A DNA stretch of 64,000 nucleotides from Escherichia coli (GTDB lineage: Bacteria > Pseudomonadota > Gammaproteobacteria > Enterobacterales > Enterobacteriaceae): the NCBI RefSeq assembly GCF_030384885.1, contig NZ_CP128613.1; one strand, written 5' to 3'. Positions within the stretch are counted from its first letter, which is position 1, and each line of letters opens with the position of its first letter. The notes beneath the pieces are model-generated. The model was not told where the DNA came from. It saw only the letters and a list, made by a program, of their open reading frames with translations, and did not search any database. Made by a program: the position numbers and the translations under genes. This document shows positions 1 to 64,000 of this stretch, piece after piece.

Positions 1-334
1 TAAAATCGCGCATCGTCAGGCGCTCACGAATGGTCGCTGGTGTGTAACGTTCGCCGCGTGGATTAAGCGCCGCAGCGCCTTTCTCGATGGCTTCAGCAGC
101 CAAAGGAATATCTGCGGTGATCACCAAATCGCCCGCTTCACTCTGCCGGACAATTTCGTTATCGGCAACGTCGAAACCTGCCGCGACACGCAGCGTACGA
201 ATAAATCGCGAAGGCGGTACGCGTAAATTCTGGTTTGCTACCAGTACCAGCGGCATCTGCATACGTTCAGCCGCGCGATACAAAATCTCTTTAATTACAT
301 TGGGACACGCGTCGGCATCCACCCAAATTGTCAT
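1..334 (-). CDS. yaiI: UPF0178 protein YaiI, N-terminal part only; gene runs off the window start
   Basis: Minus-strand ATG at 334-332 translates [31 protein letters not shown], open to the window edge; matches YaiI from memory. Confidence 0.85.
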
Positions 335-453
335 AAAGTCATCCTTTGTTGGGTAATTCTCTATTGTGTCGCGCTTTTGCCTTCCGGCATAGTTCTGTTT
401 ATGCTTCTGCCAGCGATTATCAAAACAATGAATTTCACGGCAGGAGTGAGGCA

Positions 454-1263
454 ATGGAAAAGAAAATCGGTTTTATTGGCTGCGGCAATATGGGAAAAGC
501 CATTCTCGGCGGTCTGATTGCCAGCGGTCAGGTGCTTCCAGGGCAAATCTGGGTATATACCCCCTCCCCGGATAACGTCGCCGCCCTGCATGACCAGTTC
601 GGCATCAACGCCGCAGAATCGGCGCAAGAAGTGGCGCAAATCGCCGACATCATTTTCGCCGCCGTTAAACCGGGCATCATGATTAAAGTGCTTAGCGAAA
701 TCACCTCCAGCCTGAATAAAGACTCTCTGGTCGTTTCTATTGCTGCGGGTGTCACGCTCGACCAGCTTGCCCGCGCGCTGGGCCATGACCGGAAAATTAT
801 CCGCGCCATGCCGAACACTCCCGCACTGGTTAATGCCGGGATGACCTCCGTAACGCCAAACGCGCTGGTAACCCCAGAAGATACCGCTGATGTGCTGAAT
901 ATTTTCCGCTGCTTTGGCGAAGCGGAAGTAATTGCCGAGCCGATGATCCACCCGGTGGTCGGTGTGAGCGGTTCTTCGCCAGCCTACGTCTTTATGTTTA
1001 TCGAGGCGATGGCCGACGCCGCCGTGCTGGGCGGGATGCCACGCGCCCAGGCGTATAAATTTGCCGCTCAGGCGGTAATGGGTTCCGCAAAAATGGTGCT
1101 GGAAACGGGAGAACATCCGGGGGCACTGAAAGATATGGTCTGCTCACCGGGAGGCACCACCATTGAGGCGGTACGCGTACTGGAAGAGAAAGGCTTCCGT
1201 GCCGCAGTGATCGAAGCGATGACGAAGTGTATGGAAAAATCAGAAAAACTCAGCAAATCCTGA
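454..1263 (+). CDS. proC: Pyrroline-5-carboxylate reductase
   Basis: ORF 346-1263; internal start [20 protein letters not shown] at 454 preceded by AGGAG; Rossmann GxGxxG N-terminus; 269 aa as for ProC. Confidence 0.95.
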
Positions 1264-1279
1264 TGACTTTCGCCGGACG

Positions 1280-2395
1280 TCAGGCCGCCACTTCGGTGCG
1301 GTTACGTCCGGCTTTCTTTGCTTTGTAGAGCGCCAAATCTGCCGATTTCAACCACTCCCGATAGTGACTCATTTGTGGATTCAGCGGCGCGACACCCACA
1401 CTAATCCGTAACATCACCTGCGGTGTATTCGGCAAACGTAACGTATTTAGCCCTTCATGTACCCGTAACATGGCGGTAATGGCGCTCTCAGCTGGCGTAC
1501 CGGACATGATCACCGCAAACTCATCGCCACCAAACCGACCAATCACATCGCTACCGCGCAGGGTAATTTGTAATTGTCGGGTAAGCGCCACAATCGCTTC
1601 ATCGCCCACATCATGGCCCCAGGTATCGTTGATGCTCTTGAAATGGTCGATATCGATAATCAGTAACGTCGCATCGCGGTTATGCCGCCGACAGTTATCA
1701 AATTCATTGCGTAACATAGTTTCCCAATGACGTCGGTTATACACGCCCGTCATACCGTCGCGGGTACTCATGACCTGCAATCGGCGTTTATGTTCCGCCA
1801 GTTTAGTCGCCGTCTGGTAGCTGACCCAACCAAACAGCAGAGGATAAATGACGATAATGGGAAGGGAGAGCCACCATTCCAGCGGCGCACTATTGAACGA
1901 CACGGTGATACCCGTCAGTTCGAGGGTGACAAGGCAGGAAACCACCATCAACACCAGACCCGCGACAAACAGACGGGGGCCGCCTGCCCCCATCAAATTC
2001 AGACACATAATCATCAACATCGCGGTGGAAGGCAGCACGTTTACGCCCATTACGCCTACCCACATTCCCGCTAATACTGCATCGGTTTTTAAGTTATAAA
2101 TTTCCCGGCTAAGCGGATCGACAGCCCTACTCGCAATCTGCCAGGCTAAATGCGGCCAGACGAACGCCCAGCCGACCAACACCAGCCACCACCAGCCCGG
2201 CGGCGGGTGCGAAACCAGCGTTGAAGCAATCGGTAAGAACATGCCAGCCAGGCCAACCGCGCGGGGTAGTCTGACGCGACGGGCGAAGCGCAGCCCGGAC
2301 CGCTGATGTTCGTTTTGAGGAGTTAAAGGAGGTTCCTCCCCATGCGCCGCCGCTTTTTTGAAAAAGTTTTCATCATTCATTATTTTTGGGAACAT
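1280..2395 (-). CDS. dgcC: Diguanylate cyclase, membrane-anchored GGDEF protein (DgcC/AdrA/YaiC)
   Basis: 371 aa ORF with hydrophobic N-terminal half and C-terminal GGDEF motif (RFGGDEFAVI). Confidence 0.9.
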   Translation of the reverse strand: MFPKIMNDENFFKKAAAHGEEPPLTPQNEHQRSGLRFARRVRLPRAVGLAGMFLPIASTLVSHPPPGWWWLVLVGWAFVWPHLAWQIASRAVDPLSREIYNLKTDAVLAGMWVGVMGVNVLPSTAMLMIMCLNLMGAGGPRLFVAGLVLMVVSCLVTLELTGITVSFNSAPLEWWLSLPIIVIYPLLFGWVSYQTATKLAEHKRRLQVMSTRDGMTGVYNRRHWETMLRNEFDNCRRHNRDATLLIIDIDHFKSINDTWGHDVGDEAIVALTRQLQITLRGSDVIGRFGGDEFAVIMSGTPAESAITAMLRVHEGLNTLRLPNTPQVMLRISVGVAPLNPQMSHYREWLKSADLALYKAKKAGRNRTEVAA

Positions 2396-2453
2396 TCAGA
2401 AACAATTTTCCCAAATTATAGAGACGGGGCTAAAGGCAGAAGTATGAAATTTC

Positions 2454-2479
2454 GGGTGAGCCATTTTCGTAGCTCACCC
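2454..2479 (-). terminator. Hairpin downstream of psiF, possible terminator
   Basis: GGGTGAGC ... GCTCACCC inverted repeat immediately 3' of the psiF stop, followed by a short T-containing run on the minus strand. Confidence 0.4.
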
Positions 2480-2496
2480 GTTAGCACTATCAGGTA

Positions 2497-2817
2497 TCAG
2501 GCGGCTTTCTTGAGGCAGGCGCTCATAAACTTATTACGATCATCACCTTTCAGAGATTGTTGCGTTGCTTGATTATTACATTCGCGCATCTTTTGCTGCT
2601 GTGGCGTCAAACTTTTTTCACCAGGCGCAGACTTGCTGTTCTTCAGGCAATCACTCATGTAGGTCTTACGAGCATCCCCTTTCAACGCCTGCGCCGTCGC
2701 CTGCTGATTACAGGAGGTCATACGCTGTTGTTGCGGGGTTAAGGTTCTCTCGGCAGCGCCGACGGTGGTTAAAAAAACCAGTCCGAAAAGCAAGGTAACC
2801 AGTAATGTTATTTTCAT
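2497..2817 (-). CDS. psiF: Phosphate-starvation-inducible protein PsiF
   Basis: ORF 2497-2835; start MKITLLVTLLFGL at 2817; signal peptide and duplicated TPQQQ...C...ATQQ repeat; 106 aa. Confidence 0.85.
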   Translation of the reverse strand: MKITLLVTLLFGLVFLTTVGAAERTLTPQQQRMTSCNQQATAQALKGDARKTYMSDCLKNSKSAPGEKSLTPQQQKMRECNNQATQQSLKGDDRNKFMSACLKKAA

Positions 2818-2889
2818 AGCACCATCCCTCTTCATGTTTTAACCATGAGCGTTTGCGCCCGTGATCTGCCATTAAGTCTGGTTGCTAAC

Positions 2890-2928
2890 CGCAAAAAAAC
2901 CACCCGGCAGCGAAATTTCACCGCCGGG
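2890..2928 (-). terminator. Rho-independent terminator after phoA
   Basis: Minus strand reads CCCGGCGGTGAAATTTCGCTGCCGGG followed by a T7 run, directly 3' of the phoA stop. Confidence 0.6.
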
Positions 2929-2935
2929 CGAGGTT

Positions 2936-4351
2936 TTATTTCAGCCCCAGGGCGGCTTTCATGGTGTAGAAGAGATCGGTCTGGTCGGTCAGTCCAACGA
3001 CATTGGCGGCATGTGGGCCATACGCCGCAATACGCAGCTGACTACCGGTATGTTCTTGTGAATCCTCTTCGGAGTTCCCGTAACTCATCACCATCACTGC
3101 GCCATCTTTGGTATTTAGCGCCTGGGTGAGGCCCGGCGCTTTGGTGTCCGGCGCGACAATCTGGCTGGCGTGGGCGTGATCAGCGGTGACTATGACCAGC
3201 GTGTTGCCATCCTTTTTAGCGAATTCCAGCGCCCGTTGTACGGCTTCGTCGAGATCGACCGTCTCGCCAATTTGCCCACAAGGATTCGCCGCGTGATCCT
3301 GTTTATCGATTGATGCACCTTCAACTTGCAGGAAAAAGCCTTTCTCATTTTTACTCAACAATTCAATGGCTTTATCAGTCATCTGCGCCAGGGTCGGTAC
3401 GCTGTCATTACGTTGCGGATTAGGCGTACAGGTAACTGCGGGCTTGTCGATATTGCCGTGGTACGTTGCTTTCGGTCCTTGCCAGCGCACTGGCATATTG
3501 CCGTCAGCAAACAGTCCTAGCAGGGGTTTTTGCTGGTTCGCTTCCGTCACCGCATTCAGTGAGGCAGCATCGCTCACCAACTGATAACCACGCGCCTGCG
3601 CCTGTTCACGCAGCGTTTTTCCCTGCCATTCACCGGCGGTTGCCGTTTCCGCAAAGGTTTTTGCGCCGCCGCCAAGCGTAACATCGGCACGGGCGTTAAG
3701 CAGCTGTTCGGTAATCGATCCTTTTCCGCCTTTTTCCAGCGCGTTACCCGGACATTTTTCACTGGTCGCGCTCGGACCGTAGCATTTGCGCGAAGTCACA
3801 TGCGCCACCAACGCGGCGGGAGTGGCATCCTGCAACTCTGCGGTAGAAACGTTACCGGTCGCCAGCCCTGCGGCTTTTGCCATTTCCAGAATCGTTGGGT
3901 GATCTTTTTCATGAATATCGACACCCAATGCGCCGTTATAGGTTTTGACACCGGTTGACCAGGCAGTTGCTGATGCAGCCGAGTCGGTAACGTAGTCCGG
4001 TTTGCCGGTTTTTTTATTCAGCGCATAGTGAGTGTATTGCCCGGTAAGCGGTAAGGCATCAATACCTTTAAAAAAGCCGCCCGCACCTTCGGCATAATTA
4101 CGTGCGGCAGTAATTTCCGAATCCCCCATCCCATCGCCAATCAGCAAAATAATATTTTTTGCAGGCTTATCGCTAAGAGAATCACGCAGAGCGGCGCTCT
4201 GATCACCCGTTAAGCGGCGAGCACCGCCGGGTGCAGTAATATCGCCCTGAGCAGCCCGGTTTTCCAGAATAGGCATTTCTGGTGTCCGGGCTTTTGTCAC
4301 AGGGGTAAACAGTAACGGTAAGAGTGCCAGTGCAATAGTGCTTTGTTTCAC
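2936..4351 (-). CDS. phoA: Alkaline phosphatase
   Basis: ORF 2936-4393; GTG start giving [21 protein letters not shown] signal peptide at 4351; 471 aa; matches PhoA from memory. Confidence 0.95.
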
Positions 4352-4410
4352 TTTATTTTCTCCATGTACAAATACATTAAAAAATAAAAACAAAGCGACT
4401 ATAAGTCTCA

Positions 4411-4430
4411 GCCGTGACAGCTTTATGACA
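4411..4430 (-). promoter_or_regulatory. Pho box (PhoB binding site) of the phoA promoter
   Basis: Minus strand reads CTGTCATAAAGCTGTCACGG, two direct CTGTCA repeats, about 60 bp upstream of the phoA start. Confidence 0.7.
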
Positions 4431-4451
4431 GCTGTTGAAAAGATTACCTTT

Positions 4452-4712
4452 TTACTGACGAGGATGCTTCAATAACTTCTTTACATAATCGCGCAGCAGC
4501 TCCGTATCGTCGTCAGGAATGCTGGCATCGGGCTTTACCTCGTAAAGTGCCCCCTCAACCTGATCAATCAACCGCTGTTGGTCATTTTGCGCCATATTAC
4601 GAAGCATTGCAGTGACGATAATCTCCAGTGCTTCTACCTGCGCGCACAGTTCTTTCGACTCTTCTTCTTTTTGGGCAAGCTTAAATAACAACTCAGCAAT
4701 GAGATTTTTCAT
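4452..4712 (-). CDS. iraP: Anti-adaptor protein IraP (RpoS stabiliser)
   Basis: 86 aa [33 protein letters not shown]...; matches IraP/YaiB from memory. Confidence 0.9.
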
Positions 4713-5174
4713 GTCTGTATTTCCTTATCCAAAGTATGGAGAAGTTAACATTATGCTTCACAACTTCATAGTGTCTGGAGGTAGTATTTTTATGACGAAT
4801 GAAATACTTTGCGCAAATATTTTTTCCATATTTATCAGCGAAACGTTTCTCTTATTTAAATAAGTAACCATACAAAGTATAGGTTTTTAATTATCAACCT
4901 TTATTATAAGTAAAAGTTATGAAATATATTCTCTTTGCTAACTTATAATTAAGAGAAAAAAACTCACTGCATGGCCATTTAAACCAGGAATAAATTAGCT
5001 TCCCGTTCATCATTTTTGTGATCTTGCGCACATCTTTGAGATAACGCACTTTCTTCACCAGTACGTTGCACACTTTGTCAGTAGAAGATTGCAACATTCT
5101 GTCAGAAGGCCGCGAATCCCCCGTTTTGTCGTGGTAATGTATGCACTTTGTGTTAGACGGGATAGGTTTTCAAG

Positions 5175-6269
5175 ATGGAAAAACTGCGGGTAGGAATCGT
5201 TTTTGGTGGTAAATCAGCGGAACATGAAGTGTCTTTGCAATCGGCAAAAAACATTGTCGATGCCATTGATAAAAGTCGCTTCGACGTTGTGCTGCTGGGC
5301 ATTGATAAACAAGGGCAATGGCACGTCAGCGATGCCAACAATTATCTGCTAAATGCAGACGATCCTGCCCATATTGCGTTGCGCCCTTCGGCGACCAGTC
5401 TTGCGCAGGTGCCTGGTAAACATGAGCATCAGCTTATCGACGCACAAAACGGTCAGCCATTGCCGACGGTGGATGTCATTTTCCCGATTGTTCACGGTAC
5501 GCTAGGCGAAGATGGTTCCTTGCAGGGAATGCTGCGGGTCGCCAATTTACCGTTTGTGGGTTCTGATGTTTTGGCGTCAGCGGCCTGTATGGATAAAGAT
5601 GTCACCAAACGTCTGCTACGCGATGCCGGGCTGAACATTGCGCCATTTATTACCCTGACACGCACCAATCGTCAAAACATCAGTTTTGCCGAAGTGAAGT
5701 CAAAACTGGGGTTACCGCTGTTTGTAAAACCCGCTAACCAAGGCTCTTCTGTTGGTGTCAGCAAAGTAACCAGTGAAGAAGAGTACGCAATTGCCGTCGA
5801 TCTGGCGTTCGAGTTCGATCATAAAGTGATCGTTGAGCAAGGGATCAAAGGTCGTGAGATCGAATGCGCGGTTCTGGGCAACGACAATCCGCAAGCCAGT
5901 ACCTGTGGCGAGATCGTACTAACCAGCGATTTCTATGCCTACGACACCAAGTACATTGACGAAGATGGCGCGAAAGTGGTGGTTCCGGCAGCCATTACGC
6001 CTGAAATTAACGATAAGATCCGGGCAATTGCCGTTCAGGCTTATCAAACGTTGGGTTGCGCAGGCATGGCGCGTGTAGACGTGTTTTTAACCCCAGAGAA
6101 CGAAGTGGTAATCAACGAGATCAACACACTGCCAGGCTTCACCAACATCAGTATGTATCCGAAGCTGTGGCAAGCCAGCGGTTTGGGTTACACCGACCTG
6201 ATCACACGTCTGATCGAGTTGGCGCTGGAGCGTCACGCTGCGGATAACGCATTGAAAACCACAATGTAA
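5175..6269 (+). CDS. ddlA: D-alanine--D-alanine ligase A
   Basis: 364 aa [29 protein letters not shown]...; ATP-grasp ligase. Confidence 0.95.
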
Positions 6270-6290
6270 TTTTTAAATGCCCAATAACTG

Positions 6291-6503
6291 TTATTGGGCG
6301 TTTTCAGTTTCTTCATCGCGACGACGAATAATCAGCCCCGCGAGCCAGAAACTAATCACCCACGTCACCAGACCAACGGCATAGGTCTGCCAACCTTTTG
6401 CTTCAAATCCCAGTAACCCCACCACGCCATTAAGAATGAATATCAGGCCAATGGCGAACGCATAGTAGTGCCAGTCACGGCGAATTTTTACAGGCAGACT
6501 CAT
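6291..6503 (-). CDS. yaiZ: Small membrane protein YaiZ
   Basis: ORF 6291-6530; internal start MSLPVKIRRDWHYYAFAIGLIF at 6503; two predicted TM helices; 70 aa. Confidence 0.7.
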   Translation of the reverse strand: MSLPVKIRRDWHYYAFAIGLIFILNGVVGLLGFEAKGWQTYAVGLVTWVISFWLAGLIIRRRDEETENAQ

Positions 6504-6762
6504 GGCAGCTCCGTTAACGAAAAATAACATCTTCGCATAATCGATAACTTACGTCTGTGGGGTAGACAGCATTTCCCGTATCGTTAAAAAATTTAACTTA
6601 AAGTTACCGTTTTGTGACTCGTGACAAATATTCCCGCTTCGGGAATATTCCCAACATCAATTTACCATGATTCTGATATTGACAATCTAAATGACCTGTC
6701 AGACTTGCCATAAGCCGCTGGTATGACACCAGAAGAGAAGTAGATGACTTCCGGAGGTTTTT

Positions 6763-7071
6763 ATGGCTGATTTCACCCTGTCAAAATCGCTGTTTAGCGG
6801 AAAATATCGCAATGCCTCTTCTACGCCTGGCAACATTGCCTATGCGTTGTTTGTGCTGTTTTGCTTTTGGGCTGGGGCGCAATTGCTGAACCTGTTAGTG
6901 CATGCGCCCGGCGTCTATGAGCGTTTAATGCAGGCTCAGGAAACAGGCCGCCCACGGGTGGAAATTGGTTTAGGTGTCGGTACCATTTTCGGGCTGATCC
7001 CATTTTTAATTGGCTGCTTCATTTTTGCAGTGGTGGCGCTATGGCTGCACTGGCGACATCGCCGCCAGTAA
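6763..7071 (+). CDS. yaiY: Inner membrane protein YaiY
   Basis: 102 aa ORF with two hydrophobic segments; conserved position between ddlA/yaiZ and yaiW. Confidence 0.85.
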
Positions 7072-7128
7072 GAGTAGGTTGCCAGATGCGGCCTAAAATG
7101 CCTTATCTGGCCTGGCGTTCCCTCTTGC

Positions 7129-8223
7129 TTACTGTTTCATACAACGCGCCCGCCGTTCGTCTACGCGCTTCGCAAACCAGGCCGTAGTCAGATTGCGGGT
7201 AATTTTCGGGCTTTCCAGTTGGATGCCGGGCAACATTTCGCGGGGTAGTGATCTACCCGTTTTTGCTTCGGCAAGTTGATAAACTTCCTTGTACAGCGCC
7301 GTCTCCTCAAAAGAGAAGCTGTCCCCTTTCTCTAACTGACGGCGAATTTCGCTGTCGCTCATCCCCAGTTTGCTTGCCAGTTTGCGCGTTGCCAGCTCTG
7401 TTTTCCCTGGTTCTTTACTGTCGTAACGAATTAAATCACCGTCCAGCGCCAGCTTTATGCCAGTGGCCTTACTGACCGCGTTCTGAAAAGCGGCATTACG
7501 GCTGGCGTACCAGCCAGCGTTAAAATCGGCAAAACGGTATATCGGCGCGCTATAACTGGCGGGATAATTCAGTAAATGGTAAGTACCGAACCACAATCCG
7601 CCGCGGCGACTGAAGACTTCCTGACGGACTGTACCGTCCATTTTCCACGGATACCCTTTGGTATGCTGTTCGGCAAACGCAATGCTGACCTGCATCGGTC
7701 CACCGGTACGTACCGGATTAAGCGAACCAAACAGCGTCTGCCCCATTGGCACCATGCTGATCAAATCGTCAAAAATCGCGCTTAATTGCTTTTCTGTACG
7801 CACAGAATCTAACCGCTCACTATAACTTTTGCCGTTTGGCGATTTGATTTTTAGCGCGGTATGAACCAGAAAAGCAGGGATGTGCATCCGTTCGGCACGA
7901 CGGTCAATCTCTTGCCATGCTATCTTGCTTAAGCCCGGAACGGGCGGATCTGCCTGATAATTTGACTCCTGCTGCGCCACCGCCAGCACCGAGCAGACAT
8001 TTTCCAGCGTCGGTGCCAGCCCCTGACTTTCAAACGTGGTGGCAAGATCTTTCGCCCAGGCATCGCGGTCTTTCACGCTCGCGGGCATCTTCTGCCGCAC
8101 GACGCTCGCCACATCTATCGCTTTTTCGCCCTTTTTCAACGGTTGCGGAGCCTGACTACTACACCCTGCTAAAACCAGAACCGCCAACAACGAAAGCGAA
8201 GATAGATGATTGACGCGCGACAT
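7129..8223 (-). CDS. yaiW: Lipoprotein YaiW
   Basis: 364 aa ORF; lipobox LAGCSS after signal peptide; 12 bp downstream of sbmA, implying an sbmA-yaiW operon. Confidence 0.9.
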   Translation of the reverse strand: MSRVNHLSSLSLLAVLVLAGCSSQAPQPLKKGEKAIDVASVVRQKMPASVKDRDAWAKDLATTFESQGLAPTLENVCSVLAVAQQESNYQADPPVPGLSKIAWQEIDRRAERMHIPAFLVHTALKIKSPNGKSYSERLDSVRTEKQLSAIFDDLISMVPMGQTLFGSLNPVRTGGPMQVSIAFAEQHTKGYPWKMDGTVRQEVFSRRGGLWFGTYHLLNYPASYSAPIYRFADFNAGWYASRNAAFQNAVSKATGIKLALDGDLIRYDSKEPGKTELATRKLASKLGMSDSEIRRQLEKGDSFSFEETALYKEVYQLAEAKTGRSLPREMLPGIQLESPKITRNLTTAWFAKRVDERRARCMKQ

Positions 8224-8235
8224 TACTTCTCCTTT

Positions 8236-9456
8236 TTAACTCAAGGTATGGGTTACTTCCTGAATTTTGTCACCATCCAGCTCATGTTCAAAGCTGCGCA
8301 GACGTTTGTAGATAGACATCAACTCAACCAGCGTGGTCCATGAGTTAATCAGGTACTGAAAAGCACCGCGAACCTGACCAAAAACGTTGGTAATCTGCGT
8401 CATCAGGCCGAGCGTAATCGTACCGGCAACAATCGACGGAAACAGCAAGAACAAACCGAAAACGTTATCGACCTGCAAATAGAGAATGCGGGCGATGTTG
8501 AAATACATATAGTGAAAATAGAGGCGGAAATAGTTTTTCCGCACGGCGCTAAACAGCTCGCGTACCGTAGGCGGCGTCGCGCGCGATGCATCGTCTTCAC
8601 CATAAACCAACTCTTTACGGTAGGCAGCCTCTACACGCTGATTTTTAAACTCCAGTCCCGGCAGTTTGATCCCTACCACTGCCAGCAATCCGGTCCCCAT
8701 CAACGACCATACGATAGCAGCAATCACCAGACCATACGGAATATGCCCGACAATCGGCAGCTCCGGCACATGCGCAGAGAGCGTTACCAGTACCGGCAGG
8801 AAGGCGATCAACGTCATGATAGCGTTGATAAAACTGACGCCCATATTCTCAAGCGTTGAAGCAAAACGCATGGTGTCTTCCTGCACACGCTGGGCGGCAC
8901 CTTCGATATGACGCAGTTGTTGCCAGTTCGCCATGTAATATTCGTTCATCGCCGTACGCCAGCGGAACACGTAGTGACTGACAAAGAAGTTGTTCAGCAC
9001 ACTGATCACCACCGCGATCAGCGCAATCCCCAGAAAGACGCCCACTTCGCGGTAAAATTGTTCGATAGTGACTTTATGCGGCGAACTTAGCGCAGTTTGA
9101 ATCAGATCATAAAACGGCGCATACCAGGCGTTGACGGCAACTCCAACTTCCACCAAAAACCAGGTGACGAAGATAATCAACGCAGTACCGAGTATTGACC
9201 AGTATTGCCAACGATGCGGGCTATAAATAAACCAGAACAGTGCAAAAAGCCCTACGCAAACAATGTAGTAAGCGTAAAAAATCAGGAAATCTAACGACCA
9301 GAAACGCGCGGCGCTAATTGGGATCTGCCCGGAAGCTCCGGTGATGCGCGCCACCCAATCCCCCCCACCGGCTTGCCAGAAGATAACGGCAATCAATGCC
9401 CAAACAAAGGCCGAGAGAAAAAACGTTCCCGGCTTTGGGAAAAAAGACTTAAACAT
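8236..9456 (-). CDS. sbmA: Peptide antibiotic/microcin transporter SbmA
   Basis: ORF 8236-9462; start [24 protein letters not shown]; polytopic membrane protein, about 406 aa. Confidence 0.95.
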
Positions 9457-9807
9457 ATGCACTCCTGCTAACTTCTTATCGTTTTAACAACTGCTGTGTA
9501 TTAACCGCATGACCGCTACAAAGAATCAGCCAAATGAAACTGCCCATTGTGACCCATAGCAAGGCGCATAGTTCGCCAGCCTGACCATAAGAATTGTTTC
9601 GACGGATTTCACAAACCAAAGATTATTTACATTAGCGGATTAACACGCGCAGGATCACAAATGCAGGCATTGGTGAGCAGGAAAAAGATCGTGTTTACGC
9701 GCCGTTACGTTTTTAACACTATTATTGCACTAATTCGCCCTTTGCAATCCATCAATGAGTAGTATAAATACGCTCAGTTACCTTCATTCAATCTATGGAC
9801 ACCACCG

Positions 9808-10965
9808 TTGAAACGTAGTCTGCTTTTTTCTGCCGTGCTTTGTGCGGCGTTATTGACCCCCGTCCATGCGGCGCAGCCGATCACTGAACCGGAGTTCGCC
9901 TCTGATATTGTCGATCGTTATGCCGATCATATTTTTTATGGCAGTGGTGCCACGGGGATGGCGCTGGTTGTTATCGACGGTAACCAGCGCGTCTTTCGCA
10001 GTTATGGCGAAACGCGCCCGGGTAATAACGTTCGCCCGCAGCTGGATTCGGTCGTGCGTATTGCTTCGCTCACCAAGCTAATGACCAGTGAGTTGCTGGT
10101 GAAATTGCTCGACCAGGGGACCGTGAAGTTAAACGATCCGCTAAGTAAATATGCTCCACCAGGCGCACGCGTGCCGACTTACAATGGCACGCCTATTACC
10201 CTGGTGAATCTGGCAACCCATACCAGTGCCCTGCCCCGTGAACAGCCGGGAGGTGCGGCACATCGCCCAGTGTTTGTCTGGCCAACGCGCGAGCAACGCT
10301 GGAAATACCTTTCTACGGCGAAGCTGAAAGCCGCGCCAGGCAGTCAGGCGGCATACTCTAACCTTGCGTTCGACCTGCTGGCAGATGCACTGGCGAATGC
10401 TTCTGGCAAGCCTTATACCCAGTTGTTTGAAGAGCAGATTACCCGTCCGTTGGGGATGAAAGACACGACCTATACTCCATCGCCGGACCAGTGCCGCCGT
10501 TTAATGGTTGCAGAGCGCGGTGCCAGTCCATGCAATAACACGCTGGCGGCAATTGGCAGCGGCGGAGTCTATTCCACGCCTGGCGATATGATGCGCTGGA
10601 TGCAGCAGTATTTGTCATCTGATTTTTATCAGCGCAGTAACCAGGCAGATCGCATGCAGACGTTGATTTATCAGCGAGCGCAGTTTACAAAAGTGATTGG
10701 CATGGATGTCCCCGGCAAAGCGGATGCGCTTGGTTTAGGCTGGGTATATATGGCCCCGAAAGAGGGTCGTCCAGGGATTATTCAGAAGACAGGTGGTGGT
10801 GGCGGTTTCATTACCTATATGGCGATGATCCCGCAGAAGAATATTGGCGCATTTGTGGTGGTCACTCGTTCGCCATTGACGCGCTTTAAAAATATGAGCG
10901 ATGGCATCAATGACCTGGTGACCGAACTGAGCGGGAATAAACCGTTGGTCATCCCCGCGTCCTGA
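9808..10965 (+). CDS. ampH: Penicillin-binding protein AmpH (class C beta-lactamase fold)
   Basis: 385 aa; signal peptide; SxxK motif (ASLTK); the codon at 9808 is TTG. Confidence 0.9.
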   Translation: MKRSLLFSAVLCAALLTPVHAAQPITEPEFASDIVDRYADHIFYGSGATGMALVVIDGNQRVFRSYGETRPGNNVRPQLDSVVRIASLTKLMTSELLVKLLDQGTVKLNDPLSKYAPPGARVPTYNGTPITLVNLATHTSALPREQPGGAAHRPVFVWPTREQRWKYLSTAKLKAAPGSQAAYSNLAFDLLADALANASGKPYTQLFEEQITRPLGMKDTTYTPSPDQCRRLMVAERGASPCNNTLAAIGSGGVYSTPGDMMRWMQQYLSSDFYQRSNQADRMQTLIYQRAQFTKVIGMDVPGKADALGLGWVYMAPKEGRPGIIQKTGGGGGFITYMAMIPQKNIGAFVVVTRSPLTRFKNMSDGINDLVTELSGNKPLVIPAS

Positions 10966-11652
<687 letters not shown>

Positions 11653-11653
11653 T

Positions 11654-14623
<2,970 letters not shown>

Positions 14624-15148
14624 TTGTCATCCCTCCTCAGGGACGTAATAAGTTGATCCATCAATTATCAATGCATAGAAAACATCTTATGTTTCGCGTT
14701 GACGATTATGCGGCGTTATAGAGGAATGGTTCAATTATTCTTTCCCCGAAGTCCGGTTACGGACATATATAAAGCACGGAGAAACACACAAAGAAAAAAT
14801 TGATGAAATCCTAATTTTTCAACAAGTTAACAGGAGTTCCATTTTTAAAGCATATGCATTTAAAATATCAAACACACAAACCAGACAAATAATCTATCAA
14901 TAACCAATGAACTTTAAATCATTCTGTTTTTGATAACGCAATCAAATCCGTAAAAACAATAATCTATAGCTATAAATAAAAATTAAAAATATTTTCAATG
15001 AATATAAATTTATTGCTATTTCTATTACAAAGATGTCCTGACCTCTCATTCATTCTCTTCTTGTCAACATCGCGACAACTTTCGTAAAACATCCCCACCC
15101 TGCTTCAGGTATACTATGCCCCTCGATTCCACAAACATCAGGCAGACC

Positions 15149-16123
15149 ATGACAGATTTAATCCAACGCCCTCGTCGCCTGCGCAAATCTCCTGCGCTGC
15201 GCGCTATGTTTGAAGAGACAACACTTAGCCTTAACGACCTGGTGTTGCCGATCTTTGTTGAAGAAGAAATTGACGACTACAAAGCCGTTGAAGCCATGCC
15301 AGGCGTGATGCGCATTCCAGAGAAACATCTGGCACGCGAAATTGAACGCATCGCCAACGCCGGTATTCGTTCCGTGATGACTTTCGGCATCTCTCACCAT
15401 ACCGATGAAACCGGCAGCGATGCCTGGCGGGAAGATGGTCTGGTGGCGCGTATGTCGCGCATCTGCAAGCAGACCGTGCCAGAAATGATCGTTATGTCAG
15501 ACACCTGCTTCTGTGAATACACATCTCACGGTCACTGCGGTGTGCTGTGCGAGCATGGCGTGGACAACGACGCGACCCTGGAAAATTTAGGCAAGCAGGC
15601 CGTGGTTGCAGCTGCTGCAGGTGCAGACTTCATCGCCCCTTCCGCCGCAATGGATGGCCAGGTACAAGCGATTCGCCAGGCGCTGGACGCTGCGGGCTTT
15701 AAAGATACGGCGATCATGTCGTATTCGACCAAGTTCGCCTCTTCCTTTTATGGTCCGTTCCGTGAAGCTGCCGGAAGCGCATTAAAAGGCGACCGCAAAA
15801 GTTATCAGATGAACCCAATGAACCGTCGCGAGGCGATTCGTGAGTCACTGCTGGATGAAGCCCAGGGCGCAGACTGCCTGATGGTTAAACCAGCCGGAGC
15901 GTACCTCGACATCGTGCGTGAGCTGCGTGAGCGTACTGAATTGCCGATTGGTGCGTATCAGGTGAGCGGTGAGTACGCGATGATTAAGTTCGCCGCGCTG
16001 GCGGGTGCTATAGATGAAGAGAAAGTCGTGCTCGAAAGCTTAGGTTCAATTAAGCGTGCGGGTGCGGATCTGATTTTCAGCTACTTTGCGCTGGATCTGG
16101 CTGAGAAGAAGATTCTGCGTTAA
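15149..16123 (+). CDS. hemB: Porphobilinogen synthase (delta-aminolevulinic acid dehydratase)
   Basis: ORF 15116-16123; start [23 protein letters not shown] at 15149; 324 aa. Confidence 0.95.
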
Positions 16124-16162
16124 TGATCATTATGCCGGGTTATCCAACCCGGCATTTCCCCT

Positions 16163-17014
16163 TTACCCCGCCCGATAAAACGGAATATCCCCAAGAATCG
16201 TCGCCCGATGCATAATCCGCCGCTGTGGCAGGTAATCCGCATTGGCATAGTGCTGAGTCACTCGGTTATCCCAAATCGCAATATCATTCGGTTGCCAGCG
16301 CCAGCGCACCTGAAACTCCGGTTTAGTGATATGGGCAAACAAAAAACCTAACAAGGCTTCGCTCTCTTTCTCGCTGACGTCAACAATTCGCGTAGTAAAG
16401 CCTTCGTTCACAAACAGCGCCTGTTTACCGGTCACCGGATGCGTTCGCACAACCGGATGGAGTAACGGTGGATTTTTCGCGACCGCCTCGTGCCAGCGTT
16501 GATGCTCCTCCTCGGTTTTGCGGTACTTGTATTCCGGGAACGATTTACGGAAATCATGCTCCGCACATAACCCGCTCAATAGTTGACGGAAGGGAACTGA
16601 GAGCGCCTCATAGGCCGCAATACCGCTGCTCCATAGCGTATCGCCGCCGGTCGAGGGTAACTCTTTCGCCGCCAGAATCGCCCCTGCGGGTGGCGTTTCA
16701 ATAAATGTCACATCGGTGTGCCAGTTATCGTTATCCGGCGGATTATCGTTATGAGTATCCAGTACGATAATCTCGTCAACCCCTTCGGCATGAGGGTAAA
16801 CAGGATGAATATGCAGTTCGCCAAAACGTTGGGCCAGCGCGCGTTGCTGCTGCGGCGTAATGGCCTGTTCACGCAGAAACACCACCTGATGACGCAGTAC
16901 CGCATGGTAAAGCTGTTCAAACTGGTTATCACTTAACGGGCGCGTCAGGTCGACACCCGTAATTTGTGCGCCAATATACGGCCCCAGCGGGGTAATGCTC
17001 AGACGTTCACTCAT
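16163..17014 (-). CDS. tauD: Taurine dioxygenase (alpha-ketoglutarate dependent)
   Basis: 283 aa; overlaps the tauC stop by 4 bp. Confidence 0.95.
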
Positions 17015-17838
17015 TGTACTTCTCCATGCCAGGGCGTCAGGCGGCGCTGTAACGCGCGCAGACCCAGTTCTAAAAGAAAGGCGATACTCGCAATCACCGC
17101 GATCCCCGCCAGCACCACGTCAGTCGCGAGAAATTCACCCGCTGACTGGACCATAAAACCCAAACCGCGCGTCGCGGCAATCAACTCCGCCGCCACCAGG
17201 GTAGACCAGCCCACACCCAGACCAATGCGTAATCCGGTGAGAATTTCCGGCAGCGCACCGGGCAAAATAACAAACCACAGTACCTGTGTGCGGCTGGCCC
17301 CCAGCGACTGAGCGGCACGAATGCGAACCTGCTGCGCGCTTTTCACCCCCGCCAGCGCCGACATCGCCACAGGTGCAAAAATCGCTAAATAGATCAGTAA
17401 GATCTTCGAGGTTTCACCAATACCAAACCAGATCACCATCAGCGGCAAATACGCCAGCGGCGGCACCGGGCGATACAATTCAATTATCGGATCCAGAATG
17501 CCGCGCACCGTCGGGCTTAGTCCCATGGCGATCCCAACCGGAATGCCGATCAACACCGCCGCAAGTAGCGCCAGCACAATGCGCGTCAGGCTGGCTGCCA
17601 GATGTTGCCACAGGGTGGCGTCCATAAATCCTTGAGGTCCGGCAATAGTGAGCAGTTTTGCCAGTACCTGTTGCGGCGGCGGCAGAAACAGCGGGCTAAT
17701 CAGTTGCAGGGCCGCCACCGCCCACCATACAGTGAGTAAAACCGCTAACGTGCCAATGCTTAAGGTCACCTGACGCGAGAGCGGCCAGCGCCATTTCAGC
17801 CGATGCGAATGCAGTTTTTCATTAATGAGCACACTCAT
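17011..17838 (-). CDS. tauC: Taurine ABC transporter permease
   Basis: 275 aa polytopic protein; overlaps the tauB stop. Confidence 0.95.
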
Positions 17839-18602
17839 GAGAACGCCTCCCGTTGCTCAAATACGCGGCTTAAAACATATTCGCGCATGGCGATGAATTG
17901 TGGATCGGACTTGATGCTGCGGCTCGGTTCCCCGGCAACAAAGCGGCGGGCGAAGTTGAGCGGCAGCCGTTCCAACACACGGCCAGGGCCGGGTGAAAGC
18001 AGTACCAGCTCAGTCGCCATAAACACCGCTTCTTCTATATCGTGGGTAATCAACAGCACCTGCTTGCCCGTCTCCTGCCAGAGTTTCAGCAGCAGGGTTT
18101 GCATCTGGTCGCGGGTGAAGGCGTCCAGCGCGCCAAACGCTTCGTCGAGTAATAACAGCTGGGGATTTGCCGCCAGCGCGCGGGCAATCCCTACCCGCTG
18201 ACGTTGACCGCCGGAAAGCTGCCAGATATAGCGTTTTTCTGCGCCTTCTAGCCCCACTTTTTTCAGCATCTGGTGCGCGATTTCCAGGCGCTGTACTTTC
18301 TCTACACCTGCCAGTTGCAGGCCGAATGCCACGTTGTCTACCACATTACGCCACGGCAACAGCCCTTCATTCTGAAAAACCACGCCCCGCTCTGCGCCCG
18401 ATCCCTCAATGCACTTACCCGCCAGTTGAATGCTGCCATGCTGATAAGGCACAAAACCGGCAATCAGATTCAGCAAGGTGGTTTTGCCGCAGCCAGACGG
18501 TCCCAGAACCACCAGAAGCTCGCCGCTTTCCAGCGTCAGGTTGATATCTTCCAACGCCGGTTTGCCGCCATAATCGGCGTAAAGATGAGAGATTTGCAGC
18601 AT
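17835..18602 (-). CDS. tauB: Taurine ABC transporter ATP-binding protein
   Basis: 255 aa; Walker [10 protein letters not shown]; signature LSGGQRQR. Confidence 0.95.
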
Positions 18603-18614
18603 CTGCGCCTCCTT

Positions 18615-19577
18615 TTATTGCACGAAGCGCGAGGTCACGTACTGGCTGTAATCATTCGCCACGGCAGGGACTTTGCCCTGATCTTTCAAAAACTGCGCGG
18701 TATCGATGATCGCTTTATTCACCGGTCCGGTCAGTTCTGCCGTTTGTTGCTGCGGCGTCAGATAGGTATTCCCCTTCACCAGCCCCGGAACGTCACCTTC
18801 CGGCACGCCGCTTAAACGCGCCAGCTTGCTGATGTTTTCCGGCTGTTTCAGCCACGCGTCTGGGTTAGCAATGTACGGTTGCTGAGCATCGATGGCGCTT
18901 TTAGCGAACGCTTTCACGACTTCAGGATGTTTCTCGGCAAAATCTTTGCGCACTACCCAGACGTCCAGTGTCGGCGCGCCCCACTGCCCGACCTGTTCAG
19001 AATCGGTCAGCACCTTGCCATCTTTTTCCAGGGCGTTAACCGCCGGTGCCCAGACATAAGCACCATCAATGTCTTCCCGCTGCCAGGCGGCGATAATCGC
19101 AGGCGGCTGCAGGTTCACAATCTCCACTTGCCCGGGTTTAATGCCCCAGTGTTTCAGCGCCGCCAGCAAGCTGTAATGCGTGGTGGAGATAAACGGTACG
19201 GCAATGCGTTTGCCAATGAGATCTTCGGGTTTGCTGATGGTTTTCTTCACCACCAGCGCTTCGGAGTTACCCAGTTTTGACGCCAGCAAGAAGACCTCAA
19301 TCGGCACCTGTTGGCTGGCTGCAACCGCTAATGGGCTGGAACCGAGGTTGCCGATTTGCACATCGCCAGAAGCCAGTGCCCGCACGATGCTGGCCCCGCT
19401 GTCAAACTTACGCCAGTCCACGGTCGCCCCGCTCTCTTTAGCAAAGGTGTTATCAGCCTGAGCCACTTTCGCCGGTTCAGCGGAGGTTTGATAGGCCACA
19501 GTGACGTTCACCGCCTGTGCCTGAAAAGCGATGAATGCCAGTGCGGCAAGAAGTGTGTTACGCGATGAAATTGCCAT
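18615..19577 (-). CDS. tauA: Taurine ABC transporter periplasmic binding protein
   Basis: 320 aa with signal peptide; first gene of tauABCD. Confidence 0.95.
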   Translation of the reverse strand: MAISSRNTLLAALAFIAFQAQAVNVTVAYQTSAEPAKVAQADNTFAKESGATVDWRKFDSGASIVRALASGDVQIGNLGSSPLAVAASQQVPIEVFLLASKLGNSEALVVKKTISKPEDLIGKRIAVPFISTTHYSLLAALKHWGIKPGQVEIVNLQPPAIIAAWQREDIDGAYVWAPAVNALEKDGKVLTDSEQVGQWGAPTLDVWVVRKDFAEKHPEVVKAFAKSAIDAQQPYIANPDAWLKQPENISKLARLSGVPEGDVPGLVKGNTYLTPQQQTAELTGPVNKAIIDTAQFLKDQGKVPAVANDYSQYVTSRFVQ

Positions 19578-19879
19578 GATTGTCTGCTCCCCTGTCTTGT
19601 TATGGGAGCAGTATTTCGTTGCTGGTCAGTTTGATAAAGGAATTAAAACGTCTTGTTAAGAACAAAGCGTTTTTAGAAAAAAACTGGCAATGGTTAGCGA
19701 GTTTACGCATTTTGCAGCTTGGGCGAATGTAGCATGCCGATTCACAAACCAGATCAGATGTTCGCTCTCCGGCAAATTATTGCCATTTTGTTACATCCAT
19801 TCCATATCTGTCGCTGGTTGATTGCCAGCGACGCGCCGTGATGCATGATAGGAGAATGAGATAATAAGAGAAGAAAAGT

Positions 19880-20509
19880 ATGATTAGGGTTGTGCTGGTG
19901 GATGACCATGTGGTGGTGCGCTCTGGCTTCGCACAATTACTCTCTCTGGAAGACGATCTGGAGGTCATTGGTCAGTACAGTTGTGCCGCGCAGGCATGGT
20001 CGGCATTAACTCATAATGACGTTAATGTTGCCGTCATTGATATCGCCATGCCGGACGAAAATGGCCTCAGTCTGCTTAAGCGTCTGCGTGCACAAAAACC
20101 GCAATTCCGCGCCATTATTCTTAGCATTTATGACACGCCAACCTTTGTACAAAGCGCTCTGGATGCTGGTGCCAGCGGCTATTTGACCAAACGCTGTGGG
20201 CCGGAAGAGTTAGTGCAGGCGGTGCGCTCGGTCGGGATGGGCGGGCATTATCTCTGCGCCGATGCAATTCGGGCTTTACGCGGCGGCGAGCAACCCGCCC
20301 AGGCGCTGGAAATTCTCACCCCACGAGAACGTGAAGTGTTTGATTTATTAGTCAAAGGCGACAGTGTAAAAGAGATCGCCTTTAAGCTCGAACTCAGCCA
20401 TAAAACGGTACATGTACATCGCGCCAACGTGCTGGGAAAACTGAACTGTCATAGCACCATTGAGCTGGTGCATTTTGCACTCAATCACCATCTGCTGGCG
20501 GGGCATTAA
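19880..20509 (+). CDS. NarL/FixJ-family response regulator, UhpA-like
   Basis: 209 aa; receiver domain (VVLVDDH, acceptor Asp in VIDIAMPD) plus LuxR-type HTH; close in architecture to UhpA. Confidence 0.85.
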   Translation: MIRVVLVDDHVVVRSGFAQLLSLEDDLEVIGQYSCAAQAWSALTHNDVNVAVIDIAMPDENGLSLLKRLRAQKPQFRAIILSIYDTPTFVQSALDAGASGYLTKRCGPEELVQAVRSVGMGGHYLCADAIRALRGGEQPAQALEILTPREREVFDLLVKGDSVKEIAFKLELSHKTVHVHRANVLGKLNCHSTIELVHFALNHHLLAGH

Positions 20510-22050
20510 TGTCGCGTAACCTTCGTCATTGGGTGATTTCGCTGTTTATTGTGCTGGCCTGGGGAAGCGGCTGGCTGATGTTGTGGACGCTCAGCTTTTA
20601 TCTGACCAATAACGGTCAACAGGCAGTGTTATTTCTGCCGCACGGAGTTTACCTCGCTCTTCTTATTTTGCTCTCTCGCCGTTACTGGCCTGCGTTGGTG
20701 CTCCCCCCTTTGCTGATGATGTTCTGGCTGCACAGCGAGCAACTGTTGAACGGCTATCTCATGCTGGCAACGCCGGTTATTAGCCTGCTTCCTGCCATCC
20801 TTGCACAAAACGTCTGGCACCGTTTTCCACTTTACTGGCAGCGTCTGACGTTGCTGCTAGCCTCAGTAACAGCAGCTTCATTGCTGAATACAGCCATGCT
20901 AACCCCTTTTATGTCAGGCCCAATAATGCTGCCCGGTCTGACCTCATTTACCGGCGGCGTATTGTTGACGCCGTTTGTCTATCTCATCTTTGAGTTTCTG
21001 CGCCAGCAGCATCGCTATCAGCTTCTGAGACTCGATACGCATAATCCCCCCTTGCGAACCTCTTTAATCATCTGGTGTAGCCTATTTTTTATTATTGGTA
21101 TCGGCACCCAGATGGTGTTGTCGCCTGAAATCGAACGCCTGCTGCTGATCGTGGTATTTCTACCCAATGTGGTCATGGCCTGGAAATTTGGCTGGCAAGG
21201 TGGCGTACTCTCGGGGCTTTTGGGCAGCATGATGATCACTATTGCCCGCCAGATTGGCGTGGGCTTTAGTAACCTGGTGGAACTGGAGATTTTTCTCGCA
21301 ACCCAGGCATTGCTGGGAATTGGCCTGGGCATTGCCATCAGTCGCCAGCAACATCTGGCGCTAAACCTGCATCATTACCGTCAGCGACTGGAGGCAGAAC
21401 TGGCAGCACGGCGGGCATTGGCTGAAAAGCTGATCCACACCGAGGAAGACACGCGTAAAAGCCTGGCTCGCGAGCTGCACGACGAAATCGGTCAGAACAT
21501 TACCGCCATTCAGATCCAGTCGCAACTGGTGACGCGGGCACGCGATCCGGCGCAAGTTCATTCCGCAGCTAGCCAAATCAACGAACTCGCCCGCCGCATT
21601 CATCTCTCCACCCGCCAGTTGCTGCGCCAGTTGCGGCCACCCGCGCTTGATGAACTGACATTCCGCGAAGCATTACTTCATCTGATTAATGAATTTGCCT
21701 TTAGTGAACGCGGCATTCATTGCCAGTTTACCTATCAACTAACCACCACGCCAGAAAACGAAACGGTTCGCTTTACACTGTATCGGTTATTGCAGGAGTT
21801 ACTCAATAACGTCTGTAAACACGCCGAAGCCAGCGAAGTGACGATTATTCTGCGCCAGCAGGGAGAGATATTGCACCTGGAGGTCAGCGACAACGGTATA
21901 GGAATCGCCAGCGGGAAAATGACCGGATTTGGCATTCAGGGGATGCGTGAACGCGTCAGTGCCCTGGGCGGCGACTTAACGCTCGAAAAACATAACGGTA
22001 CGCGAGTAATTGTTAACCTGCCCACATTTTTGCAACAAATCGCCGGATAA
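20509..22050 (+). CDS. Sensor histidine kinase, UhpB-like (polytopic N-terminus, HisKA_3, HATPase)
   Basis: 513 aa; about 8 N-terminal hydrophobic segments; H-box ELHDEIGQ; ATPase region; start overlaps the upstream stop (TAATG). Confidence 0.85.
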   Translation: MSRNLRHWVISLFIVLAWGSGWLMLWTLSFYLTNNGQQAVLFLPHGVYLALLILLSRRYWPALVLPPLLMMFWLHSEQLLNGYLMLATPVISLLPAILAQNVWHRFPLYWQRLTLLLASVTAASLLNTAMLTPFMSGPIMLPGLTSFTGGVLLTPFVYLIFEFLRQQHRYQLLRLDTHNPPLRTSLIIWCSLFFIIGIGTQMVLSPEIERLLLIVVFLPNVVMAWKFGWQGGVLSGLLGSMMITIARQIGVGFSNLVELEIFLATQALLGIGLGIAISRQQHLALNLHHYRQRLEAELAARRALAEKLIHTEEDTRKSLARELHDEIGQNITAIQIQSQLVTRARDPAQVHSAASQINELARRIHLSTRQLLRQLRPPALDELTFREALLHLINEFAFSERGIHCQFTYQLTTTPENETVRFTLYRLLQELLNNVCKHAEASEVTIILRQQGEILHLEVSDNGIGIASGKMTGFGIQGMRERVSALGGDLTLEKHNGTRVIVNLPTFLQQIAG

Positions 22051-22122
22051 CCAGGAAAAAGTCTTAGGCATCCCGGATTTTCTCTCATCCTCTTTCACTT
22101 TCATTTTCATATAGTCAGCAAC

Positions 22123-23439
22123 ATGGAGACGACCATGCACGCGCGTTCAGCGAGAGAGATTAATCAATGCTACCGGACATTACGTCCGCGATTGCTGATG
22201 TGCATGATTATTGGCTACGCCGCATTTTATCTGACGCGAAAAAGCGTGAATTACGTCCTTCCGGCGCTGCAAACCGACCTCGGACTGGATAAAGGCGACA
22301 TTGGCCTGCTGGGTTCGCTGTTTTATCTCAGCTACGGATTGTCGAAATTTACCGCCGGACTGTGGCATGACAGCCACGGACAACGCGGTTTTATGGGCAT
22401 CGGCTTGTTCGCCACTGGGCTATTGAACGTGGTGTTTGCCTTTGGCGAATCACTTACGCTTCTGCTTGTGGTCTGGACACTGAACGGATTTTTTCAAGGC
22501 TGGGGGTGGCCACCGTGTGCCCGCTTACTGACCCATTGGTACTCCCGTAATGAACGTGGTTTCTGGTGGGGCTGCTGGAATATGTCGATCAACATTGGCG
22601 GAGCGATTATTCCGCTGATTAGCGCCTTTGCCGCCCACTGGTGGGGCTGGCAGGCCGCGATGCTGACACCGGGGATTATCAGCATGGCATTAGGGATCTG
22701 GTTAACGCTACAGCTTAAAGGCACACCCCAGGAAGAGGGATTACCGACGGTGGGTCAGTGGCGTCACGATCCGCTGGAATTACGTCAGGAACAACAAAGT
22801 CCGCCGATGGGTCTGTGGCAAATGTTGCGCACCACAATGCTGCAAAATCCGATGATCTGGCTGCTGGGTGTCTCTTATGTACTGGTTTATGTGATCCGGA
22901 TTGCGTTAAACGACTGGGGCAATATCTGGCTGACGGAAAGCCACGGCGTCAACCTACTCAGCGCCAACGCCACGGTAATGCTGTTTGAAGTGGGCGGCTT
23001 ACTCGGCGCGTTATTTGCCGGATGGGGTTCGGATTTGCTGTTTAGCGGGCAGCGAGCCCCCATGATTTTGCTGTTTACCCTTGGGTTGATGGTTTCGGTC
23101 GCTGCACTCTGGTTGGCACCGGTTCATCACTATGCCCTTCTGGCTGTGTGCTTTTTTACTGTGGGCTTTTTTGTCTTTGGCCCGCAAATGCTGATTGGAC
23201 TTGCGGCAGTGGAATGTGGACACAAAGCTGCGGCGGGTTCAATCACCGGATTTCTCGGTCTGTTCGCCTATCTCGGTGCGGCGCTGGCAGGCTGGCCGTT
23301 GTCGCTGGTTATCGAACGCTACGGCTGGTCGGGAATGTTCAGTTTACTCTCGGTCGCCGCAGTACTTATGGGTTTACTGCTGATGCCGTTACTGATGGCG
23401 GGCATCACCACCACTCACGCTCGAAGGATAAAACAATGA
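22123..23439 (+). CDS. MFS organophosphate:phosphate-antiporter-family protein, UhpC-like sensor
   Basis: 438 aa; many matches to UhpC from memory (FYLTRKS, GVSKF, CARLLT.WYSR.ERG, NDWGN, FGPQMLIG). Alternative start at 22135 has a better SD. Confidence 0.8.
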   Translation: METTMHARSAREINQCYRTLRPRLLMCMIIGYAAFYLTRKSVNYVLPALQTDLGLDKGDIGLLGSLFYLSYGLSKFTAGLWHDSHGQRGFMGIGLFATGLLNVVFAFGESLTLLLVVWTLNGFFQGWGWPPCARLLTHWYSRNERGFWWGCWNMSINIGGAIIPLISAFAAHWWGWQAAMLTPGIISMALGIWLTLQLKGTPQEEGLPTVGQWRHDPLELRQEQQSPPMGLWQMLRTTMLQNPMIWLLGVSYVLVYVIRIALNDWGNIWLTESHGVNLLSANATVMLFEVGGLLGALFAGWGSDLLFSGQRAPMILLFTLGLMVSVAALWLAPVHHYALLAVCFFTVGFFVFGPQMLIGLAAVECGHKAAAGSITGFLGLFAYLGAALAGWPLSLVIERYGWSGMFSLLSVAAVLMGLLLMPLLMAGITTTHARRIKQ

Positions 23440-24467
23440 AAATGCCCCTTACCTCTACTCTGATTGCTTCTGCCGTTGCGCTGGCAACCTTAACGGGTGC
23501 CGCACAAGCGAAAGGTCGACTGGTGGTCTATTGCAGCGCCACTAATGAAATGTGTGAGACCGAAACCAAAGCGTTTGGCGAGAAATATGATGTGAAAACC
23601 TCGTTTATCCGCAACGGCTCCGGTAGCACCCTGGCAAAAGTCGATGCTGAAAAGAAAAACCCACAGGCTGACGTCTGGTACGGCGGCACCTTAGACCCGC
23701 AGTCGCAGGCCGGCGAGATGGGCCTGTTACAGGCATATAAATCGCCTAACCTTGAACAGATCATGGAAAAATTCCGCGATCCGGCAAAAGTGAAAGGAAA
23801 CCTTTCCTCCGCCGTTTATGTGGGGATCCTCGGGTTTGGCGTCAACACAGAGCGTCTGAAAGAGAAAAACCTGCCTGTGCCGAAGTGCTGGAAAGATCTC
23901 ACCAAACCTGAATATAAAGGCGAAATTCAGATTGCCGATCCACAAAGTTCCGGTACCGCCTACACCGCGCTGGCTACCTTTGCGCAGCTGTGGGGGGAAG
24001 ATCAGGCCTTTGATTATCTAAAACAACTGAACGCCAACGTCTCCCAGTACACCAAATCAGGCATAGCCCCGGCACGTAACGCCGCCCGTGGCGAAACGGC
24101 GATTGGTATTGGCTTCCTGCATGACTACTCGCTGGAAAAAGAACAGGGCGCGCCGCTGGAGTTGATTTCCCCGTGTGAAGGTACGGGCTACGAAATTGGC
24201 GGCGTCAGCATTCTGAAAGGCGCGCGCAACCTCGACAACGCCAAACTGTTTGTGGACTGGGTATTATCAAAAGAAGCTCAGGAACTGGCGTGGAAGAAAG
24301 GGAAGTCTTATCAGATCCTGACCAATACCACCGCCGAAACGTCGCCAAATTCGCTGAAGCTCGACGACCTGAAATTAATCAACTACGACATGGATAAATA
24401 CGGTTCAACTGATGTTCGTAAGGCATTAATTAATAAATGGGTCAGCGAAGTGAAGATGGGTAAATAA
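23436..24467 (+). CDS. afuA: ABC transporter periplasmic substrate-binding protein, AfuA/FbpA family
   Basis: Start MKMPLTSTLIASAVALATLTGAAQA at 23436; the ATG overlaps the stop of the MFS gene (ATGA). Upstream 5' extension of the ORF rejected. Confidence 0.75.
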   Translation: MKMPLTSTLIASAVALATLTGAAQAKGRLVVYCSATNEMCETETKAFGEKYDVKTSFIRNGSGSTLAKVDAEKKNPQADVWYGGTLDPQSQAGEMGLLQAYKSPNLEQIMEKFRDPAKVKGNLSSAVYVGILGFGVNTERLKEKNLPVPKCWKDLTKPEYKGEIQIADPQSSGTAYTALATFAQLWGEDQAFDYLKQLNANVSQYTKSGIAPARNAARGETAIGIGFLHDYSLEKEQGAPLELISPCEGTGYEIGGVSILKGARNLDNAKLFVDWVLSKEAQELAWKKGKSYQILTNTTAETSPNSLKLDDLKLINYDMDKYGSTDVRKALINKWVSEVKMGK

Positions 24468-24478
24468 ACCCGCATTGC

Positions 24479-26614
24479 GTGCACTTGCCGGGTGCAGCAC
24501 AGACGCCTGCCCCGGCCAACCATACCGGAACTGCTATGTCACAGACACTTGCACTCCATCCCGCGAAAAAGCGGGATGCGATTTTCCTTTGGGTTTTGCT
24601 GGGCTGGCTGGCATTTATCCTGTTGCCGAGCTGGAGTCTCGATTATGGTCTGCTGGAGTCCACGAGTGATGAGATCCTCGAGGCGTACAGCTGGTCGCAT
24701 TTTAATATCAGCTGGCTGTGGTATTTACTCCCGAGTTTGCTGCTGGTTCGCCCGTTTAATGAGGCCAAACGCGAGCAGCGTAGCCGTCATTATTTTGATG
24801 CAGGCTGGGCATTGCTTTGTATAGCGTTTATGGTCATCAGTGCCACCATCGTTGGCCGCGGTCTAGGCTACGCCGCCATCGTGCTGTTTATCGAATTAAG
24901 CGCGATAATGACGCTGGCCTTAACCCGCCTCGAATGGCTGGGTGGCGACCGCTTTGTGATCGGCTCGCTGATTGCGATTGTGGCGCTGATTGGCATTTTT
25001 ATCGTCTGGCCGAGCATCGCCATTTTTATCCCGATGTTCACCAACGACGCGGGAGGGTTCGCCCCACTGGCGTTTATGAATGTGCTCTCGCAGGCACATA
25101 TTGTTCAGGTGATCGTCAACTCCATCGTCTTATCGATAGCGGTGGGTATTGGCTGTACTTTCTTCGGTCTGGTGCTGGCGATATATACCACGCGCATCGC
25201 TAAACGCAGCGCAGTAATCGGCCGCATCTTTTCCATTCTGCCAATTGTCACGCCACCGTTTGTGGTCGGCTTAGGCGTTACGCTCATGATGGGGCGCTCC
25301 GGCTACATAACGGAATTTATGGTGGAGTGGTTTGGGCTGACCAACACCAACTGGCTGTATGGTTTTACCGGGATCTGGCTGGCACAGGTCCTGGCATTTA
25401 CGCCAATGGCTTTTATGATCCTCGATGGGGCCATTAAAACCATTCATCCCTCGCTGGAAGAAGCCTCCTACACCCTGCGCGCCAGCCGCTGGCAAACCTT
25501 TAACGGTGTGTTTGTGCCGTTGTTAAAGCCCGCGCTTGCCAATGCCTTTTTAATCGTCGTGGTACAGTCACTGGCTGACTTCAGTAACCCGCTGGTGCTT
25601 GGCGGCAACTTCGACGTACTGGCGACGCAAATTTACTTCTACATTACCGGCTCGCAGCTGGATTATCAGGCCGCCAGCACCCTTGGCGCTTTCCTGCTGC
25701 TGTTCTCGCTACTGGTGTTCTGCGTCCAGTATATGTGGATTGGTAAACGCTCTTACGTCACGGTTTCCGGAAAGTCCTACCGCGGCGATGTCCAGCCACT
25801 ACCGGTCACCCTGGTGTGGAGCGTGGTCGCCATACTTGCGATATGGATTGCCTTTAACGCCCTGCTCTATGGCAGCATTTTCTACGGCAGCTTCACCGTG
25901 AACTGGGGCGTAGACTACACCCTAACGCTGGATAACTTTATCAAGTTATTTGGTCAGGGGATGAGCGACGGCGCATGGCCTTCACTGTTAGATACCTTGC
26001 TCTACGCCGGGATTGCCGCACCCATTACCGCTATTTTTGGCCTGCTCATCGCCTGGGTGGTGGTGCGCCAACAATTCAAAGGCAAAAAGACCATCGAGTT
26101 CACCACCATGTTGTGCTTTGCCGTACCGGGTACAGTGGCGGGTGTCTCGTATATTCTTGCCTTTAATAGCGCCCCAGTCTATCTCACCGGAACGGCAGCA
26201 ATTGTGATTATCTCGATGGTGATGCGCAACGTTCCGGTGGGTATTCGCGCCGGGATTGCAGGTCTGGGGCAGATCGACAAATCGCTGGATGAAGCCTCAC
26301 TTAGCCTGCGTGCGGGTTCCCTGCGAACCATTACGCACATTTTACTGCCGTTGTTACGCCCAGCTATTCTCTCGGCCCTGATTTACAGCTTTGTGCGGGC
26401 TATCACGACGGTCAGCGCCATCGTCTTTCTCGTCACGCCGGACACACGCGTGGCAACCGCCTACATCCTTAACCGCGTAGAAGACGGCGAATATGGCGTA
26501 GCCATCGCCTACGGTTCGATTCTGATCGTGGTGATGCTGGCGATTATTTTCCTCTTTGACTGGCTGATCGGTGAAGCACGTATTTCCCGTTCTAAAGCCA
26601 AAAACCAGGCGTAA
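24479..26614 (+). CDS. afuB: ABC transporter permease with two fused transmembrane domains, AfuB/FbpB family
   Basis: 711 aa maximal ORF, highly hydrophobic with duplicated permease halves; true start may be the internal ATG at 24536. Confidence 0.8.
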
Positions 26615-26625
26615 TGGAGCGCACT

Positions 26626-27672
26626 ATGAGTCAGAAAAATTTTGTGGAACTGCGCAACGTCACTAAACGATTCGGCAGTAATACGGTTATCGACAATATC
26701 AATCTCACCATCCCACAAGGGCAAATGGTGACGCTGCTCGGTCCTTCCGGATGCGGCAAAACCACCATTCTGCGTCTGGTTGCCGGGCTGGAAAAACCGA
26801 GCGAAGGGCAAATTTTTATAGATGGCGAAGATGTCACGCATCGTTCCATTCAGCAACGCGATATCTGCATGGTGTTTCAGTCATACGCTCTGTTCCCACA
26901 TATGTCGCTGGGCGAAAACGTTGGCTATGGGTTGAAAATGCTTGGCGTGTCGCGTAGTGAAGTGAAGCAGCGGGTGAAAGATGCGCTAGCAATGGTGGAT
27001 CTGGAAGGATTCGAAGACCGCTATGTCGACCAGATTTCCGGTGGTCAGCAACAGCGTGTGGCTCTGGCCCGTGCGTTGATCCTTAAGCCTAAAGTGCTGC
27101 TGTTTGATGAGCCGTTAAGTAACCTCGATGCCAACCTGCGTCGCAGCATGCGCGATAAAATCCGCGAGCTGCAAAAGCAATTTAACATCACTTCGCTCTA
27201 TGTGACTCACGATCAAAGTGAAGCTTTCGCGGTGTCCGACACCGTGTTGGTGATGAATAAAGGTCACATCATGCAAATTGGCTCGCCGCAGGATCTCTAT
27301 CGTCAGCCCGCCTCCCGCTTTATGGCAAGTTTTATGGGCGACGCCAACCTGTTCCCGGCGAACTTTAGCGAAGAGTATGTCGATATCTACGGTTATCGCC
27401 TGCCGCGCGCGGCGCATTTCCCGGCGCAAGGTAGCGGCACCGTCGGCGTTCGCCCGGAAGCCATCACCTTAAGCAATCACGGCGAAGAGAGTCAGCGTTG
27501 TGTTATTCGCCATGTCGCCTACATGGGGCCGCAGTACGAAGTGACCGTAGAATGGCATGGTCAGGAGATTTTATTGCAAGTCAACGCCACCCGTTTACAG
27601 CCCGATATTGGTGAACACTATTACCTCGAAATCCATCCTTACGGGATGTTTGTTTTAGCGGATGCGGCATAA
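26626..27672 (+). CDS. afuC: ABC transporter ATP-binding protein, AfuC/FbpC family
   Basis: Start [11 protein letters not shown] with GGAG 7 nt upstream; Walker [10 protein letters not shown]; signature [13 protein letters not shown]; Walker B LLFDEP. Confidence 0.85.
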
Positions 27673-27754
27673 AAATAGCACATAAACGGTCCCAACCTGT
27701 CTTGAGAGACCGTTCACCTGTTTAGACGTCGGACAACAATTATTCTCCGGTGTT

Positions 27755-27807
27755 ATATACTATAGGGGGGTATGCATTGACATATGGCATACCCCCCTAT
27801 AGTATAT
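27755..27807. promoter_or_regulatory. FrmR operator: 21-bp inverted repeat with G6/C6 tracts
   Basis: ATATACTATAGGGGGGTATGC - 11 bp - GCATACCCCCCTATAGTATAT, ending 25 bp upstream of the frmR start. Confidence 0.6.
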
Positions 27808-27831
27808 TGCGTGCAGATGATGAGGTGCGAA

Positions 27832-28107
27832 ATGCCCAGTACTCCGGAAGAGAAGAAAAAGGTCCTTACTCGAGTTCGTCGTATTCGGGGGCAAATTGAT
27901 GCTCTGGAACGGTCGCTGGAGGGTGATGCCGAATGCCGTGCCATACTCCAACAGATCGCTGCCGTTCGGGGCGCGGCTAACGGGCTGATGGCAGAAGTGC
28001 TTGAAAGCCATATCCGGGAAACGTTTGACCGAAATGACTGCTACAGCCGCGAAGTCAGCCAATCCGTTGACGACACTATTGAACTGGTTCGTGCCTATCT
28101 TAAATAG
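27832..28107 (+). CDS. frmR: Formaldehyde-responsive repressor FrmR (RcnR/CsoR family)
   Basis: ORF 27784-28107; start [27 protein letters not shown] at 27832; 91 aa. Confidence 0.9.
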
Positions 28108-28111
28108 CTGA

Positions 28112-29251
<1,140 letters not shown>

Positions 29252-29343
29252 TTTCCCGCTGATTTCGCCCCGTCCAGTTCAGACGGGGTTCTCAATACCG
29301 TCCCCGGGCAGCCGTCCGGGGATTAACCATGAGATAATGACTG

Positions 29344-30177
29344 ATGGAACTCATTGAAAAACATGCCAGCTTTGGCGGCTGGCAAAATGTGTATCGGCAT
29401 TATTCCCAATCACTGAAATGTGAAATGAATGTCGGCGTCTATCTCCCACCAAAAGCCGGGAATGAAAAATTGCCGGTACTGTACTGGCTTTCGGGCCTGA
29501 CCTGTAACGAGCAGAATTTCATTACTAAATCGGGGATGCAACGTTACGCGGCTGAGCACAACATTATTGTTGTTGCGCCAGACACCAGTCCGCGAGGCAG
29601 TCATGTCGCAGATGCCGACCGTTACGATCTCGGGCAAGGTGCCGGGTTTTACCTGAACGCAACGCAAGCGCCGTGGAATGAACATTACAAAATGTATGAT
29701 TATATCCACAACGAGTTGCCGGATTTAGTGATGCAACATTTTCCGGCAACGACCAGAAAGTCTATCTCAGGTCATTCTATGGGCGGGCTGGGCGCGCTGG
29801 TGCTGGCGTTACGTAACCCAGATGAATATGTCAGCGTCTCGGCGTTTTCGCCCATTGTCTCCCCATCGCAAGTACCGTGGGGACAGCAAGCCTTTGCCGC
29901 ATATCTTGGTGAAAATAAAGATGCCTGGTTGGATTACGATCCGGTTAGCCTTATTTCACAAGGTCAACGCGTTGCGGAAATCATGGTTGATCAAGGATTG
30001 AGTGATGATTTTTACGCAGAACAGCTGCGGACTCCAAATCTTGAAAAGATCTGCCAGGAGATGAATATCAAAACGTTAATCCGTTATCACGAGGGTTATG
30101 ATCACAGCTATTATTTTGTCTCCAGTTTTATTGGCGAGCATATTGCCTACCACGCCAATAAACTGAATATGCGTTGA
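29344..30177 (+). CDS. frmB: S-formylglutathione hydrolase
   Basis: 277 aa; esterase motif GHSMGG. Confidence 0.95.
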   Translation: MELIEKHASFGGWQNVYRHYSQSLKCEMNVGVYLPPKAGNEKLPVLYWLSGLTCNEQNFITKSGMQRYAAEHNIIVVAPDTSPRGSHVADADRYDLGQGAGFYLNATQAPWNEHYKMYDYIHNELPDLVMQHFPATTRKSISGHSMGGLGALVLALRNPDEYVSVSAFSPIVSPSQVPWGQQAFAAYLGENKDAWLDYDPVSLISQGQRVAEIMVDQGLSDDFYAEQLRTPNLEKICQEMNIKTLIRYHEGYDHSYYFVSSFIGEHIAYHANKLNMR

Positions 30178-30184
30178 GCATCCG

Positions 30185-30392
30185 CGCACGCCAGCCGGAT
30201 GCGGCGTGAACGCCTTATCCGCCTACATTTCGCCCATAAACCGTAGGCATGATAAGACGCGCATAGCGTCGCATCAGGCATCTGCGCACAACTGCCGGAT
30301 GCGGCGTGAACGCCTTATCCGGCCTACATTTCGCCCATGAGCCGTAGGCATGATAAGACGCGCAAAGCATCGCATCAGGCATCTGTGCACGG
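30185..30392. repeat. REP/BIME cluster, two tandem units
   Basis: Duplicated about 100-bp unit with GCCGGATGCGGCGTGAACGCCTTATCCGGCCTAC-type palindromes between frmB and yaiL. Confidence 0.8.
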
Positions 30393-30403
30393 CTTATCGA
30401 TGA

Positions 30404-30943
30404 TTACCACATCAAATCATCAGGCACTTTAAAGTCGGCATACGGATCGTCTTCATCCTGCTCTTCGGCGCTGAGCGCGCTGTGCAACACAATACTGCTG
30501 GCGTCACGCTGAGCAATTTTATCGGCAACGCTGGCGGGAATAATGGCGTATTCACCTTCGCTATTGTTATCGATCTGCAAACGTGCAATCGCCAGACGAC
30601 CATTAATCAACTGCGTTTGCGTGAGCTTATCGACAAAAATCTTCTTAATCAGATTGCCATCGGTAAAGTTAAAACCGATATCGCCATTGGCAATGGTGAT
30701 CCGGTTCATTTCAATAAGCTGCTTCACCTGAGCTTTATATTCTTTCGCCAGTGCCGCTTGTTTTTGCTGCTCGCTAAGCTGTTTATCACGCTCAAGCTGT
30801 GCCTTTTTATTTTCTTCTACCGCCGCCCGAGCCTCACGCGCCTGAACGCGCGATTTTTTCGCCGTTCTCTCGACCTTCGCCGCTTTTTTGCTGGTGACTA
30901 ATCCTGCTTTGAGCAACTGCTCTTGTAAGGTAAGTTTTGCCAT
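30404..30943 (-). CDS. yaiL: DUF2058-family protein YaiL
   Basis: ORF 30404-30955; start MAKLTLQEQLLKAGLV at 30943; lysine/glutamine-rich. Confidence 0.85.
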   Translation of the reverse strand: MAKLTLQEQLLKAGLVTSKKAAKVERTAKKSRVQAREARAAVEENKKAQLERDKQLSEQQKQAALAKEYKAQVKQLIEMNRITIANGDIGFNFTDGNLIKKIFVDKLTQTQLINGRLAIARLQIDNNSEGEYAIIPASVADKIAQRDASSIVLHSALSAEEQDEDDPYADFKVPDDLMW

Positions 30944-31044
30944 CTTTGTTTCCAAACCCGCTGAATAATTTTTAGCGAGTATACCTGTAAACGCCGTAGG
31001 TGTATTGGGGGCAAGTCCCTTTCGCCCCTACCTAATAAGGCGCG

Positions 31045-32256
31045 TCAGGCATCGGCGCACGGCTGCATTCGTGATCTCCGGCTCATCAAAATAAACACTG
31101 CCAGGCCAGCAACAAAAATACCCGGCGCTGAAGCGGCCATTACGCCAACCGTGCCAGTACCTAATGCCAGCATTTTCCCGGCCAGTAACGGACCGCTCAT
31201 AGCCCCCAGACGCCCTACCGCCACGGCGGTTCCCACGCCGGTTGCGCGGATCTGCGAACTGTAAAACAACGGAGCCAATGCATACAAAACGCTTTGCCCA
31301 CCTGTTGCAAACAACCCTGCGACGAATCCCGCCAGCAACATACCGTTAAATGATGACACTGTTCCCAGCGCTAACAGCGAAGCTAACATACCGCTATAAA
31401 TCAGTAGCGACATGATCATTGGACGCAGTTTATCCATCAGTGCGCCCAATATTAACGTCCCGCTTGCCGCCCCCATTTGTAGTGCAAACATCACCCCTGC
31501 CGCCTGCGATGGCTGGAATCCTTGTTCCACTAAAAGCAGCGGTAGCCAGTTGATCAACATGTAGACCACCAGCAAAGTGAAGAAATAACACAACCACAGC
31601 AGCAGCGTTGCGGTTGCCGTGTCGGGCGCAAATAACGCACGCAGCGGCGGCGCAGCCTGTTTTTCGCCAGCGAACACCGCCGACTCCGGCAGCCAGCGCA
31701 TTAACAGTGGCACCAGAATCAACGGCACCACACCACCTACCCAAAACACCGTTTGCCAGGCTAAGTTTGCCCCTGCAAAACCCAGTGTCGCCGCCAGCGC
31801 CGCGCCAATGGGAACCCCGCAATACATCAGGCTCACCGCCGTTCCACGAAAACGTGGCCCCGCCGCTTCAGACGTCAGGGCGATAAGATTCGGCAACGCC
31901 GCCCCCAGCCCGACACCGGTCATCAGCCGCGCAAAGACCAGTGAGGGGAAATCCCAGGCAATAGCCGTTGCCAGCGAGAACAAACCAAACAGCGCAACTG
32001 AACCAATCAAAATGCGTTTACGACCATAACGGTCCGCCAGCATTCCGCCAACCAGCGCGCCGGGTAGCAAACCGAGTATTCCGGCACTGAATATCCAGCC
32101 CATTTGCATTTTATCGAGTGCAAAAGCCTGGGCGATGCCACCCGCCGCAATGCCAGCCGCCTGAAGATCCAGTCCTTCCATCAGAGCGACTAAAAAACAA
32201 AGCCCGATGGTCAGCATCAGGCGGGATGAAGATGATGAAGGGGTACGAGTCGACAT
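31045..32256 (-). CDS. mhpT: 3-(3-hydroxyphenyl)propionate MFS transporter
   Basis: ORF 31045-32325; start MSTRTPSSSSSRLMLTIGLCFLVALMEG at 32256; about 403 aa. Confidence 0.9.
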   Translation of the reverse strand: MSTRTPSSSSSRLMLTIGLCFLVALMEGLDLQAAGIAAGGIAQAFALDKMQMGWIFSAGILGLLPGALVGGMLADRYGRKRILIGSVALFGLFSLATAIAWDFPSLVFARLMTGVGLGAALPNLIALTSEAAGPRFRGTAVSLMYCGVPIGAALAATLGFAGANLAWQTVFWVGGVVPLILVPLLMRWLPESAVFAGEKQAAPPLRALFAPDTATATLLLWLCYFFTLLVVYMLINWLPLLLVEQGFQPSQAAGVMFALQMGAASGTLILGALMDKLRPMIMSLLIYSGMLASLLALGTVSSFNGMLLAGFVAGLFATGGQSVLYALAPLFYSSQIRATGVGTAVAVGRLGAMSGPLLAGKMLALGTGTVGVMAASAPGIFVAGLAVFILMSRRSRMQPCADA

Positions 32257-32334
32257 AAGATGAACCTCGTTGCGAATGCAGGTGAATCGCGGCTGATACA
32301 TTGCCAGCCGCGTAATCAAAACCATTTAATGACT

Positions 32335-32535
32335 GCCTACGGACGAAAGTAGGCCGGATAAGGCGTTTATGCCGCATCCGGCAGTCGTGCACAGATGCCT
32401 GATGCGACGCTGACGCGTCTTATCATGCCTACAAATTCCCGCGCCATCCGTAGGCCGGATAAGGCGTTTATGCCGCATCCGGCAGTCGTGCGCCATTGCC
32501 TGATGCGACGCTGACGCGTCTTATCAGGCCTGGGA
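32335..32535. repeat. REP/BIME cluster, two tandem units
   Basis: Repeated GGCCGGATAAGGCGTTTATGCCGCATCCGGCAGTCGTGC ... GCCTGATGCGACGCTGACGCGTCTTATCA units between mhpT and mhpE. Confidence 0.8.
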
Positions 32536-32564
32536 TGGGTATACAAAATGCACGTTGCCAGCAG

Positions 32565-33580
32565 TCAACATGATTTGTTGTTGCACAGATCCAGCGCCAC
32601 GTCGACGATCATATCCTCCTGGCCGCCGACCATCCGGCGTTTACCCAGCTCAACGAGAATATCCACCGCGCTTAAACCATAACGCGCCGCCGCCGTTTCA
32701 CAGTGACGCAAAAAGCTTGAGTAAACACCAGCGTATCCCAGCGCCAGCGTTTCGCGGTCGACACGTACCGGACGATCCTGCAACGGACGCACCAGGTCGT
32801 CAGCGGCATCCATTAACGCATAGAGATCGGTCCCATGCTGCCAGCCCAGTTTATCCGCGGCGGCAATAAACACTTCCAGCGGTGCGTTACCTGCACCCGC
32901 GCCCATCCCCGCGAGGCTGGCGTCAATGCGGTCACAGCCCTCTTCCACCGCCGCGATAGAGTTCGCCACGCCAAGACTCAAGTTATGGTGAGCATGCATG
33001 CCGGTTTGCGTTTCCGGTTTCAGCACCGCTTTCAGGGCGCGGAAACGGTCACGGATATCGCTCATGTTCATCGCACCGCCAGAATCCACCACATAAATAC
33101 AGGTCGCACCGTAGCCTTCCATCAGCTTTGCCTGTTTTGCGAGATTCTCTGGCGTGGTCATGTGGCTCATCATCAGAAAGCCAACGGTATCCATTCCGAG
33201 TTCGCGGGCATACTGAATATGCTGAGCGGAAACATCAGCTTCGGTGCAGTGCGTAGCCACACGAACCACCCGCGCGCCAGCCTGCCAGGCATTTTTCAGA
33301 TCGTGAATAGTGCCAATTCCTGGCAGCAATAACGTCGCGATTTTGGCGTGCTTCACCACATCCGCCGCTGCTTCAATCCATTCAAGGTCGCTATGCGCAC
33401 CGAAACCATAGTTAAAGCTGGAACCCTGCAAACCATCGCCGTGGGCCACTTCAATCGAATCCACGCGGGCATCATCCAGTGCTTTGGCAATCTGGCGAAC
33501 ATTTTCAAGTGAATACTGATGACGAATGGCGTGCATACCGTCACGCAACGTGACGTCTGAAATATAAAGTTTTTTACCGT

Positions 33581-33584
<4 letters not shown>
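32565..33584 (-). CDS. mhpE: 4-hydroxy-2-oxovalerate aldolase
   Basis: 339 aa; DRE_TIM-type aldolase, [19 protein letters not shown] start; overlaps the mhpF stop. Confidence 0.95.
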
Positions 33585-35346
<1,762 letters not shown>

Positions 35347-36213
35347 TTAAGGACGTGCGAGGAAATTCAGCACCAGTTGATTGAAAGCGTCGGCATGTTC
35401 CCACTGAGCCCAGTGACCACAGTCGCGGAAGATATGCAGCTCAGAACCGGCGATGCCAGAAAGCAGACGCAGCCCTGCATCCATCGGCACAAAACGGTCG
35501 TTACGCCCCCAGACAATCAGAGTTTGCGCTTTGATTTCCGTCAGACGTGGGCCAAAATCCGGGAACTGTTTCGGATTGGCTTCCAGGCTCTTAACGAAGT
35601 TTTCCAGGTGATCGCGGCGCGACAGCATATTATTCAGGCGCGCTTCAAACAGGGCGTCGGTCAAATCGCTGGTATCGAAAACGAAGATATCCATCATCAG
35701 CTTCAGATTTTCGATAGTCGGCTGGCGATAAAGCTGATTCAGTCGCTTAATGCCTTCAGTTGGCATCGGCGTAAACAAACTCATGCCACCTGTACCGCCG
35801 CCCATCAGCACCAGTTTGCCGACGCGCTCCGGCCAGTTAAGGGTGAACGCCACAGAACTGTGGCCGCCCATCGAGTTGCCCAGCAGGTGGATTTTGGCGA
35901 TATCCAGTTGATCCACCACGCTTTTCAGGATGCGCGCATTGAGATCCGATCGCGAACCACTGTTAACGATCGAATCGCTCTTACCCCAACCAGGACAATC
36001 CAGCAGGATCACCCGATAACCAGCTTCTACCAGCGGATCGATATTGCGGCTGAAGTTCGCCCAGCCCGTAGCCCCCGGGCCGGAGCCGTGCAGCAGGACA
36101 ACGGTTTCGTCGCCTTGACCGCAGTCATTAAAATGGATGCGCAGCGTTTTACCCGCTTCTTCTACATTCAGAAAACGGCTGGTGGCGGCTTCGGTTTGTG
36201 GCTGATAACTCAT
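35347..36213 (-). CDS. mhpC: 2-hydroxy-6-ketonona-2,4-dienedioate hydrolase (alpha/beta hydrolase)
   Basis: ORF 35347-36276; start [14 protein letters not shown] at 36213 avoids overlap with mhpB; nucleophile elbow GNSMGG. Confidence 0.9.
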
Positions 36214-36230
36214 CATCTTCTCCTGCATAT

Positions 36231-37175
36231 TCAGTTCTCTGTTCTGGCGCTTAACGAGCCAAATCCGGCAATCCACTCCGGGATCGGGCGGTAATAACGC
36301 CCTTCGCTACGCCAGTTGCCAAACGCAGAAATAGCGGCAAAAGCAGCGACCCAGGTTTTGATTTCATGTGTCGACTTTCCTGCAATGGCGGAAAGCTCTT
36401 CGTTACTGACGGCATCCAGTTCCTGTATGCGTCCCTGCTCCAGCAAAGACATGAACTGGTTATCCCAAATCGGGTTGAGCGGATGCAGAGTTCTCTGATC
36501 CTCAACAAACCTCTCAGCGGCGCTAATCACCCGTTGCTGGCGCATTTCGCGCTCATTGGCGGGCAAATCTTTCCCGCTACCCAACAGACGATCGCGCATA
36601 TGGGCATCCGCTTTCGCCAGTTCTGGCACCGGCGGCTGATGGGAAAGCCCACCGGAACCCAGGAACAGCACGCGCTTATTCAGCGTGCTGGTGAAACGTC
36701 CAATGGCTTCACCCAACATGCGGGTACGCTGAAAACCAGGTAGCGGCGTGGCGACACCGTTGATGAATACAGGCAGGACCGGCACCTTATCCAGCCCACC
36801 GAGCAAGAACTCCAGCGGCTGGGCGAACCCATGATCCACCTGCATACAGTAAGAAACGGCAAGATCAATCCCGCTCTTCATGACGGCATGCGCACAAGCC
36901 TCCGCCAACTCCACAGGCACAGGAAGCTCTCCTGCCGCACTGCCGAAATCGCCAATTGCCGTCGCCCCAACGCCTAAACAGAAGGGTGGCATCACGTCAT
37001 AGAAAAAACCGTTGTAATGATCTGGCGCAAACAGCACCACCAGTTCAGGGGAGAAGGCCGCAATACGCTCGCGGGCACTGGCAATCACGCCATTGACCTC
37101 ATCGAGTATCTCTTGCGCCGGGTCGACATACCCTACCAGCGGCGAGTGGGAAAGACAGTGAAGATAAGCGTGCAT
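36231..37175 (-). CDS. mhpB: 3-(2,3-dihydroxyphenyl)propionate 1,2-dioxygenase (extradiol)
   Basis: 314 aa; start overlaps the mhpA stop. Confidence 0.95.
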
Positions 37176-37176
37176 A

Positions 37177-38841
37177 TCAGGCTACCTTTTCGACAGAAAC
37201 GTCGACATCAGGGCGGTTGAGTGTCATCACGGACGCCAGTTTATTCAGCGTATTACCCAGAGTTTGCGGAATGGCGATGGCGGCAACAAAGCGATCCGGG
37301 CGCATCACCACCAGCGAAGCATTATGTTGTGCGAACCAGCTACGCAGGCGACCTTGCGTATCGCCCACGCGCAGCACGCCGGCGTGGTTATCCTGCGCGG
37401 TATGAATTTGCACATCCGGCACCACCTGAATGAAGCGAGTACCCAGCGCGCGCCATTGCTGGATTTGCTCATCGCTCATCCCCCACAGTGGATTGCATCC
37501 CCAGCCAATTACCGCGAAGTTCGCGCCGATCGCGTTATCGAGCAACGTCACGTCGCCGTTTTCCAGCGTAACTTTCGGCTGAATAAACATCTTGCCGACC
37601 GGAGAGTGTTTCGCTTCGCCTTCACGCACCAGCGCACCGGCGTAATATTGCGGCATCGGCTTGAAGCGCATTTCGAGAAAGTAGCGTTTTACTGGCGGCA
37701 GATAATTCAGCAGCCAGGAAACACCGTCACGTAACGTACCCTGCCAGCGTTTCGGCGGAGCCAGTACGTTGCCCGCCGTCACCGACAGATCAATCATCGC
37801 TTTGGCGTGATCGCGACGTTCTTGTTGATAGGTATCGAGCAGCGCATCGCGAGCTTTCCCCTGGATAACCAACGCCAGTTTCCAGGCGAGGTTAAAGGCG
37901 TCGCGCATACCACTGTTATAGCCCTGCCCCTGCCACACCGGCATGATATGTGCGGCATCGCCCGCCAGCAGTACGCGGTCAATACGAAAACGTTGTGCCA
38001 GTCGCGCGTTGTGGGTGTAGACACGCTGGCGAATCAACTCGACGTTGTCCGGATTAGGCAGCACTTTGCTTAACAGCTTGCGCATATTTTGCGGCTCGCG
38101 GAGCTGTTCTTCGGTTTCGCCCGGCATCACCATAAATTCAAAGCGACGTACCGCATGAGGCAGAGCCGCAGAAACATACGGGCGCACCGGATCGCAACAC
38201 AAATAGATATGCGGCGTACTTAACGGATCGTTGGCGATATCCACCACAATCCACTGATTTGGTGCGGTTTTACCTTCAAACGGCACATTCAGGGTGCGCC
38301 GGACAAAACTTGATCCACCGTCACAGGCTACCAGCCACTGGGCTTTGACCGTTTCCCGCTGCCCTTCTGCCGTTTTCAGATACAAGGTCACTTCGTCATC
38401 TTGCTGGCTGAAGGCCTCCAGCTCGCGGGAAAACAGGCAGCGCACATTCGGAAACCGCGACAACCCTTCCAGCATCACCGCATCGACCTGCGGCTGAATA
38501 AAGGCGTTACGACGCGGCCAGCCAAATTCATCGGTCATTGGCTGAATATCAGCAAAACAGCGGCCTTTTGGGGTAAGAAAACGCATCGCATGCCACGGCG
38601 TAGTGTGCGGCAGAACATTATCGACAAGGTCAACCGACTGCATGGTGCGCAGCGCCTCGTCATCAATTCCAATCGCGCGTGGATAGTCGATCAACTTATC
38701 GAGTTTCTCCACCACCAGCACGTCAATGCCCATCTGGCCGAGATAGTTCGCCATCATCAGCCCGACCGGACCGGCACCAGCGATCGCCACCTGAACGCAA
38801 TGGTTAACAGCAGGCTGGATGTCAGGGTGTTGTATTGCCAT
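37177..38841 (-). CDS. mhpA: 3-(3-hydroxyphenyl)propionate hydroxylase (FAD monooxygenase)
   Basis: 554 aa; N-terminal FAD fold [17 protein letters not shown]. Confidence 0.95.
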
Positions 38842-38982
38842 TTCAGTACCTCACGACTCGGACAAAATGCCGTTGCGCGCACAGTTCAACGCAACTTATT
38901 TTGTTAAAAACATGTAAATGATTTTTTATTGTGCGCTCAGTATAGGAAGGGTGTTTTCGGCTACAATCAAAACATGCCTGAG

Positions 38983-38999
38983 TGTGCACCAAGTGCACA
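38983..38999. promoter_or_regulatory. Perfect 17-bp palindrome in the mhpR/mhpA divergent region, candidate MhpR operator
   Basis: TGTGCACCAAGTGCACA lies between the mhpA start (38841) and the mhpR start (39032). Confidence 0.5.
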
Positions 39000-39031
39000 A
39001 CGTTGTTTTAACTATAGAAATGTCAATTAAT

Positions 39032-39865
39032 ATGCAGAAAGATGTGCAGACGGAATACAAAACCGTGCGCGGCTTAACCCGCGGTCTAATGTTATTAAAT
39101 ATGTTAAATAAACTCGATGGCGGTGCCAGCGTCGGGCTGCTGGCGGAGCTCAGCGGCCTGCATCGCACCACTGTGCGGCGACTGCTGGAAACGCTGCAGG
39201 AAGAGGGATATGTCCGGCGCAGTACCTCCGATGACAGTTTTCGTCTGACCATCAAAGTGCGGCAATTAAGCGAAGGATTTCGTGACGAACAATGGATTTC
39301 TGCACTGGCAGCCCCGCTACTGGGCGATCTGTTGCGCGAAGTGGTATGGCCGACAGATGTGTCCACGCTGGATGTTGATGCAATGGTGGTACGCGAAACC
39401 ACCCACCGTTTCAGCCGTTTATCTTTTCACCGGGCAATGGTCGGACGGCGTTTACCGCTCCTGAAAACCGCCTCGGGACTGACCTGGCTGGCCTTTTGCC
39501 CGGAACAAGAACGCAAGGAGTTAATCGAAATGTTAGCCGCCCGCCCCGGTGATGACTATCAACTGGCACGGGAACCGTTAAAGCTGGAAGCCATTCTGGC
39601 GCGCGCACGCAAAGAGGGTTACGGACAGAACTACCGTGGCTGGGATCAGGAAGAGAAGATCGCCTCCATTGCCGTGCCCCTACGCAGTGAACAACGGGTG
39701 ATTGGCTGTCTGAATCTGGTGTATATGGCAAGCGCAATGACCATCGAACAGGCAGCGGAAAAGCATCTTCCGGCGCTACAACGGGTAGCAAAACAGATCG
39801 AAGAAGGGGTTGAATCGCAGGCTATTCTGGTGGCCGGACGGCGAAGCGGCGTGCATTTACGCTAG
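39032..39865 (+). CDS. mhpR: IclR-family activator of the mhp operon
   Basis: ORF 38918-39865; start MQKDVQTEYKTVRGLTRGLMLLNML at 39032; 277 aa. Confidence 0.9.
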   Translation: MQKDVQTEYKTVRGLTRGLMLLNMLNKLDGGASVGLLAELSGLHRTTVRRLLETLQEEGYVRRSTSDDSFRLTIKVRQLSEGFRDEQWISALAAPLLGDLLREVVWPTDVSTLDVDAMVVRETTHRFSRLSFHRAMVGRRLPLLKTASGLTWLAFCPEQERKELIEMLAARPGDDYQLAREPLKLEAILARARKEGYGQNYRGWDQEEKIASIAVPLRSEQRVIGCLNLVYMASAMTIEQAAEKHLPALQRVAKQIEEGVESQAILVAGRRSGVHLR

Positions 39866-39967
39866 TTGCGCCAATGTGTAATTTGGCCCATTTTCATCGT
39901 TATTCGCCCATTTGCCCACATGCACAGTACGGGCTGCACGCTACGCTAATGCCATCAATACTGTGAT

Positions 39968-40756
39968 GTGGAGCAAATCATGAAAATTACTCAAATTCGT
40001 AATGCCACCCAAATTATCCAATACGCTGGCAAAACATTTCTTATTGACCCGTTACTCGCGCCTAAAGGAAGTTATCCGGGTTTTGCCGGAACGGCACGCG
40101 CAGAAATCCGCAATCCAACGGTAGAATTACCGTGTGATTTAACAACGTTACTCAACGTTGACGCCCTAATAGTGACCCATTTGCATGAAGATCACTGGGA
40201 CGAAACAGCCTCCCGCGTCGTCCCCAAAGATAAACAGATTTATGTGCAAAATGAGCAAGATGCTGAATCACTGCATAAACAAGGATTTACGCATCTTACC
40301 GTACTTGCCGACGAGACTAAATTTGGCGATATTACTCTGCATAAAACGACAGGGCAGCACGGCTCCGATCGCACCTATGCAGACCCGGCTATGGCGAAGC
40401 GTTTAGGCGCAGCCTGCGGCGTTGTTTTCCAGCACCCGACAGAGAAAACGCTCTATCTGGCTGGCGATACCCTCTGGCGTGATGACGTCGAGGCTACAAT
40501 GCTAACTTTCCAACCAGAAGTGGTGGTGTTGAATGCCGGATTTGCGCATGTTCTGGGGCATGGCGCGATAATTATGGGAGCTGAAGATATTCTCAAAACA
40601 CATTTTACCCTGCCAGAAGCGCAAATTGTCGCGACACATATGGAGGCCGTAAACCACTGTTTGCTGACGCGTGATGCGCTCAAGGAATACGCCAGAGATA
40701 ATCAAATTATCGAATTTGTGAACGTACCAGAAGATGGTGAAACGTTGACATTCTAA
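39968..40756 (+). CDS. Metallo-beta-lactamase-fold hydrolase, function unknown
   Basis: 262 aa; THLHEDHWDE metal-binding motif (HxHxDH-like); SD GGAG 8 nt upstream; not present in K-12 as I recall it. Confidence 0.75.
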   Translation: MEQIMKITQIRNATQIIQYAGKTFLIDPLLAPKGSYPGFAGTARAEIRNPTVELPCDLTTLLNVDALIVTHLHEDHWDETASRVVPKDKQIYVQNEQDAESLHKQGFTHLTVLADETKFGDITLHKTTGQHGSDRTYADPAMAKRLGAACGVVFQHPTEKTLYLAGDTLWRDDVEATMLTFQPEVVVLNAGFAHVLGHGAIIMGAEDILKTHFTLPEAQIVATHMEAVNHCLLTRDALKEYARDNQIIEFVNVPEDGETLTF

Positions 40757-40775
40757 TTCGGAGATAAAGAGTGTT

Positions 40776-41729
40776 ATGCGCCCGCTAACTGTTGCCATTA
40801 TCGCCGTTGCCGGTTTTAGTCCTTTTCACCTTTCCGTACCGTTTATCGTGTTTAGCGAAAAAATGGCGGAGAAAAAACGCTTTCATGTAATTATCTGCGC
40901 TGAAAAGCCGGGAAATGTGGACTCTGCCGATGGGTTTTCCGTAACCGCCACCCATGACTATACGGCAGTCATCCAGGCGGATATTGTGATAATTCCTTAC
41001 TGGGGAACAATTACACAAAAACCGCCACAAAAACTGCTGGAAGCCTTAACGACCGCACGAGATAACGGGGCACAGATTGTCGGGCTTTGCCTGGGCACGT
41101 TTGTGCTCGGCTATGCAGGTTTACTGAACAATAAGCGTGCTGCCACGCACTGGGAGTTCGAGCGTGAATTTCAGGCACGTTTTCCACAAACACATCTGGA
41201 TATTAACGCGTTGTATGTAGACGATGATGGCATTATTACCTCTGCCGGTACTGCCGCGGCGCTGGATTGCTGTTTGTATATTGTTCGGCAACATTTTGGC
41301 AGCGACTATGCTAACCATATTGCCCGACGGATGGTCGTACCGCCATATCGCACCGGCGGTCAGGCGCAGTTTATAGAGCAACCGGTGCCGAAAAATACCC
41401 ATGATGAACGCATTAACCTCCTGCTGGATTACCTGCGGCAAAACATTGCGCAACAGCATGATCTCGACTCGCTGGCTCAGCGAGTAATGATGAGTCGCCG
41501 CACACTAACCCGTCATTTTATGAAAGCGACCGGTTCGAGTATCGCCGAATGGCTCATCACTGAACGCTTACGCCGTAGCCAGGAACTGTTGGGATCCAGT
41601 CAGTTGCCCGTTGAGCGGATAGCGGCTGAGGTGGGTTTTCTCTCACCTGTGACCTGGCGTCAGCATTTTAAATCTCACTTCGGCGTCAGCCCCGCAGAAT
41701 GGCGCAAAACCTTTCGTGGTATGGCATGA
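40776..41729 (+). CDS. GlxA-type transcriptional regulator (DJ-1/PfpI-like domain plus AraC HTH)
   Basis: 317 aa; N-terminal class I amidotransferase-like fold, C-terminal AraC HTH; the 3' end contains the lacI promoter. Confidence 0.8.
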   Translation: MRPLTVAIIAVAGFSPFHLSVPFIVFSEKMAEKKRFHVIICAEKPGNVDSADGFSVTATHDYTAVIQADIVIIPYWGTITQKPPQKLLEALTTARDNGAQIVGLCLGTFVLGYAGLLNNKRAATHWEFEREFQARFPQTHLDINALYVDDDGIITSAGTAAALDCCLYIVRQHFGSDYANHIARRMVVPPYRTGGQAQFIEQPVPKNTHDERINLLLDYLRQNIAQQHDLDSLAQRVMMSRRTLTRHFMKATGSSIAEWLITERLRRSQELLGSSQLPVERIAAEVGFLSPVTWRQHFKSHFGVSPAEWRKTFRGMA

Positions 41730-41730
41730 T
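41702..41730 (+). promoter_or_regulatory. lacI promoter (-35 GCGCAA, -10 CATGAT)
   Basis: Near-identical to the classical K-12 PlacI sequence; here it lies inside the last codons of the upstream regulator gene. Confidence 0.7.
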
Positions 41731-41765
41731 AGCGCCCGGAAGAAAGTCAATTCAGGGTGGTGAAT

Positions 41766-42848
41766 GTGAAACCAGTAACGCTATACGATGTCGCGGAGTA
41801 TGCCGGTGTCTCTTATCAGACCGTTTCGCGCGTGGTGAATCAGGCTAGCCACGTTTCAGCGAAAACGCGGGAAAAAGTGGAAGCGGCGATGGCGGAGCTA
41901 AATTACATTCCCAACCGCGTAGCACAACAGTTAGCGGGCAAACAGTCGTTGCTGATTGGCGTTGCCACCTCCAGTCTGGCCCTGCACGCACCGTCGCAAA
42001 TTGTCGCGGCGATTAAATCTCGCGCCGATCAACTGGGTGCCAGCGTGGTGGTGTCGATGGTAGAAAGAAGTGGTGTCGAAGCCTGTAAAGCGGCAGTACA
42101 CAATCTTCTCGCGCAACGCGTAAGTGGTCTGATCATCAACTATCCGCTGGATGACCAGGATGCCATTGCTGTGGAGGCAGCCTGCGCTAATGTTCCGGCG
42201 CTATTTCTTGATGTCTCTGACCAGACTCCCATCAACAGTATTATTTTTTCCCATGAAGACGGTACGCGGCTGGGCGTAGAGCATTTGGTCGCATTGGGTC
42301 ACCAGCAAATCGCGCTGTTAGCGGGCCCATTAAGTTCTGTCTCGGCGCGTCTGCGTCTGGCGGGCTGGCATAAATATCTTAAACACAATCAAATTCAACC
42401 GATAGCGGAACGGGAAGGCGACTGGAGCGCCATGTCCGGTTTTCATCAAACCATGCAGATGCTGAATGAGGGCATCATTCCTACCGCGATGCTGGTTGCC
42501 AACGACCAGATGGCGCTGGGTGCAATGCGCGCCATTACCGAGTTCGGGCTGCGCGTCGGCGCGGATATCTCGGTAGTGGGATACGACGATACCGAAGACA
42601 GCTCGTGTTATATCCCGCCATTAACGACCATCAAACAGGATTTTCGCCTGCTTGGGCAAACCAGCGTGGACCGCTTGCTGCAACTCTCTCAGGGCCAGGC
42701 GGTGAAGGGCAATCAGCTGTTGCCCGTCTCACTGGTGAAACGAAAAACCACCCTGCCACCCAATACGCAAACCGCTTCTCCCCAGGCGTTGGCTGATTCC
42801 TTAATGCAACTGGCGCGACAAATTTCCCGACTGGAAAGCGAGCAGTGA
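41766..42848 (+). CDS. lacI: Lactose operon repressor
   Basis: GTG start (VKPVTLYDVAEYAGVSYQTVSRV...); 360 aa; near-identical to K-12 LacI from memory. Confidence 0.97.
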   Translation: MKPVTLYDVAEYAGVSYQTVSRVVNQASHVSAKTREKVEAAMAELNYIPNRVAQQLAGKQSLLIGVATSSLALHAPSQIVAAIKSRADQLGASVVVSMVERSGVEACKAAVHNLLAQRVSGLIINYPLDDQDAIAVEAACANVPALFLDVSDQTPINSIIFSHEDGTRLGVEHLVALGHQQIALLAGPLSSVSARLRLAGWHKYLKHNQIQPIAEREGDWSAMSGFHQTMQMLNEGIIPTAMLVANDQMALGAMRAITEFGLRVGADISVVGYDDTEDSSCYIPPLTTIKQDFRLLGQTSVDRLLQLSQGQAVKGNQLLPVSLVKRKTTLPPNTQTASPQALADSLMQLARQISRLESEQ

Positions 42849-42861
42849 GCGCAACGCAATT
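42841..42861. promoter_or_regulatory. lac operator O3
   Basis: AGCAGTGAGCGCAACGCAATT, one substitution relative to K-12 O3 (GGCAGTGAGCGCAACGCAATT). Confidence 0.7.
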
Positions 42862-42863
42862 AA

Positions 42864-42879
42864 TGTGAGTCAGCTCACT
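42864..42879. promoter_or_regulatory. CRP (CAP) binding site of the lac promoter
   Basis: TGTGAGTCAGCTCACT (TGTGA-N6-TCACT); one spacer substitution versus K-12. Confidence 0.8.
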
Positions 42880-42896
42880 CATTAGGCACCCCAGGC

Positions 42897-42926
42897 TTTA
42901 CACCTGATGTGTCCGACTCGTATGTT
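42897..42926 (+). promoter_or_regulatory. lac promoter (-35 TTTACA, 18-bp spacer, -10 TATGTT)
   Basis: Hexamers identical to K-12 lacP1; the spacer differs at about 5 positions. Confidence 0.8.
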
Positions 42927-42932
42927 GTATGA

Positions 42933-46045
<3,113 letters not shown>

Positions 46046-46051
46046 TAATAA

Positions 46052-47350
<1,299 letters not shown>

Positions 47351-47415
47351 GTAATCAATGTCGGATACGGCGCACGCGCCTTATCCGACCAGCATATCAG
47401 GACAGAATGATCAAA

Positions 47416-48027
47416 ATGAACATGTCGATGACAGAAAGAATAAAAGCAGGAAAGCTATTTACCGATATGTGCGAAGGCTTACCTGAAAAAAGACTTCGTG
47501 GGAAAACATTAATGTATGAGTTTAATCATTCGCATCCAGCGGAAGTTGAAAAAAGAGAAAGCCTGATAAAAAAAATGTTTGCCACGGTAGGGGAAAATGC
47601 CTGGGTAGAACCACCTGTCTATTTCTCTTACGGCTCCAACATCCATATAGGCCGCAATTTTTATGCAAATTTCAATTTAACCATTGTCGATGATTACACG
47701 GTAACGATCGGTGATAACGTACTGGTTGCCCCCAACGTTACCATTTCCGTTACGGGACACCCTGTACACCATGAGTTAAGAAAAAACGGAGAGATGTACT
47801 CTTTTCCGATAACGATTGGTAATAACGTCTGGATCGGCAGCCATGTGGTCATTAATCCAGGCGTCACCATCGGGGATAATTCTGTTATTGGCGCGGGAAG
47901 TGTCGTCACAAAAGACATTCCACCAAACGTCGTAGCTGCTGGCATTCCTTGTCGGGTTATTCGCGAAATAAACGACCGGGATAAGCAATATTATTTCAAA
48001 GATTTTAAAGTTGAATCGTCAGTTTGA
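47416..48027 (+). CDS. lacA: Galactoside O-acetyltransferase
   Basis: ORF 47407-48027; start MNMSMTERIKAGKLF at 47416; hexapeptide-repeat acetyltransferase; 203 aa. Confidence 0.95.
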   Translation: MNMSMTERIKAGKLFTDMCEGLPEKRLRGKTLMYEFNHSHPAEVEKRESLIKKMFATVGENAWVEPPVYFSYGSNIHIGRNFYANFNLTIVDDYTVTIGDNVLVAPNVTISVTGHPVHHELRKNGEMYSFPITIGNNVWIGSHVVINPGVTIGDNSVIGAGSVVTKDIPPNVVAAGIPCRVIREINDRDKQYYFKDFKVESSV

Positions 48028-48039
48028 ATAAGCAAAATT

Positions 48040-48125
48040 GCCTGATGCGCTCCGCTTATCAGGCCTATAAGTTCAGTGATCTACGTAGGCCGCATCCGGC
48101 GTAAACAAAGCGCAGGAACGAGCGT
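48040..48125. repeat. REP element(s) between lacA and cynX
   Basis: GCCTGATGCGCTCCGCTTATCAGGCCTA and GGCCGCATCCGGCG palindromic units. Confidence 0.6.
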
Positions 48126-48129
48126 CGCA

Positions 48130-49284
48130 TCATGCCTCTTTGACCCACAGCTGCGGAAAACGTGCTGGTGCAAAACGCAGGGTTAAGATCATCAGCCCAA
48201 CGACGCACAGCGCATGAAACGCCCAGTCCATCAGGTAATTGCCACTGATACTACGCAGCACACCAGAAAACCACGGAGCAAGCCCGGCAATGATAAAACC
48301 GATCCCCTGCATAAACGCCACCAGTTTGCCAGCAATAGCGGGTTGCGCAGAGTGATCGAGCGCCAGCAGCAAACAGAGCGGAAATGCGCCACCCAGACCT
48401 AACCCACACACCATCGCCCAGAAGACCGGCAATTGCAGCGGCAGCCAGATAAAGCCGCAGAAACCCACCAGTTGTAACGCCAGTGCCAGCATTAATAGTT
48501 TGCGCCGATCCTGATGGCGAGCCATAGCAGGCATCAGCAATGCCCCTGCGGCTTGACCAAGCGTCATCAACGCCAGCAAGGAACCGCTGTACTGCGTGCT
48601 GGCACCGATCTCAATATAGAAGGCGGGTAACCAGGCAATCAGACTGGCGTAACCGCCGTTAATCAGACCGAAGTAAACACCCAGCGTCCAGGCGCGGGGA
48701 GTGAAGACTACGCGAACCGGAGTGGTTGTTGTCTTGTGGGAAGATACGACCTCGCGGGAGCTTTGCCACCACCAGGCAAAGAGCGCAATAATGGCAGGCA
48801 GCGCCCACCAGGCGAGAGTCTGGAACCAAATCTCGCTGTGTTGAACTAACCAGGGCGTCAGGGCGGCACCAAGTCCACCGCCGCCCATCAGAGCCGCAGA
48901 CCACAGCCCCATCACCAGTGGCGTGCGCTGCTGAAACCGCTGTTTAATCACCGAAGGCATCACCGCCTGAATGATGCCGATCCCCACTCCACCGAGCAGT
49001 GCGCTGCTAAGCAGCAGCACACTTTGAGGGTAAAGCTCACGCATCAATGCACCGACGGCAATCAGCAACAAACTGATGGCGACGCTGCGACGTTCGCTGA
49101 CATGCTGATGAAGCCAGCTTCCGGCCAGCGCCAGCCCGCCCATGGTGACCACCGGCAGAGCGGTCAACAGGGCAGCCACGCTAAAGCTCATTCCGCTCGC
49201 CTGGCGCAATTGCGGTAGCAGTGGCCCGACGGAGGTGAGCAGTGGTCGCATATTAAGACCAATCAGCACCAGAACCAGCAGCAT
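48130..49284 (-). CDS. cynX: Cyanate transporter (MFS)
   Basis: ORF 48130-49311; start MLLVLVLIGLNMRPLLTSVGPLLP at 49284; 384 aa. Confidence 0.9.
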   Translation of the reverse strand: MLLVLVLIGLNMRPLLTSVGPLLPQLRQASGMSFSVAALLTALPVVTMGGLALAGSWLHQHVSERRSVAISLLLIAVGALMRELYPQSVLLLSSALLGGVGIGIIQAVMPSVIKQRFQQRTPLVMGLWSAALMGGGGLGAALTPWLVQHSEIWFQTLAWWALPAIIALFAWWWQSSREVVSSHKTTTTPVRVVFTPRAWTLGVYFGLINGGYASLIAWLPAFYIEIGASTQYSGSLLALMTLGQAAGALLMPAMARHQDRRKLLMLALALQLVGFCGFIWLPLQLPVFWAMVCGLGLGGAFPLCLLLALDHSAQPAIAGKLVAFMQGIGFIIAGLAPWFSGVLRSISGNYLMDWAFHALCVVGLMILTLRFAPARFPQLWVKEA

Positions 49285-49316
49285 CGTGAACGTCTTTTGA
49301 TGGTCGCGCATGGCTG

Positions 49317-49805
<489 letters not shown>

Positions 49806-49817
49806 TTAAAAATAAGG

Positions 49818-50477
49818 TTACGCTGCGGTCGGCTGGCGTAGCGGTATGGCACAAACGCAAGGATTAGCTGCCAGTGGCACAAACTGGCGGGTTGCGCCGT
49901 CAAAGGCTGCGATACTTCCGCTTTCAATGTCGTAGACCCAGCCGTGCAGAGCGATCCGCCCCTCTTCGAGCGCCAGGCGCACCGATGGATGAGTTTGCAA
50001 ATTAGCCAACTGAGCAATGACGTTTTCACGTACCATCGCCGCAGCTTTTGACGCTAAATCGGAATGCGGGCGCGCCTCATTAACGACGCGGGCTGAATCG
50101 GCATAACGCAGCCAGTGGGAAACGGCAGGCATATGGTCCATGCACTGACAGCTGGCAATGGCGGTCATCGCGCCACAGTTGGAATGACCGCAAATCACAA
50201 TGTCAGATACCCGAAGCGCAGCGACGGCATACTCCACCGAAGCAGAAACGCCACCAGGTTCCGGTCCGTAGGAAGGGACGATATTGCCCGCGTTGCGAAT
50301 CACGAACAGATCGCCAGGTTCGCGTTGCGTCACCAGCTCAGGGACCAGACGGCTGTCGGAGCAGGAGATAAAAAGTGTGCGCGGGCTTTGCTGTGTCGCC
50401 AGCTGTTTAAACAAGGCTTCCCGCTCAGGAAATGCCTCGCGCTGGAATTTAAGGAATCCATCAATAATCTCTTTCAC
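49818..50477 (-). CDS. cynT: Carbonic anhydrase
   Basis: 219 aa; beta-carbonic anhydrase motifs (CSDSR, HSNCGA). Confidence 0.95.
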
Positions 50478-50586
50478 CGTTAACCTCTGTCTGTCTCTGG
50501 AATGAGAGGCAGACTACTCGCCGATTGCCATAAGGTAAAAGACTCATTTATGATGAGTTCTATTGGATTTACTTATAGGTTGGCGA

Positions 50587-51486
50587 ATGCTCTCTCGACA
50601 TATCAATTACTTTCTTGCCGTGGCTGAACATGGCAGCTTCACCCGTGCCGCCAGTGCGTTGCATATCTCCCAACCTGCGCTTTCCCAGCAGATTCGCCAG
50701 TTAGAAGAGAGTTTGGGCGTACCGCTGTTTGACCGTAGCGGGCGAACGATTCGTCTCACCGATGCGGGAGAAGTCTGGCGACAGTACGCCAGCCGTGCGT
50801 TACAGGAACTGGGGGCGGGTAAACGGGCGATTCATGATGTTGCCGATTTGACGCGAGGATCGCTGCGCATCGCCGTCACCCCCACCTTCACGAGCTACTT
50901 TATCGGCCCTTTAATGGCGGATTTCTATGCGCGTTATCCCGGCATCACGCTCCAGCTACAGGAAATGTCACAGGAGAAAATCGAAGATCTGCTTTGCCGC
51001 GACGAGCTGGATGTTGGGATTGCCTTCGCGCCGGTGCATTCGCCGGAACTGGAGGCAATACCTTTACTGACAGAAAGTTTAGCGTTAGTCGTGGCGCAAC
51101 ATCATCCACTGGCAGTCCATGAACAGGTGGCGTTGAGTTGCTTGCATGATGAAAAACTGGTACTGCTCAGCGCGGAATTTGCCACCAGAGAGCAAATTGA
51201 CCACTACTGCGAGAAAGCGGGGCTACATCCACAGGTGGTGATAGAGGCGAACTCAATTAGCGCAGTTCTGGCGCTGATTCGCCGCACTTCCCTTTCCACA
51301 TTGTTGCCAGCAGCGATTGCCACACAACATGACGGGCTTAAAGCTATATCCCTTGCCCCACCGTTACTGGAGAGAACGGCGGTTTTGTTGCGGCGGAAAA
51401 ATAGCGGGCAGACAGCAGCCGCAAAGGCATTTTTGCAAATGGCGTTGGATGAATGCGCGGTTGTTGGCGGGAATGAATCGCGGTAG
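50587..51486 (+). CDS. cynR: LysR-family regulator of the cyn operon
   Basis: ORF 50563-51486; start [36 protein letters not shown] at 50587; divergent from cynT. Confidence 0.9.
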
Positions 51487-51590
51487 CCGCTGACACAGGT
51501 CAGCGGCTGGAATTGCCTGATGCGCGACGCTTATCAGGCCTACGAGTTCAGTGCAAGGCGTTCACGCCGCATCCGACATAAACTACGCTC
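51487..51590. repeat. Perfect hairpin plus REP element in the cynR/codA convergent gap
   Basis: GCCGCTGAC-ACAG-GTCAGCGGC (9-bp stem) directly after the cynR stop, then a REP-like unit; no T-tract. Confidence 0.5.
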
Positions 51591-51606
51591 GCTGCAACCC
51601 AGCCGA

Positions 51607-52890
51607 TTACCGTTTGTAATCGATGGCTTCCGGCTGCTCCAGATACACGGTGGTTTGTGCCGGTTGCGTGGTGGCAATCACCTTACCACCACGTACCGAA
51701 TAGCGTACCGGAACCTGACGGCGCAGCGCATCAAACCCATTTTCAGCCGGCAGGATAATCAGGTTAGCGCTGTTTCCGGCGACTATGCCGTAATCCTGCA
51801 AATTCAACGTCCTGGCGCTATGGTGGGTGATTAAATTTAGGCCGTCGTTAATCTGCCCGTAGCCCATCAACTGACAAACATGCAGCCCCATATGCAGCAC
51901 TTGCAGCATATTCGCCGTTCCCAGTGGATACCACGGATCGAAGACATCATCGTGACCAAAGCAGACGTTAATGCCGGACTCCAGCATCTCTTTAACGCGC
52001 GTAATACCGCGACGTTTTGGATACGTATCGAAACGCCCTTGTAGATGAATATTGACCAGCGGGTTGGCGACAAAGTTAATACCGGACATTTTCAGCAAAC
52101 GGAACAGCCGCGAGGTATACGCCCCGTTATAGGAGTGCATTGCCGTGGTGTGGCTGGCGGTGACTCGCGCGCCCATGCCTTCACGGTGAGCCAGGGCGGC
52201 AACGGTTTCGACAAAGCGCGACTGTTCGTCATCGATCTCATCACAGTGAACATCGATGAGACGGTCGTATTTTTGCGCCAGGGCGAAGGTTTTATGCAGC
52301 GACTCCACGCCATATTCACGGGTAAATTCAAAATGCGGAATCGCCCCCACTACGTCAGCCCCTAAGCGTAACGCCTCTTCCAGTAACGCTTCACCGTTGG
52401 GATACGACAAAATCCCTTCCTGCGGGAAGGCGACGATTTGCAGATCAATCCACGGCGCGACTTCCTGCTTCACTTCCAGCATCGCTTTTAGCGCAGTCAG
52501 GGTTGCATCCGAAACATCGACATGGGTACGCACATGCTGAATACCGTTGGCAATCTGCCATTTCAGCGTTTGCCAGGCGCGTTGTTTCACATCGCCATGG
52601 GTTAATAATGCTTTGCGCTCGGCCCAGCGTTCAATGCCTTCAAACAGCGTGCCGGACTGATTCCAGTTCGGTTGCCCGGCGGTTTGCGTGGTATCCAGGT
52701 GAATATGCGGCTCCACAAACGGCGGTAAAACTAAACCTTGCTCGGCATCCAGGCTGTTTTCTGTTACGGGCATCACGCCGGATTGCGCATCAATGGCGCT
52801 GATTTTTCCGTCCTGCAGATGAATCTGCCATAGCCCCTCTTTGCCGGGTAACCGGGCGTTAATAATTGTCTGTAAAGCGTTATTCGACAC
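51607..52890 (-). CDS. codA: Cytosine deaminase
   Basis: ORF 51607-52905; GTG start giving [16 protein letters not shown] at 52890; 427 aa; overlaps the codB stop. Confidence 0.9.
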
Positions 52891-54139
52891 TGTTAGCCTC
52901 CACATGCGTCATTGCAGCTGTCGTTTTGCGATTCAAAATCGGGTTAAGGATCAGATAGCTCAGCGCACCACCTAATACCGCGTTGACCGGAACAATGCCC
53001 GGTAACCAGTGGCCTGCGGCAATCCCCAGCGCGACCGCCAGAATCGCCACCCAATTGACACTCATCATACGCGTGGTCGCAAAGTGCTCATAGCGGCGAC
53101 GGTTCATCAGATAGTCGGCGATGATCACGCCACCCACCGGAGGAATAGCAGCCGAAAGGAAGGTTAGCCAGCCGACAAAATTGTTATACAGCCATAGTGC
53201 GCAGACCGTGCCGATAATACCGTTGATTACTGAAAGAGTTTTGCTCGACATACCGGTAATATTGGCGAAACCTAAACCCGACGCATAGAGCGCGTTATCG
53301 TTGGTGGTCCAGATATTCAACCCCAGCACCACAATCGCGGGCAGCAGCAAGCCCTGAGCAATCATCACATCAGAGATATCCGCCATCCCCAGTGCCGCAG
53401 CGCCTGCCGCACCGAAAATAAACATCAACGAGTTGCCGAGGAAAAAGGCCACCATCGCCACCAGCACCGCCAGTTTGGCATTGCGACCAAAGCGGACAAA
53501 GTCAGCGGTGAGCGTACCCGCACTGATAAATGACCCCACAACCAGCGCCAGCGCGACATTGAAATCTAGCGGTTGTGCGGGAACGACCGCTTTTAAGGCG
53601 TCCAAACCGCCCATGCCGTTAACGGCCAGCCATACGGAATAACCGCCAAGGCAGGCAATCGCCGGAACCGCAATCACCGAAAGTACCGTCAGCGCCGAAA
53701 TGCCAAAGAAGACGGTGACGGTCATCAGTAAACCGGAAACGGCAATCAGCAAATTAATATCCAGCCCGGTTGCCTTGCCCACCGGAATAGCAAACATCGC
53801 CACGCCAACACCAAACCAGCCGACCTGAGTGCCGCCCAGCAGCAGTGAAGGCAGCCATGAGCCTTTAACACCAAACGAGAAGCGAGCAAGAAGATGGGTG
53901 GTCAGGCCGGTTTTTGCGCCAATGTAACCAAGAAATGAAGTGTAAATACCGAGGAGAAGATTACCGATGAGGACTGCGAGGAAGAAATCATGATAGCTAA
54001 GACCGGTTCCGAGAGTGCCGCCGGTCCACATACTGGCGGAAAAGAAGGTTAATCCCAGCATGACGAACGTCAATGCCAATACCCCTTTCCGCGCCGACTG
54101 CGGGACTGGCCCCTGGCTAAAGTTGTTATCTTGCGACAC
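52880..54139 (-). CDS. codB: Cytosine permease
   Basis: 419 aa polytopic membrane protein. Confidence 0.95.
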
Positions 54140-54297
54140 GAAATTCCCCCTTTTTGCTGTTTGAAACCCAAAAAATCCGCCGCATTCTATTCATCTGAAG
54201 ATAAAAAGCAATCGTTTTCGTGGAGGGGGTATATTTTTTATATGGATGAATGCGGAAAAGTGGATAAAAACTTATTTGAGAAAAAATGGGTACACAT

Positions 54298-54645
54298 GAT
54301 AAGACACGCCTGCGTCGCATCAGGCATCTGCGCACGGTGTCGGATGCGGCGCGTGCGCCTTATCCGACCTGCGGTTCAGGCCTGTAGGCATGATAAGACG
54401 CGTCAGCGTCACATCAGGCATCTGCGCACGGTGTCGGATGCGCCGCGTGCGCCTTATCCGACCTACGGTTCAGGCCTGTAGGCATGATAAGACGCGCCTG
54501 CGTTGCATCAGGCATCTACGCATAGCTGTCGGATGCGCCGCGTGCGCCTTATCCGACCTGCGGTTCAGGCCTGTAGGGATGATAAGACGCGTCAGCGTCG
54601 CATCAGGCATCTGCGCACGGTGTCGGACGCGCCACACGACACATC
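54298..54645. repeat. BIME/REP tandem array, about 3.6 units with 94-95 bp period
   Basis: Unit CGCATCAGGCATCTGCGCACGGTGTCGGATGCG.CGCGTGCGCCTTATCCGACCTGCGGTTCAGGCCTGTAGGCATGATAAGACGCG repeats from about 54316, 54410, 54505 and 54599. Confidence 0.85.
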
Positions 54646-54655
54646 CGACAATACC

Positions 54656-56542
54656 TTACTCTTCCATCGCCTGGCGGATCTGATCCAACGACGCAGGATC
54701 ATCAATGGTCGTCAGATCTCCCGGATCGCGTCCTTCACAAATCGCCTGGATCGTGCGGCGCAGCATTTTTCCGGATCGCGTTTTTGGCAATTGCGAGACA
54801 AACCAGACGTGCGCCGGGCGGCCAAAGTTGCCAATCTGGCTGTCCACCAGCGCCATAATCGCCTTCTCTTGCGAGTGCGCCACCTCGCGATCTTCCAGAC
54901 TGTCGCTCTCTTTCGGAATGACAAACGCCACCGCCACCTGCCCTTTCAGCGCATCTTTCACCCCAACCACCGCCACTTCAGCAACGCCCGGATGACTGGA
55001 GATACTCTCTTCAATCTCGCGTGTGCCAAGCCGATGCCCGGCAACATTAATCACATCGTCAGTGCGCCCGAGAATAAAGTGATAACCGTCAGCGTCACGG
55101 ATGCCCCAGTCAAAAGTGGCATACACCGGACGGGAAAACAGCGACCAGTACGTCTTCACAAAGCGGTCGTCGTCGCCCCAGATGGTCTGAATACAGCCCG
55201 GCGGCAACGGCCCTTCCACCACCAGCATCCCTTTCTCATTGACGCCGCACGGTTCGCCGGTGACTTCATTGAGCAACTGCACGTTATAGCCATACATCGG
55301 CACGCCGGGGCTTCCCAGACGCGTCGGCCTGTCGTCCAGACCGCGAGCAATTGCCATAATCGGCCAGCCGGATTCGGTCTGCCAGTAGTTGTCGATGACC
55401 GGCACATCCAGCGTATTGCTCACCCAACTGGCGGTCGGCTCGTCCAGCGGTTCTCCCGCCAGATAGAGCACTTCCAGCGACGAGAGATCGTGTTTGCGAA
55501 TTTCAGCGGTAGGGAATTTTTTCAGCACGCGAATGGCGGTCGGCGCTGAGAACATCCGGCTAACCTGATATTTCTCGACGATTTTCCACCACACACCGCA
55601 GTCAGGATAAGTCGGCAATCCTTCGTAAACGATAGTCGCCATCCCCGCCAGCAGCGGCGCGTAGACGATATACGAATGCCCCACTACCCAGCCGATATCC
55701 GACGCACAGAAGAACACACCGCCCGCTTTGCCGCCAAAAATGGTGTCCATTGAGGTCGCCAGCGCCACCGCATAACCGCCGACGTCACGCTGTACGCCTT
55801 TTGGTTTGCCGGTCGTGCCGGAGGTGTAGAGAATGCAGGAGGTTTCGTTGGATTCCAGCCACGCCACCGGCACCCGCGCGCCGATGTGTTGATGGCGCAA
55901 CGACGCGAAATCGACATCCCGCCCGCTGACGCGCGCCATTTTCGCCAGCCCGCGATCCACCAGCAAAACGTGGCGCGGCTGATGCTGCGCCTGACTTATC
56001 GCATCGTCGAGCAATTTTTTATAAGGAATGATTTTGCCACCGCGCGCTCCGGCATCTGCCGAGACAATCAGCACCGGTTTAGCGTCATCAATCCGCGCAG
56101 CCACGCTGTGCGAGGCAAATCCACCAAACACTACCGAGTGAATAGCGCCAATGCGCGCGCAGGCCAGCAGGGTAATATGCGCTTCGGCAATCATCGGCAT
56201 ATACACCAGCACCCGATCGCCACGCCGTACGCCCAGTGAGCGCAGCATTGACGCCACCGCGTTCACTTCGTCATGCAACTGGCGAAAGGTAAAGGTGCGC
56301 TCTTCTTCTGTTTCCGAAGAGACGGCAATTAATGCCAGCGCCTCTGGCTGTTTCTCCAGCCAGCGGTCGATGGCGTTATGACACAAATTGGTTCGGCCTT
56401 CACAAAACCAACGGGCAAACGGCGGATTGCTGTGATCGAGCGTTTGCGTAAAGGGCGTCTGCCAGTCAATACGCCGGGCCTGCTCGGCCCAGAATTGCTC
56501 CGGTTCGTTAATCGAACGCTGATAAAATTCGCTAAAAGACAT
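54656..56542 (-). CDS. prpE: Propionate--CoA ligase
   Basis: 628 aa acyl-CoA synthetase (TSGTTGKPKG AMP-binding motif). Confidence 0.95.
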   Translation of the reverse strand: MSFSEFYQRSINEPEQFWAEQARRIDWQTPFTQTLDHSNPPFARWFCEGRTNLCHNAIDRWLEKQPEALALIAVSSETEEERTFTFRQLHDEVNAVASMLRSLGVRRGDRVLVYMPMIAEAHITLLACARIGAIHSVVFGGFASHSVAARIDDAKPVLIVSADAGARGGKIIPYKKLLDDAISQAQHQPRHVLLVDRGLAKMARVSGRDVDFASLRHQHIGARVPVAWLESNETSCILYTSGTTGKPKGVQRDVGGYAVALATSMDTIFGGKAGGVFFCASDIGWVVGHSYIVYAPLLAGMATIVYEGLPTYPDCGVWWKIVEKYQVSRMFSAPTAIRVLKKFPTAEIRKHDLSSLEVLYLAGEPLDEPTASWVSNTLDVPVIDNYWQTESGWPIMAIARGLDDRPTRLGSPGVPMYGYNVQLLNEVTGEPCGVNEKGMLVVEGPLPPGCIQTIWGDDDRFVKTYWSLFSRPVYATFDWGIRDADGYHFILGRTDDVINVAGHRLGTREIEESISSHPGVAEVAVVGVKDALKGQVAVAFVIPKESDSLEDREVAHSQEKAIMALVDSQIGNFGRPAHVWFVSQLPKTRSGKMLRRTIQAICEGRDPGDLTTIDDPASLDQIRQAMEE

Positions 56543-56581
56543 AATGCTCTCCTGTTGAACTTACGCCTTACCGCCGTTTAC

Positions 56582-58033
56582 TTAAATGACGTACAGGTCG
56601 AGATACTCATTGACCGGCATCTGTTCCAGGCGAGCTCTGTCGAGAGAAACGTCCAGAATGCGCTGCTGCTGTCGAGTCGGGAACTGGCGCGCGAGGTTGA
56701 TTTTGAATTTATCGACCAGTTTCGGAATACCGTCATGGCGGCGACGAGCATGACCAATTGGGTACTCCACCACCACTTCTTCAAATCGCGTACCGTCGGT
56801 AAACTCAAGGGTAATGGCATTGGCGATGGCGCGTTTTTCCGGGTCGTGGTAGTCAGCGGTAAATGCCGGATCTTCAAAGCAATTGATCTTCTCGCGCAGG
56901 GCGTCAATGCGTTTATCTTGCGCAACGTTGTCTTCGTAATCTGCCGCCGTTAAGCGCCCGAATAACAGCGGGATCGCCACCATGTACTGAATGCAGTGGT
57001 CGCGGTCAGCCGGGTTATTGAGCGGCCCTTTTTTGTCGATGATGCGAATACAGGCTTCGTGGGTGCGAATGGTCACTTTTTCGATATCTGCCGCCGTTTT
57101 GCCTGCTGCCTGCATCTGTTCATAGAGCGTCATCGCCGCTTCAACTGCCGTCTGGGAGTGGAACTCCGCCGGGAAGGAGATTTTGAACAGCACATTTTCC
57201 ATGACGTAGGAACCGTACGGGCGCTGGAAGCGGAACGATTCACCTTTAAAGGAGACGTCGTAGAAACCCCACACCGGCGCGGTCAGGGCTGACGGGTAAC
57301 CCATTTCGCCCGTTTTCGCCATCAGCGCCAGACGTACCGCGCGGGATGTAGCATCGCCCGCCGCCCAGGATTTACGCGTGCCGGTGTTCGGCGCATGGCG
57401 GTAGGTGCGCAGCGACTGTCCGTCTACCCATGCCAGCGAAACGGCGTTGAGGATTTCATCACGGGTCAGGCCAAGCATTTCGGCGACCACGGCGGTGGAA
57501 GCCACTTTCACTAACAGAACGTGGTCGAGACCGACGCGATTAAAGGAGTTTTCCAGCGCGATGCAGCCCTGAATTTCATGGGCTTTAATCATTCCGGTCA
57601 GCACCTGTTTCATGGTCAACGGCGTTTTGCCGCTGGCGACCGCGTTGCGCGAAAGCCAGTCCGCCGTTGCCAGAATGCCGCCGAGGTTGTCGGAAGGATG
57701 GCCCCACTCCGCCGCCAGCCAGGTATCGTTGAAATCGAGCCAGCGGATCATCGCGCCAATGTTAAATGCCGCCTGAACGGGGTCGAGCTGGAACTGGGTT
57801 CCAGGGACGCGTACGCCGTTAGGTACGACGGTGCCGGGGACAATTGGCCCCAGCAGTTTTTTACAGGCCGGGTATTCGAGAGCTTCCAGACCGCAGCCGA
57901 GAGTGTCAAGCAGGCAGTAATGGGCGGTGTCGTAGGCTACTTTGGAGCTAATTTCGTAGTTCATCACGTAATCGACGATATCAACGATTTCACGATCAAA
58001 TTCCGGACGGATGTTGTTAATTTGAGCTGACAT
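56582..58033 (-). CDS. prpD: 2-methylcitrate dehydratase
   Basis: 483 aa MmgE/PrpD-family protein. Confidence 0.95.
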
Positions 58034-58066
58034 TGGGTACGTTTCCTTCTTGTTATTCGTAGAGGT

Positions 58067-59236
58067 TTACTGGCGCTTATCCAGCGCGACAAACTGGCGG
58101 TCTTCCGGTCCAACGTAATTGGCGGAAGGACGGATAATTTTGTTGTCCTGACGTTGTTCGATAATGTGCGCTGCCCAGCCGGTGACGCGGGCGATAACAA
58201 ACAGTGGCGTGAACATCTCGGTGGGAACGCCCATCATGTTGTAGGAAACAGCGGAGAACCAGTCGAGATTGGGGAACATCTTTTTGCTCTCCCACATCAC
58301 CGCTTCCAGACGATCGGCGATGTTGTACATCTTCAGCGAGCCGCCTTCCTGCGAGAGCTGCTTCGCCACGCGTTTGATCACCTGATGACGCGGGTCAGCG
58401 ATGGTATAAACCGGATGTCCAAAACCAATCACCACTTCTTTGTTTTCCACGCGCTTGCGGATATCGGCTTCGGCTTCGTCCGGCGTTTCGTAGCGTTGCT
58501 GGATCTCCAGCGACACTTCATTCGCCCCGCCGTGTTTCGGCCCGCGCAGTGCGCCAATCGCGCCGATAATCGCTGAATACATGTCAGAGCCGGTGCCCGC
58601 AATCACCCGGCTGGTAAAGGTGGAGGCGTTAAACTCGTGTTCGGCGTACAGCACCAGCGAAATATGCATCGCCTTTTCCCAGCTTTGCGACGGCTTTTCG
58701 CCATGCAGCAGATGCAGGAAGTGACCGCCGATGGAGTCGTCATCGGTTTCCGGCTGAATGCGTTCGCCGTTGTGGCTGTAGTGATACCAGTAGAGAAGAA
58801 TCGAGCTAAGTGATGCCAGCAGTTTGTCGGCAATATCACGCGCGCCGGAGACGGTATGCCCCTCTTTTTCTGGCAGCGTGCAGCCGAGCGCGGAAACGCC
58901 GGTGCGCATGACATCCATCGGATGCGACGCCGCTGGTAAGGCTTCCAGCACGGTACGCACGTTAGCCGGTAAACCGCGCAGGGCTTTCAGTTTCGTTTTG
59001 TAGGCGGCGAGTTCGTCACGGGTCGGCAGTTTGCCGTGGATCAGCAGATGCGCCACTTCTTCAAATTCGCAATGTTCCGCCAGATCAAGAATGTCGTAGC
59101 CGCGGTAATGCAAATCATTGCCACTTTTACCCACGGTGCAGAGCGCCGTATTGCCCGCCGGAACGCCAGAAAGTGCCACAGATTTTTTTGGTTTAATGAC
59201 ATGGGTACTGTTTTGCAGGATCGTTGTGTCGCTCAT
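58067..59236 (-). CDS. prpC: 2-methylcitrate synthase
   Basis: 389 aa citrate-synthase-family protein. Confidence 0.95.
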
Positions 59237-59275
59237 GTTGTCCTCGTCATTGTTATCATTTGTAGGGTCGAGATT

Positions 59276-59465
59276 GTTGTCGGATGCGACGCTATGCGTC
59301 TTATCCGACCTACAGTTCAGTTCATCCCGTAGGCCTGATAAGCCGCGTCAGCGACGCATCAGGCATCGGTTGTCGGATGCGACGTCATGCGTCTTATCCG
59401 ACCTACAGTTCAGTTCATCCCGTAGGCCTGATAAGCCGCGTCAGCGGCGCATCAGGCATCGGTTG
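59276..59465. repeat. BIME/REP tandem array, two units with 94 bp period
   Basis: TTGTCGGATGCGACG..ATGCGTCTTATCCGACCTACAGTTCAGTTCATCCCGTAGGCCTGATAAGCCGCGTCAGCG.CGCATCAGGCATCGG repeated from 59276 and 59370. Confidence 0.8.
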
Positions 59466-59489
59466 TCGAATACAACCAAAGGGCGTTTT

Positions 59490-60380
59490 TTATTTCGCCT
59501 GGTTACGGGCAAACAGGTCGTCGAGCTTTTCTTCGTACTGGTAGTAGTTAATGCTTTCATACAGCTCGTTGCGGGTCTGCATGGTGTCGATGACGCTTTT
59601 CTGCGTGCCTTCCTGGCGCAGGACGTTGTAGACATGTTCAGCGGCGCGGTTCATGGCGCGGAAAGCAGAAAGGGGATACAGCGCCATTGCGACATGGGCG
59701 CTGCGTAATTCGTCGGTGGTAAACAGCGGTGTTGCGCCAAACTCGGTAATGTTGGCAAGGATTGGCACCTGCACCGCATCGGCAAACTGGCGGTACATAG
59801 CGAGTTCGGTAATTGCTTCCGGGAACAACATTTCGGCACCCGCTTCAACATAGGCCTGCGCACGCTCGAGCGCCGCATCCAGCCCTTCAACCGCCAGCGC
59901 ATCGGTGCGCGCCATGATCACAAAATCAGGATCGGTTTTCGCATCCACCGCCGCGCGGATCCGATCCACCATCTCTTCTTTCGAGACGATCGCTTTGTTC
60001 GGGCGATGACCGCAGCGTTTTGCTCCAACCTGATCTTCAATATGTAAGCCCGCCGCACCGGCTTTAATCATCGATTTCACAGTGCGGGCAACGTTAAAAG
60101 CCGAAGAGCCAAAACCGATATCCGCATCCACCAGCAGCGGCAGCGAGCAGACGTCAGTGATACGACGAATATCAGTCAGCACATCATCAAGAGTAGAAAT
60201 ACCGAGATCCGGCAACCCCAGCGAACCTGCCGCCACACCACCGCCGGAGAGATAAATCGCCTGATATCCGGCACGCTGCGCCAACAGCGCATGATTAGCG
60301 TTGATGGTGCCGACAATCTGCAATGGATTTTCTTTAGACAGTGCAGCGCGAAACGCTTTACCCGGAGAGTGTAGAGACAT
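59490..60380 (-). CDS. prpB: 2-methylisocitrate lyase
   Basis: 296 aa isocitrate-lyase/PEP-mutase-family protein. Confidence 0.95.
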
Positions 60381-60426
60381 AGCCCATCCTTTGTTATCAA
60401 CTTGTTATTTACGTTGATAAACTCAA

Positions 60427-60442
60427 AGCAAGGGGTGTGCCA
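60427..60442 (-). promoter_or_regulatory. Sigma-54 promoter (-24/-12) of prpBCDE
   Basis: Minus strand reads TGGCACACCCCTTGCT (TGGCAC-N5-TTGC), about 45 bp upstream of the prpB start. Confidence 0.6.
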
Positions 60443-60618
60443 CAATTACATGGATGAAATTAAATGTTTTATTTCAATTTGTTAGAGAAAAAGTCATGAA
60501 GTAATCTGCAAATATGCGTTTCAGTTAACGTTTCAGGCAATGTTTCACTGCGTTTCATTGCAACAATTATGAAACAAGACTAAACCCAATATTCGGTTTC
60601 TTAACTTTGCGGTGCGCT

Positions 60619-62205
60619 ATGGCACATCCACCACGGCTGAATGACGACAAACCGGTTATCTGGACGGTATCTGTAACGCGGCTGTTCGAGCTGTTTCGCG
60701 ATATCAGTCTCGAGTTTGATCACCTGGCAAACATTACCCCTATCCAGCTTGGCTTTGAAAAAGCGGTGGCCTACATCCGCAAAAAACTGGCCAGCGAACG
60801 CTGCGACGCCATCATTGCCGCTGGCTCTAACGGCGCGTACCTGAAAAGCCGCCTGTCGGTACCGGTGATTCTGATAAAACCGAGTGGCTACGATGTGTTA
60901 CAGGCACTGGCAAAAGCCGGAAAACTCACCTCTTCTATCGGCGTTGTCACCTATCAGGAAACCATTCCGGCACTGGTAGCGTTTCAAAAAACCTTTAATT
61001 TGCGCCTCGACCAACGTAGCTACATTACCGAAGAAGACGCACGTGGGCAGATTAACGAGCTAAAAGCCAACGGCACCGAAGCGGTGGTCGGCGCGGGGCT
61101 GATTACCGATCTGGCAGAAGAAGCCGGAATGACCGGAATTTTTATCTATTCTGCCGCCACCGTGCGCCAGGCATTTAGCGATGCGCTGGATATGACGCGC
61201 ATGTCGTTACGCCATAATACTCACGATGCCACCCGCAACGCCCTGCGTACTCGTTACGTGCTGGGCGATATGCTCGGTCAATCACCACAGATGGAACAAG
61301 TACGGCAGACTATTTTGCTGTATGCCCGCTCCAGTGCGGCGGTGTTGATTGAAGGGGAAACGGGGACGGGCAAAGAGCTGGCGGCCCAGGCGATTCATCG
61401 GGAATATTTTGCCCGCCACGATGCGCGACAGGGCAAAAAGTCGCATCCTTTTGTTGCCGTCAACTGCGGGGCGATTGCTGAATCTCTGCTGGAAGCGGAG
61501 CTGTTTGGCTATGAGGAAGGAGCGTTTACCGGCTCGCGACGCGGAGGCCGCGCCGGGCTGTTCGAAATTGCCCACGGCGGTACGCTGTTTCTTGACGAGA
61601 TAGGCGAAATGCCGCTGCCGTTGCAGACCCGGCTGCTGCGGGTGCTGGAAGAAAAAGAGGTCACCCGCGTCGGCGGGCATCAGCCTGTTCCGGTGGATGT
61701 GCGGGTTATTAGCGCCACTCACTGCAATCTCGAAGAGGATATGCAGCAAGGGCGTTTTCGCCGTGATCTGTTTTATCGACTGAGTATTTTGCGTCTGCAA
61801 TTGCCGCCGCTACGCGAGCGGGTGGCGGATATTCTGCCGCTGGCGGAAAGCTTTTTGAAAGTGTCACTGGCGGCACTTACTGCGCCGTTTTCTTCCGCGT
61901 TACGTCAGGGATTACAGGCAAGTGAAACTGTGCTGTTGCGCTACGACTGGCCGGGAAATATTCGTGAACTGCGCAATATGATGGAACGACTGGCGCTATT
62001 TTTAAGTGTGGAACCAACGCCGGATTTAACGCCGCAATTTTTGCAGTTGCTACTGCCGGAACTGGCGCGCGAGTCGGAGGAAACTCCCGCTCCACGTTTA
62101 CTGACGCCACAACAGGCACTGGAGAAATTTAATGGCGATAAAACAGCCGCGGCGAATTATTTAGGTATCAGCCGAACGACATTCTGGCGGCGGCTGAAAA
62201 ACTGA
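60619..62205 (+). CDS. prpR: Sigma-54-dependent activator of the prp operon
   Basis: ORF 60607-62205; start [17 protein letters not shown] at 60619; AAA+ core ([13 protein letters not shown]) and C-terminal HTH. Confidence 0.9.
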
Positions 62206-62302
62206 AATGCCGAATCCAGCGCGAACGCCTTATCCGGCATAAATTTCAATAGATGATCACCGATAAACTTACGCATCGGGCATGTTTACATGGGGTGCAG
62301 AA

Positions 62303-62578
62303 TTATTTCTTCTTATAAATATTTGCCGTGCCGTGGATCTTATTGTCAGTTTGACCAGAGGTCAGCACCAACACATCTGCCCCTTTTTCATCCGCTTTTT
62401 TGATCAGATCTTCTTTCGCATCTGCAGTCGACATTTCATTACTGGTTGAAATATCACCTATTTTTTCATATTGCGATGCAACTTTTTCAAATTCTGCTTT
62501 GGTCATTAATTCTGCGGCATAAACGTTGGTAACGGCAAACGCTAACGCACCGATTAACATTTTAGAGATTATTTTCAT
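62303..62578 (-). CDS. yahO: DUF1471-family periplasmic protein YahO
   Basis: 91 aa with signal peptide [21 protein letters not shown]. Confidence 0.85.
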
Positions 62579-62762
62579 ATTACGGCTCCAGAGTTGTTAT
62601 CAAACTATCACCCACCCATATTATTGGGCTGATTAATAATTAGTTCAGTCAGGGCATAAACGCCAGTAACCGGAAATAAGACACTTTGTGATCTCTCTCG
62701 CATCCGATTACTTTTTGTAGAAATATGATGAAGTTACTTCACTTATTTATGGATGAAATCAC

Positions 62763-63395
62763 ATGGATCCCTTGCACGCCGTTTACCTGACCGTAGGACT
62801 GTTCGTGATGACTTTTTTTAATCCGGGAGCCAATCTTTTTGTGGTGGTGCAAACCAGCCTGGCTTCCGGTCGACGCGCAGGAGTGCTGACCGGGTTGGGC
62901 GTGGCACTGGGCGATGCGTTTTATTCCGGGTTGGGTTTGTATGGTCTTGCGACACTCATTACGCAGTGTGAGGAGATTTTTTCGCTTATTAGAATCGTCG
63001 GCGGCGCTTATCTCTTATGGTTTGCGTGGTGCAGCATGCGCCGCCAGTCGACACCGCAAATAAGCACACTACAACAACCGATTAGCGCCCCCTGGTATGT
63101 CTTTTTTCGCCGTGGATTAATTACCGATCTCTCTAATCCACAGACCGTTTTATTTTTTATCAGTATTTTCTCAGTAACGTTAAATGCTGAAACACCAACT
63201 TGGGCACGTTTAATGGCTTGGGCGGGAATTGTGTTCGCATCAATTATCTGGCGAGTCTTTCTTAGTCAGGCGTTTTCTTTGCCCGCTGTGCGTCGTGCTT
63301 ATGGGCGTATGCAACGCGTTGCCAGTCGGGTTATTGGTGCAATTATTGGTGTATTCGCGCTACGCCTGATTTACGAAGGAGTAACGCAGCGGTGA
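62763..63395 (+). CDS. yahN: LysE/RhtB-family amino acid exporter
   Basis: 210 aa polytopic membrane protein; the upstream ATGs at 62725/62728 are in a different frame and run into a stop. Confidence 0.85.
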   Translation: MDPLHAVYLTVGLFVMTFFNPGANLFVVVQTSLASGRRAGVLTGLGVALGDAFYSGLGLYGLATLITQCEEIFSLIRIVGGAYLLWFAWCSMRRQSTPQISTLQQPISAPWYVFFRRGLITDLSNPQTVLFFISIFSVTLNAETPTWARLMAWAGIVFASIIWRVFLSQAFSLPAVRRAYGRMQRVASRVIGAIIGVFALRLIYEGVTQR

Positions 63396-63520
63396 GCAGA
63401 TAATTTACTCTCTACGTAATCAACCTGATTTGCCGAATCCCGCTCATCGGCGATGATACCCCCCGTAATGCGTGGTCCTTATTTCCGATAAGTTTACTTG
63501 AGTCTTTAGCTTCCCATTTC

Positions 63521-63550
63521 AGCCCACTCTCCCCTGTGTGGGCTTTTTTC
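63521..63550 (+). terminator. Rho-independent terminator downstream of yahN
   Basis: AGCCCAC-TCTCCCCTGT-GTGGGCT hairpin followed by TTTTTTC. Confidence 0.55.
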
Positions 63551-63641
63551 ATTTGTCTGCTTCAGTGAGTAGCTGGCAATGCTCCATCCACTCTGCAAGG
63601 ATGATAATAAGAGGATCTGATTCAGAAGAGTTTTGAAAAAT

Positions 63642-63722
63642 TGGACCGCCATCGAGGCCTCGAACCCCGTACCATACAACAATCCTGGTTGTCGTCTGCT
63701 CTTCCTGATGAGCTAATGGCGG
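63642..63722 (-). ncRNA. tRNA-like element with atypical anticodon region (possible tRNA pseudogene or tRNA-derived RNA)
   Basis: Minus strand: perfect 7-bp acceptor stem CCGCCAT/ATGGCGG, U8, D-arm GCTC-ATCAGGAA-GAGC, T-arm CGGGG-TTCGAGG-CCTCG, discriminator plus encoded CCA. About 5 nt too long between the D and T arms; anticodon loop lacks U33. Confidence 0.3.
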
Positions 63723-64000
63723 TTTGTGATATGAGCCTTACAGCATATTGTCTGTCAGGCTTGAGTGCGATGCGTAAGATACAGAAAAGACCCCACACAA
63801 ACATGATGGAATTATGATTTTTTTCATATGAATGTCAACCAACACATTCATAAAACACTCGCACAAGTTCACTTTTTAAGCAACATGACGCCGATCACAA
63901 CAAAATATCGGCGAAAAAGGAGGGTAAATGCCATTTGACGTGGAGATAAGCAGATGAAATGATTACCCGCTTTGCGATTCACTCTCTGATGGAATAACAA

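Follow-up and report, generated by a model that had tools for sequence, protein, structure and literature searches.

The region at positions 2300-4800 of the 64 kb window, which is the whole stretch of Escherichia coli DNA analysed, corresponds to the well-known phoA-psiF locus of this species. Taken together, its sequence and published K-12 data make it quite likely that expression of the two genes has three components, namely PhoB-driven transcription of phoA, a leaky terminator through which this transcription also feeds psiF, and a sigma-S-type promoter that serves psiF. Most likely, psiF uses both routes, read-through and a promoter of its own. The phoA promoter and its Pho box, the phoA terminator and the phoA-psiF operon are all already known, and the psiF promoter that we infer is a modest addition to them. 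How psiF is transcribed was left open by the original prediction; published ChIP-seq of PhoB and RNA-seq supply the answer.

The 2300-4800 segment is 100% identical to the corresponding part of E. coli strain 2013C-4282, and among 5,426 complete genomes of the species, all but one (5,425) have the locus, with identities of 95-100%. The RefSeq annotation of the 100%-identical chromosome and K-12 give the minus-strand gene order iraP-phoA-psiF-adrA, and the gene identifications that had been made from the sequence are right. The features of the region are as follows.

4712-4452, minus strand: iraP (RefSeq annotation).
4414-4431, minus strand: Pho box, direct repeats CTGTCAT-AAAG-CTGTCAC, at the -35 position of the phoA promoter (consensus and PWM).
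4398-4403, minus strand: phoA -10 hexamer TATAGT, 10 nt 3' of the Pho box (read from the sequence).
2936-4351, minus strand: phoA coding sequence, alkaline phosphatase, 471 aa, with a GTG start at 4351 and the stop at 2938-2936 (translation and RefSeq annotation).
2893-2931, minus strand: intrinsic terminator, consisting of a hairpin at 2931-2900 and T7 at 2899-2893 (terminator scan, fold and covariation).
2872-2882, minus strand: block ACCAGACTTAA, a candidate sigma-S-type -10 (conservation, Salmonella start site and RpoS dependence).
2497-2830, minus strand: psiF, made up of the Shine-Dalgarno (SD) region GAGGGATGGT at 2830-2821 and the coding sequence at 2817-2497, 106 aa (translation and RefSeq annotation).
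2454-2479, minus strand: hairpin after psiF, the end of the phoA-psiF unit, with no U-run (fold -20.1 kcal/mol, z = -5.2).
2395-1280, minus strand: adrA/dgcC (= yaiC) (RefSeq annotation).

The psiF ATG at 2817 is 118 nt from the phoA stop codon. An in-frame upstream ATG at 2835 was considered as the psiF start and rejected, as it is not conserved outside Escherichia in a 37-sequence alignment. When the 1200-5200 segment was used to query Rfam at E <= 1, no known RNA family was returned. Comparisons beyond E. coli were made with two sets of sequences. A scan of one genome per species yielded 80 psiF loci, 65 of which have the arrangement iraP-phoA-psiF, and the alignment used for structure and covariation contained 37 diverse enterobacterial sequences.

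The 20-mer CTGTCATAAAGCTGTCACGG is located at 4431-4412. The Pho box that had been predicted upstream of the phoA GTG is therefore present, although the coordinates given for it (4430-4411) were one base off. Its 18-nt core (4431-4414) has one mismatch to the degenerate consensus and is the sole match to CTGTCATAWAWCTGTCAY at <=3 mismatches in the 64 kb window, where 0.21 matches were expected by chance. A PWM was derived from the 59 sites that Fitzgerald et al. 2023 (PMC10294691, Table 1) list from PhoB ChIP-seq, and with it the phoA box scored approximately 21.3-21.4 bits and ranked first among 127,966 window positions. The match is real and not a product of chance. The box has the CTGTCAT-like repeats 11 bp apart and the A/T-rich 4 bp linker of a PhoB promoter, and it stands in for the -35 element, being followed by a 10 nt spacer and then TATAGT; from the box to the phoA GTG (4351) is 62 nt. 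This arrangement of box and TATAGT is conserved in the phoA-bearing loci that have the promoter inside the fetched stretch. The hexamer is the same in K-12, is kept across genera and is mutated in Enterobacter lineages that lack phoA. In K-12, the PhoB ChIP-seq peak at 401676 (score 20) is the phoA site and is the only peak between 332 kb and 417 kb, and phoA RNA is 200-fold lower in a phoB deletion (PMC10294691).

A strong hairpin and T7 run had been predicted after the phoA stop codon, and both were confirmed, at 2931-2900 and 2899-2893, respectively. The hairpin has 14 pairs, nine of them G-C, and its stem core starts 7 nt past the stop codon. Its fold of -27.8 kcal/mol has a z of -4.5, and none of 200 shuffles was as stable (0/200). 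In the 37 enterobacterial sequences, 99.5% of cells in the core helix are paired (RNAalifold and pair counts), and compensatory changes were found in 6/9 core pairs, for example CCCGGCAG/CTGCCGGG versus GCCGATGG/CCATCGGC. The covariation score was above those of 500/500 shuffles and of every slid control. Of the 65 phoA-bearing loci, 58 have a hairpin with a T-run behind it when judged by a simple rule. The stem core could be located in 59 loci, and in 50 of them the distance from the stop codon to its start is 6-8 nt. The hairpin is thus, as originally proposed, a terminator by its conserved and covarying structure, and in K-12 the RNA density in low phosphate falls approximately 2-fold (2.2-fold) across it. 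Its long G+C-rich stem and its seven Us give it the appearance of a strong canonical terminator, which speaks against read-through. A literature search on the phoA terminator found no papers.

RNA counts for K-12 wild type and a phoB deletion in low phosphate are available in Table S1 of PMC10294691. They are DESeq2-normalised and not length-normalised.

phoA: wild type 318,602 / 301,623 (mean 310,112); phoB deletion 1,490 / 1,607 (mean 1,548).
psiF: wild type 36,626 / 28,610 (mean 32,618); phoB deletion 852 / 659 (mean 755).
yaiC (dgcC): wild type 471 / 439 (mean 455); phoB deletion 53 / 76 (mean 65).

In these K-12 counts (PMC10294691), psiF RNA shows a 43-fold dependence on PhoB even though the gene lacks its own PhoB site. 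The per-nucleotide density of psiF is approximately 0.46 of that of phoA in the wild type, a steady-state ratio in which termination and decay are not separable. The density of yaiC/dgcC is only approximately 0.004 (about 0.4%) of that of psiF, yet it is 7-fold PhoB-dependent. RNA of msyB, a gene that depends on sigma-S, differs by just 2-fold between the wild type and the phoB deletion, so indirect RpoS effects cannot explain the 43-fold change in psiF. Given 43-fold PhoB dependence and a density of approximately 46% with no Pho box in the gap, we conclude that the phoA terminator appears to be leaky and that phoA-psiF behaves as an operon. On the simplest reading, approximately half of the phoA transcripts, judged by steady-state density, would pass the terminator and nearly all would stop after psiF, where a K-12 Term-seq 3' end has been mapped at 403649(+), equivalent to window position 2449. 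The proximity of the stem core to the stop codon suggests that a terminating ribosome could hinder folding of the hairpin and make the terminator leaky. Synteny in 65/80 species, a gap without a Pho box and a single K-12 ChIP peak at phoA are all features of an operon. phoA and psiF are handled as a single operon in the RNA-seq study (Fitzgerald et al. 2023, PMC10294691) and in two microarray studies, and a RegulonDB-derived table places psiF only in a phoA-psiF unit under PhoB (PMC6469107).

The 43-fold PhoB dependence of psiF could instead reflect a PhoB-dependent promoter of its own, whose Pho box would be degenerate and would lie within the gap or close to it. A 12.9-bit PWM match, AGTAATGTTATTTTCATA, does lie at 2801-2818, where it overlaps the psiF start codon. 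However, this match is antisense and sits at the start codon instead of at a -35 position, and there is no K-12 ChIP-seq peak at the equivalent of 2801-2818, although K-12 is identical over the aligned 2800-2817. It was rejected as a chance match on these three grounds. On the sense strand of 2810-2940 the best PWM score was -1.0, whereas the 59 bound sites all score 6.8 or more, and the consensus search at <=3 mismatches found no Pho box in the phoA-psiF gap. Hardly any of the 65 phoA-bearing loci has a Pho box in this gap, and K-12 PhoB ChIP-seq has no peak between 401676 and 417093 (PMC10294691). The PWM scan and the K-12 ChIP-seq thus confirm the original observation that the gap holds no convincing Pho box, and a PhoB-dependent promoter belonging to psiF, which we consider extremely improbable, is effectively already refuted. 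A different doubt concerns the hairpin. Stable 3' hairpins protect upstream mRNA, and the phoA hairpin might mainly be a stabiliser or processing end of the phoA mRNA. Most polymerases would then read on past it, and the 2-fold step in density would be produced by faster decay of the psiF segment. Protective 3' hairpins are known generally, a psiF/phoA density of approximately 0.46 is high for a hairpin this strong, and Term-seq finds no 3' end there. However, the missing 3' end is uninformative. The K-12 Term-seq was performed in LB or M63, and the 3' ends it recovered lie after psiF and inside phoA. Neither medium induces phoA, which explains why its terminator yielded no 3' end. The T-run is moreover conserved with the hairpin in 58/65 loci, and a pure stabiliser would not need one. 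We therefore regard a mainly stabilising role as improbable and retain the leaky terminator as the explanation for PhoB-dependent psiF RNA. It had been argued that psiF would need either read-through or a promoter of its own without a Pho box, and this is supported, as no clear PhoB site was found upstream of psiF and the hairpin does bear the structural marks of a terminator.

The candidate for the second route into psiF is the block ACCAGACTTAA, which is directly 3' of the terminator T-run. It includes C-CAGACT-TAA at 2881-2872, with CAGACT at 2880-2875, and the start predicted from it is near 2868. The block was found in 79 of the 80 psiF loci, including loci without phoA, and CCA..CTTA is invariant in the 37 diverse sequences. 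Numbered as a promoter, the invariant positions are C at -13, A at -11, C at -8 and T at -7, then TAA at -6 to -4, and the positions that vary are -10 and -9. The sigma-S extended -10 consensus reportedly reads approximately CTATACT followed by TAA. Set against this consensus, the block has A at -11, T at -7, C at -13, C at -8 and an A/T-rich -6 to -4. No -35 element is recognisable in the gap, an observation that speaks against a psiF promoter. A scan of 2300-4800 with the sigma-70 consensus, at 9/12 matches, found no promoter in the gap. Patterns for sigma-E, sigma-32, sigma-54 and CRP were also checked against the block by hand and were rejected, as they fit neither its sequence nor its spacing.

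A promoter at this position would fit data from several genomes. In Salmonella SL1344, which does not have phoA, SalCom records a psiF start site at 437138, 64 nt 5' of the ATG (PMC7913699). When this start was mapped on two Salmonella intergenic sequences (L016 and L025), it fell 7 nt past CAGACT, so that CAGACT occupies -12 to -7, with a C before it (-13) and TA after it (-6 and -5). In an EDL933 microarray psiF was 73-fold RpoS-dependent, and phoA is unmentioned in the main text of that paper. In O157 Sakai, the genes listed as switched on when cells enter stationary phase include psiF but not the adjacent phoA. In the K-12 phoB deletion, psiF RNA per nucleotide is 2.15x that of phoA (PMC10294691 counts). 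Against a psiF promoter, the sigma-S ChIP-seq supplement that was searched has no psiF entry. A Cappable-seq supplement has no entry for K-12 40322x-40324x, and psiF is unmentioned in the text of the Wong 2017 preprint.

The block has also outlasted phoA in lineages where an internal deletion removed that gene. In six such loci (L027-29, L033, L034 and L052), no Pho box is left and the block has been kept. The Enterobacter cloacae complex retains the Pho box, but its phoA -10 now reads TGTAGT or TGGCGT; despite this decay, the block, the SD and psiF itself are intact. Conservation, the Salmonella start site and RpoS dependence together lead us, on balance, to favour the block as the -10 of a PhoB-independent, sigma-S-type psiF promoter. 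This candidate promoter, which overlaps the terminator, is not in the RegulonDB-derived listing (PMC6469107) and would be a modest refinement.

Conservation of the block might also arise at the level of RNA. The block is complementary to the psiF SD AAGGAUGGU, with ACCA/UGGU and CUU/AAG pairing around a tandem G-A mismatch, and in Kosakonia and Phytobacter the complementarity is perfect over 8-9 bp. An anti-SD role would predict the same conservation pattern as a promoter role. It could therefore be proposed that psiF has no promoter of its own and is only the distal gene of the operon, reached via read-through, and that the block is an anti-SD RNA element tuning its translation. The RegulonDB-derived table, which lists only the phoA-psiF unit under PhoB (PMC6469107), is consistent with this, as is the lack of a sigma-70-like promoter in the gap, and for most genera the structure of lowest energy from ViennaRNA is the block-SD helix, at a probability of 0.5-0.8. 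In the window's own sequence, however, the probability of the helix is only 0.06-0.12 and AACCAG pairs with codons 6-8 instead. In the helix between 2882-2874 and the SD, no pair was found in which both sides have changed, variants on the SD side are uncompensated, and RNAalifold did not predict it. With neither covariation nor RNAalifold in its favour, the anti-SD helix was demoted from main role of the block to a secondary possibility. A psiF without its own promoter is also hard to reconcile with RpoS dependence and stationary-phase induction of psiF without phoA, with a phoB deletion that leaves psiF more RNA per nucleotide than phoA, with a Salmonella start mapped just past the block, and with the persistence of psiF, block and SD where the Pho box is gone or the phoA -10 is dead. 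We consider it unlikely.

The promoter and anti-SD roles of the block are not mutually exclusive. As a start at approximately 2868 lies past the block, only the read-through transcript would carry it. This allows the speculative proposal, to which we attach little probability, that the gap is a compact terminator-promoter module giving two psiF mRNA isoforms of unequal translational competence. The long PhoB read-through mRNA would carry ACCAGACUU, which could pair with the psiF SD or early codons and dampen translation, and the short sigma-S mRNA from approximately 2868 would be free of the anti-SD. One invariant 11-nt sequence would then be both a DNA -10 element and an RNA translational attenuator. 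According to a preprint, the sRNA CpxQ represses PsiF near its SD, and this may add to the conservation of the psiF SD region.

The explanation we prefer, PhoB-driven read-through into psiF together with a sigma-S-type psiF promoter, can be set out as follows. Under phosphate limitation, phospho-PhoB would bind the Pho box at 4431-4414, which would replace the -35 element and bring the sigma-70 holoenzyme of RNA polymerase to the promoter with TATAGT. Transcription would then cross phoA to the conserved intrinsic terminator approximately 7 nt past the stop codon. This terminator would be partly efficient in vivo, such that approximately half of the phoA-level RNA density reaches psiF. A leaky terminator would thereby make psiF PhoB-induced without a Pho box of its own, and the phoA-psiF unit would close at the hairpin after psiF. 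Acting as a sigma-S-type -10, the block ACCAGACTTAA would provide stationary-phase and stress expression of psiF uncoupled from phoA. An intra-operonic terminator with an apparent leakiness of approximately 50% is relevant to the reuse of phoA parts and to operon annotation that relies on hairpins only. A sigma-S-type psiF promoter at the terminator, if true, would explain the persistence of psiF in phoA-less lineages and would tie psiF to general stress more than to phosphate scavenging alone.

Comparison with the K-12 phoA promoter revealed the same two 7-bp direct repeats with 11-bp periodicity, 10 bp 5' of TATAGT, and only three differing positions over the approximately 140 bp aligned. 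One of these is in the Pho box, where a T in K-12 is C here (CTGTCATAAAGCTGTCAC here, ...AAAGTTGTCAC in K-12). The K-12 box has a PWM score of 20.2, below the approximately 21.3 of this strain, in which PhoB binding is predicted from the sequence. With canonical intrinsic terminators, the phoA terminator shares a G+C-rich stem, a 4-nt loop, a 7-U tract and an A-rich 5' flank that can extend the stem. Unlike them, it is intra-operonic, its stem core is 6-8 nt from a stop codon, and its apparent efficiency by RNA density is only approximately 50%.

The candidate psiF promoter resembles sigma-S promoters at each of the invariant positions listed above, from C at -13 to the TAA at -6 to -4; its gene is RpoS-dependent, and its -35 is poorly conserved, which is common among such promoters. 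It differs from the sigma-S consensus in having C instead of T at -12 and in the G at -10. The phoA-psiF unit itself has the same gene order and spacing as in K-12, with a 118-nt gap that is approximately 98% identical, and in K-12 psiF is PhoB-coregulated with phoA. There is no structural difference between the two units, and what is added here to the K-12 description is a probable independent sigma-S-type psiF promoter.

Directly 3' of the T-run of the phoA terminator lies an invariant block.

2872–2882, minus strand: block ACCAGACTTAA

This block has been kept among enterobacterial genera, including genomes from which phoA has been deleted. A start site in Salmonella lies 7 nt 3' of the position matching ACCAGACTTAA, and the block fits a candidate -10 element of the sigma-S type. 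The Shine-Dalgarno sequence of psiF is also complementary to it.

In eight psiF loci from the one-genome-per-species scan, phoA has been lost through an internal deletion (~3150–3500 in each). Four are in the Enterobacter cloacae complex (L057, L061, L062 and L067), one is in Leclercia (L077), one in Citrobacter sedlakii (L023) and two in Salmonella arizonae and diarizonae (L016 and L025). All eight retain the Pho box, the first and last phoA codons, a remnant of the terminator and psiF, but the phoA -10 of the E. cloacae complex now reads TGTAGT or TGGCGT, through decay of TATAGT. In six other loci (L027–29, L033, L034 and L052), no Pho box is present in the 139–166 nt gap between iraP and psiF.

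When the window was scanned with the PhoB weight matrix, matches beyond the phoA Pho box included the following.

2801–2818, plus strand: AGTAATGTTATTTTCATA, 12.9 bits, rank 5 in the window
6602–6619, minus strand: PhoB matrix match
43002–43019, minus strand: PhoB matrix match
19778–19795, minus strand: PhoB matrix match

The AGTAATGTTATTTTCATA match overlaps the psiF start codon on the antisense strand, and no ChIP-seq peak has been reported at the K-12 equivalent of this site. The other three score 14.2–15.9 bits, close to the median score of the sites bound in ChIP-seq. The match at 6602–6619 shares the orientation of yaiZ and lies approximately 100 nt upstream of that gene; around the K-12 equivalent of this match, at ~399.5 kb, the ChIP-seq data list no peak.

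Inside the phoA ORF, 103 nt into the gene, K-12 Term-seq places a 3' end at 401850 (~4248 in the window, minus strand), which was seen in two conditions, with phoA uninduced in both. A strong opposite-strand 3' end at 403612 (window 2486) coincides with the hairpin that ends psiF, and this hairpin therefore appears to be bidirectional. The psiF-adrA intergenic region (~2358–2486) also includes a promoter-like site.

2358–2386, plus strand: TTGAAA-17-TATTTT

Transcription from this site could produce an RNA of ~95 nt antisense to the start and 5' UTR of adrA/dgcC. In published K-12 RNA-seq, yaiC (dgcC) was 7-fold PhoB-dependent, at a read density ~0.4% of that of psiF (PMC10294691). These data suggest that, under phosphate limitation, slight read-through from phoAp reaches the diguanylate cyclase gene adrA/dgcC (1280–2395, minus strand).

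Follow-up and report, generated by a model that had tools for sequence, protein, structure and literature searches.

The TTG initiation codon of Escherichia coli ampH and its conservation among Enterobacteriaceae

Does ampH of Escherichia coli begin at a TTG codon, and does that rare start codon carry any meaning beyond the gene call itself? The question arises in the window, a 64,000-nucleotide stretch of E. coli contig NZ_CP128613.1 (assembly GCF_030384885.1), in which TTG at positions 9808 to 9810 is the first codon of a 385-codon open reading frame on the plus strand (9808 to 10965, including the stop codon). Upstream, this frame is closed by a TAG stop codon at 9760 to 9762, and the window sequence contains no in-frame ATG, GTG, or TTG between that stop and the TTG at 9808. 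The next candidates in the frame lie downstream, namely, GTG at 9835 (codon 10), TTG at 9853 (codon 16), and ATG at 9958 (codon 51). The nearest upstream ATG (9795 to 9797) is offset by −13 from the TTG and is therefore out of frame. An initial annotation had made both of these points, that ampH starts with TTG at 9808 and that the ATG at 9795 lies in another frame, and both were borne out: the TTG is the only start after the in-frame TAG that yields the N terminus MKRSLLFSAVLCAALLTPVHA, after which the mature part of the protein continues with AQPITEPEF. The assignment of 9808 to 9810 (+) as the UUG initiation codon draws on this open reading frame logic, on the K-12 and PGAP annotations, on comparison across 80 species, and on published initiation mapping by INRI-seq, each of which is described below.

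The identity of the product is relevant to the position of its N terminus. The NCBIfam equivalog model for AmpH (NF007943) matched the translated frame at 696.8 bits, compared with a cutoff of 266, and residues 1 to 378 aligned with profile positions 1 to 380 of 380, so that the family model begins at the N terminus set by the TTG start. The active-site motifs are all present, with S-x-x-K as SLTK87, Y-x-N as YSN183, and K-T-G as KTG327. In contrast, true class C beta-lactamase models scored far under their cutoffs (91 versus 415), which indicates that the protein is AmpH and not AmpC. Judged from sequence, AmpH belongs to the serine beta-lactamase-like/class C penicillin-binding proteins, and the coding sequence at 9808 to 10965 (+) was accordingly listed, from the NF007943 match and the motifs, as that of the peptidoglycan DD-carboxypeptidase/DD-endopeptidase AmpH. 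The exact 385-amino-acid protein is found under the name AmpH on 978 public contigs. For the K-12 protein, DD-carboxypeptidase/endopeptidase activity and penicillin binding are attributed to Henderson 1997 and Gonzalez-Leiza 2011 as cited in PMC4916385, and the same article cites ribosome-profiling data that put AmpH output at ~400 to 700 molecules per generation.

The N terminus given by the TTG start has the form of an export signal. The first 21 residues (9808 to 9870, +) constitute a predicted Sec signal peptide, made up of MKR, the core SLLFSAVLCAALLTP, and VHA, followed by AQP. Two positive charges lie in its n-region, MKR; the hydrophobic core, 15 residues long, averages 2.0 on the Kyte-Doolittle scale; and V-H-A conforms to the −3/−1 rule. 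The signal peptide is probably cleaved after VHA, releasing a periplasmic enzyme. The ortholog structure in the PDB (3OZH/3RJU) aligns with AmpH from residue 31 onward only.

We compared the window with the curated K-12 genome and with the closest strain, Z0117EC0005. In NC_000913.3, ampH (b0376, NP_414910.1) occupies 395130 to 396287 (−) in the annotation, where the T of the homologous TTG is base 396287; the comparison with the curated K-12 start that the initial annotation had proposed as a check thus returned the identical codon. Shared between K-12 and the window, in addition to the TTG, are the preceding 13 nucleotides (ATGGACACCACCG), the length of 385 amino acids, and the neighboring genes sbmA and iprA, and the two genes differ only allelically; in the signal peptide, for instance, the window has CAALLTPVHA and the K-12 DNA encodes CAASLTSVHA. 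PGAP places the ampH start at the same TTG in Z0117EC0005, which is 100% identical over a 401-nucleotide query (window positions 9650 to 10050). The gene order sbmA-ampH-iprA is the same in the window, K-12, and Z0117EC0005, with sbmA as the divergent neighbor (8236 to 9462, −) and iprA as the convergent one (10966 to 11589 or 11634, −). Among the 52 annotated coding sequences of the neighborhood, the start codons are ATG in 46, GTG in 4, ATA in 1, and TTG in 1, the sole TTG being that of ampH.

Several features of the neighboring genes were observed alongside these comparisons. The PGAP start of iprA in Z0117EC0005 (L083 positions 20412 to 20414) is ATA, a single-nucleotide polymorphism that changes the K-12 ATG, and the corresponding start in the window (11587 to 11589, minus strand) is ATG. 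A longer, 222-amino-acid iprA frame in the window, with its ATG at 11634, begins within ATGCCCGTCAAGGATTTGACGGGCAT, a perfect palindrome that resembles a terminator for the autotransporter gene upstream. This latter gene is an intact 982-amino-acid open reading frame in the window (11675 to 14623, −) and is the counterpart of K-12 yaiT, a pseudogene in two pieces. Within the part encoding its passenger domain, ~1.6 kb (12943 to 14541) had no strong BLAST match in the closest strain, and the passenger region is therefore variable. Between hemB and the autotransporter gene, Z0117EC0005 carries an IS1-flanked resistance island of ~11.7 kb (L083 positions 5598 to 17340), with contents that include a TnAs3 transposase, intI1, aadA1, and tet(A)/tetR; at the corresponding point in the window (~14700), the island is absent and the autotransporter gene directly adjoins hemB.

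Initiation at the homologous K-12 codon has been mapped experimentally. INRI-seq (Hör et al. 2022, PMC9825163) applies retapamulin ribosome profiling in a cell-free system to a synthetic E. coli transcriptome. In Table S2 of that study, the start of ampH (b0376) at 396287 (−) has 41.9, 43.6, 29.7, 44.4, and 43.5 CPM, that is, signal in 5 of 5 replicates, and is flagged "Peak identified: TRUE" (PMC9825163). The method accepts a site when the peak of 3′ ends lies 12 to 18 nucleotides inside the coding sequence (PMC9825163), a criterion under which the ampH peak can come from neither the ATG at −13 nor the GTG at +27. No ampH site appears in Table S3, the full listing of alternative sites, and the oligonucleotide used spanned −30 to about +150 (PMC9825163). 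[quoted passage not shown] We found no N-terminal protein evidence for the AmpH start, the supplements of the TRAINSPOTTER N-terminomics work having no ampH entry. With a curated K-12 start and published cell-free initiation mapping, the TTG start of ampH is already known.

These data bear directly on the proposal that the real ampH start is GTG 9835, TTG 9853, or ATG 9958 and that TTG 9808 is a mere annotation convention. All three codons are in frame, and the anti-Shine-Dalgarno match of ATG 9958 (−4.5 kcal/mol) is better than that of TTG 9808. However, a start at codon 10 or 16 would drop the MKR n-region and a start at codon 51 the entire signal peptide of a periplasmic enzyme, codon 10 varies, most genera having GCG, ACA, or another nonstart codon in place of the GTG, and the NF007943 alignment begins at residue 1. 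Moreover, the INRI-seq peak is at the TTG, with zero alternative sites on the oligonucleotide from −30 to ~+150 (PMC9825163). The initial annotation had named initiation at an ATG or GTG farther downstream as the finding to set against its call, and this was not what the mapping recorded. We rejected the downstream starts, which are largely refuted by the loss of the signal peptide, the INRI-seq data, and the variation at codon 10, and we regard this proposal as extremely improbable. The gene call at 9808 is confirmed as correct, and automatic callers should leave the ampH start there.

We then considered how far the TTG itself is conserved. A scan of species-representative genomes yielded 80 ampH loci in Enterobacteriaceae with 82 to 98% protein identity, from genera that include Escherichia, Citrobacter, Salmonella, Kluyvera, Klebsiella, Raoultella, Enterobacter, Leclercia, Kosakonia, Atlantibacter, and Franconibacter, among others. 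Codon 1 is TTG at all 80 loci. For comparison, ampH in the window has nine further TTG codons, all internal and encoding leucine: these positions retain TTG in only 0 to 33 of the 80 loci, and in only 6 to 15 where at least 76 of the loci keep the leucine. Across the 80 species, only 17 of the 385 codons are invariant; Met and Trp codons account for 14 of them, and the remaining three are TTG1, AAA2, and ACC93. The second codon, AAA (Lys; 9811 to 9813, +), is thus also the same in 80 of 80 species. These comparisons indicate that the ampH start TTG is constrained at the nucleotide level, as a start codon would be and unlike a leucine codon. Within E. coli, 5185 complete records contain the exact 45 nucleotides spanning −13 to +32, and versions of this segment with ATG or GTG swapped in had 0 exact matches among the complete E. 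coli records. Since the exact region recurs in 5185 E. coli records and the codon is TTG in 80 of 80 species, TTG 9808 is neither a chance feature nor a sequencing error. With its start conserved to this extent, ampH offers a clean natural case of a non-AUG start that has been maintained and is a suitable gene for a start-codon swap study of dosage setting for a redundant peptidoglycan hydrolase.

In Kluyvera, Pseudocitrobacter, Klebsiella, Leclercia, Silvania, and some Enterobacter species, an in-frame ATG is found 9 nucleotides upstream of the invariant TTG, and initiation there would give N termini of the type MPPLKRS or MLSLKRC. Both forms of AmpH exist in public collections, the named RefSeq (WP_) records being of the TTG form and the ATG form appearing only in unnamed gene calls.

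The sequence preceding the TTG contains a probable but weak ribosome-binding element. Around the start, 75 aligned unique sequences are invariant at GGA (−11 to −9), at TTGAAAC, and at a few downstream positions. The GGA (9797 to 9799, +), 8 nucleotides upstream of the UUG, probably acts as a Shine-Dalgarno element of low strength; of 81 sequences, 79 carry TGGA at −12 or −13, and one other carries it at −11. We call the element weak because its duplex with the anti-Shine-Dalgarno sequence amounts to only −3.0 kcal/mol, a value that was equaled or beaten at 38% of random window positions.

Further upstream, the alignment suggests a sigma-70 promoter at 9741 to 9768 (+), with TTTGCA (9741 to 9746) as a putative −35 element, a 16-nucleotide spacer, and TATAAA (9763 to 9768) as a putative −10 element. 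Conservation over 79 unique upstream sequences is at least 95% for TAGTATAAAT and at least 80% for most of TTTGCA, one column of which falls lower. A scan for the sigma-70 consensus upstream of ampH returned no plus-strand promoter; the scanner required a T at position 6 of the −10 hexamer, which is an A here, and so missed TTTGCA-N16-TATAAA. If the conserved element is a promoter, transcription would start near 9775 and give a leader of ~33 nucleotides. The TAG at 9760, which sits within the putative −10 region, and any far-upstream in-frame starts would then be outside the mRNA. In some species, in-frame ATG, GTG, or TTG codons occur at −48 to −228; these were rejected as candidate starts, as they lie upstream of the promoter-like TAGTATAAAT and are probably not in the mRNA. 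An Rfam search of the sbmA-ampH intergenic region and leader (9300 to 10000) identified no known RNA family.

Two readings would give this leader a regulatory function. According to the first, the out-of-frame ATG at 9795 opens a 7-codon mini-ORF, ATGGACACCACCGTTGAAACGTAG (MDTTVET*; 9795 to 9818, +), that overlaps the UUG, is translated, and controls ampH by translational coupling or occlusion. Of 81 sequences, 77 contain the motif ATGGA; most species have the end of the mini-ORF at +11, and in 19 species, a TGA stop overlaps the TTG (cgTTGAaa) in the classic geometry of coupling, all within an AU/pyrimidine-rich, unstructured leader. The ATG, however, is not fixed in its position: its offset varies by lineage (−12, −13, or −14), the frame it opens is 5, 7, or >30 codons long, and four sequences have no ATG there at all (two have GTGGA, one TTGGA, and one ACGGA). 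Nor does it have an upstream Shine-Dalgarno sequence of its own (+0.9 kcal/mol), and INRI-seq Table S3 contains no alternative ampH site (PMC9825163). The invariant portion of the motif is GGA and not ATG, which fits a Shine-Dalgarno role for the UUG; with GGA fixed and the ATG and its frame variable, we read ATGGA as the Shine-Dalgarno region and not as a conserved upstream ORF. The mini-ORF is probably not functional, and control of ampH through its translation appears very unlikely.

According to the second, a leader hairpin pairing UUCAAU (9787 to 9792) with GUUGAA (9807 to 9812) sequesters the UUG and regulates initiation. This hairpin does appear in minimum free energy structures, and in a 200-nucleotide fold, the probability that the UUG is unpaired is only 0.04. 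Shuffled controls, however, do as well: the local fold (−30 to +15) has an energy of −4.0 kcal/mol, compared with −4.46 ± 2.0 for shuffles (z = +0.23), and 109 of 200 shuffles folded equally well. RNAalifold on 75 unique orthologous regions returned 0 pairs, 9300 to 10000 had no Rfam match, and initiation was readily detected by INRI-seq (PMC9825163). Given the shuffle control (z = +0.23) and the zero consensus pairs in 75 orthologous sequences, the UUG-sequestering hairpin was rejected, and we give it almost no credence. 

One further element of the leader has been reported in connection with MazF. In the MazF regulon of Sauert et al. 2016 (Table 1, PMC5001579), ampH is listed with a cleaved ACA 9 nucleotides from the start, and the position matches an ACA triplet at 9799 to 9801 (+) in the window. 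Cutting by MazF at this triplet would strip the GGA Shine-Dalgarno core from the ampH mRNA. The ACA is present in Escherichia, in most Citrobacter and Salmonella, and in a few others (Trabulsiella and Intestinirhabdus) and is absent from the remaining genera.

Taken together, the reading frame, the annotations, the initiation mapping, and the conservation make it very probable that ampH is translated from the UUG at 9808, with fMet at a weak site and with modest synthesis of a secreted enzyme as the likely outcome. Of this reading, where the start lies and how well it is conserved are established. The sequence of events would be as follows. Initiator fMet-tRNA would decode the UUG as methionine, producing a pre-AmpH that begins with MKRSLLFSAVLCAALLTPVHA, and removal of the Sec-type signal peptide, probably after VHA, would then yield the periplasmic AmpH DD-carboxypeptidase/endopeptidase. 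The initiation region is intrinsically weak, with a UUG and only the GGA core 8 nucleotides upstream as a Shine-Dalgarno sequence; the short (~33-nucleotide), pyrimidine/AU-rich, unstructured leader and the AAA second codon would act as counterweights. A weak UUG and Shine-Dalgarno core combined with an unstructured leader and AAA would probably set a modest, steady rate of AmpH synthesis, and it is plausible that weak initiation limits AmpH output. The initial annotation had remarked that rare start codons usually lower initiation; as a general statement not specific to ampH, this agrees with the literature, in which AUG, GUG, and UUG initiate at 10 to 100% of AUG and UUG is the start codon of ~3% of E. 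coli genes (bioRxiv 10.1101/063800).

Whether the invariant UUG, the GGA 8 nucleotides upstream, and the AAA codon form a selected regulatory device, with the weak start itself as the regulatory element, is a separate question. What the invariance records is constraint on the codon; it does not by itself make weak initiation the property under selection, and we consider such a device unlikely. In that case, AmpH synthesis could be sensitive to conditions that affect initiation fidelity (IF3 level, cold, or stress), synthesis in E. coli could respond to MazF cleavage at the ACA through removal of the Shine-Dalgarno core, and the ampH TTG would be more than a neutral frozen feature. Otherwise, beyond annotation hygiene, the TTG start of ampH matters little.

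The textbook case of a weak start codon as a regulatory element is infC, which has an AUU start and is autoregulated by IF3. In its conserved non-AUG start, ampH is like infC, and the resemblance is one of analogy and not of membership: UUG is far less discriminated against than AUU, and to our knowledge, neither a feedback loop nor a link to IF3 exists for ampH. Among the ordinary UUG-initiated genes of E. coli, ampH has the same minor canonical codon, read by fMet-tRNA, and is mechanistically in no way distinctive; the one notable point that sets it apart from this class is the invariance of its TTG across 80 species.

Follow-up and report, generated by a model that had tools for sequence, protein, structure and literature searches.

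The 525-bp gap between ehaB and hemB, which runs exactly from the ehaB start (14623) to the annotated hemB ATG (15149) in the 64-kb stretch of Escherichia coli DNA analysed here (hereafter the window), is most likely regulatory DNA shared by the two divergent genes (gap positions 14624-15148) and falls into three parts: a nearly invariant left part with the putative ehaB promoter and leader (14624-14773), a hypervariable AT-rich centre (14774-14968), and a right part conserved within Escherichia that leads into hemB (14969-15148). Silencing of ehaB by H-NS through the AT-rich tract is the best-supported mechanism and the one that we consider likely, and we infer that H-NS occupies the gap of this strain.

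The window carries, in order, ampH (9808-10965, plus strand), iprA (yaiV; 10966-11589, minus strand), ehaB (upaC/yaiT; 11675-14623, minus strand), hemB (15149-16123, plus strand), and tauDCBA (16163-19577, minus strand), with ampH and tauDCBA placed according to the annotation of an identical strain. Positions 14400-15400 are 100% identical to E. coli 2013C-4282, whose RefSeq annotation reads “autotransporter adhesin EhaB.” The gene on the 14623 side encodes an intact type Va autotransporter adhesin of 982 amino acids that matches the Pfam Autotransporter beta-domain (PF03797, E = 1.3e-46) and TIGR01414, belongs to a protein cluster named EhaB, and shows the features of the EhaB/UpaC class: it has a signal peptide, ends in an autotransporter beta-barrel and is flanked by hemB and iprA. 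EhaB and UpaC are two names for one protein that occurs in two allelic forms (PMC8281228). The hemB gene encodes porphobilinogen synthase according to its annotation and a Pfam ALAD match (E = 1.7e-136). An earlier, sequence-only reading of this DNA had named the autotransporter gene yaiT, which is correct as to the locus, but the gene is here an intact ehaB and not the K-12 pseudogene; IS3B interrupts yaiT in MG1655, where no feature is annotated inside the gap.

The same reading had described a long AT-rich divergent region between yaiT and hemB, strongly AT-rich over about 500 bp upstream of yaiT and with hemB transcribed from its far end. Its coordinates proved exact, hemB does start on the plus strand at 15149, and the gap has a GC content of 0.337 vs. 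0.523 across the window. At all scales tested (100-525 bp) the GC minimum of the whole 64 kb falls within the gap, e.g., 14913-15012 (GC 0.17), 14837-15036 (GC 0.215), and 14782-15031 (GC 0.224). The AT-content profile that had been proposed as a check places this last core approximately 5.4 sd below the window mean for 250-bp stretches (0.523, sd 0.055), and the A/T tracts and TpA steps of the gap are also near the top of the window distribution. The AT content is thus well over average across at least 100-200 bp, as is characteristic of H-NS-silenced regions. Second to the gap in AT-richness is 4765-4964 (GC 0.245), where the annotation of the identical strain has a hypothetical protein.

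For comparison, the gap was aligned across 18 Escherichia genomes and 41 loci from other enterobacterial genera, the latter retrieved from species-representative genomes with the EhaB translocator domain as query. The divergent hemB/ehaB pair was found in about 20 enterobacterial genera (about 48 species), and out to Rahnella almost all loci of sufficient length have iprA 3' of the ehaB homolog and in the same orientation. In 50 sequences from about 20 genera the gap GC content was 0.31-0.44 and the lowest 100-bp GC content 0.12-0.27, and the gap length was 522-525 bp in 18 of 18 Escherichia sequences. Because the AT-rich gap and the gene order are common to about 20 genera, the AT-richness is ancestral and bears no mark of recent import; recent horizontal import was rejected as its source, given that hemB-ehaB-iprA and the AT-rich gap are shared by about 48 species. 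A recent paper on the positional orthology of SeaB agrees with an ancestral locus (PMC13248724). Among E. coli alleles hemB is 97-99.5% identical, and approximately 97.4% between the window and K-12. Two noncoding control segments (4765-4964 and 60394-60593) matched about 95% of complete E. coli genomes at just 90-95% identity. Taken with the hemB value for K-12, this suggests that the source strain belongs to an E. coli lineage that is somewhat divergent.

On the ehaB side, the left part is nearly invariant, with a mean pairwise difference of 0 over 14624-14683 and 14729-14743 among the 18 Escherichia sequences and at least 90% identity in about 99% of matching E. coli records. A consensus scan placed a putative sigma-70 promoter for ehaB on the minus strand at 14734..14705, consisting of TTGAAC (14734..14729), an 18-bp spacer and CATAAT (14710..14705). 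Both hexamers are at least 95% conserved (50 sequences, about 20 genera), while the spacer is fixed in length and variable in sequence. Conserved hexamers around a variable spacer are the classic signature of a genuine promoter, and it is because of this pattern that we read TTGAAC-18-CATAAT as the putative ehaB promoter. From the position of the -10 element, transcription would start near 14697-14699. The putative core promoter is located 80-110 bp upstream of the ATG in a block that is only about 60% AT, and this conserved, less AT-rich block together with its conserved palindrome had been overlooked by the sequence-only reading. Promoter-like matches are not in excess in the gap (2 found vs. 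2.5 expected from shuffles), and a surplus of such sites was therefore rejected as a gap feature.

The predicted ehaB 5' leader (14624..14699, minus strand, about 75 nt) is invariant over 14624-14683 in the 18 Escherichia sequences, and 14624-14668 is 86-96% identical to the 41 loci of other genera. Cross-genus footprints on this side include the ribosome-binding region CGTCCCTGAGGAGGGATGAC and ATTGATGGATCAAC. Within the leader a hairpin is predicted (CGUCCCU-GAGG-AGGGAUG, GAGGAGGG; 14628..14645, minus strand) that would cover half of the ribosome-binding site; it has a free energy of -10.9 kcal/mol at 37°C, is part of the minimum-energy fold and is predicted to be stable from 20 to 42°C. Its sequence is invariant across genera and hence offers no covariation as a test of the hairpin. 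The fold of the whole leader is not significant (z = -1.5), and with the hairpin predicted stable at 20-42°C an RNA thermometer in the leader was rejected. The leader and the adjoining signal-peptide coding DNA (14541-14683) are 94-100% identical, synonymous sites included, even to other Escherichia species, whose hemB is merely 93-96% identical, and this segment is flanked by two hypervariable ones. Such conservation suggests that either the nucleotide sequence itself is constrained or the segment serves as a recombination anchor.

Upstream of the ehaB -35 element lies a palindrome (GTCCGGTTACGGAC, GTCCG-N4-CGGAC; 14751..14764) that matches exactly in the window and is kept with the consensus GTCYG-N4-CRGAC in about 48 species. 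It is centered approximately 59 bp ahead of the predicted ehaB start, where activators typically bind. We regard it as a candidate operator of a dimeric regulator, possibly IprA, and as only a lead; the role of the leader hairpin is likewise putative. The iprA gene, directly 3' of ehaB, is itself AT-rich (GC about 0.36 over 11263-11562), and its H-NS signal far exceeds that of ehaB. Between the ehaB stop and the iprA start, at 11608-11635, there is a perfect 11-bp stem-loop (ATGCCCGTCAA-GGA-TTGACGGGCAT) with no T-run after it, and just upstream of it GAAGAAATAGGTAATTTAATC (11640-11660) resembles the CyuR site that has been predicted 75 bp upstream of yaiV/iprA (PMC11408624).

It is conceivable that a dedicated dimeric factor, with IprA as candidate, activates or counter-silences ehaB at this palindrome and that H-NS is mere background. 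The conservation of the palindrome in about 48 species speaks for this explanation, as does its occurrence as a single copy upstream of ehaB in those loci that have the exact GTCCG-N4-CGGAC form. So do the position of iprA, 3' of ehaB and on the same strand in nearly all sufficiently long loci, and the winged helix of its product: IprA matches the NCBIfam IprA equivalog and, with its C-terminal winged helix, Pfam HTH_46 (E = 5e-31), and against solved structures it gave a weak match to a winged helix of the FadR/GntR family (8pqm_A, E = 0.003), all other matches being spurious. Palindromes of the GT...AC type are typical operators of the GntR family. However, one exact palindrome match per 64 kb is by itself not above chance, the half-sites change between genera without symmetry, and the family assignment of IprA is weak. 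We therefore hold control by such a regulator to be rather unlikely, and H-NS silencing of ehaB is preferred.

On the hemB side, the right part (14969-15148) is at least 90% identical in about 99% of E. coli records. It begins with the most AT-rich block of the gap (14969..15060, GC about 0.17-0.20), which is conserved in Escherichia (mean pairwise difference 0.02-0.10) but not in other genera (identity just 0.2-0.4); the consensus scan gave a promoter-like match on the minus strand at 15030..15001 (TTGTAA-18-TATATT). Just upstream of the hemB core promoter, at 15061-15078, is an inverted repeat (TTGTC-N8-GACAA, TTGTCAACATCGCGACAA) whose arms are invariant and whose spacer is variable in Escherichia and which is not conserved in other genera. 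The predicted hemB core promoter (15076..15122, plus strand) comprises the block CAACTTTCGTAAAACA (15076-15091), the -10 element TATACT (15110-15115) and a predicted start at about 15122. Across genera only three elements of the right part persist, i.e., the block CAACTTTCGTAAAACA, the -10 element and the leader; in every genus the -10 element follows TAnnnT (TATACT, TACAAT, TAAACT, TAGACT), and conservation of the upstream block is 80% or more.

One natural E. coli isolate (strain 4848) carries an IS1-linked deletion that takes out ehaB and everything left of about 15097, leaving approximately 52 bp of the gap. At the junction, TTGGCA from the IS1 end comes to lie 18 bp before the hemB TATACT, apparently creating a hybrid promoter for an essential gene. 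The placement of TTGGCA at this distance supports TATACT as the hemB -10 element, and since strain 4848 lost the AT-rich tract and kept hemB, the tract is dispensable for hemB. Both promoter assignments draw on cross-genus footprints, and that of hemB additionally on the IS1 deletion strain. That the hemB promoter uses merely the last 75 bp or so of the gap had been missed in the sequence-only reading.

The two conserved parts enclose a centre of 195 bp (14774..14968) that is about 71% AT and conserved in length. Of 5397 matching E. coli records, 5027 (93%) share only 60-80% identity with it, and its mean pairwise difference among the 18 Escherichia sequences is 0.14-0.37; by comparison, the left and right parts reach at least 90% identity in about 99% of records, and two AT-rich noncoding controls 90-95%. 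At least four allele classes of the centre exist in E. coli, with 59-75% mutual identity, and three further classes in other Escherichia; all classes taken together are 59-83% identical to each other. All alleles are 68-73% AT and differ in length by only scattered indels of 1-4 bp. The centre is thus one of the most divergent noncoding stretches at a core E. coli locus, yet its length and composition are kept. Conserved genes flank a far more divergent segment, as in switched or hyperdivergent intergenic regions. The relationships among centre alleles are decoupled from those among the passenger alleles of ehaB: the passenger of strain SCPM-O-B-8794 is 92% identical to that of the window, its centre 58.7%.

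A more elaborate scheme may be built on these alleles, although we give it little credence. In it, the centre would act as a spacer whose length and composition are fixed and whose sequence is free, with at least four old classes that reassort independently of the passenger alleles by way of the leader/signal-peptide anchor. Selection would act on the geometry of the H-NS filament (length and AT content), switching between classes would tune the silencing of ehaB, and the palindrome would be the operator of IprA as a dedicated counter-silencer.

The scarcity of indels in so divergent a centre recalls coding sequence, and many E. coli adhesins are phase-variable; both points favor a hidden gene or switch in the gap, be it a small RNA or protein, an invertible promoter, or phase variation of the adhesin through Dam or repeats. 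The searches for these gave the opposite picture. A permissive scan of 14300-15500 with the Rfam 15 covariance models on both strands returned no match at E ≤ 1, and a structured RNA in the gap was rejected. No reading frame is open across the centre alleles, the 106-codon open frame of K-12 being absent from the others, and a hidden small open reading frame in the centre was likewise rejected. Inverted repeats flanking a promoter segment were not found, only short imperfect AT-rich ones (up to 18 nt, 72-91% complementary); no tandem or simple repeats were found in the gap; and instead of a GATC cluster there is one GATC site (14655) vs. 2.0 expected by chance. Given the lack of useful inverted repeats or tandem repeats and the single GATC, a phase-variation switch was rejected. 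With the empty Rfam scan, no shared open frame, no inversion or tandem repeats, one GATC and no MG1655 annotation in the gap, a hidden gene or switch is very improbable.

Published data bear on H-NS itself. UpaC is named among the H-NS-repressed autotransporters of uropathogenic E. coli CFT073 in a passage of PMC5012682 that cites Allsopp et al. (2012); according to this source, upaC of CFT073 is reported to be derepressed when hns is mutated. The CFT073 gene c0478 (upaC; 465477-468465) is, by its coordinates, the gene adjoining hemB in that genome. Its allele is 96.7% identical to the window in the left block, 94.4% in the right block, about 74-75% in the centre and about 42% in the passenger-coding DNA. 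Per-gene averages of H-NS ChIP-seq IP/Input were taken from Data set S1 of Hustmyer et al. (2022; PMC9765446), a table that scores genes, not intergenic DNA, in strains other than the present one. In CFT073 the value is 6.71 for c0478 (just under the cut-off and not flagged bound), 2.2 for hemB, 2.75 for ampH and 1.16 for tauD (none flagged bound), and 34.47 for iprA (flagged bound); in MG1655 it is 4.67 for yaiT (again just under the cut-off and not flagged bound), 1.48 for hemB (not flagged bound) and 27.51 for iprA (flagged bound) (PMC9765446). Typical genes have values of roughly 0.5-0.9, and the scale is further given by araC (7.72, flagged bound) and fixA (6.58, not flagged) in CFT073 and by yaiP (5.42, flagged bound) in MG1655 (PMC9765446). 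The RNA polymerase signal on c0478 is low (1.11; PMC9765446). A 3-kb gene at about 8-10 times background beside hemB at 2-3 times is what would be seen if signal from a peak in the gap, and from iprA, spilled into the neighboring DNA, the gap itself being absent from the table. In the comparison with K-12 H-NS ChIP data proposed in the sequence-only reading, yaiT is raised, but its 4.67 stays just under the bound cut-off. The texts of Grainger (2006) and Kahramanoglou (2011) contain no mention of hemB or yaiT, and the literature on c0478, on yaiT with H-NS and on hemB with H-NS yielded nothing useful; a mention of yaiT in connection with ExcludonFinder was set aside because it concerns yaiT-ytiB and not the ehaB-hemB gap.

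The gap was also searched for the high-affinity H-NS motif TCGATAAATT, which is said to stem from Lang et al. in 2007. It contains 4 matches with at most 2 mismatches and 19 with at most 3, which is 4.5-5.4 times the window density. Shuffles matched for composition reached 4 matches (at most 2 mismatches) in 20 of 500 cases and 19 matches (at most 3 mismatches; mean 9.5 ± 3.1) in 1 of 500, and the gap is thus enriched in the motif. Profiling of DNA curvature, another check that had been proposed, spoke against a special bend: in an approximate wedge model the curvature of the gap is unremarkable, at best in the 5th-6th percentile of the window with a mild bend near 15000, and strong intrinsic curvature was rejected as a gap feature. 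The claim that the upstream DNA of ehaB is of the H-NS-silenced type is partly supported: it gains from the cited repression of UpaC, the raised ChIP values and the motif excess, but the genes stay under the bound cut-offs and the curvature is ordinary. It is further limited by the CFT073 allele, which differs from that of the window by about 25% in the centre and about 58% in the passenger domain, by the lack of an excess of promoter-like matches, by the position of the putative ehaB core promoter in a block of only about 60% AT, and by the conserved palindrome, which suggests that a specific regulator could be the main control.

Alternatively, the tract could be a passive spacer, formed by AT mutational bias in weakly constrained DNA that separates two promoters, with no meaningful role for H-NS. 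The hypervariability of the centre implies that its sequence is barely constrained, curvature is ordinary in the approximate wedge model, c0478 and yaiT have per-gene ChIP values under the bound cut-offs, and strain 4848 retains hemB without the whole tract. However, the gap length (522-525 bp) and the AT content of the centre (0.68-0.73) are constant among alleles with 25-40% divergent sites, about 20 genera have retained the extreme AT-richness, and a GC content of 22% is far under that of the other noncoding low-GC stretches of the window, one excepted. Furthermore, H-NS repression of the upaC allele is stated in a passage of PMC5012682, and H-NS ChIP on the gene is about 8-10 times the typical values (PMC9765446). 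We consider a merely passive spacer unlikely, and silencing by H-NS remains the preferred explanation.

The closest known system is the CFT073 upaC (c0478) region, which has the same hemB-[525 bp]-autotransporter-iprA locus and shares the putative promoter, the palindrome and the leader; it differs in that its centre is 74% and its passenger DNA about 42% identical to the window, and the reported H-NS repression belongs to the CFT073 allele. Silencing by H-NS is thus already known from the literature for that allele, and it probably holds for the window's allele. The genes upaH, upaG/ehaG and sslE and the F9 fimbriae resemble ehaB in their AT-rich upstream DNA and their silence in the laboratory, and they are listed together as H-NS targets in a passage of PMC5012682. 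Several of them are located on lineage-specific islands, whereas the ehaB gap is ancestral to about 20 genera and, unlike their promoters, consists of DNA shared with a housekeeping promoter.

Switched intergenic regions, or horizontal regulatory switching, have reportedly been described by Oren et al. in 2014 and with Piggy by Thorpe et al. in 2018. The ehaB-hemB gap has in common with them the conserved flanks (hemB 97-99.5%) and a much more divergent intergenic segment in discrete allele classes. It differs in that the central 195 bp alone is affected, the alleles align end to end with length and AT content kept, and the core promoters on both sides of the centre are unswitched. The Dam/OxyR-controlled agn43 (flu) and the invertible promoters of the fimS/UpaE type likewise control E. 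coli adhesins of the autotransporter or fimbrial kind; in contrast to agn43 the ehaB gap has one GATC and no cluster, and in contrast to the fimS/UpaE type it is without flanking inverted repeats or tandem repeats. At bgl and proU, H-NS control uses paired upstream and downstream AT-rich elements. Similarly, ehaB is bracketed by two AT-rich patches, the 5' gap and the strongly H-NS-bound iprA, but these are 3 kb apart, and bridging between them would be purely conjectural.

Taken as a mechanism, hemB would need just the last 75 bp or so of the gap and would probably be expressed constitutively from its GC-richer edge. The ehaB gene would be transcribed from the putative TTGAAC-18-CATAAT promoter, with the palindrome upstream and the invariant leader following, the ribosome-binding site of which is predicted to be half-buried in the hairpin. 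The approximately 290 bp of 71-83% AT DNA in between (14774-15060) would most likely serve as a platform for the binding and spreading of H-NS (with StpA). An H-NS filament on this tract may block RNA polymerase from the ehaB promoter or trap it there, so that the adhesin stays silent under laboratory conditions, and iprA would constitute a second strongly H-NS-bound AT-rich patch at the 3' end of ehaB.

Alone, this finding adds little, as the basic answer, H-NS silencing via AT-rich upstream DNA, has already been published for the CFT073 allele. New from the analysis is a base-level map of the gap that marks a putative promoter for ehaB and one for hemB, the conserved candidate operator, and the invariant leader. 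In addition, the centre alleles lend themselves to a natural experiment on which of the two, base composition or sequence, H-NS silencing relies on. The EhaB/UpaC adhesin is widespread in E. coli, acts as a biofilm factor and has been put forward as a vaccine antigen; it is silent in the laboratory, and knowing what keeps the adhesin off helps to judge when the host sees it produced.

Follow-up and report, generated by a model that had tools for sequence, protein, structure and literature searches.

The inverted repeat at positions 19810–19832 of the window, the whole 64-kb stretch of Escherichia coli DNA analysed here, is best read as belonging to the core promoter of fusR-fusK, the regulator genes, with a dyad symmetry that most likely lacks any function in its own right. 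The repeat is real, as it reads exactly GTCGCTGG-TTGATTG-CCAGCGAC, with a left arm (19810–19817) and a right arm (19825–19832) of 8 nt each, 100% complementary to one another, and a loop of 7 nt (TTGATTG; 19818–19824). The original prediction placed it about 50 bp upstream of an UhpA-like regulator gene, and 47 nt do separate its end from the ATG of that gene at 19880. It lies within the 302-bp gap between tauA (18615–19577, minus strand) and the regulator gene, and folds at -18.4 kcal/mol (z = -3.9) as single-stranded RNA and at -10.0 kcal/mol (z = -4.0) as single-stranded DNA. In first-order Markov simulations of the window, perfect 8-bp repeats with loops of 3–10 nt number 10.6 ± 3.5 per 64 kb (about 0.05 in a gap of 302 bp), while 27 matches of the same class, making up about 15 distinct hairpins, are observed in the window. 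As some ten repeats of such a size are expected per 64 kb, the repeat is statistically unremarkable. The pattern GCTGG-N7-CCAGC (at most one mismatch) is found 12 times in the window versus 2.6 times in shuffles, and the words GCTGG and CCAGC are thus common in the genome. A related repeat at 32288–32312, which shares ATTGCCAGC, was set aside as unrelated, being located within a coding region.

The regulator gene (19880–20509, plus strand) encodes a response regulator of 209 aa with receiver and GerE domains, an ortholog of FusR (Z0463) that is 96% identical to the O157:H7 protein adjoining tauA. The description of this protein as UhpA-like holds, as it shares 49% identity and the recognition helix with UhpA of K-12; this helix (LSHKTVHVHRAN) does not vary in any of the regulator orthologs, and UhpA has the identical core KTVHVHRAN. 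The regulator gene is followed rightward by genes for a MASE1 histidine kinase, a UhpC-like MFS protein and AfuABC, and then by frmR. The block is O-island 20 (OI-20) of EHEC, which carries fusK/fusR (z0462/z0463), z0461 and afuABC (PMC4546632, PMC6199705, PMC11644481).

The promoter scan places a sigma-70 promoter (P1), which is the main one of the regulator gene, across the repeat, with the -35 hexamer TTGCCA at 19822–19827 and the -10 hexamer CATGAT at 19844–19849 on the plus strand, separated by 16 nt and matching the consensus at 9 of 12 positions. The -10 hexamer (CATCAT in most genera) occupies -12 to -7 of the mapped start. Cappable-seq data of strain EDL933 contain two starts for the regulator, 445955 and 446045, each in 8/8 conditions (PMC10469882, supplementary file 6). 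EDL933 coordinates were transferred by the relation window = 465811 - EDL933 coordinate, which was verified on the ends of tauA, the regulator gene and the kinase gene, and the start 445955 then falls on 19856, exactly the position predicted from the promoter scan, with a leader of 24 nt. With the start of P1 at 19856, the repeat therefore spans -46 to -24, across the -35 element: the left arm lies at -46 to -39, the final three bases (TTG) of the loop open the -35 hexamer, and the right arm (-31 to -24) closes it with its leading CCA.

The conservation of this region was assessed in 77 loci encoding close relatives of the regulator, obtained from a scan of species-representative genomes and belonging to Escherichia, Citrobacter, Klebsiella, Raoultella, Serratia, Enterobacter, Leclercia, Buttiauxella, Cedecea, Xenorhabdus and other genera. 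Over the stretch that begins about 94 nt and ends 28 nt ahead of the start codon, their upstream regions align without gaps, with the consensus TTtTGtTACat.c.TtaCATAac..c..c.....gaTTGCcagc.c..cg....cagGCATcATag, in which an upstream box, gaTTGCCagc and GGCATcATag are the conserved blocks. TTGC of the -35 hexamer and CAT.AT of the -10 hexamer are invariant or nearly so in the 77 orthologs at fixed spacing, which is the conservation looked for in a sigma-70 promoter.

The box (TGTTAC-ATCC-ATTCCA; 19789–19804; consensus TGTTAC-N4-GTWACA) is centred at about -59.5 of P1, and no other non-coding element ahead of the regulator gene is as well conserved across all 77 orthologs and Xenorhabdus. In Buttiauxella, Cedecea and Xenorhabdus it reads as a perfect palindrome (TGTTAC-N4-GTAACA). 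A matrix built on it finds exactly one site per locus, and a search for a second copy upstream of the uhpC-like and afuA genes yielded none. The box does not resemble an UhpA-type site. Its spacing or key bases presumably also misfit the sites of CRP, GntR, CytR, OmpR and RstA, as those of the repeat presumably misfit a Cra site. The FusR footprint at ler includes a half-box (ATGTTAT).

The symmetry of the repeat is not part of this conserved architecture. The columns of the left arm are the least conserved in the 77-ortholog alignment, while CCAGC of the right arm is conserved as part of gaTTGCCagc. In the register of the repeat, the outer four pairs are Watson-Crick in 12–22% of the orthologs and the inner four in 38–62%; over all cells, 35.0% are paired versus 35.2 ± 1.1 in shuffles, and the covariation score is 0.070 versus 0.072 in shuffles, giving no support for compensatory changes among the orthologs. 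No Rfam family matches above chance, the sole match being a chance hit to a plant microRNA model (23.7 bits against a threshold of 85 bits). A conserved hairpin or structured RNA was rejected on these grounds, as neither pairing nor covariation is in excess in the register of the repeat.

Symmetry of variable register around the -35 element was also considered. The mean best complementary run between the -35 flanks is 4.27 within species versus 3.76 ± 0.09 across species, pairs of at least 6 bp are seen in 19% versus 3% (loci L006–L081, alignment A3 columns 17–54), and the within-species complementarity is likewise higher than in shuffled controls. The pairing registers and centres vary by clade, and loci of the Citrobacter freundii group carry a perfect TGCCAGCGC-N-GCGCTGGCA between the -35 and -10 elements. 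Such symmetry was rejected as a conserved structure, as the registers differ, direct repeats around the -35 element are raised about equally, and relatedness inflates the within-species count of complementarity. The complementarity of the -35 flanks may reflect low-complexity G+C-rich sequence or template-switch mutation.

Within E. coli, the 65-bp promoter is present in 510 of 5426 complete genomes, and only 61 of these 510 carriers have the exact repeat, which is thus imperfect in 88% of them. Most perfect-repeat alleles appear to be copies of the block linked to an integrase gene. Window and O157 sequences are 97.9% identical over 19786–19879 and 93.5% identical over the regulator gene, with two differences in the promoter stretch 19786–19879, one of which (19831) falls in the outer stem of the repeat. 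Position 19831 is A in the window and C in O157:H7 and most other genera, and A19831 is therefore derived. The C at this position in O157:H7 and O145:H28 brings the stem down to 6–7 bp (-7.0 kcal/mol as DNA, z = -1.9), and P1 is mapped as active in O157:H7, that is, from an allele without the perfect repeat. The carriers studied best dispense with the symmetry, which is lineage-specific and was perfected recently.

The repeat could thus have arisen on an ordinary promoter as follows. The right arm would be conserved as the -35 region, and the left arm would lie in a freely drifting G+C-rich spacer between the conserved box and the -35 element; the spacer of the E. coli lineage would have become complementary to the -35 flank by happenstance, and the derived C-to-A change at 19831 would have turned a 6-bp match into the perfect 8-bp repeat in a minority of alleles. 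Selection could also explain this last change.

Among the alternatives, an operator survives best, although it is unlikely. In this reading a repressor dimer, be it FusR on a weak UhpA-type dyad or some host factor, would bind across the -35 element, occlude P1 and block elongation from the second start, thereby (auto)regulating the regulator genes. Repressor operators classically occupy such a location, across a mapped promoter (-46 to -24) and downstream of a second start; the CTGG-N7-CCAG core has the geometry of the UhpA dyads in the uhpT promoters and in the uhpT-like promoter of the island, and the recognition helix of the regulator is that of UhpA in all orthologs. FusKR is also reported to repress z0461, and QseB and QseF to repress fusKR (PMC6199705, PMC5120142). 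UhpA-type sites were re-derived from the uhpT promoters of K-12, Enterobacter kobei, a metagenomic relative and Plesiomonas as a strong site S (CTARGA-N5-TCYNGG) and a weak site W (CCTGGA-N6-CTCAGG), the dyads of which centre at -64.5 and -41.5 of uhpT, respectively, with the CAP site at -103.5 as reference (PMC5352689).

The repeat agrees with CCTGGA-N5-TCCAGG at 8 of 12 positions, four of which are supplied by the conserved -35 element alone, and does not qualify as an UhpA-type dyad. Its left half-site position is the best one for this pattern, at least 8/12 being reached in 26 of 75 orthologs versus 0–1 elsewhere, and a likeness to CCTGRR is seen at the left-arm hexamer in 16 of 77 orthologs, and at no other position as often; however, only these 26 of 75 orthologs reach 8/12 although the recognition helix is invariant. 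A matrix of conserved UhpA-type half-sites scores the repeat at -9.4, compared with 17.8 for the S dyad of uhpT and 19.8 for the S dyad of a pair at 22051–22090 of the window, and ranks it 4957th among 127965 window positions, 3.9% of all positions scoring as well. Thus an UhpA-type site at the repeat, promising by its identical helix and CTGG-N7-CCAG core, was rejected as background. The invariant outer C and inner A are missing from both halves, the centre lies at -35 of P1 instead of about -64 (S) or -41.5 (W), no strong UhpA-type site for cooperative binding is found next to it, and nothing similar occurs in the published FusR footprint at ler. With a left arm that is not conserved, a symmetry broken in most natural carriers and a score at background, the operator for autoregulation put forward in the original prediction is unlikely, although some protein may bind the repeat. 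That the repeat is a genuine low-affinity operator, covering the -35 element of P1 and blocking transcripts from the second start, is doubtful, a step less likely than the operator reading as a whole. If it were one, natural alleles would differ in the autoregulation of the FusKR/Uhp-like system, the site being perfect in the integrase-linked copies and the strain of the window and broken in O157:H7 and O145:H28.

Judged by its sequence, a much better candidate for the target of the regulator is the strong and conserved UhpA-type pair in front of the uhpC-like gene. The 72 bp that separate this gene from the kinase gene contain an S dyad (CCAGGA-AAAAG-TCTTAG; 22051–22067), a W-like dyad (CCCGGA-TTTTCT-CTCATC; 22073–22090) and a -10 hexamer (TATAGT; 22110–22115), all three almost invariant in 65 distinct orthologs and spaced as in uhpT. 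The start of the uhpC-like gene in EDL933 (443688) corresponds to 22123, and the dyads are therefore centred at -64 and -41.5, as in uhpT. These sites suggest that the uhpC-like/afuABC operon is activated by a FusR-type regulator in the way that uhpT is by UhpA. Such activation would sit uneasily with the reported repression of z0461 by FusKR. The uhpC-like gene is annotated to start with an ATG at 22123, the very position of the mapped 5' end of the mRNA, and most orthologs lack this ATG, while a second ATG at 22135, preceded by GGAG (22125–22128), is the conserved start; in the integrase-linked copies, the uhpC-like gene is annotated 12 nt shorter.

A role of the repeat in RNA is less probable again than an operator. 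The second regulator start (P2; EDL933 446045, 8/8 conditions) corresponds to 19766 on the plus strand and gives a leader of 114 nt that contains the repeat at +45 to +67, where a hairpin might act on the long fusR mRNA by way of pausing, stability or translation. The repeat is thus transcribed in EDL933, and it forms the tip of a longer predicted stem of the leader (-38.6 kcal/mol, z = -2.1 for the allele of the window). However, the O157 leader, from which the start was mapped, folds no better than shuffles (z = +0.76), the orthologs and Rfam give no covariation or family match, and the P2 segment (19716–19785) is E. coli-specific and hypervariable there, being 82.9% identical between window and O157 with flanks of 96–98%. 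The stem is that of a Rho-independent terminator in being G+C-rich, 8 bp long and of -18.4 kcal/mol as RNA, but it has no U-tract and so does not make an intrinsic terminator; this candidate was rejected, as no T-run follows on either strand (plus, GCGCCGTG; minus, AGATATGG) and the repeat is absent from the terminator scan. Many P2 transcripts may in addition stop before the repeat, at a terminator-like hairpin at 19771–19784. This small hairpin (GGCAA-ATTA-TTGCC, followed by ATTTTGTT) occupies +6 to +19 of the P2 transcript, and several other genera also have GGCAAATTATTGC conserved ahead of the box. The start base of P2 is G in O157 and T in the window, and its presumed -10 hexamer is TAAGAT in O157 and TCAGAT in the window; the strength of P2 may therefore differ between strains.

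It is more improbable still that the symmetry reflects back-to-back divergent promoters, with the left arm serving a leftward -35-like hexamer (GCGACA; reverse complement of 19809–19814) and the right arm the -35 element of P1. A minus-strand start of EDL933 (446033) does correspond to 19778, with CAAAAT (reverse complement of 19785–19790) at the -10 position and GCGACA 18 nt upstream of it, both hexamers being read by eye. This start, however, is found in only 1/8 conditions, the -35 hexamer matches at 4/6 positions with a spacer of 18 nt, the two -35 elements are asymmetric about the dyad centre, and tauA transcription of the K-12 type starts 27 nt from its ATG. The tauA-direction start at 19778 lies 201 nt upstream of tauA and inside accessory DNA, the leader listed for K-12 being 27 nt. 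Two further inverted repeats occur in the tauA-proximal part of the gap: one at 19645–19673 (AAAACGTCTTGTT/AACAAAGCGTTTT, 13 nt, 85%), in DNA common to empty-site strains, and one at 19584–19611 (CTGCTCCC-N12-GGGAGCAG), just upstream of the tauA start and reaching into sequence shared with K-12.

The repeat belongs to the accessory block and not to the conserved DNA upstream of tauA, and its position in the promoter region of the regulator stands as first described. All 302 bp of the gap recur in 450 of the 5426 complete E. coli genomes. In strain E302 the site is empty (tauA-305 bp-frmR), and alignment with E302 and K-12 sets the left junction of the accessory block against the empty tauA-frmR site at 19715/19716, where the homology of E302 to the left side of the window ends; K-12 carries a different insert, near-identity with it ending at about 19615. 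In PF9285, ST69 and 7-58 72A, the block lies beside a tyrosine integrase gene next to ulaE, and homology to the window begins at 19786. These integrase-linked copies at the second site are represented by positions 3631–5094 of locus L005 and 5612–7075 of loci L084 and L085. Occurrence of the repeat in strains lacking the block, which would speak against a link with the regulator, was not seen, as it is absent from K-12 and from the empty-site strain and moves with the block.

The boundary hairpin at the junction of core and accessory DNA, the other proposal of the original prediction, is ruled out, since the repeat is set back into the block by 95 bp from the core/accessory junction (19715/19716) and by 24 bp from the homology break of the second context and travels with the block, and orthologs of other genera retain the promoter without the repeat. 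That it is an attachment site, a recombination hairpin or the remnant of a mobile-element end is scarcely credible: mobility of the block is plain (about 450 genomes have it at the tauA-frmR site and about 60 at the integrase/ulaE site), but the break at 19786 falls at the conserved box, no second copy of the repeat occurs at the other end of the block (right junction) or elsewhere in the genome, and orthologs with unrelated flanks keep the promoter and not the repeat. A loose similarity (CCGG.AAAT.ATT...TGTTA) is shared by both block ends (19760–19795 and 27730–27765) and the empty site (L003, 4215–4250), and could be the trace of a recombination core, although the pieces misfit a simple attL/attR scheme.

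The repeat itself is of little consequence, being a lineage-specific symmetry in an ordinary sigma-70 promoter. The two mapped starts of fusR-fusK, a virulence-linked two-component system of EHEC, are now placed on a promoter architecture conserved across Enterobacterales, and a conserved upstream box is identified as a candidate protein-binding element. The predicted UhpA-type target site of the regulator lies in front of the uhpC-like/afuABC transporter genes and not of its own gene.

In comparison with known systems, the repeat shares with Rho-independent terminators and attenuators a G+C-rich 8-bp stem, a short loop and transcription from P2, but differs in having no U-run on either strand, in not lying at a gene end and in showing no covariation. 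REP/BIME and other dispersed palindromic elements are likewise G+C-rich intergenic palindromes, while a 31-mer spanning the repeat occurs at one place per genome in 61 genomes and carries no REP consensus; the repeat is therefore not dispersed and does not belong to the REP, BIME or MITE elements. True REP sequences are located upstream of the promoter in some Citrobacter orthologs. Like the UhpA S and W dyads of the uhpT promoter, the repeat, with its CTGG-N7-CCAG core, is a dyad upstream of a gene of a Uhp-like system, but its half-site ends differ (GCTGGT/GCCAGC versus CYWRGA/TCYWRG), it is centred at -35 rather than at -64.5 or -41.5, and it is not conserved in the orthologs. Although its sequence is unconserved, its symmetry is broken in most natural alleles and it is a putative operator only, the repeat resembles promoter-overlapping repressor operators such as lac O1 (42931–42955 of the window) in being a short dyad placed over a core promoter and downstream of a second start.

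Follow-up and report, generated by a model that had tools for sequence, protein, structure and literature searches.

The tauA-frmR interval of Escherichia coli strain 2013C-4282 encodes a sensor triad followed by an ABC transporter, and raises the question of what the transporter imports and whether the triad senses the same substrate or, as published for its close relative in EHEC O157:H7, free L-fucose. Judged by identity and gene order, the block is a divergent copy of O-island 20 (OI-20) of EHEC O157:H7 and has been described before; the island, the transporter and the two-component system are all already in the literature. The widely cited EHEC fucose sensor sits in a six-gene module, the other half of which is predicted to import sugar phosphates, and comparison across genera leads to a testable idea, namely that the published "fucose sensor" may mainly control a sugar-phosphate importer.

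Organization of the locus

The DNA analysed (the window) comprises 64,000 nucleotides. Inspection of its open reading frames showed six plus-strand genes between tauA and frmR, all located where the first-pass annotation of this DNA had placed six same-strand genes. The features of the interval are:

18615-19577, minus strand: tauA, left flank of the cassette
19716-27739, no strand: DNA specific to the cassette allele (blastn of empty-site E. coli S6 and K-12 against the window)
19880-20509, plus strand: NarL/FixJ-type response regulator, 209 aa (ORF, profile and identity comparison)
20509-22050, plus strand: histidine kinase with MASE1, HisKA_3 and HATPase_c domains, 513 aa (ORF, profile and identity comparison)
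22123-23439, plus strand: UhpC-type MFS protein of the organophosphate:phosphate antiporter family (profile, alignment)
23436-24467, plus strand: AfuA, predicted periplasmic sugar-phosphate binding protein with a signal peptide, 343 aa (PDB matches, alignment)
24536-26614, plus strand: AfuB, fused double permease with two BPD_transp_1-type halves, 692 aa (profile; Pfam of orthologues)
26626-27672, plus strand: AfuC/FbpC ABC ATPase, 348 aa (profile, ORF)
27832-28107, plus strand: frmR, right flank of the cassette

Three alleles occupy the tauA-frmR site in E. coli: the cassette, yaiS-yaiO and an empty site. In the empty-site strain S6, tauA is followed directly by frmR, and blastn homology to the window stops at 19715 and restarts at 27740. 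K-12 MG1655 carries yaiS-ykiC-yaiP-yaiX::IS2-yaiO at this position, in agreement with the first-pass annotation, which had placed yaiS, yaiP, yaiX::IS2 and yaiO there. The block was also correctly recognized as accessory, as K-12 lacks it and 519 of the 5426 complete E. coli genomes carry it, spread over many serotypes and hosts. The system is therefore not confined to O157:H7, contrary to reviews. An allele of the window type was found at a match of at least 99% in 11 complete genomes and at 95-99% in 59, and the O157-type allele in 449.

In base composition the cassette does not stand out from its flanks, and so shows no trace of recent transfer by this measure. Moreover, the synonymous divergence of the cassette equals that of the flanking core genes. 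The cassette thus appears to be old in E. coli, and the recent acquisition stated in reviews is not supported. Purifying selection acts on each of the six genes (dN/dS 0.01-0.08). No Rfam family reached its gathering score within positions 19400-28200, and terminator-like sites were no more frequent than in shuffled sequence.

The AfuABC transporter

The three downstream genes have the operon layout of an AfuABC importer (binding protein, fused double permease, ATPase). In profile searches, the binding protein and permease are nearest to the PhnS2/PhnU2 and Afu types, and AfuC scores 698 bits against the AfuC/FbpC model PRK11432, over its cut-off of 496. The RefSeq start of afuB is at 24536 (the longest ORF begins at 24479) and that of afuC at 26626, with a further ATG at 26614. 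The afuA-afuB spacer shows no significant RNA structure (z-score -0.74).

The database names suggest a ferric-iron FbpABC system: the ATPase is fbpC, "ferric ABC transporter ATP-binding protein", in RefSeq, and NCBIfam PRK11432 has the same name. This assignment is extremely improbable. Ferric binding proteins match the window AfuA at E values of only ~1e-10 to 1e-12, whereas AfuA of Actinobacillus pleuropneumoniae (PDB 4R72-75) is ~80% identical, with an E value of ~1e-170. The residues of the latter that coordinate the sugar (His205, Asp206 and Glu229) are kept as H229, D230 and E253 of the window protein, and those that contact the phosphate (Ser37 and Thr150) as S62 and T174 (precursor numbering). 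In the FbpA-family protein HitA (6IVY), the segment "NNYYWY" holds tandem tyrosines which we take to be iron ligands; it aligns with "GFLHDY" in the window protein, where the Tyr-Tyr pair is replaced by Leu228-His229. Retention of all five ligand residues and absence of the Tyr-Tyr pair bear out the earlier suggestion of sugar phosphates rather than iron. Additionally, experiments on AfuABC of A. pleuropneumoniae and C. rodentium demonstrated sugar-phosphate binding and transport, not iron uptake; the importer is driven by ATP and takes up glucose-6-P, fructose-6-P and sedoheptulose-7-P (Sit et al., PMC4546632). The sequence comparisons support the prediction that AfuABC of the window is a sugar-phosphate importer and not a ferric one.

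The regulator, kinase and MFS sensor

The response regulator shares 95.7% sequence identity with FusR (Z0463) of EDL933 and 50% with K-12 UhpA, and contains the phospho-acceptor Asp54. With a UhpA model score of 194 bits, under the NCBIfam cut-off of 258, it is by sequence a UhpA paralogue and not an equivalog. The kinase shares 95.3% identity with FusK (Z0462) and 38% with K-12 UhpB, contains the H-box ELHDEIGQ with His324, and scores 373 bits against the UhpB model, also under the cut-off (408). The kinase differs from its EDL933 allele by 24 substitutions and the regulator by nine. The two genes overlap in TAATG, as had been noted in the first-pass annotation. A possible truncation of the kinase in some O157:H7 and O55:H7 records was rejected, as the gene is full length and "MASE1 domain-containing protein" is a difference in naming. 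One review suggested Enterococcus as a possible origin of the FusKR system (PMC4810492); Enterococcus is absent among the best 120 kinase homologues (at least 55% identity).

The MFS protein shares 99.1% sequence identity with Z0461 and 53% with K-12 UhpC, and its score of 589 bits against the UhpC subfamily model of NCBIfam exceeds the cut-off of 564. Together, the profile scores bear out the initial assignment of the genes to UhpA-, UhpB-, UhpC- and AfuABC-like families. The MFS residues R39, K75 and R259 align with R46, K82 and R275 of UhpT, both arginines essential to the organophosphate antiporter family are kept, and at the positions of UhpT D388 and K391 the residues are UhpC-like. Z0461 looks like a glucose-6-P receptor. 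Upstream regions of the MFS gene were compared across loci by fixed-register extraction. The ATG and Shine-Dalgarno sequence (GGAG) kept across genera belong to position 22135, and only E. coli has the upstream ATG at 22123; translation probably starts at 22135 rather than at 22123. The gene overlaps afuA by 4 nt (ATGA), again as described earlier, and is followed by afuABC, with no uhpT antiporter gene downstream. A second uhpC-like match is present elsewhere in the genome of the window strain and presumably represents the canonical uhpC.

Conservation of the gene order

In the best 80 AfuA loci, drawn from many Enterobacterales genera, the order regulator, kinase, MFS, AfuA, AfuB and AfuC on one strand was found wherever the available sequence sufficed, and the same six-gene layout was recovered with the kinase as the starting point. 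The MFS/afuA junction is tight or overlapping in most of the sampled Enterobacterales and measures 112 nt in Vibrio. Neither in the 80 Enterobacterales loci nor in Vibrio did fucose genes adjoin the triad; afuABC always did. Most of these organisms are not known to carry the LEE island.

Regulatory DNA

Alignment of the intergenic regions revealed the following elements, all on the plus strand:

19790-19806, plus strand: conserved direct repeat GTTACATCCATTCCATA (GTTACAT-N3-RTTMCAT), seen on aligning the regions upstream of the regulator gene in 75 loci
19822-19849, plus strand: sigma-70-like promoter TTGCCA-16-CATGAT of the regulator and kinase genes (promoter scan, cross-genus alignment)
22050-22068, plus strand: candidate operator ACCAGGAAAAAGTCTTAGG (cross-genus alignment upstream of the MFS gene)
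22083-22090, plus strand: TCTCATCC box (cross-genus conservation)
22110-22115, plus strand: -10-like TATAGT with no -35 match (cross-genus conservation)

Upstream of the regulator gene, both hexamers of the predicted promoter are kept across genera, and the GTTACATCCATTCCATA repeat is a candidate site for some regulatory protein. Upstream of the MFS gene, ACCAGGAAAAAGTCTTAGG is a degenerate version of a palindrome, CYAGGAA-N3-TTCCTRG, found in perfect form at the same position in Buttiauxella, Rahnella, Pantoea, Brenneria and Vibrio; in E. coli and Citrobacter it is the right half that is degenerate. Across the 64-kb window, CYAGGAANNNNTCYTRG is matched exactly at this candidate operator alone. 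Conservation of the palindrome, of the TCTCATCC box and of the -10 element extends to loci where kinase identity is only 54-57%. The proposal that the MFS sensor is co-operonic with the transporter stands, given the tight or overlapping junction in most sampled Enterobacterales together with this conserved predicted promoter.

The region resembles the K-12 uhpT promoter, with which it shares CCAGG/CCTGG half-sites and a distance of 27 nt from TCTCA to the -10 element. The spacing of the CCAGG-CCTGG core is N9 in the palindrome versus N5 in uhpT. UhpA occupies two adjacent sites at the uhpT promoter (PMC4790336). A search for Pho boxes with up to three mismatches gave no match in the cassette; the sole match in the window is the phoA promoter (4414-4431), which served as a positive control. 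The published 29-nt ler site, judged by eye, contains neither a CYAGGAA nor a TCYTRG half-site.

Proposed mechanism and signal

The block is probably a stand-alone unit of six genes that senses and imports sugar phosphates, the same module as OI-20 and VCA0682-87 of Vibrio cholerae. The UhpC-type MFS protein would bind an extracellular organophosphate and signal to the MASE1 kinase, as UhpC does to UhpB, and the kinase would phosphorylate the regulator at Asp54. The regulator may then bind the palindrome at 22050-22068, which is centred ~63 bp upstream of the transcription start predicted from the TATAGT -10 element, and from there control a single transcript of the MFS gene and afuABC; since the MFS gene lies on the regulator-controlled transcript, the sensor would govern its own expression. 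A separate conserved promoter, predicted at 19822-19849, would serve the regulator and kinase genes. The favoured activating signal is a hexose phosphate, on the precedents of uhpT activation by UhpA and of the Vibrio system. Counting against this mechanism are the sub-cut-off UhpA and UhpB scores of the regulator and kinase, the degenerate right half of the palindrome and its core spacing unlike that of uhpT. Regulation of z0461 by FusKR has been described (PMC6199705), and afuB, z0461, fusK and fusR increase together in bovine gut contents. A literature search found no test of sugar phosphates on the FusK/FusR/Z0461 sensor in E. coli. The first-pass annotation had called the ligand of the triad an open question, which is only half right because fucose has already been published as the ligand of FusK.

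In the published FusKR model, free L-fucose is the direct signal for the kinase, the regulator acts as a repressor of ler, the fuc operon and z0461, Z0461 aids fucose import, and AfuABC is a mere neighbour. For the O157:H7 allele, autophosphorylation of FusK on L-fucose and repression of ler, the fuc genes and z0461 by FusR were reported (PMC11644481, PMC4810492, PMC6199705), which implies a different ligand and the opposite sign to activation by hexose phosphate. The model is given in reviews and follow-up work (PMC11644481, PMC4810492, PMC6199705, PMC12976359), fusKR-dependent fucose effects were found again in a 2026 study (PMC12976359), and the proteins studied are 95-99% identical to those of the window. 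Against it stand the invariable association of the triad with afuABC, and never with fucose genes, in the 80 Enterobacterales loci and Vibrio, the overlap of the MFS gene with afuA, and the nature of Z0461 itself, a member of the organophosphate antiporter family that scores over the UhpC cut-off and keeps the phosphate-binding arginines. On balance the fucose model is unlikely to describe the main role of the system, although it retains an appreciable chance; both views may be true if control of the LEE is a secondary, lineage-specific output.

A sensor that answers phosphate limitation, or an organophosphate other than the AfuA ligands, instead of hexose-6-phosphates, is less probable still. 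The identity of the MFS protein to UhpC (53%) and of the kinase to UhpB (38%) would leave room for another signal, and a close AfuA paralogue binds pyridoxal-5-P (PDB 6WCE; PMC8427247), so that shifts of ligand do occur in the family. However, the window AfuA has the hexose-phosphate set of residues (H-D ... E) and not that of the pyridoxal-5-P type (H-A ... A), and a sensor tied to a hexose-phosphate importer across many genera would most simply sense the substrates of that importer. Phosphate limitation is further disfavoured by the lack of a Pho box in the cassette, when the phoA promoter was detected in the same window.

The preferred reading can be extended to a broader proposal, whose combined parts we judge about evenly poised between right and wrong. 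FusR/FusK with Z0461 would be primarily a dedicated Uhp-like organophosphate sensor of AfuABC, acting via the palindrome upstream of z0461; the module would be an old, vertically inherited and repeatedly lost cassette of Enterobacterales rather than a recent O157-specific acquisition; and fucose sensing, like LEE repression, would be a secondary, indirect or lineage-specific property. Should sugar phosphates turn out to be the primary signal, the current view of gut sensing by EHEC (fucose versus phosphorylated sugars from lysed cells or mucus) would need revision, and so would the anti-virulence strategies built on fucose release.

Comparison with known systems

OI-20 of EDL933 (fusR z0463, fusK z0462, z0461 and afuABC) has the same tauA-frmR site, gene order and overlaps as the window. 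Besides the triad identities given above, AfuA is 98.8%, AfuB 97.1% and AfuC 99.4% identical. At the DNA level the two alleles diverge by ~6% over the sensor genes (93.7% identity). The host of OI-20 is O157:H7, whereas the record of the window strain, 2013C-4282, has no O157:H7 label. AfuABC of OI-20 was discussed by Sit et al. (PMC4546632).

VCA0682-VCA0687 of Vibrio cholerae have the same six-gene order, with napABC adjoining. The transporter is well conserved between the two (AfuA 75.5%, AfuB 72% and AfuC 67% identity), but identity is no more than 62% for the regulator, 42.5% for the kinase and 51% for the MFS protein. A perfect palindrome, CTAGGAA-ATA-TTCCTAG, lies at the kinase/MFS junction, in the position of the candidate operator of the window, and the MFS gene and afuA are separated by 112 nt instead of overlapping by 4 nt. 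The Vibrio hexose-6-P operon also belongs to the Pho regulon; in the window cassette no Pho box was found. According to PMC4101255, which cites Moisi et al. 2013, VCA0686 serves as the permease in a characterised system for hexose-6-P uptake.

In A. pleuropneumoniae (PDB 4R72-4R75), the binding protein of which is ~80% identical and shares all five ligand residues, afuA is also followed by a fused permease and then an ATPase. In the one Pasteurellaceae locus examined, that of Gallibacterium, afuABC occurs without the sensor genes, and the next gene encodes a class B acid phosphatase.

The E. coli UhpABC-UhpT system has the same triad design as the window (NarL-type regulator, MASE1 kinase and MFS sensor), and shares the regulator/kinase overlap, the CCAGG/CCTGG half-sites and an activator-type promoter without a -35 element. 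The triads are only 50%, 38% and 53% identical (regulator, kinase and MFS), and the window regulator and kinase fall under the NCBIfam equivalog cut-offs for UhpA and UhpB. The output also differs, being the UhpT antiporter in the Uhp system and an ABC importer in the window. Finally, the regulated promoter lies downstream of the sensor MFS gene in Uhp and is predicted to lie upstream of it in the window.

Gene content and family assignment

The host strain, 2013C-4282, was isolated from human stool in the USA, and its chromosome matches the window at 100% identity. As the first-pass annotation had proposed, a UhpABC-like set followed by AfuABC, six plus-strand genes in all, lies between tauA and frmR; the open reading frames, the overlaps (TAATG for the regulator and kinase genes, ATGA for the MFS gene and afuA) and the NCBIfam scores confirm this layout.

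Features of the cassette and its flanks
18615-19577, minus strand: tauA, left flank of the cassette
19716-27739: cassette-specific DNA, from comparison with the empty allele (shared flanks 19578-19715 and 27740-27831)
19790-19806: direct repeat GTTACAT-N3-ATTCCAT, upstream of the regulator gene, kept across genera
19880-20509, plus strand: response regulator
20509-22050, plus strand: MASE1 histidine kinase
22123 or 22135 to 23439, plus strand: UhpC-type MFS protein
23436-24467, plus strand: AfuA
24536-26614, plus strand: AfuB
26626-27672, plus strand: AfuC
27832-28107: frmR, right flank of the cassette

The regulator and the kinase score below the cut-offs of the UhpA (194 bits, cut-off 258) and UhpB (373 bits, cut-off 408) models and are therefore paralogues of these proteins. 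The MFS protein exceeds the UhpC cut-off (589 bits against 564) and belongs inside the curated UhpC subfamily; AfuC scores 698 bits against the AfuC/FbpC model PRK11432 (cut-off 496). Asp54 of the regulator and the H-box histidine of the kinase are kept. The MFS protein retains both arginines that members of the organophosphate antiporter family require, and its residues at the D388 and K391 positions of UhpT are of the UhpC type. The roles of these arginines, D388 and K391 are well established for UhpT.

Although the sequence had been read correctly, the block is a rediscovery of an already described island and is not new. Protein identities to the O157:H7 reference EDL933 are 95.7% for FusR, 95.3% for FusK, 99.1% for the MFS protein Z0461, 98.8% for AfuA, 97.1% for AfuB and 99.4% for AfuC, and the Citrobacter rodentium counterpart shares more than 83% protein identity (PMC4546632).

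Ligand type of AfuA

AfuA matches Actinobacillus pleuropneumoniae AfuA (PDB 4R72-75, E = 3e-170) and the Vibrio homologue 8X1A (E = 2.5e-173), with weak matches to ferric binding proteins (1e-10 to 1e-12). All five glucose-6-phosphate contacts reported by Sit et al. (S37, T150, H205, D206 and E229; PMC4546632) are kept, as S62, T174, H229, D230 and E253. A ferric-iron binding protein was rejected: the Tyr-Tyr of the HitA 'NNYYWY' motif aligns with Leu228-His229. A pyridoxal-5-phosphate type was also rejected, since the paralogue 6WCE has His-Ala without the Glu, and AfuA here shows the hexose-phosphate pattern. AfuABC is thus predicted to transport sugar phosphates, not iron, and the earlier interpretation to that effect survives the comparison with iron-type FbpABC set in advance as its test, with best matches and ligand residues of the sugar-phosphate type and the Tyr-Tyr absent.

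Distribution and age within E. coli

Copies of the sensor genes were found in 519 of 5426 complete E. coli genomes; they match the window at >=99% (11 genomes), 95-99% (59) or 90-95% (449). The last class is the O157-type allele, found also in O55:H7, O145, O111:H8, O169:H41 and O157:H16 and in chicken, pigeon, mink and baboon isolates. Three alleles occupy the tauA-frmR site: the cassette, the yaiS-yaiP-yaiX-yaiO block, and an empty allele (strain S6 and others) in which frmR directly follows tauA with REP-like sequence in between. The K-12 site is yaiS-ykiC-yaiP-yaiX::IS2-yaiO, so the view of the block as accessory and absent from K-12 was borne out.

Between the window and EDL933, synonymous divergence is 0.19-0.30 for the six cassette genes and 0.23, 0.24, 0.20 and 0.12 for the flanking tauA, tauB, frmA and hemB; the block has therefore diverged in step with its flanks. 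The dN/dS ratios are 0.01-0.08, and the block is under purifying selection in both lineages. Its base composition is unremarkable. Such parallel divergence and constraint fit prolonged residence, the block being lost or replaced in other lineages, better than a recent O157-specific gain. The DNA of tauA, tauB, frmA and frmB (16163-19577 and 28142-30177) is about 95-97% identical to both K-12 and O157:H7, two references that share 98.5-99% identity at tauA and frmA; given this flank divergence (dS about 0.2), the window strain is part of a diverged lineage, at least around the cassette.

When the two E. coli alleles are compared, kinase and regulator evolve faster, with dN of about 0.02 versus 0.0025-0.006 for the MFS protein, AfuA and AfuC; 11 of the 24 kinase substitutions fall within the first 174 residues, inside the membrane MASE1 part. 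A second, dead afu remnant is present at another site in about 460 genomes of K-12 type, as an IS1-truncated afuB fragment with an intact afuC/fbpC adjoining yagK, yagL, yagM and mmuPM (CP4-6 region); the copy in E. coli strain H7 is 85% identical to 26266-27672.

Conservation across genera

An AfuA scan with one genome per species gave 349 relatives, of which the best 80 loci were used. All 80 are from Enterobacterales, including Citrobacter, Klebsiella, Raoultella, Enterobacter, Serratia, Leclercia, Buttiauxella, Rahnella, Erwinia, Pantoea, Brenneria and Yersinia. Every one of them with enough sequence has the order regulator-kinase-MFS-AfuA-AfuB-AfuC on one strand, with identities of 54-95% for the kinase and 84-98% for AfuA. 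A kinase-seeded search found a matching layout in Photorhabdus and one Aeromonas-labelled contig, and the six genes of the Vibrio locus lie beside napABC, in the VCA0682-87 neighbourhood. In contrast, Gallibacterium anatis (L088, 8001-13118), the sole Pasteurellaceae locus examined, has afuABC without the sensor genes. A class B acid phosphatase gene directly follows it, an arrangement that suggests another mode of coupling sugar-phosphate uptake and use. No fucose genes adjoin the cassette in the loci examined (the best 80, Photorhabdus, the Aeromonas-labelled contig, Vibrio and Gallibacterium).

Regulatory DNA

Alignment of 77 kinase-MFS spacers revealed four conserved elements: a palindrome, CYAGGAA-N3-TTCCTRG; a TCTCATCC box; a TATAGT -10 element 27 nt past TCTCA, with no -35 match; and GGAG followed by the ATG at 22135. 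Perfect copies of the palindrome occur in Buttiauxella, Rahnella, Pantoea and Brenneria and at the Vibrio junction (CTAGGAA-ATA-TTCCTAG); its right half is TCTTAG in E. coli and Citrobacter, and the motif has one exact match in the 64-kb window. RefSeq starts the MFS gene at 22123 in the window strain and at the equivalent of the 22135 ATG in EDL933. The 22123 start is too near the predicted -10 element (22110-22115), and other genera keep only the 22135 ATG and its GGAG.

The predicted promoter of the regulator gene (TTGCCA-16-CATGAT) lies, together with the GTTACAT direct repeat, in a second conserved region, upstream of that gene. The direct repeat, at 19790-19806, has a periodicity of about 10 bp, which suggests a candidate site for a winged-helix (OmpR/PhoB-type) regulator. 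According to the literature, fusKR is repressed by QseB/QseC and QseE/QseF.

The only Pho-box match, a near-perfect CTGTCATAAAGCTGTCAC at 4414-4431 upstream of phoA, served as positive control of the scan. Just upstream of frmR, the best sigma-70 match (27777-27805) shares its position with a large, perfect-looking inverted repeat (27755-27807, TATACTATAGGGGGGTATGC ... GCATACCCCCCTATAGTATA), which overlaps it and is present in K-12 and the empty-site strain; the repeat is probably the known FrmR operator and frmRAB promoter. Between mhpR and lacI (39980-41729), which are adjacent in K-12, lie genes for a metallo-hydrolase of the MBL fold and a regulator of the GlxA family. These two genes are not known to be present in K-12 and may be another small accessory insert.

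Proposed mechanism and comparison with known systems

A Uhp-like mechanism is the most economical reading because of the MFS arginines and UhpC-type residues, Asp54, the H-box histidine and the tight MFS-afuA junction, which leaves no space for a separate promoter. The MFS-kinase pair would sense an organophosphate, and the regulator would control one MFS-afuABC transcript from the palindrome. In the published model (PMC11644481, PMC4810492, PMC6199705), FusK instead senses fucose, FusR is a repressor of ler, the fuc genes and z0461, and Z0461 is named a fucose transporter. The published control of z0461 by FusKR (PMC6199705) speaks for a connection of regulator and operon, but the sign is opposite, with repression and fucose. 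In bovine gut contents, fusR, fusK, z0461 and afuB increase together. Our literature search found no study trying sugar phosphates on a FusKR/Z0461-type sensor, in either E. coli or Citrobacter, so both its ligand and the direction of its control are inferred here. The remaining interest lies in the clash of comparative evidence with the fucose-sensor model and in a concrete, testable candidate operator.

V. cholerae's system for taking up hexose-6-phosphate reportedly depends also on adjacent UhpABC homologues and Pho control. VCA0686 is the permease of this characterised system (PMC4101255, citing Moisi 2013). The K-12 uhpT promoter, where UhpA binds two adjacent sites (PMC4790336), reads TCCAGG-TTTTG-CCTGGA ... 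TCTCAGGCC ... 27 nt ... TACAAT; it shares with the cassette spacer the half-site cores and the distance from TCTCA to the -10 element, but differs from the cassette palindrome in half-site spacing.

Follow-up and report, generated by a model that had tools for sequence, protein, structure and literature searches.

What is the role of the long, perfect palindrome that lies between an accessory gene cassette and the formaldehyde-detoxification operon frmRAB in this Escherichia coli genome? A sequence-only reading had taken it for one extended operator of the repressor FrmR, recognized through its G and C tracts, and for the point at which conserved frmRAB control begins. We followed up this proposal in the whole 64-kb stretch of DNA that was analysed (the window, to which all coordinates of the locus refer), in complete E. 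coli genomes, in frmR promoters of other Proteobacteria and in published work on the frm promoter (Pfrm). The palindrome turns out to be real, functional and correctly read, but ordinary.

The palindrome and the predicted promoter inside it

The 53-bp palindrome at 27755–27807 has the arrangement ATATACTATAGGGGGGTATGC-ATTGACATATG-GCATACCCCCCTATAGTATAT (arm, spacer, arm, as read from the window). Using a repeat search, the arms were located at 27755–27775 (ATATACTATAGGGGGGTATGC) and 27787–27807 (GCATACCCCCCTATAGTATAT), each 21 nt long, 100% complementary and 11 nt apart, with the G6 tract at 27765–27770 and the C6 tract at 27792–27797. The cognate CsoR/RcnR-family repressor gene, frmR, begins 24 nt downstream of the palindrome (ATG at 27832–27834; start minus end gives 25). 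Repeat search and start codon together confirm the earlier description of 21-bp arms, an 11-bp spacer and 25 bp to the frmR start. In the whole 64-kb window, no second inverted repeat has perfect arms of 14 nt or more that are separated by no more than 60 nt. Because it is the only such repeat and simple arithmetic (64000 x 61 / 4^21) puts the chance expectation for 21-nt arms at about 1e-6, a chance origin of the palindrome can be excluded. Further, the palindrome occurs at a median of one place per E. coli genome and, being single-copy, was rejected as a repetitive palindromic element of the REP/BIME, MITE or IS terminal repeat kind.

All three genes of the operon are encoded on the plus strand. 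The 91-aa product of frmR (27832–28107) contains Pro2, Cys35 and His60, matches the NCBIfam equivalog NF008464 with 189 bits against a cut-off of 133 as well as Pfam PF02583, and has the same protein accession as K-12 FrmR (WP_001141271.1). It is followed by frmA (28142–29251), encoding S-(hydroxymethyl)glutathione dehydrogenase (TIGR02818, 741 bits), and by frmB/fghA (29344–30177), encoding S-formylglutathione hydrolase (TIGR02821, 397 bits). An in-frame ATG in the palindrome spacer would add 16 codons to frmR (27784–27831) and yield a 107-aa open reading frame. Use of this upstream ATG is unlikely because the FrmR model aligns end to end over residues 1 to 91 and sensing needs the N-terminal Pro2.

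Each arm holds one ATAC-N9-GTAT box, as identified by pattern search. The distal box 1 (27757–27773, plus strand), ATAC-TATAGGGGG-GTAT, contains the G6 tract, follows the box definition of PMC5146963 and is kept in the two-box promoters of other genera. The proximal box 2 (27789–27805, minus strand), which reads ATAC-CCCCCTATA-GTAT on the plus strand and is additionally supported by cross-genus comparison, contains the C6 tract. Both tracts are enclosed by ATAC...GTAT as in the type I operator definition for the CsoR/RcnR family (PMC5146963), and the site in each arm has a G-rich core beside a TATAG motif. The boxes are inverted relative to each other and 32 bp apart from start to start, which corresponds to about three helical turns; no further copies of the box were found elsewhere in the 64-kb window. 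The 32-bp distance is the same in K-12, with no indels, and the 31 bp between box centres given in PMC5146963 represents a trivial counting discrepancy.

A consensus scan predicted a -35 hexamer, TTGACA, in the inter-box spacer (27777–27782, plus strand) and a -10 hexamer, TAGTAT, within box 2 (27800–27805, plus strand), with 10 of 12 consensus matches and a 17-nt spacer. This was the only sigma-70-like promoter detected between 27500 and 28200, and it falls inside the palindrome. Placing the palindrome centre (27781) at -29 from the predicted start site, as in PMC5146963, puts the frm start near 27810, consistent with the predicted -10 hexamer. A Shine-Dalgarno sequence, GAGG (27822–27825, plus strand), is located 6 nt 5' of the frmR ATG, and the surrounding 'gtgaggt' is conserved in enterobacterial homologues. 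With the predicted -35 hexamer between the boxes and the -10 hexamer in the right one, bound FrmR should occlude the promoter. The identification of the palindrome as an operator stands, but it is better described as two boxes, one per arm, than as one long site, and it contains the predicted core promoter as well.

Alternatively, the palindrome might work chiefly through its structure, extruded as a cruciform or folded into an RNA hairpin, and independently of FrmR. It would then insulate against or terminate read-through from the upstream cassette, or serve as a recombination hotspot that fixes the island boundary. The predicted hairpin is very stable, with -21.4 kcal/mol for the single-stranded DNA fold (z = -6.2 compared with shuffles) and -40.7 kcal/mol for RNA. 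However, neither strand has a T-run after the stem, and a scan for terminators was empty at the palindrome, based on which a rho-independent terminator or insulator was rejected. A curated structured RNA family was rejected too, as a search of Rfam 15 returned no family at the palindrome apart from miRNA hairpin models with 19–20 bits against thresholds of 73–100 bits. Moreover, the frm mRNA should exclude the palindrome because the predicted start site is located downstream of it. Considering also the promoter comparison and the homology boundaries outlined below, we judge a mainly structural role to be very improbable.

Repression by FrmR at Pfrm

Denby et al. (2016, Sci Rep 6:38879, PMC5146963) described the large inverted repeat of E. 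coli Pfrm, the K-12 counterpart of the palindrome, as two type I FrmR sites of the form ATAC-N9-GTAT (their Fig. 6a). Using a K-12 promoter fragment, bio-layer interferometry and in vitro transcription, they observed that FrmR binds Pfrm with a Kd of ~220 nM compared with ~3600 nM for a control promoter, that formaldehyde dissociates the FrmR-Pfrm complex and that FrmR alone represses Pfrm in vitro, a repression which is relieved by formaldehyde. In vivo, a Pfrm reporter was induced 28-fold by formaldehyde while deletion of frmR resulted in derepression (PMC5146963). The E. coli and Salmonella frm promoters were aligned by Osman et al. (2016, J Biol Chem 291:19502, PMC5016687), with the G/C tracts and T/A-rich inverted repeats marked (Fig. 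2D). For the Salmonella operator, mutating one flanking repeat abolished binding, and two FrmR tetramers were found per operator (PMC5016687).

The element, its box structure and its regulator have been known since 2016. The frm promoter is already in use as a formaldehyde biosensor, and Rohlhill et al. 2017 reportedly carried out a sort-seq study of Pfrm. In the literature that we examined, neither a base-resolution FrmR footprint nor a mutational analysis of the E. coli site was encountered.

For the K-12 allele, others have demonstrated that FrmR binds Pfrm specifically, that formaldehyde releases it and that Pfrm is repressed both in vitro and in the cell. To this we add the sequence anatomy of the present locus, which is nearly identical to K-12, and the finding that the box is conserved among frmR promoters. 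Taken together, the palindrome is very probably the operator-promoter of the frmRAB formaldehyde-detoxification operon, with FrmR occluding the promoter at two boxes. Without formaldehyde, tetrameric FrmR would sit on the boxes, most simply with one tetramer per box, and block RNA polymerase. In this way, FrmR would repress its own gene along with the rest of the operon. Formaldehyde would then cross-link Pro2 to Cys35 between FrmR subunits and remodel the DNA-binding face, upon which FrmR would be released from the DNA and frmRAB transcribed. Binding was measured on a whole promoter fragment, and contacts are assigned to the two boxes by inference from FrmR of Salmonella and RcnR of E. coli; the exact bases contacted and the number of tetramers bound in E. 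coli are likewise putative, as are the promoter hexamers and the start site.

A different regulator, either the paralogue RcnR or an unrelated factor, might be thought to occupy the palindrome while FrmR acts elsewhere, given that RcnR is the nearest FrmR paralogue (the RcnR model scores 68 bits on FrmR) and also recognizes G6 tracts flanked by TACT/AGTA. Yet the RcnR motif TACTGGGGGGNAGTA (TACT-G6-N-AGTA) has no match at the palindrome even when three mismatches are allowed, and cross-recognition by RcnR was rejected on these grounds. The ability of FrmR alone to repress Pfrm in vitro, the derepression seen upon frmR deletion in vivo (PMC5146963) and the co-occurrence of the box with frmR in most of the loci described below argue in the same direction, leaving action of another regulator at this site extremely unlikely.

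The box across frmR promoters

We compared 80 frmR loci from Gamma-, Beta- and Alphaproteobacteria, sampled via a protein-guided scan. In 65 of the 80 loci, the 110 nt preceding frmR contain ATAC-N9-GTAT, with 83 boxes in 8,800 nt of upstream sequence compared with 3 in the remaining 246,564 nt of locus sequence. Most of the other 15 loci contain visibly related sequences, for example GTACTCCCCCGGAGTAT or N8/N10 variants. Alpha- and betaproteobacterial promoters have a single box, as do most proteobacterial frmR promoters; that of Brucella and Ochrobactrum, TTGACATACTCCCCCATAGTATAT, can be aligned position by position with the right arm of the E. coli palindrome. Box 2 is homologous to the single box of alpha- and betaproteobacterial frmR promoters.

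The sequence-only reading had tied its operator to the presence of the palindrome at other frmR promoters. This is borne out for the box. Two boxes are found in a minority of loci, comprising 18 with two boxes of the ATAC-N9-GTAT form and three Citrobacter/Klebsiella-type loci with an N10 distal box. Two-box loci mostly belong to Enterobacterales, with additional examples in Aeromonas, Deefgea and Paraburkholderia. Nearly all two-box promoters have a TTGAC -35 element between the boxes and a start-to-start distance of 32–35 bp; deviations are seen in Paraburkholderia (L042; 23 bp, no TTGAC), the N10 type (~40 bp, TTGATC) and Deefgea (TTGCAT). The boxes are inverted in most two-box loci, resulting in a long palindrome. 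An uninterrupted G6/C6 tract is confined to Escherichia, with GTGGAG/CTCCAC in other genera and in plasmid modules. The proposal that G/C tracts within AT-rich inverted repeats form an RcnR/CsoR-family site for FrmR is supported by the published Pfrm operator and by the FrmR equivalog downstream, but the G6/C6 tract itself is not a general requirement.

In Erwinia endophytica (L018, about 1390–1475), the boxes are arranged as direct repeats, ATACTGGGATATAGTAT ... ATACTGGTGTATAGTAT, around a TTGACC -35 element. Their central 9 nt are identical at 7 of 9 positions when read direct and at 2 of 9 when read inverted. This arrangement constitutes a natural test of the need for a palindrome as such.

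In a set of 11 distinct two-box promoters, changes confined to one arm (33) outnumbered two-sided ones (19), and the two-sided changes reduce to one or two lineage splits. With so few splits and one-sided changes being commoner, arm covariation was not considered convincing evidence of structure. What has been conserved is the box and where it sits with respect to the promoter, rather than hairpin potential. The two-box palindrome is mainly an Enterobacterales and plasmid arrangement, a lineage-specific elaboration. These observations also weigh against a mainly structural palindrome, since the box motif is conserved rather than arm complementarity, and the single-box and Erwinia direct-repeat promoters are without a hairpin.

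The same comparison bears on how FrmR engages the two boxes. One FrmR tetramer could contact both boxes with both of its faces, bending or looping the 32-bp interval, in which case the whole palindrome would be the functional unit. This idea was raised in PMC5146963 in view of a distance between box centres that exceeds the one at rcnR-rcnA, and it would fit the inverted orientation and 32–35 bp spacing kept in most enterobacterial two-box promoters as well as the identity of the arms over 17–21 nt in Escherichia and in the plasmid type. On the other hand, Salmonella FrmR binds as two tetramers per 33-bp operator (PMC5016687), the boxes of Erwinia endophytica are direct instead of inverted, a single box suffices in most proteobacterial frmR promoters and one-sided arm changes are in excess across genera. 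We consider contact of one tetramer with both boxes unlikely, and favour independent occupancy of the two boxes as the simplest form of FrmR repression.

Two further observations were made in the sampled loci. In several Lysobacter/Xanthomonadaceae loci (L032, L036–L038, L055, L058 and L080, about 1480–1503), a box-like TATACTCCCCCCCACTATG abuts the tblastn-inferred frmR start; either the true frmR start is located elsewhere, or transcripts have very short leaders or none. In addition, the frmR upstream regions of Maribrevibacterium harenarium (L013, marine Oceanospirillales) and a Citrobacter freundii MAG (L008) are identical, suggesting that a recent horizontal transfer took place or that one of the assemblies is contaminated.

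Alleles, module boundaries and known systems

Of 5426 complete E. coli genomes, 5352 have a match to the palindrome region, typically at a single place. The alignment with K-12 frmR upstream DNA that had been proposed as a check was carried out and showed 51 of 53 palindrome positions to be identical, with no indels and with both boxes unchanged. At both differing positions K-12 has an A, in place of the spacer G at 27786 and of the C at 27788. The latter is base two of the right arm, and owing to it the K-12 arms form 19 perfect pairs and one mismatch. Allele frequencies were determined by counting exact matches over 58–67 bp. The majority E. coli allele, with A27786 and C27788 and therefore perfect 21-nt arms, accounts for 3554 of 5364 records (~66%), compared with 1033 records for the K-12 allele and its one arm mismatch. 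The allele of the window, which has perfect 21-nt arms and G27786, is present in 6 records, making this spacer variant between the -35 and -10 hexamers rare. Over 16 kb, the window shows 99.994% identity to strain 2013C-4282.

In the interval from tauA to frmR, the K-12 segment yaiS-yaiP-IS2-yaiO is replaced by an 8.1-kb accessory cassette (19616–27739, plus strand), as delimited by blastn against K-12. Its products are a response regulator, a MASE1 histidine kinase, a UhpC-like MFS protein and the substrate-binding protein, permease and 'FbpC' of an ABC transporter. In spite of the 'ferric' annotation, the UhpC-like and two-component neighbours, viewed in the light of work on AfuABC, suggest that this transporter may take up sugar phosphates rather than iron. 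The last transporter gene, fbpC, ends at 27672. On the left side, K-12 homology stops at 19615, just past tauA, and on the right it resumes at 27740, placing the cassette edge 15 bp upstream of the palindrome; the fbpC side of this junction is present in 450 of 5426 E. coli genomes. The earlier claim that the accessory block ends immediately upstream of the palindrome is borne out by these data.

Elsewhere in the window, K-12 homology is broken at 12996–14541, where K-12 has an IS3-disrupted autotransporter pseudogene and the window differs. Mutually similar repeats of ~100 nt (75–94% identity) are found at 30184–30382, 32349–32531, 54297–54631 and 59278–59460 and match the K-12 fghA-yaiL intergenic region; these clusters are probably REP/BIME-type elements.

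frmR-frmA modules with the palindrome were detected on 532 plasmid records, mostly conjugative. Plasmid-borne frm modules become alignable with the window at 27756, one base inside the left edge of the palindrome. Together with the K-12 boundary at 27740, this bears out the view that the element marks the start of conserved frmRAB control. On plasmids of Klebsiella, Enterobacter, Citrobacter and other genera, the frmR-frmA-VOC-fghA module adjoins a Tn3-family transposase. The K. pneumoniae plasmid pC268_1 (L083, 2440–2600) carries its own perfect two-box palindrome, TATACTATAGTGGAGTAT-N17-ATACTCCACTATAGTATA, and the plasmid-type operator is also seen in genome loci of Edwardsiella, Enterobacter and Morganella (L010, L012 and L020).

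The homology breaks close to the palindrome, 15 bp upstream of it for K-12 and one base inside its left edge for the plasmid modules, would fit a recombination hotspot at an island boundary, but purifying selection by itself is expected to end homology where the functional elements of a conserved operon begin. The palindrome may also be more than two independent boxes. Its near-perfect arm symmetry differs between lineages, being G6/C6 in Escherichia and GTGGAG/CTCCAC on plasmids, and includes positions outside the ATAC...GTAT core; it could be kept by arm-to-arm gene conversion or by one tetramer clamping both boxes. In addition, the palindrome might help to determine where the mobile frm module recombines. 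We regard this possibility as quite improbable. On the chromosome as well as on conjugative plasmids, the frm module has this operator as its fixed left edge.

ATAC-N9-GTAT represents a strong and easily searched marker of FrmR regulons across Proteobacteria, and the G6/C6 tract is not essential to the operator design. What is new lies in side observations, namely the range of alleles, a G tract specific to one lineage, the differently oriented boxes of Erwinia and an operator that serves as the fixed border of a mobile module.

When compared with known systems, the locus resembles K-12 Pfrm in genomic position, architecture, FrmR protein, the two ATAC-N9-GTAT boxes, their spacing and the -35 element in the spacer. 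K-12 differs by the A at the position of 27788, where the C of the window results in perfect arms, by the absence of the rare G27786 and by its upstream neighbour, which is yaiO instead of the fbpC cassette. The Salmonella Typhimurium frmRA operator (Osman et al. 2015, 2016; PMC5016687) likewise has a C6 tract within T/A-rich inverted repeats, with a repeat needed for binding, and is located 5' of a formaldehyde-sensing FrmR. However, it consists of a single C6 site on a 33-bp fragment which nevertheless takes up two tetramers, whereas the E. coli box is duplicated and inverted; further, Salmonella FrmR is only ~52% identical and the promoters were called 'distinct' by the authors (PMC5016687). 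The rcnR-rcnA region, as far as the work of Iwig and Chivers (2009) is represented by its citation in PMC5146963, provides the E. coli example of tandem type I sites, bound by RcnR. On the same basis, it differs in its motif (TACT-G6-N-AGTA), in a centre spacing of 19 bp compared with 32 bp here and in responding to metal instead of formaldehyde. Finally, the frmR-frmA-(VOC)-fghA modules on Enterobacterales plasmids share the two-box palindrome around TTGAC and an equal distance to frmR, but have an interrupted G tract (GTGGAG/CTCCAC), a 17-nt spacer, a start-to-start distance of 34, ~81% DNA identity and adjoining Tn3-family transposons.

Follow-up and report, generated by a model that had tools for sequence, protein, structure and literature searches.

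The spacer between frmA and frmB, in the formaldehyde detoxification operon repressed by FrmR (PMC5146963), carries two independent GC-rich stem-loops, HP1 and HP2. Judged from the sequences of its homologues, HP2 is part of the 5' flank of frmB and not of the 3' end of frmA, and its maintenance as sense-strand RNA is strongly supported, while the same claim for HP1 is weakly supported. The earlier note on this DNA had presented the hairpins as a pair tied to the frmA-frmB junction. This description does not hold, since HP2 follows the frmB flank whatever gene lies upstream and HP1, confined to Escherichia, was added separately. The sequences show the structures, their conservation at the level of sense-strand RNA, and the linkage of HP2 to frmB, and the functional steps, in mRNA stability, in termination, and in the setting of the frmA:frmB ratio, are inferred. 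The reading that we favor, with somewhat less than even confidence, is that both stem-loops act passively in the sense mRNA, HP1 as a leaky terminator or a barrier to 3' exonucleases, and HP2 as a stabilizing or insulating hairpin bordering the frmB ribosome-binding region on its 5' side. The effect proposed in the note, on read-through or mRNA stability and thereby on the frmA:frmB ratio, may be considered plausible. Literature searches returned nothing on the frmA-frmB spacer. The element is previously undescribed and of a well-known kind, and its hairpins look like ordinary intercistronic structural elements, not a new type of regulator.

Table 1. Features of the frm locus in the window (the whole 64-kb stretch of E. 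coli DNA that was analyzed)
Feature	Position	Strand	Description
frmR	27832-28107	+	Annotation
frmA	28142-29251	+	S-(hydroxymethyl)glutathione dehydrogenase CDS; ORF list and RefSeq annotation of a near-identical genome, same coordinates
frmA stop codon	29249-29251	+	TGA; ORF list
frmA-frmB spacer	29252-29343	+	92 nt, between the frmA stop and the frmB ATG
HP1	29267-29289	+	8-bp stem: 5' arm 29267-29274 GCCCCGTC, loop 29275-29281 CAGTTCA, 3' arm 29282-29289 GACGGGGT
Linker	29290-29299	+	Single-stranded, TCTCAATACC; doubles as the HP1 tail; TTCTTAATAC in most E. coli
HP2	29300-29323	+	10-bp stem: 5' arm 29300-29309 GTCCCCGGGC, loop 29310-29313 AGCC, 3' arm 29314-29323 GTCCGGGGAT
frmB leader	29324-29343	+	Conserved, unpaired, TAACCATGAGATAATGACTG; nearly invariant across 16 orthologues
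Mini-ORF	29329-29337	+	Two codons, ATG AGA TAA
SD-like GAGA	29331-29334	+	In the frmB leader
frmB (fghA)	29344-30177	+	S-formylglutathione hydrolase CDS, ATG at 29344; ORF list and RefSeq annotation of a near-identical genome

The inverted repeats from which the note started, CCCCGTC/GACGGGG (29268-29288) and CCCCGG/CCGGGG (29302-29321), are present at these coordinates and extend to the stems of HP1 and HP2, respectively; as it had stated, both lie in the intercistronic spacer of one operon, between the frmA stop codon and the frmB ATG (Table 1). Folding of the sense RNA, one of the checks that it had proposed, reports stable structures for HP1 (-14.5 kcal/mol, z -5.1), for HP2 (-19.4 kcal/mol, z -4.0), and for a 106-nt stretch that encloses the spacer (29245-29350; -40.2 kcal/mol, z -3.1), for which 1 of 200 shuffles folds equally well. 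In a scan of all 33-nt windows of the 64 kb on both strands, HP2 belongs to the 17 most stable plus-strand hairpin loci (top 0.07% of windows), while 92 plus-strand loci reach -14.5 kcal/mol or lower (top 1%), the level of HP1. Therefore HP2 is rare by energy alone and HP1 needs comparative support. Each exact inverted-repeat pattern occurs once in the window. Some 15-18% of shuffles yield at least one match to the pattern at up to two mismatches, so that the pattern is weak evidence by itself and it is conservation that lifts it above chance. The frmA-frmB spacer was found in 5415 of 5426 complete E. coli genomes. The allele of the window has a counterpart at ≥99% identity in only 5 of these, and the match is at 90-95% identity in 5411. 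Upstream of frmR, the window (19880-27672) encodes a two-component system, a uhpC-like gene, and an ABC transporter ending in fbpC, where K-12 has yaiO/yaiX instead. These differing upstream genes, together with the rare spacer allele, suggest an E. coli lineage that is in the minority, or a segment that arose by recombination.

The FrmB scan, with one genome per species, covers 80 loci. The clade of E. coli-type frmB genes (amino-acid identity of 79% or more) occurs in two contexts. The first, frmR-frmA-HP1-HP2-frmB, is that of chromosomal Escherichia. The second is a mobile cluster, frmR-frmA-VOC-fghA, which contains an HP2 homologue and is devoid of HP1. The mobile cluster is seen in Enterobacter, Aeromonas, Morganella, Edwardsiella, Serratia, and Providencia (loci L002, L007-L013, and L084-L090, both plasmid and chromosomal), and the arrangement, with its glyoxalase-like VOC gene, is present on 426 plasmids of Klebsiella, Enterobacter, Citrobacter, Salmonella, and other genera. 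In chromosomal Escherichia, ~21 nt separate HP2 from the frmB ATG downstream of it, and the HP2 homologue of the mobile cluster lies between the VOC stop codon and frmB at an unchanged distance from the ATG. It is this constancy of position behind a different upstream gene that assigns HP2 to the frmB flank. The leader that follows HP2, AA(A/T)TAACCATGAGA(T/C)A, is common to both contexts. The stem itself reads CCCCGGGC/GYCCGGGG in Escherichia as compared with CCCCTGAC/GTCAGGGG in the mobile cluster. The two contexts differ at pair p5 by a compensatory change between G-C and U-A, and pair p7 is G.U, G-C, or A-U. The loops vary freely, and one plasmid allele exhibits a cUUCGg tetraloop closure.

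Covariance-model matches for HP2 were obtained in all orthologues. The alignments used were that of the covariance model and one made by hand, MAFFT having misplaced the loop-length gap. In the covariance-model alignment (13 distinct sequences), 95.2% of cells are standard pairs and four pairs are changed on both sides. The covariation reaches 0.286 against 0.171 for shuffled alignments, and none of 500 shuffles attains it, in an alignment that is fitted to the model and whose sequences form two clades. Sliding the partner arm by 1-3 columns lowers the pairing to 27-64%. HP2 shows the structural feature expected of an intercistronic stability hairpin, namely a conserved sense-strand stem-loop in an intra-operon spacer; HP1 is consistent with the class but weak. 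The strand on which the pairing is kept can also be read from the substitutions. In the hand alignment, 115 of 117 cells are canonical on the sense strand versus 105 of 117 on the antisense strand, and 11 cells are G.U, equivalent to A.C on the other strand. Sense folds are at least as stable as antisense ones, markedly so where wobbles occur (HP2 of E. coli M9, -15.5 vs -7.6 kcal/mol). An eye count over both hairpins gives ~12 stem substitutions that pair in sense only versus ~2 in antisense only, and because the former outnumber the latter, the sequences point to selection on the sense transcript and speak against a DNA palindrome or an antisense element.

Such an element, whether a palindrome bound by a protein (a second FrmR site, for example) or a terminator of antisense transcription arriving from the frmB side, is very improbable. 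Both hairpins are indeed G/C-tract palindromes, and G/C tracts are a feature of FrmR-family operators (PMC5146963). However, the FrmR operator of this locus (27756-27809, ATACTATAGGGGGGTAT...ATACCCCCCTATAGTAT) has a G6/C6 tract flanked by ATAC/GTAT, flanks that neither spacer hairpin possesses, and the 11 G.U cells of HP2 would be mismatches on the other strand, breaking the symmetry of the DNA, so a second FrmR operator was rejected. On the antisense side, the HP2 of one mobile variant is terminator-like (L007 2453-2481, minus strand, tail CTCTTTATAG), but the antisense tail is not U-rich in Escherichia, and the HP2 of locus L002 is not flagged in antisense either. The Term-seq tables for K-12 (Adams 2021) list antisense 3' ends inside frmB (377694-378012, plus strand), from which it follows that transcription from the yaiL side enters frmB antisense; these ends, although they favor an antisense role, lie within frmB, before the spacer. 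The end at 378012 is also found in a second supplementary table of the same study that compares read counts between two samples. As a side observation, the FrmR operator overlaps a promoter-like TTGACA/TAGTAT and is itself among the most stable local hairpins of the window (-21.7 kcal/mol).

HP1 presents a less clear case. Across 11 Escherichia variants, 96.5% of its cells are paired, and the interior changes of its stem are all wobble-compatible on the sense strand: U-A to U.G in K-12, G-C to G.U in strain 536, and C-G to U.G in Escherichia sp. E1V33; one E. albertii copy has U-A replaced by C-G, a full compensation. The length of its C-run varies (CCC or CCCC). With little variation among the 11 variants, its covariation cannot be told apart from that of shuffles (190 of 500), and HP1 could for that reason be neutral. 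This leads to the possibility, unlikely but deserving some weight, that HP1, and perhaps those details of HP2 that are specific to Escherichia, are by-products without function: a relic hairpin, or a GC palindrome prone to slippage, that persists only because the genus has diverged little. Besides the covariation and the C-run, it would account for the existence of a mobile cluster without HP1, for the tolerance by E. albertii of a ~100-nt insertion and two HP2 mismatches, and for the abundance of structured spacers in the window. It is less easily reconciled with the HP2 pairing, kept across two deeply diverged contexts via changes on both sides, or with the wobble-compatible and compensated changes in HP1. 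Two specific origins of HP1 were also considered and discarded. For a scar left by a deletion of the VOC gene, the alignment is uninformative. As to a relic terminator of an operon made of frmRA only, the Erwinia-like frmRA locus ends with an unrelated canonical terminator.

The E. albertii spacer (L005 2307-2500) deserves a separate description. It measures 194 nt and displays, directly after frmA, a variant HP1 (CCCCGCCCT/AGGGCGGGG, -20.7 kcal/mol), followed by a ~70-nt insert with a REP-like GCCTGATGTGCTACACCTGTCAGGCCTAC and then by a second HP1 copy; the ~100 nt of insertion thus correspond to the variant HP1 copy and the REP-like element. By its sequence, this spacer appears to have received an insertion, with the HP1 region duplicated. 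The HP2 that it carries has two internal mismatches. At the Erwinia-like locus, where frmB is absent (L098 3611-3715), a canonical intrinsic terminator, ACCGGTTAC...GTAACCGGTTTTTTT, is located ~70 nt after frmA, its sequence being unrelated to those of HP1 and HP2.

The stems of HP1 and HP2, 8 and 10 bp long and mostly G-C, are those of intrinsic terminators, but neither is followed by a U-tract in the window. The HP1 tail is UUCUUAAU in most E. coli, which makes it terminator-like, and the allele shared by K-12 and common E. coli (GTTCTTAATA, 5 of 8 T) is flagged as such by a terminator scan. The weaker tail of the window (TTCTCAAT, 4 T in 8 bases) is not flagged. HP2 has the tail ATTAACCA in the window, and no orthologue possesses a sense U-tract at this place. 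That both hairpins are partial intrinsic terminators, or attenuators, lowering transcription into frmB is accordingly improbable. The GC-rich stems, the flagged HP1 allele, and the T-rich tails that follow hairpins in several non-homologous frmA-frmB spacers (Proteus, some Photorhabdus, Vitreoscilla) would fit this mechanism, whereas the run into AUUAACCAUGAG after HP2 and the tail of HP1 in the window do not. Nor do the K-12 Term-seq tables (Adams 2021) list any 3' end at frmA or in the spacer, in cells where the operon is repressed, grown without formaldehyde, so that this absence is a weak argument. Finally, mutation of frmR derepresses frmA as well as frmB (PMC13029678), which means that transcription reads through and that the hairpins are no outright block. 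Leaky intrinsic terminators do exist inside operons, as between rpsU and dnaG. The common E. coli HP1 resembles them by its 7-8 bp GC stem, its 7-nt loop, and its tail GUUCUUAAUA, flagged by the consensus scan. It differs by the interruption of the tail, which is weaker still in the window, and the comparison does not extend to HP2, devoid of a U-tract, nor does K-12 Term-seq report a 3' end in the spacer of the repressed operon.

The position of HP2 in front of frmB raises the question of translation. Its 3' arm (GGGGA or AGGGGAA) is SD-like and pairs with an anti-SD-like 5' arm (UCCCC, or CCUCCUC in Providencia); it is located 7-8 nt upstream of the NUG of a mini-ORF that ends 6 nt before the frmB AUG. 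HP2 could therefore exert translational control, the 5' arm holding the SD-like arm until opening of the hairpin allows translation of the mini-ORF and reinitiation at frmB, a mechanism that we consider quite unlikely. In its favor, the arrangement can be read directly from the sequence, the 3' flank AACCATGAGATAA hardly varies, the GAGA of frmB itself is a weak SD-like motif, and four mobile variants have the upstream ATG in the frmB frame without a stop in between. However, the upstream start is AUG, GUG, CUG (K-12), or ACG (L006, L011), and the frame and length of the mini-ORF vary as well (14 nt in L012, a 2-nt deletion in L088). With neither its start codon (ATG, GTG, CTG, or ACG among orthologues) nor its frame conserved, the mini-ORF was rejected as a conserved coding unit. 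The only start for which the HP2 3' arm has a suitable spacing is this non-conserved upstream NUG. As compared with known hairpins that sequester an SD, or that couple translation through a mini-ORF, HP2 shares the paired SD-like and anti-SD-like arms and the two-codon ORF ending 6 nt before the AUG, but its 3' arm stops 21 nt short of the frmB ATG, too far to serve it directly, and leaves the SD and start of frmB outside the stem. At -15 to -20 kcal/mol, HP2 has no obvious opener, and in silico disruption of either arm causes no consistent change in the predicted accessibility of the frmB ribosome-binding site. An outer stem, UCU(C/U)A:UGAGA, that would hide the SD-like GAGA is predicted in Escherichia, is absent from the mobile cluster, and exhibits no covariation; it was not retained. 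The most elaborate proposal assumes that HP2 and the leader AAYYAACCNUGAGAYAA form a cis-regulatory RNA, as yet undescribed, for the S-formylglutathione hydrolase gene of the E. coli type, an RNA that would couple frmB translation to the opening of the SD/anti-SD hairpin via the two-codon mini-ORF (termination-reinitiation) and would have spread with plasmid formaldehyde-resistance operons by setting FrmB output independently of the upstream gene; we regard it as a long shot. In the commonest mobile allele, no stop separates the upstream ATG from the annotated frmB start, whose frame it shares (ATG AGA CAG AGG CTG ATG), so a 5-residue N-terminal extension of frmB is possible there. At locus L088, the 2-nt deletion breaks the frame between the upstream ATG and frmB.

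Other classes of elements were examined in turn. Rfam 15 reports nothing near threshold, either in a 3.5-kb scan or with the spacer alone, the best spacer match scoring 13.6 bits against a threshold of 70. Neither the REP consensus nor naRNA4 matches the spacer. The hairpin element is single copy, with a median of one place per E. coli genome and one covariance-model match in the window, which excludes a repeat family. RNase III processing stems are near-continuous duplexes of roughly 20 bp or more, a length not approached by stems of 8 and 10 bp. Inspection of the linker by eye did not identify any perfect RNase E motif (RN|WUU). An internal frmB promoter was likewise rejected, no sigma-70-like site being found in the frmA-frmB spacer or in the VOC-frmB spacer; the TATAAA noticed by eye in mobile variants has no accompanying -35 element.

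If we return to the favored reading of two passive stem-loops in the sense mRNA, both hairpins would act during or after transcription, and neither would be a switch operated by a ligand or a protein. HP2 would be the older element, residing in the frmB 5' flank and followed by an A-rich unpaired leader with the weak SD-like GAGA. It may block 3'-to-5' exonucleases that would otherwise degrade the upstream cistrons. The AU-richer linker may serve as an entry site for an endonuclease, and HP2 would then provide the frmB segment with a structured 5' end after the cut. By locking away a G/C-rich stretch, HP2 may also ensure that the frmB ribosome-binding region folds alike whatever the upstream gene. 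HP1, located at the 3' end of frmA with a tail of the UUCUUAAU type, probably represents a weak, leaky terminator or a 3' exonuclease barrier that would favor the frmR-frmA transcript over that of frmB.

This arrangement has counterparts in known operons. The REP hairpins between malE and malF in E. coli, the hairpins of the puf operon in Rhodobacter, and the processing between papB and papA are cases in which intercistronic stem-loops set differential mRNA stability within an operon. By analogy, the frm spacer, with stable GC-rich hairpins in the sense mRNA between genes of one operon, appears placed to block 3' exonucleases and to leave the upstream segment more stable. It differs in that its hairpins are not REPs, the true REPs being located downstream of frmB, and in that HP2 is linked to the downstream gene and not to the upstream 3' end. 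Synthetic tunable intergenic regions, reportedly designed by Pfleger and colleagues in 2006, are said to comprise a hairpin, an RNase E site, and a second hairpin. The Escherichia spacer shows the same succession of a hairpin, an AU-richer linker of 10-14 nt, a hairpin, and a ribosome-binding site. In contrast, it is natural, its linker shows no perfect RN|WUU by eye, and the plasmid clusters carry the second hairpin only. If the hairpins do tune the FrmA:FrmB ratio, the accumulation of S-formylglutathione during formaldehyde detoxification would be affected. This detoxification is clinically relevant through methenamine prophylaxis and plasmid-borne formaldehyde resistance, and the engineering of synthetic methylotrophs, in which frmRAB is often deleted or re-expressed, is concerned as well. 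HP2 is a small RNA motif with covariation, carried by chromosomes and by at least 426 plasmids, between which it moves together with frmB/fghA, and it is a candidate for deposit as an RNA family.

Hairpins in this spacer are not peculiar to the E. coli-type clade. Structured, non-homologous frmA-frmB spacers were found in 17 of the 21 genus-level groups whose spacer measures 35-270 nt. Five groups have a spacer shorter than 35 nt and no hairpin, and a hairpin is therefore not required for the pathway. The window itself provides a baseline: 10 of its 15 co-directional intergenic spacers fold with z ≤ -2.3, and the frmA-frmB spacer (z -4.0, with the highest energy per nucleotide) stands at the strong end of this set without being an outlier. 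Recurrence across genera, which might be taken as evidence of an operon-specific function, is weakened as an argument because most co-directional spacers of the window are structured. The 33-nt scan also reports other very stable local hairpins, between -19 and -26 kcal/mol, at 59424-59459, 2896-2935 (minus strand), 32350-32530, and 54326-54371, several of which are intergenic, for example in the mhpT-mhpE spacer. Lastly, a REP cluster lies downstream of frmB (30184-30418), with an Rfam naRNA4 match on the minus strand (30246-30324, 75.8 bits, above the gathering score). In K-12, the Term-seq tables of Adams 2021 list a strong same-strand 3' end (377325, minus) within the corresponding REP cluster, ~210 nt beyond the frmB stop codon, so that the true 3' boundary of the frm transcript may be REP-protected.

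Follow-up and report, generated by a model that had tools for sequence, protein, structure and literature searches.

Two clusters of REP sequences stand on either side of yaiL and mhpT in a 64-kb stretch of Escherichia coli DNA (the window). Their placement raises the question of whether they are separate members of a dispersed repeat family or the two ends of one element that carries the genes between them, and what they do in the transcripts that contain them. The first-pass annotation put the clusters at 30185–30392 and 32335–32535, with two tandem units each, and read them as elements that mark operon boundaries and stabilize mRNA and as sites prone to recombination.

The names and boundaries that it gave for frmB, yaiL, mhpT and mhpE are correct, because the RefSeq annotation agrees with them. 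RefSeq gene order is frmR–frmA–fghA (frmB) on the + strand, followed on the − strand by yaiL, mhpT, mhpE and then mhpFDCBA. The last gene of frmRAB, frmB (fghA; 29344–30177, +; stop codon 30175–30177), converges with yaiL (DUF2058; 30404–30943, −), and array 1 lies in the gap between them. Array 2 lies in the gap between the tandem genes mhpE (32565–33584, −), which is the last gene of mhpABCDFE and lies transcriptionally upstream of the array, and mhpT (31045–32256, −), which encodes the 3-hydroxyphenylpropionate transporter. The coordinates of the arrays, set against the RefSeq genes, thus bear out the flanking positions at the frmB and mhpE boundaries. The sequence of strain 2013C-4282 (NZ_CP027579.1; E. 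coli, human stool) is 100% identical to the window.

Two arrays of the BIME-2 type

Tandem Repeats Finder reports a period of 101 in both intervals (array 1: 30178–30390, 2.1 copies, 91% matches, score 354; array 2: 32349–32531, 1.8 copies, 93% matches, score 331), in agreement with the two clusters of two tandem units noticed at first pass. A repeat search of the window finds direct repeats spaced 100–101 bp in both arrays. To type the repeats we used Y, Z1 and Z2 consensus strings that we take to be those of the Gilson/Bachellier motifs; the Y string has 0 mismatches to K-12 copies. A fuzzy scan with these strings typed eight REPs, each with 0–4 changes from consensus, and all eight match Y or Z2 best and none Z1. 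A failure of the repeats to align with the REP consensus, which would speak against their identity, did not occur. Each array comprises four REPs, or two 101-bp Y–Z2 units, with the strand order + − + − in array 1 and − + − + in array 2. A degenerate REP pattern matches the window 5 times, whereas 100 shuffles give an expectation of 0.00.

Three of the Y–linker–Z2 units cover all 77 positions of the Rfam family naRNA4 (RF02564), scoring 84.1, 76.8 and 75.8 bits where the gathering threshold is 59.5 bits; REP325, a Y/Z2 array, is the source of that family. BIME-1 elements are marked by a long L linker that contains an IHF site. The IHF consensus WATCAANNNNTTR has no match in either array, and neither array holds a Z1 REP, which excludes a BIME-1 or IHF-site identity. 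BIME-2 elements are defined by z2 and y REPs, a short S linker and multiple tandem copies (Ton-Hoang et al. 2012, PMC3333891), and because Y and Z2 alternate here, the S linkers are short, the IHF site is absent and the copies are in tandem, the arrays are BIME-2. The consensus scan, the naRNA4 model and the linkers all bear out the REP/BIME identity proposed at first pass.

Further features shared with BIME-2 are the GTAG/CTAC feet, the GC/TT stem mismatch of Y, the extragenic site and a number of copies that varies between strains. The REPs also conform to the E. coli type, an imperfect palindrome of 30–40 nt with a conserved foot and a mismatch in the stem. The foot is CTAC in 7 of the 8 REPs and CTGG in the other, and the mismatch is kept in all Y copies (GCCGGAT-GC-GGCG...CGCC-TT-ATCCGGC). 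The differences, a terminal Z2 that ends in CTGG rather than CTAC and a 1-nt deletion in the first Y, are inessential. REP325, in the yjdM–yjdN array, has the same Y–linker–Z2 unit and, like array 2, lies between tandem genes, but it has six units rather than the two in each array here, and array 2, unlike REP325, is transcribed opposite to the orientation of its best naRNA4 matches.

A 4.3-kb query that spans the region matches 173,069 places in 5,425 genomes (median 33 per genome, which is an undercount), so the REP family is dispersed and of high copy number. The two arrays very probably belong, as independent BIME-2 arrays, to the ordinary E. coli REP family, and each is made of two 101-bp units with a Y, an inverted Z2 and short linkers. 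This family has long been known, the arrays are ordinary members of it, and the instability of the locus has been described before. Arrays of this kind and their gene context can be recognized from raw sequence; beyond this, and the strain comparison below, the assignment has little consequence.

Structure of the arrays

Array 1 opens with a partial head-to-head (S-type) linker (30178–30193, +) that is homologous to 30278–30293. The first Y REP follows (30194–30226, +), reading GCC...CTAC on the + strand and identified by the consensus scan in spite of its 1-nt deletion (CCG-CCTAC). A 16-nt tail-to-tail linker, ATTTCGCCCATAAACC (30227–30242, +), joins it to a Z2 REP (30243–30279, −; consensus scan) in the naRNA4 match at 30246–30324 (−), the one of 75.8 bits. 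After the 14-nt head-to-head S linker ATCTGCGCACAACT (30280–30293, +), the second unit has a Y REP that matches its consensus without a mismatch (30294–30327, +), a 16-nt tail-to-tail linker (30328–30343, +) and a Z2 REP (30344–30380, −), the − strand 5′ end of which follows the stop codon of yaiL at a distance of 23 nt. A partial S linker (30381–30392, +) closes the array.

At its mhpT edge, array 2 begins with a REP tail remnant, GCCTAC, and a short tail-to-tail linker, GGACGAA (32336–32348, +). A Y REP with the loop variant CATAAAC (32349–32382, −) is joined by the 14-nt head-to-head S linker AGTCGTGCACAGAT (32383–32396, +) to a Z2 REP (32397–32432, +); this unit gives the naRNA4 match at 32352–32429 (+), 76.8 bits. 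The 17-nt tail-to-tail linker AAATTCCCGCGCCATCC (32433–32449, +) is unrelated to those of array 1. Next come a Y REP identical to 32349–32382 (32450–32483, −), a 14-nt head-to-head S linker (32484–32497, +) and the terminal Z2 REP (32498–32533, +), in which the tail CTGG replaces CTAC and which ends 31 nt short of the stop codon of mhpE; the naRNA4 match here (32453–32530, +) scores 84.1 bits.

The 14-nt head-to-head linkers are homologous across the two arrays, and the arrays are mutually reverse-complementary, with a best arm pair of 66 nt that is 92% complementary and 2 kb apart. Units are 90–94% identical within an array and about 81% identical across arrays; most of the cross-array differences affect the loops or the tail-to-tail linker.

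A third, degenerate BIME, missed at first pass, appears in the repeat search of the window between yaiL and mhpT (31000–31066, −). Its segment 31041–31066 is homologous to the S linker and the head of Z2 (22 of 26 positions), and on the − strand 31066–31045 reads CAGCCGTGCGCCGATGCCTGA; beyond this segment a degenerate hairpin region extends on the same strand down to CCTAC. Both arrays are extragenic, between annotated coding sequences; the remnant is the exception, since 31041–31066 overlaps the 3′ end of mhpT and encodes its last six codons (QPCADA) and TGA stop, as it does in K-12.

Copy number varies between strains in whole units

The first-pass annotation proposed a comparison of copy number across strains, and this reveals polymorphism at both loci. 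Array length was read from the span of matches to the array flanks alone. The mhpE–mhpT flanks occur together in 4,828 of 5,426 genomes, from which 58 full-length matches were sampled; the sample is spread by rank, not random, and over-represents K-12 derivatives. By size, the inserts fall into classes of about 62–66 bp (34 matches), 161 bp (6), 201 bp (1, from the genome of the window itself), 264 bp (2), 363 bp (1) and 464 bp (14, the K-12 type). REP scans of fetched examples show that these classes hold 1, 3, 4, 5, 7 and 9 REPs, respectively, so that the commonest sampled allele has a single Y REP (34 of 58). Across strains the number at this locus is 1, 2, 3, 4, 5, 6, 7 or 9.

At frmB–yaiL, where the flanks occur together in 5,292 genomes, the sample contains 32 arrays of one unit (about 115 bp, a Y and a Z2, checked in S65EC) and 26 of two units (about 215 bp). 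In five strains whose mhpE–mhpT arrays carry 1–9 REPs, the frmB–yaiL array is constant. Both arrays are therefore polymorphic in whole units, and mhpE–mhpT is much the more variable.

Changes at mhpE–mhpT are seen among close relatives. The eight genomes nearest the window, with flanks at least 99.4% identical, have inserts of 301–302 bp, or 6 REPs in three units, and a group with 98.3% identical flanks has 2 REPs. Compared with its nearest relative, MFDS1019527, the window has exactly one in-register 101-bp unit fewer, with the exchange point between the first and second Y REPs.

The terminal Z2 of array 2 (32498–32533) is absent from most E. coli, in which the array ends in Y followed by a truncated S linker; the allele ending in Z2 is common to a small group of genomes only. 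On the mhpE side the variable boundary is a C|T step in every case; most strains read …GTGC|TGGG there and the window …GGCC|TGGG. This step resembles TnpA_REP cleavage sites (PMC3333891), but as it carries only 1 nt of information it is indistinguishable from chance, and we do not take it as a mark of RayT cleavage.

Earlier work drew attention to the mhpE–mhpT array, as a REP cluster near lac in K-12 and F′128 (Lin et al. 2011, PMC3161906). That array is orthologous to array 2, with the same flanks, Y/Z2 units and linkers, and differs in having 9 REPs and ending in Y, whereas the array in the window has 4 and ends in Z2. The strain comparison provides a clean, quantified case of BIME-2 copy-number polymorphism at an experimentally known rearrangement hotspot next to lac.

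Instability and the rayT locus

The mhpE–mhpT array takes part in 20% of the listed rearrangement junctions in lac-amplification isolates, and the hotspot of junctions in the lac region has been ascribed to secondary structure that stalls replication (Lin et al. 2011, PMC3161906). Together with the in-register differences of one 101-bp unit between near-identical strains, these junctions uphold the description of the locus as recombination-prone. Repeats combined with secondary structure would favour replication slippage, unequal exchange and template switching; these could then add and remove units and make the mhpE–mhpT array a hotspot of rearrangement. As read from the alignments, the unit changes between strains fit slippage or unequal exchange of 101-bp units.

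A transposase would not be needed for such changes, because relatives differ by a simple in-register 101-bp unit. In the literature, E. coli rayT is always single-copy and at the yafL–fhiA locus, and replacement by hicAB is known, mostly in the B1 clade. In the window strain the interval from the flhA/fhiA fragment to yafL, which holds rayT in K-12 derivatives, contains hicA/hicB, and the cognate rayT (tnpA_REP) is absent from this locus, the only one searched. REPIN/RAYT systems (Bertels & Rainey 2011; Nunvar 2010) likewise consist of inverted REP doublets, and other E. coli have a single-copy rayT, whereas in the window strain hicAB occupies the rayT locus and the unit change is simple and would need no transposase. 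Array copy number at mhpE–mhpT changes even between near-identical genomes of a lineage apparently without rayT.

The idea that the Δ(lac-proAB) deletion of JM109 ends in the mhpE–mhpT BIME was discarded; its junction is at the mhpE/mhpF boundary. A 'FHIPEP' feature had prompted the idea, and the extra matching pieces are the BIMEs beside rayT.

Proposed roles in RNA and DNA

Both arrays occupy 3′ untranslated or intercistronic positions, and as RNA they fold far better than shuffled sequences in every transcribed orientation (z = −4.5, −4.7 and −4.6). The operon-boundary and mRNA-stabilizing roles proposed at first pass fit these positions and the predicted folding. Transcripts of frmRAB and yaiL would end in array 1, and array 2 would be transcribed as the mhpE–mhpT spacer. 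Hairpins in these transcripts may block 3′-to-5′ exonucleases and so protect the upstream message, and, as leaky attenuators that depend in part on Rho, they may also hold back read-through, such as that from mhpE into mhpT. In the form of DNA, to judge by other REPs, the arrays may also be favoured sites for gyrase to bind and cleave.

No hairpin with a U-tract or similar intrinsic-terminator-like site was found inside either array, and intrinsic termination within the arrays was rejected; any termination there would therefore be non-canonical. The nearest candidate is a weak terminator-like site that overlaps the mhpE stop codon (32572–32551, −), and the total count of such sites is not above that in shuffles. 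REPs within 15 nt of a stop codon reportedly stall ribosomes (Liang, Rudd & Deutscher 2015). The nearest REPs are 16 nt after the stop codon of frmB, 23 nt after that of yaiL and 31 nt after that of mhpE, so REP-induced stalling of this kind is not expected, although frmB is borderline.

Experiments on other arrays give an indication of what these may do. The Y/Z2 array REP325, between tandem genes, stabilizes the upstream mRNA and attenuates the downstream gene in a partly Rho-dependent manner (Harris et al. 2026 preprint). Across the genome, tandem gene pairs with a REP between them show expression biased towards the upstream gene, and convergent pairs with a REP show higher expression of both genes; REP effects are highly context-dependent, and a general increase in mRNA half-life was not seen (Harris et al. 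2026 preprint). For the mhpT promoter and its transcription, a literature search yielded nothing useful.

We tentatively suggest, as a conceivable though somewhat unlikely extension, that copy number at mhpE–mhpT is a heritable, fast-evolving rheostat for the amount of mhp transcription that reaches mhpT and for the stability of the mhpABCDFE message. If so, strains would differ in 3-hydroxyphenylpropionate uptake without any change in coding sequence or promoter. The natural alleles of 1–9 REPs would form a ready-made series for the recent proposal of 'REPs as tunable dials'.

Upstream of the mhpT start codon, in the 5′ leader between it and array 2, is a perfect 8-bp hairpin with a 9-nt loop (32288–32312, −) that is not a REP.

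Alternative readings

The arrays might instead act mainly as DNA, as strong gyrase sites, independent of transcription, that relieve supercoiling between convergent or tandem transcription units, with any RNA effects incidental. BIME-2 elements carry more gyrase cleavage sites than expected, mainly in Y REPs, and the signal of these sites rises when transcription is blocked (PMC6379681). Both arrays are BIME-2; however, only a subset of BIME-2 elements has such sites, and the frmB, yaiL, mhpE and mhpT loci are not named in the supplements of that study (PMC6379681). A large array is not required either, because a lone Y REP is the commonest state in the sample, and a comparable array shows large RNA-level effects in direct experiments (Harris et al. 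2026 preprint). We regard a mainly DNA-level role as unlikely. Still less probable, to the point of being very doubtful, is that the units encode small RNAs of the naRNA4 type that act with HU to condense the nucleoid. Three units exceed the Rfam gathering score, and this role was proposed for REP325 RNAs (Qian 2015), but the Rfam family in effect models the Y–linker–Z2 unit of BIME-2, so a match denotes the sequence family and not a function; moreover, the best matches of array 2 are on the + strand, antisense to mhp transcription. The condensation model is itself now disputed: in a study from the same laboratories, REP325 and naRNAs had no effect on nucleoid volume, no stable ternary complex was seen and there were no REP–REP contacts in Hi-C (Harris et al. 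2026 preprint). Boundary and stabilizing roles of the transcribed hairpins are the reading that we prefer over both.

The inverted arrangement of the arrays could also suggest a single composite element with an array at each end, which would carry yaiL and mhpT and be either REPtron- or transposon-like or an invertible segment. The 66-nt arms described above are consistent with this, as is the presence of BIMEs on both sides of rayT itself in K-12. However, a synthetic query for the inverted junctions was covered at ≥80% in 0 of 5,418 genomes, on which ground inversion of yaiL–mhpT between the arrays was rejected, and the native junctions are intact (frmB–yaiL in 5,292 genomes and mhpT–mhpE in 4,828). 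The tail-to-tail linkers of one array are unrelated to those of the other, and each array varies in copy number on its own, frmB–yaiL staying constant in the five strains in which mhpE–mhpT ranges from 1 to 9 REPs, and the arrays are therefore independent. Nor is their proximity unusual: the window has five or six REP clusters, one every ~11–13 kb and always between tandem or convergent genes, so two that are 2 kb apart are unremarkable. A composite element is extremely improbable, and nothing suggests that the 'bracketing' of yaiL–mhpT carries meaning beyond position; two independent BIME-2 arrays account for the locus. Deletions point the same way, in that the B2-type deletion, which is large and common, takes mhpT and spares yaiL. 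About 500 genomes are without the mhp flanks, and one fetched example, FDAARGOS_1298, has lost mhpR through mhpT, which is the known B2-type arrangement; its yaiL-side breakpoint corresponds to window position 31008/31009, adjoining the BIME remnant.

An apparent decayed BIME at the mhpT 3′ end

A degenerate BIME remnant lies at 31000-31066 on the minus strand, where mhpT ends. The final six codons of mhpT and its TGA stop, CAGCCGTGCGCCGATGCCTGA, are homologous to the S linker of BIME-2 elements plus the head of a Z2 REP, and a decayed hairpin/CCTAC remnant comes after the TGA. This homology suggests that a decayed BIME was the apparent source of the mhpT 3′ end, and K-12 carries the identical sequence.

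The remnant also adjoins a breakpoint. Strain FDAARGOS_1298 has the known B2-type arrangement, in which the entire mhp cluster is missing; its homology to the window ends at 31008/31009 (7708/7709 of the fetched region, L004) and restarts within a 99-bp fragment from the C-terminal end of a GlxA-family regulator next to lacI. The mhpT and mhpE flanks of the repeat array are absent from about 500 of 5,426 genomes. In the window, an MBL-fold metallo-hydrolase and the GlxA-family regulator are both encoded by intact genes at approximately 39980-41730 (8317-10066 of fetched region L012), between mhpR and lacI. Because K-12 has neither gene in this interval, and the fetched B2-type strain retains only a fragment of the regulator, the window strain appears to keep a fuller mhpR-lacI arrangement, which is probably ancestral.

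A possible rare haplotype and differences in gene content

Across 29300-33600, the window shares only about 93-96% identity with K-12 and with the majority of other E. coli; among over 5,400 records, only 9-11 reach 99% identity or more. The nearest relatives of the frmB-yaiL part form a different set from those of the mhpT-mhpE part, which suggests a rare, mosaic haplotype. Gene content differs farther upstream as well: between tauA and frmR (19880-27672), the window encodes a response regulator, a MASE1 histidine kinase and a UhpC-like receptor, together with the substrate-binding protein, permease and FbpC-type ATPase of an ABC transporter, where the other fetched strains have yaiP, an acetyltransferase and yaiO instead.

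REPs, hairpins and the rayT site

The Z2 loops of the frmB-yaiL array (30243-30380), CTATG and CTTTG, occur in reversed order in the window relative to the K-12 locus, and this swap hints that here, too, units have been gained and lost in the past. Four other REP sites were found in the window, each between tandem or convergent genes: a single Z1 REP between the convergent cynR and codA (51515-51543), an array of five Y/Z2 REPs in the prpE-codB gap (54339-54608), two Z2 REPs in the prpB-prpC gap (59329-59457) and a weak Y-like copy in the prpR-yahO gap (62209-62242).

Two hairpins lie near the mhpE-mhpT array, outside its REPs. The mhpT 5′ leader can form a perfect 8-bp stem, CGCGGCTG/CAGCCGCG, around a 9-nt loop (32288-32312), approximately 32 nt 5′ of the start codon; the stem has one A·C mismatch in other strains. 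The mhpE stop codon overlaps a weak hairpin (32551-32572, minus strand) that resembles a terminator, has a T-rich tail and lies just upstream of the array as transcription runs. Terminator-like sites in the surrounding region are no more numerous than in shuffled sequences.

Outside the window, the yafL-fhiA site of the identical strain (NZ_CP027579.1, 2447215-2447842; 6216-6843 of fetched region L015) is occupied by hicA/hicB, where K-12 derivatives have rayT. At the one locus known for that gene, the window strain therefore has no REP-associated transposase. This replacement of rayT by hicA/hicB has been described previously, mostly in B1-clade strains.
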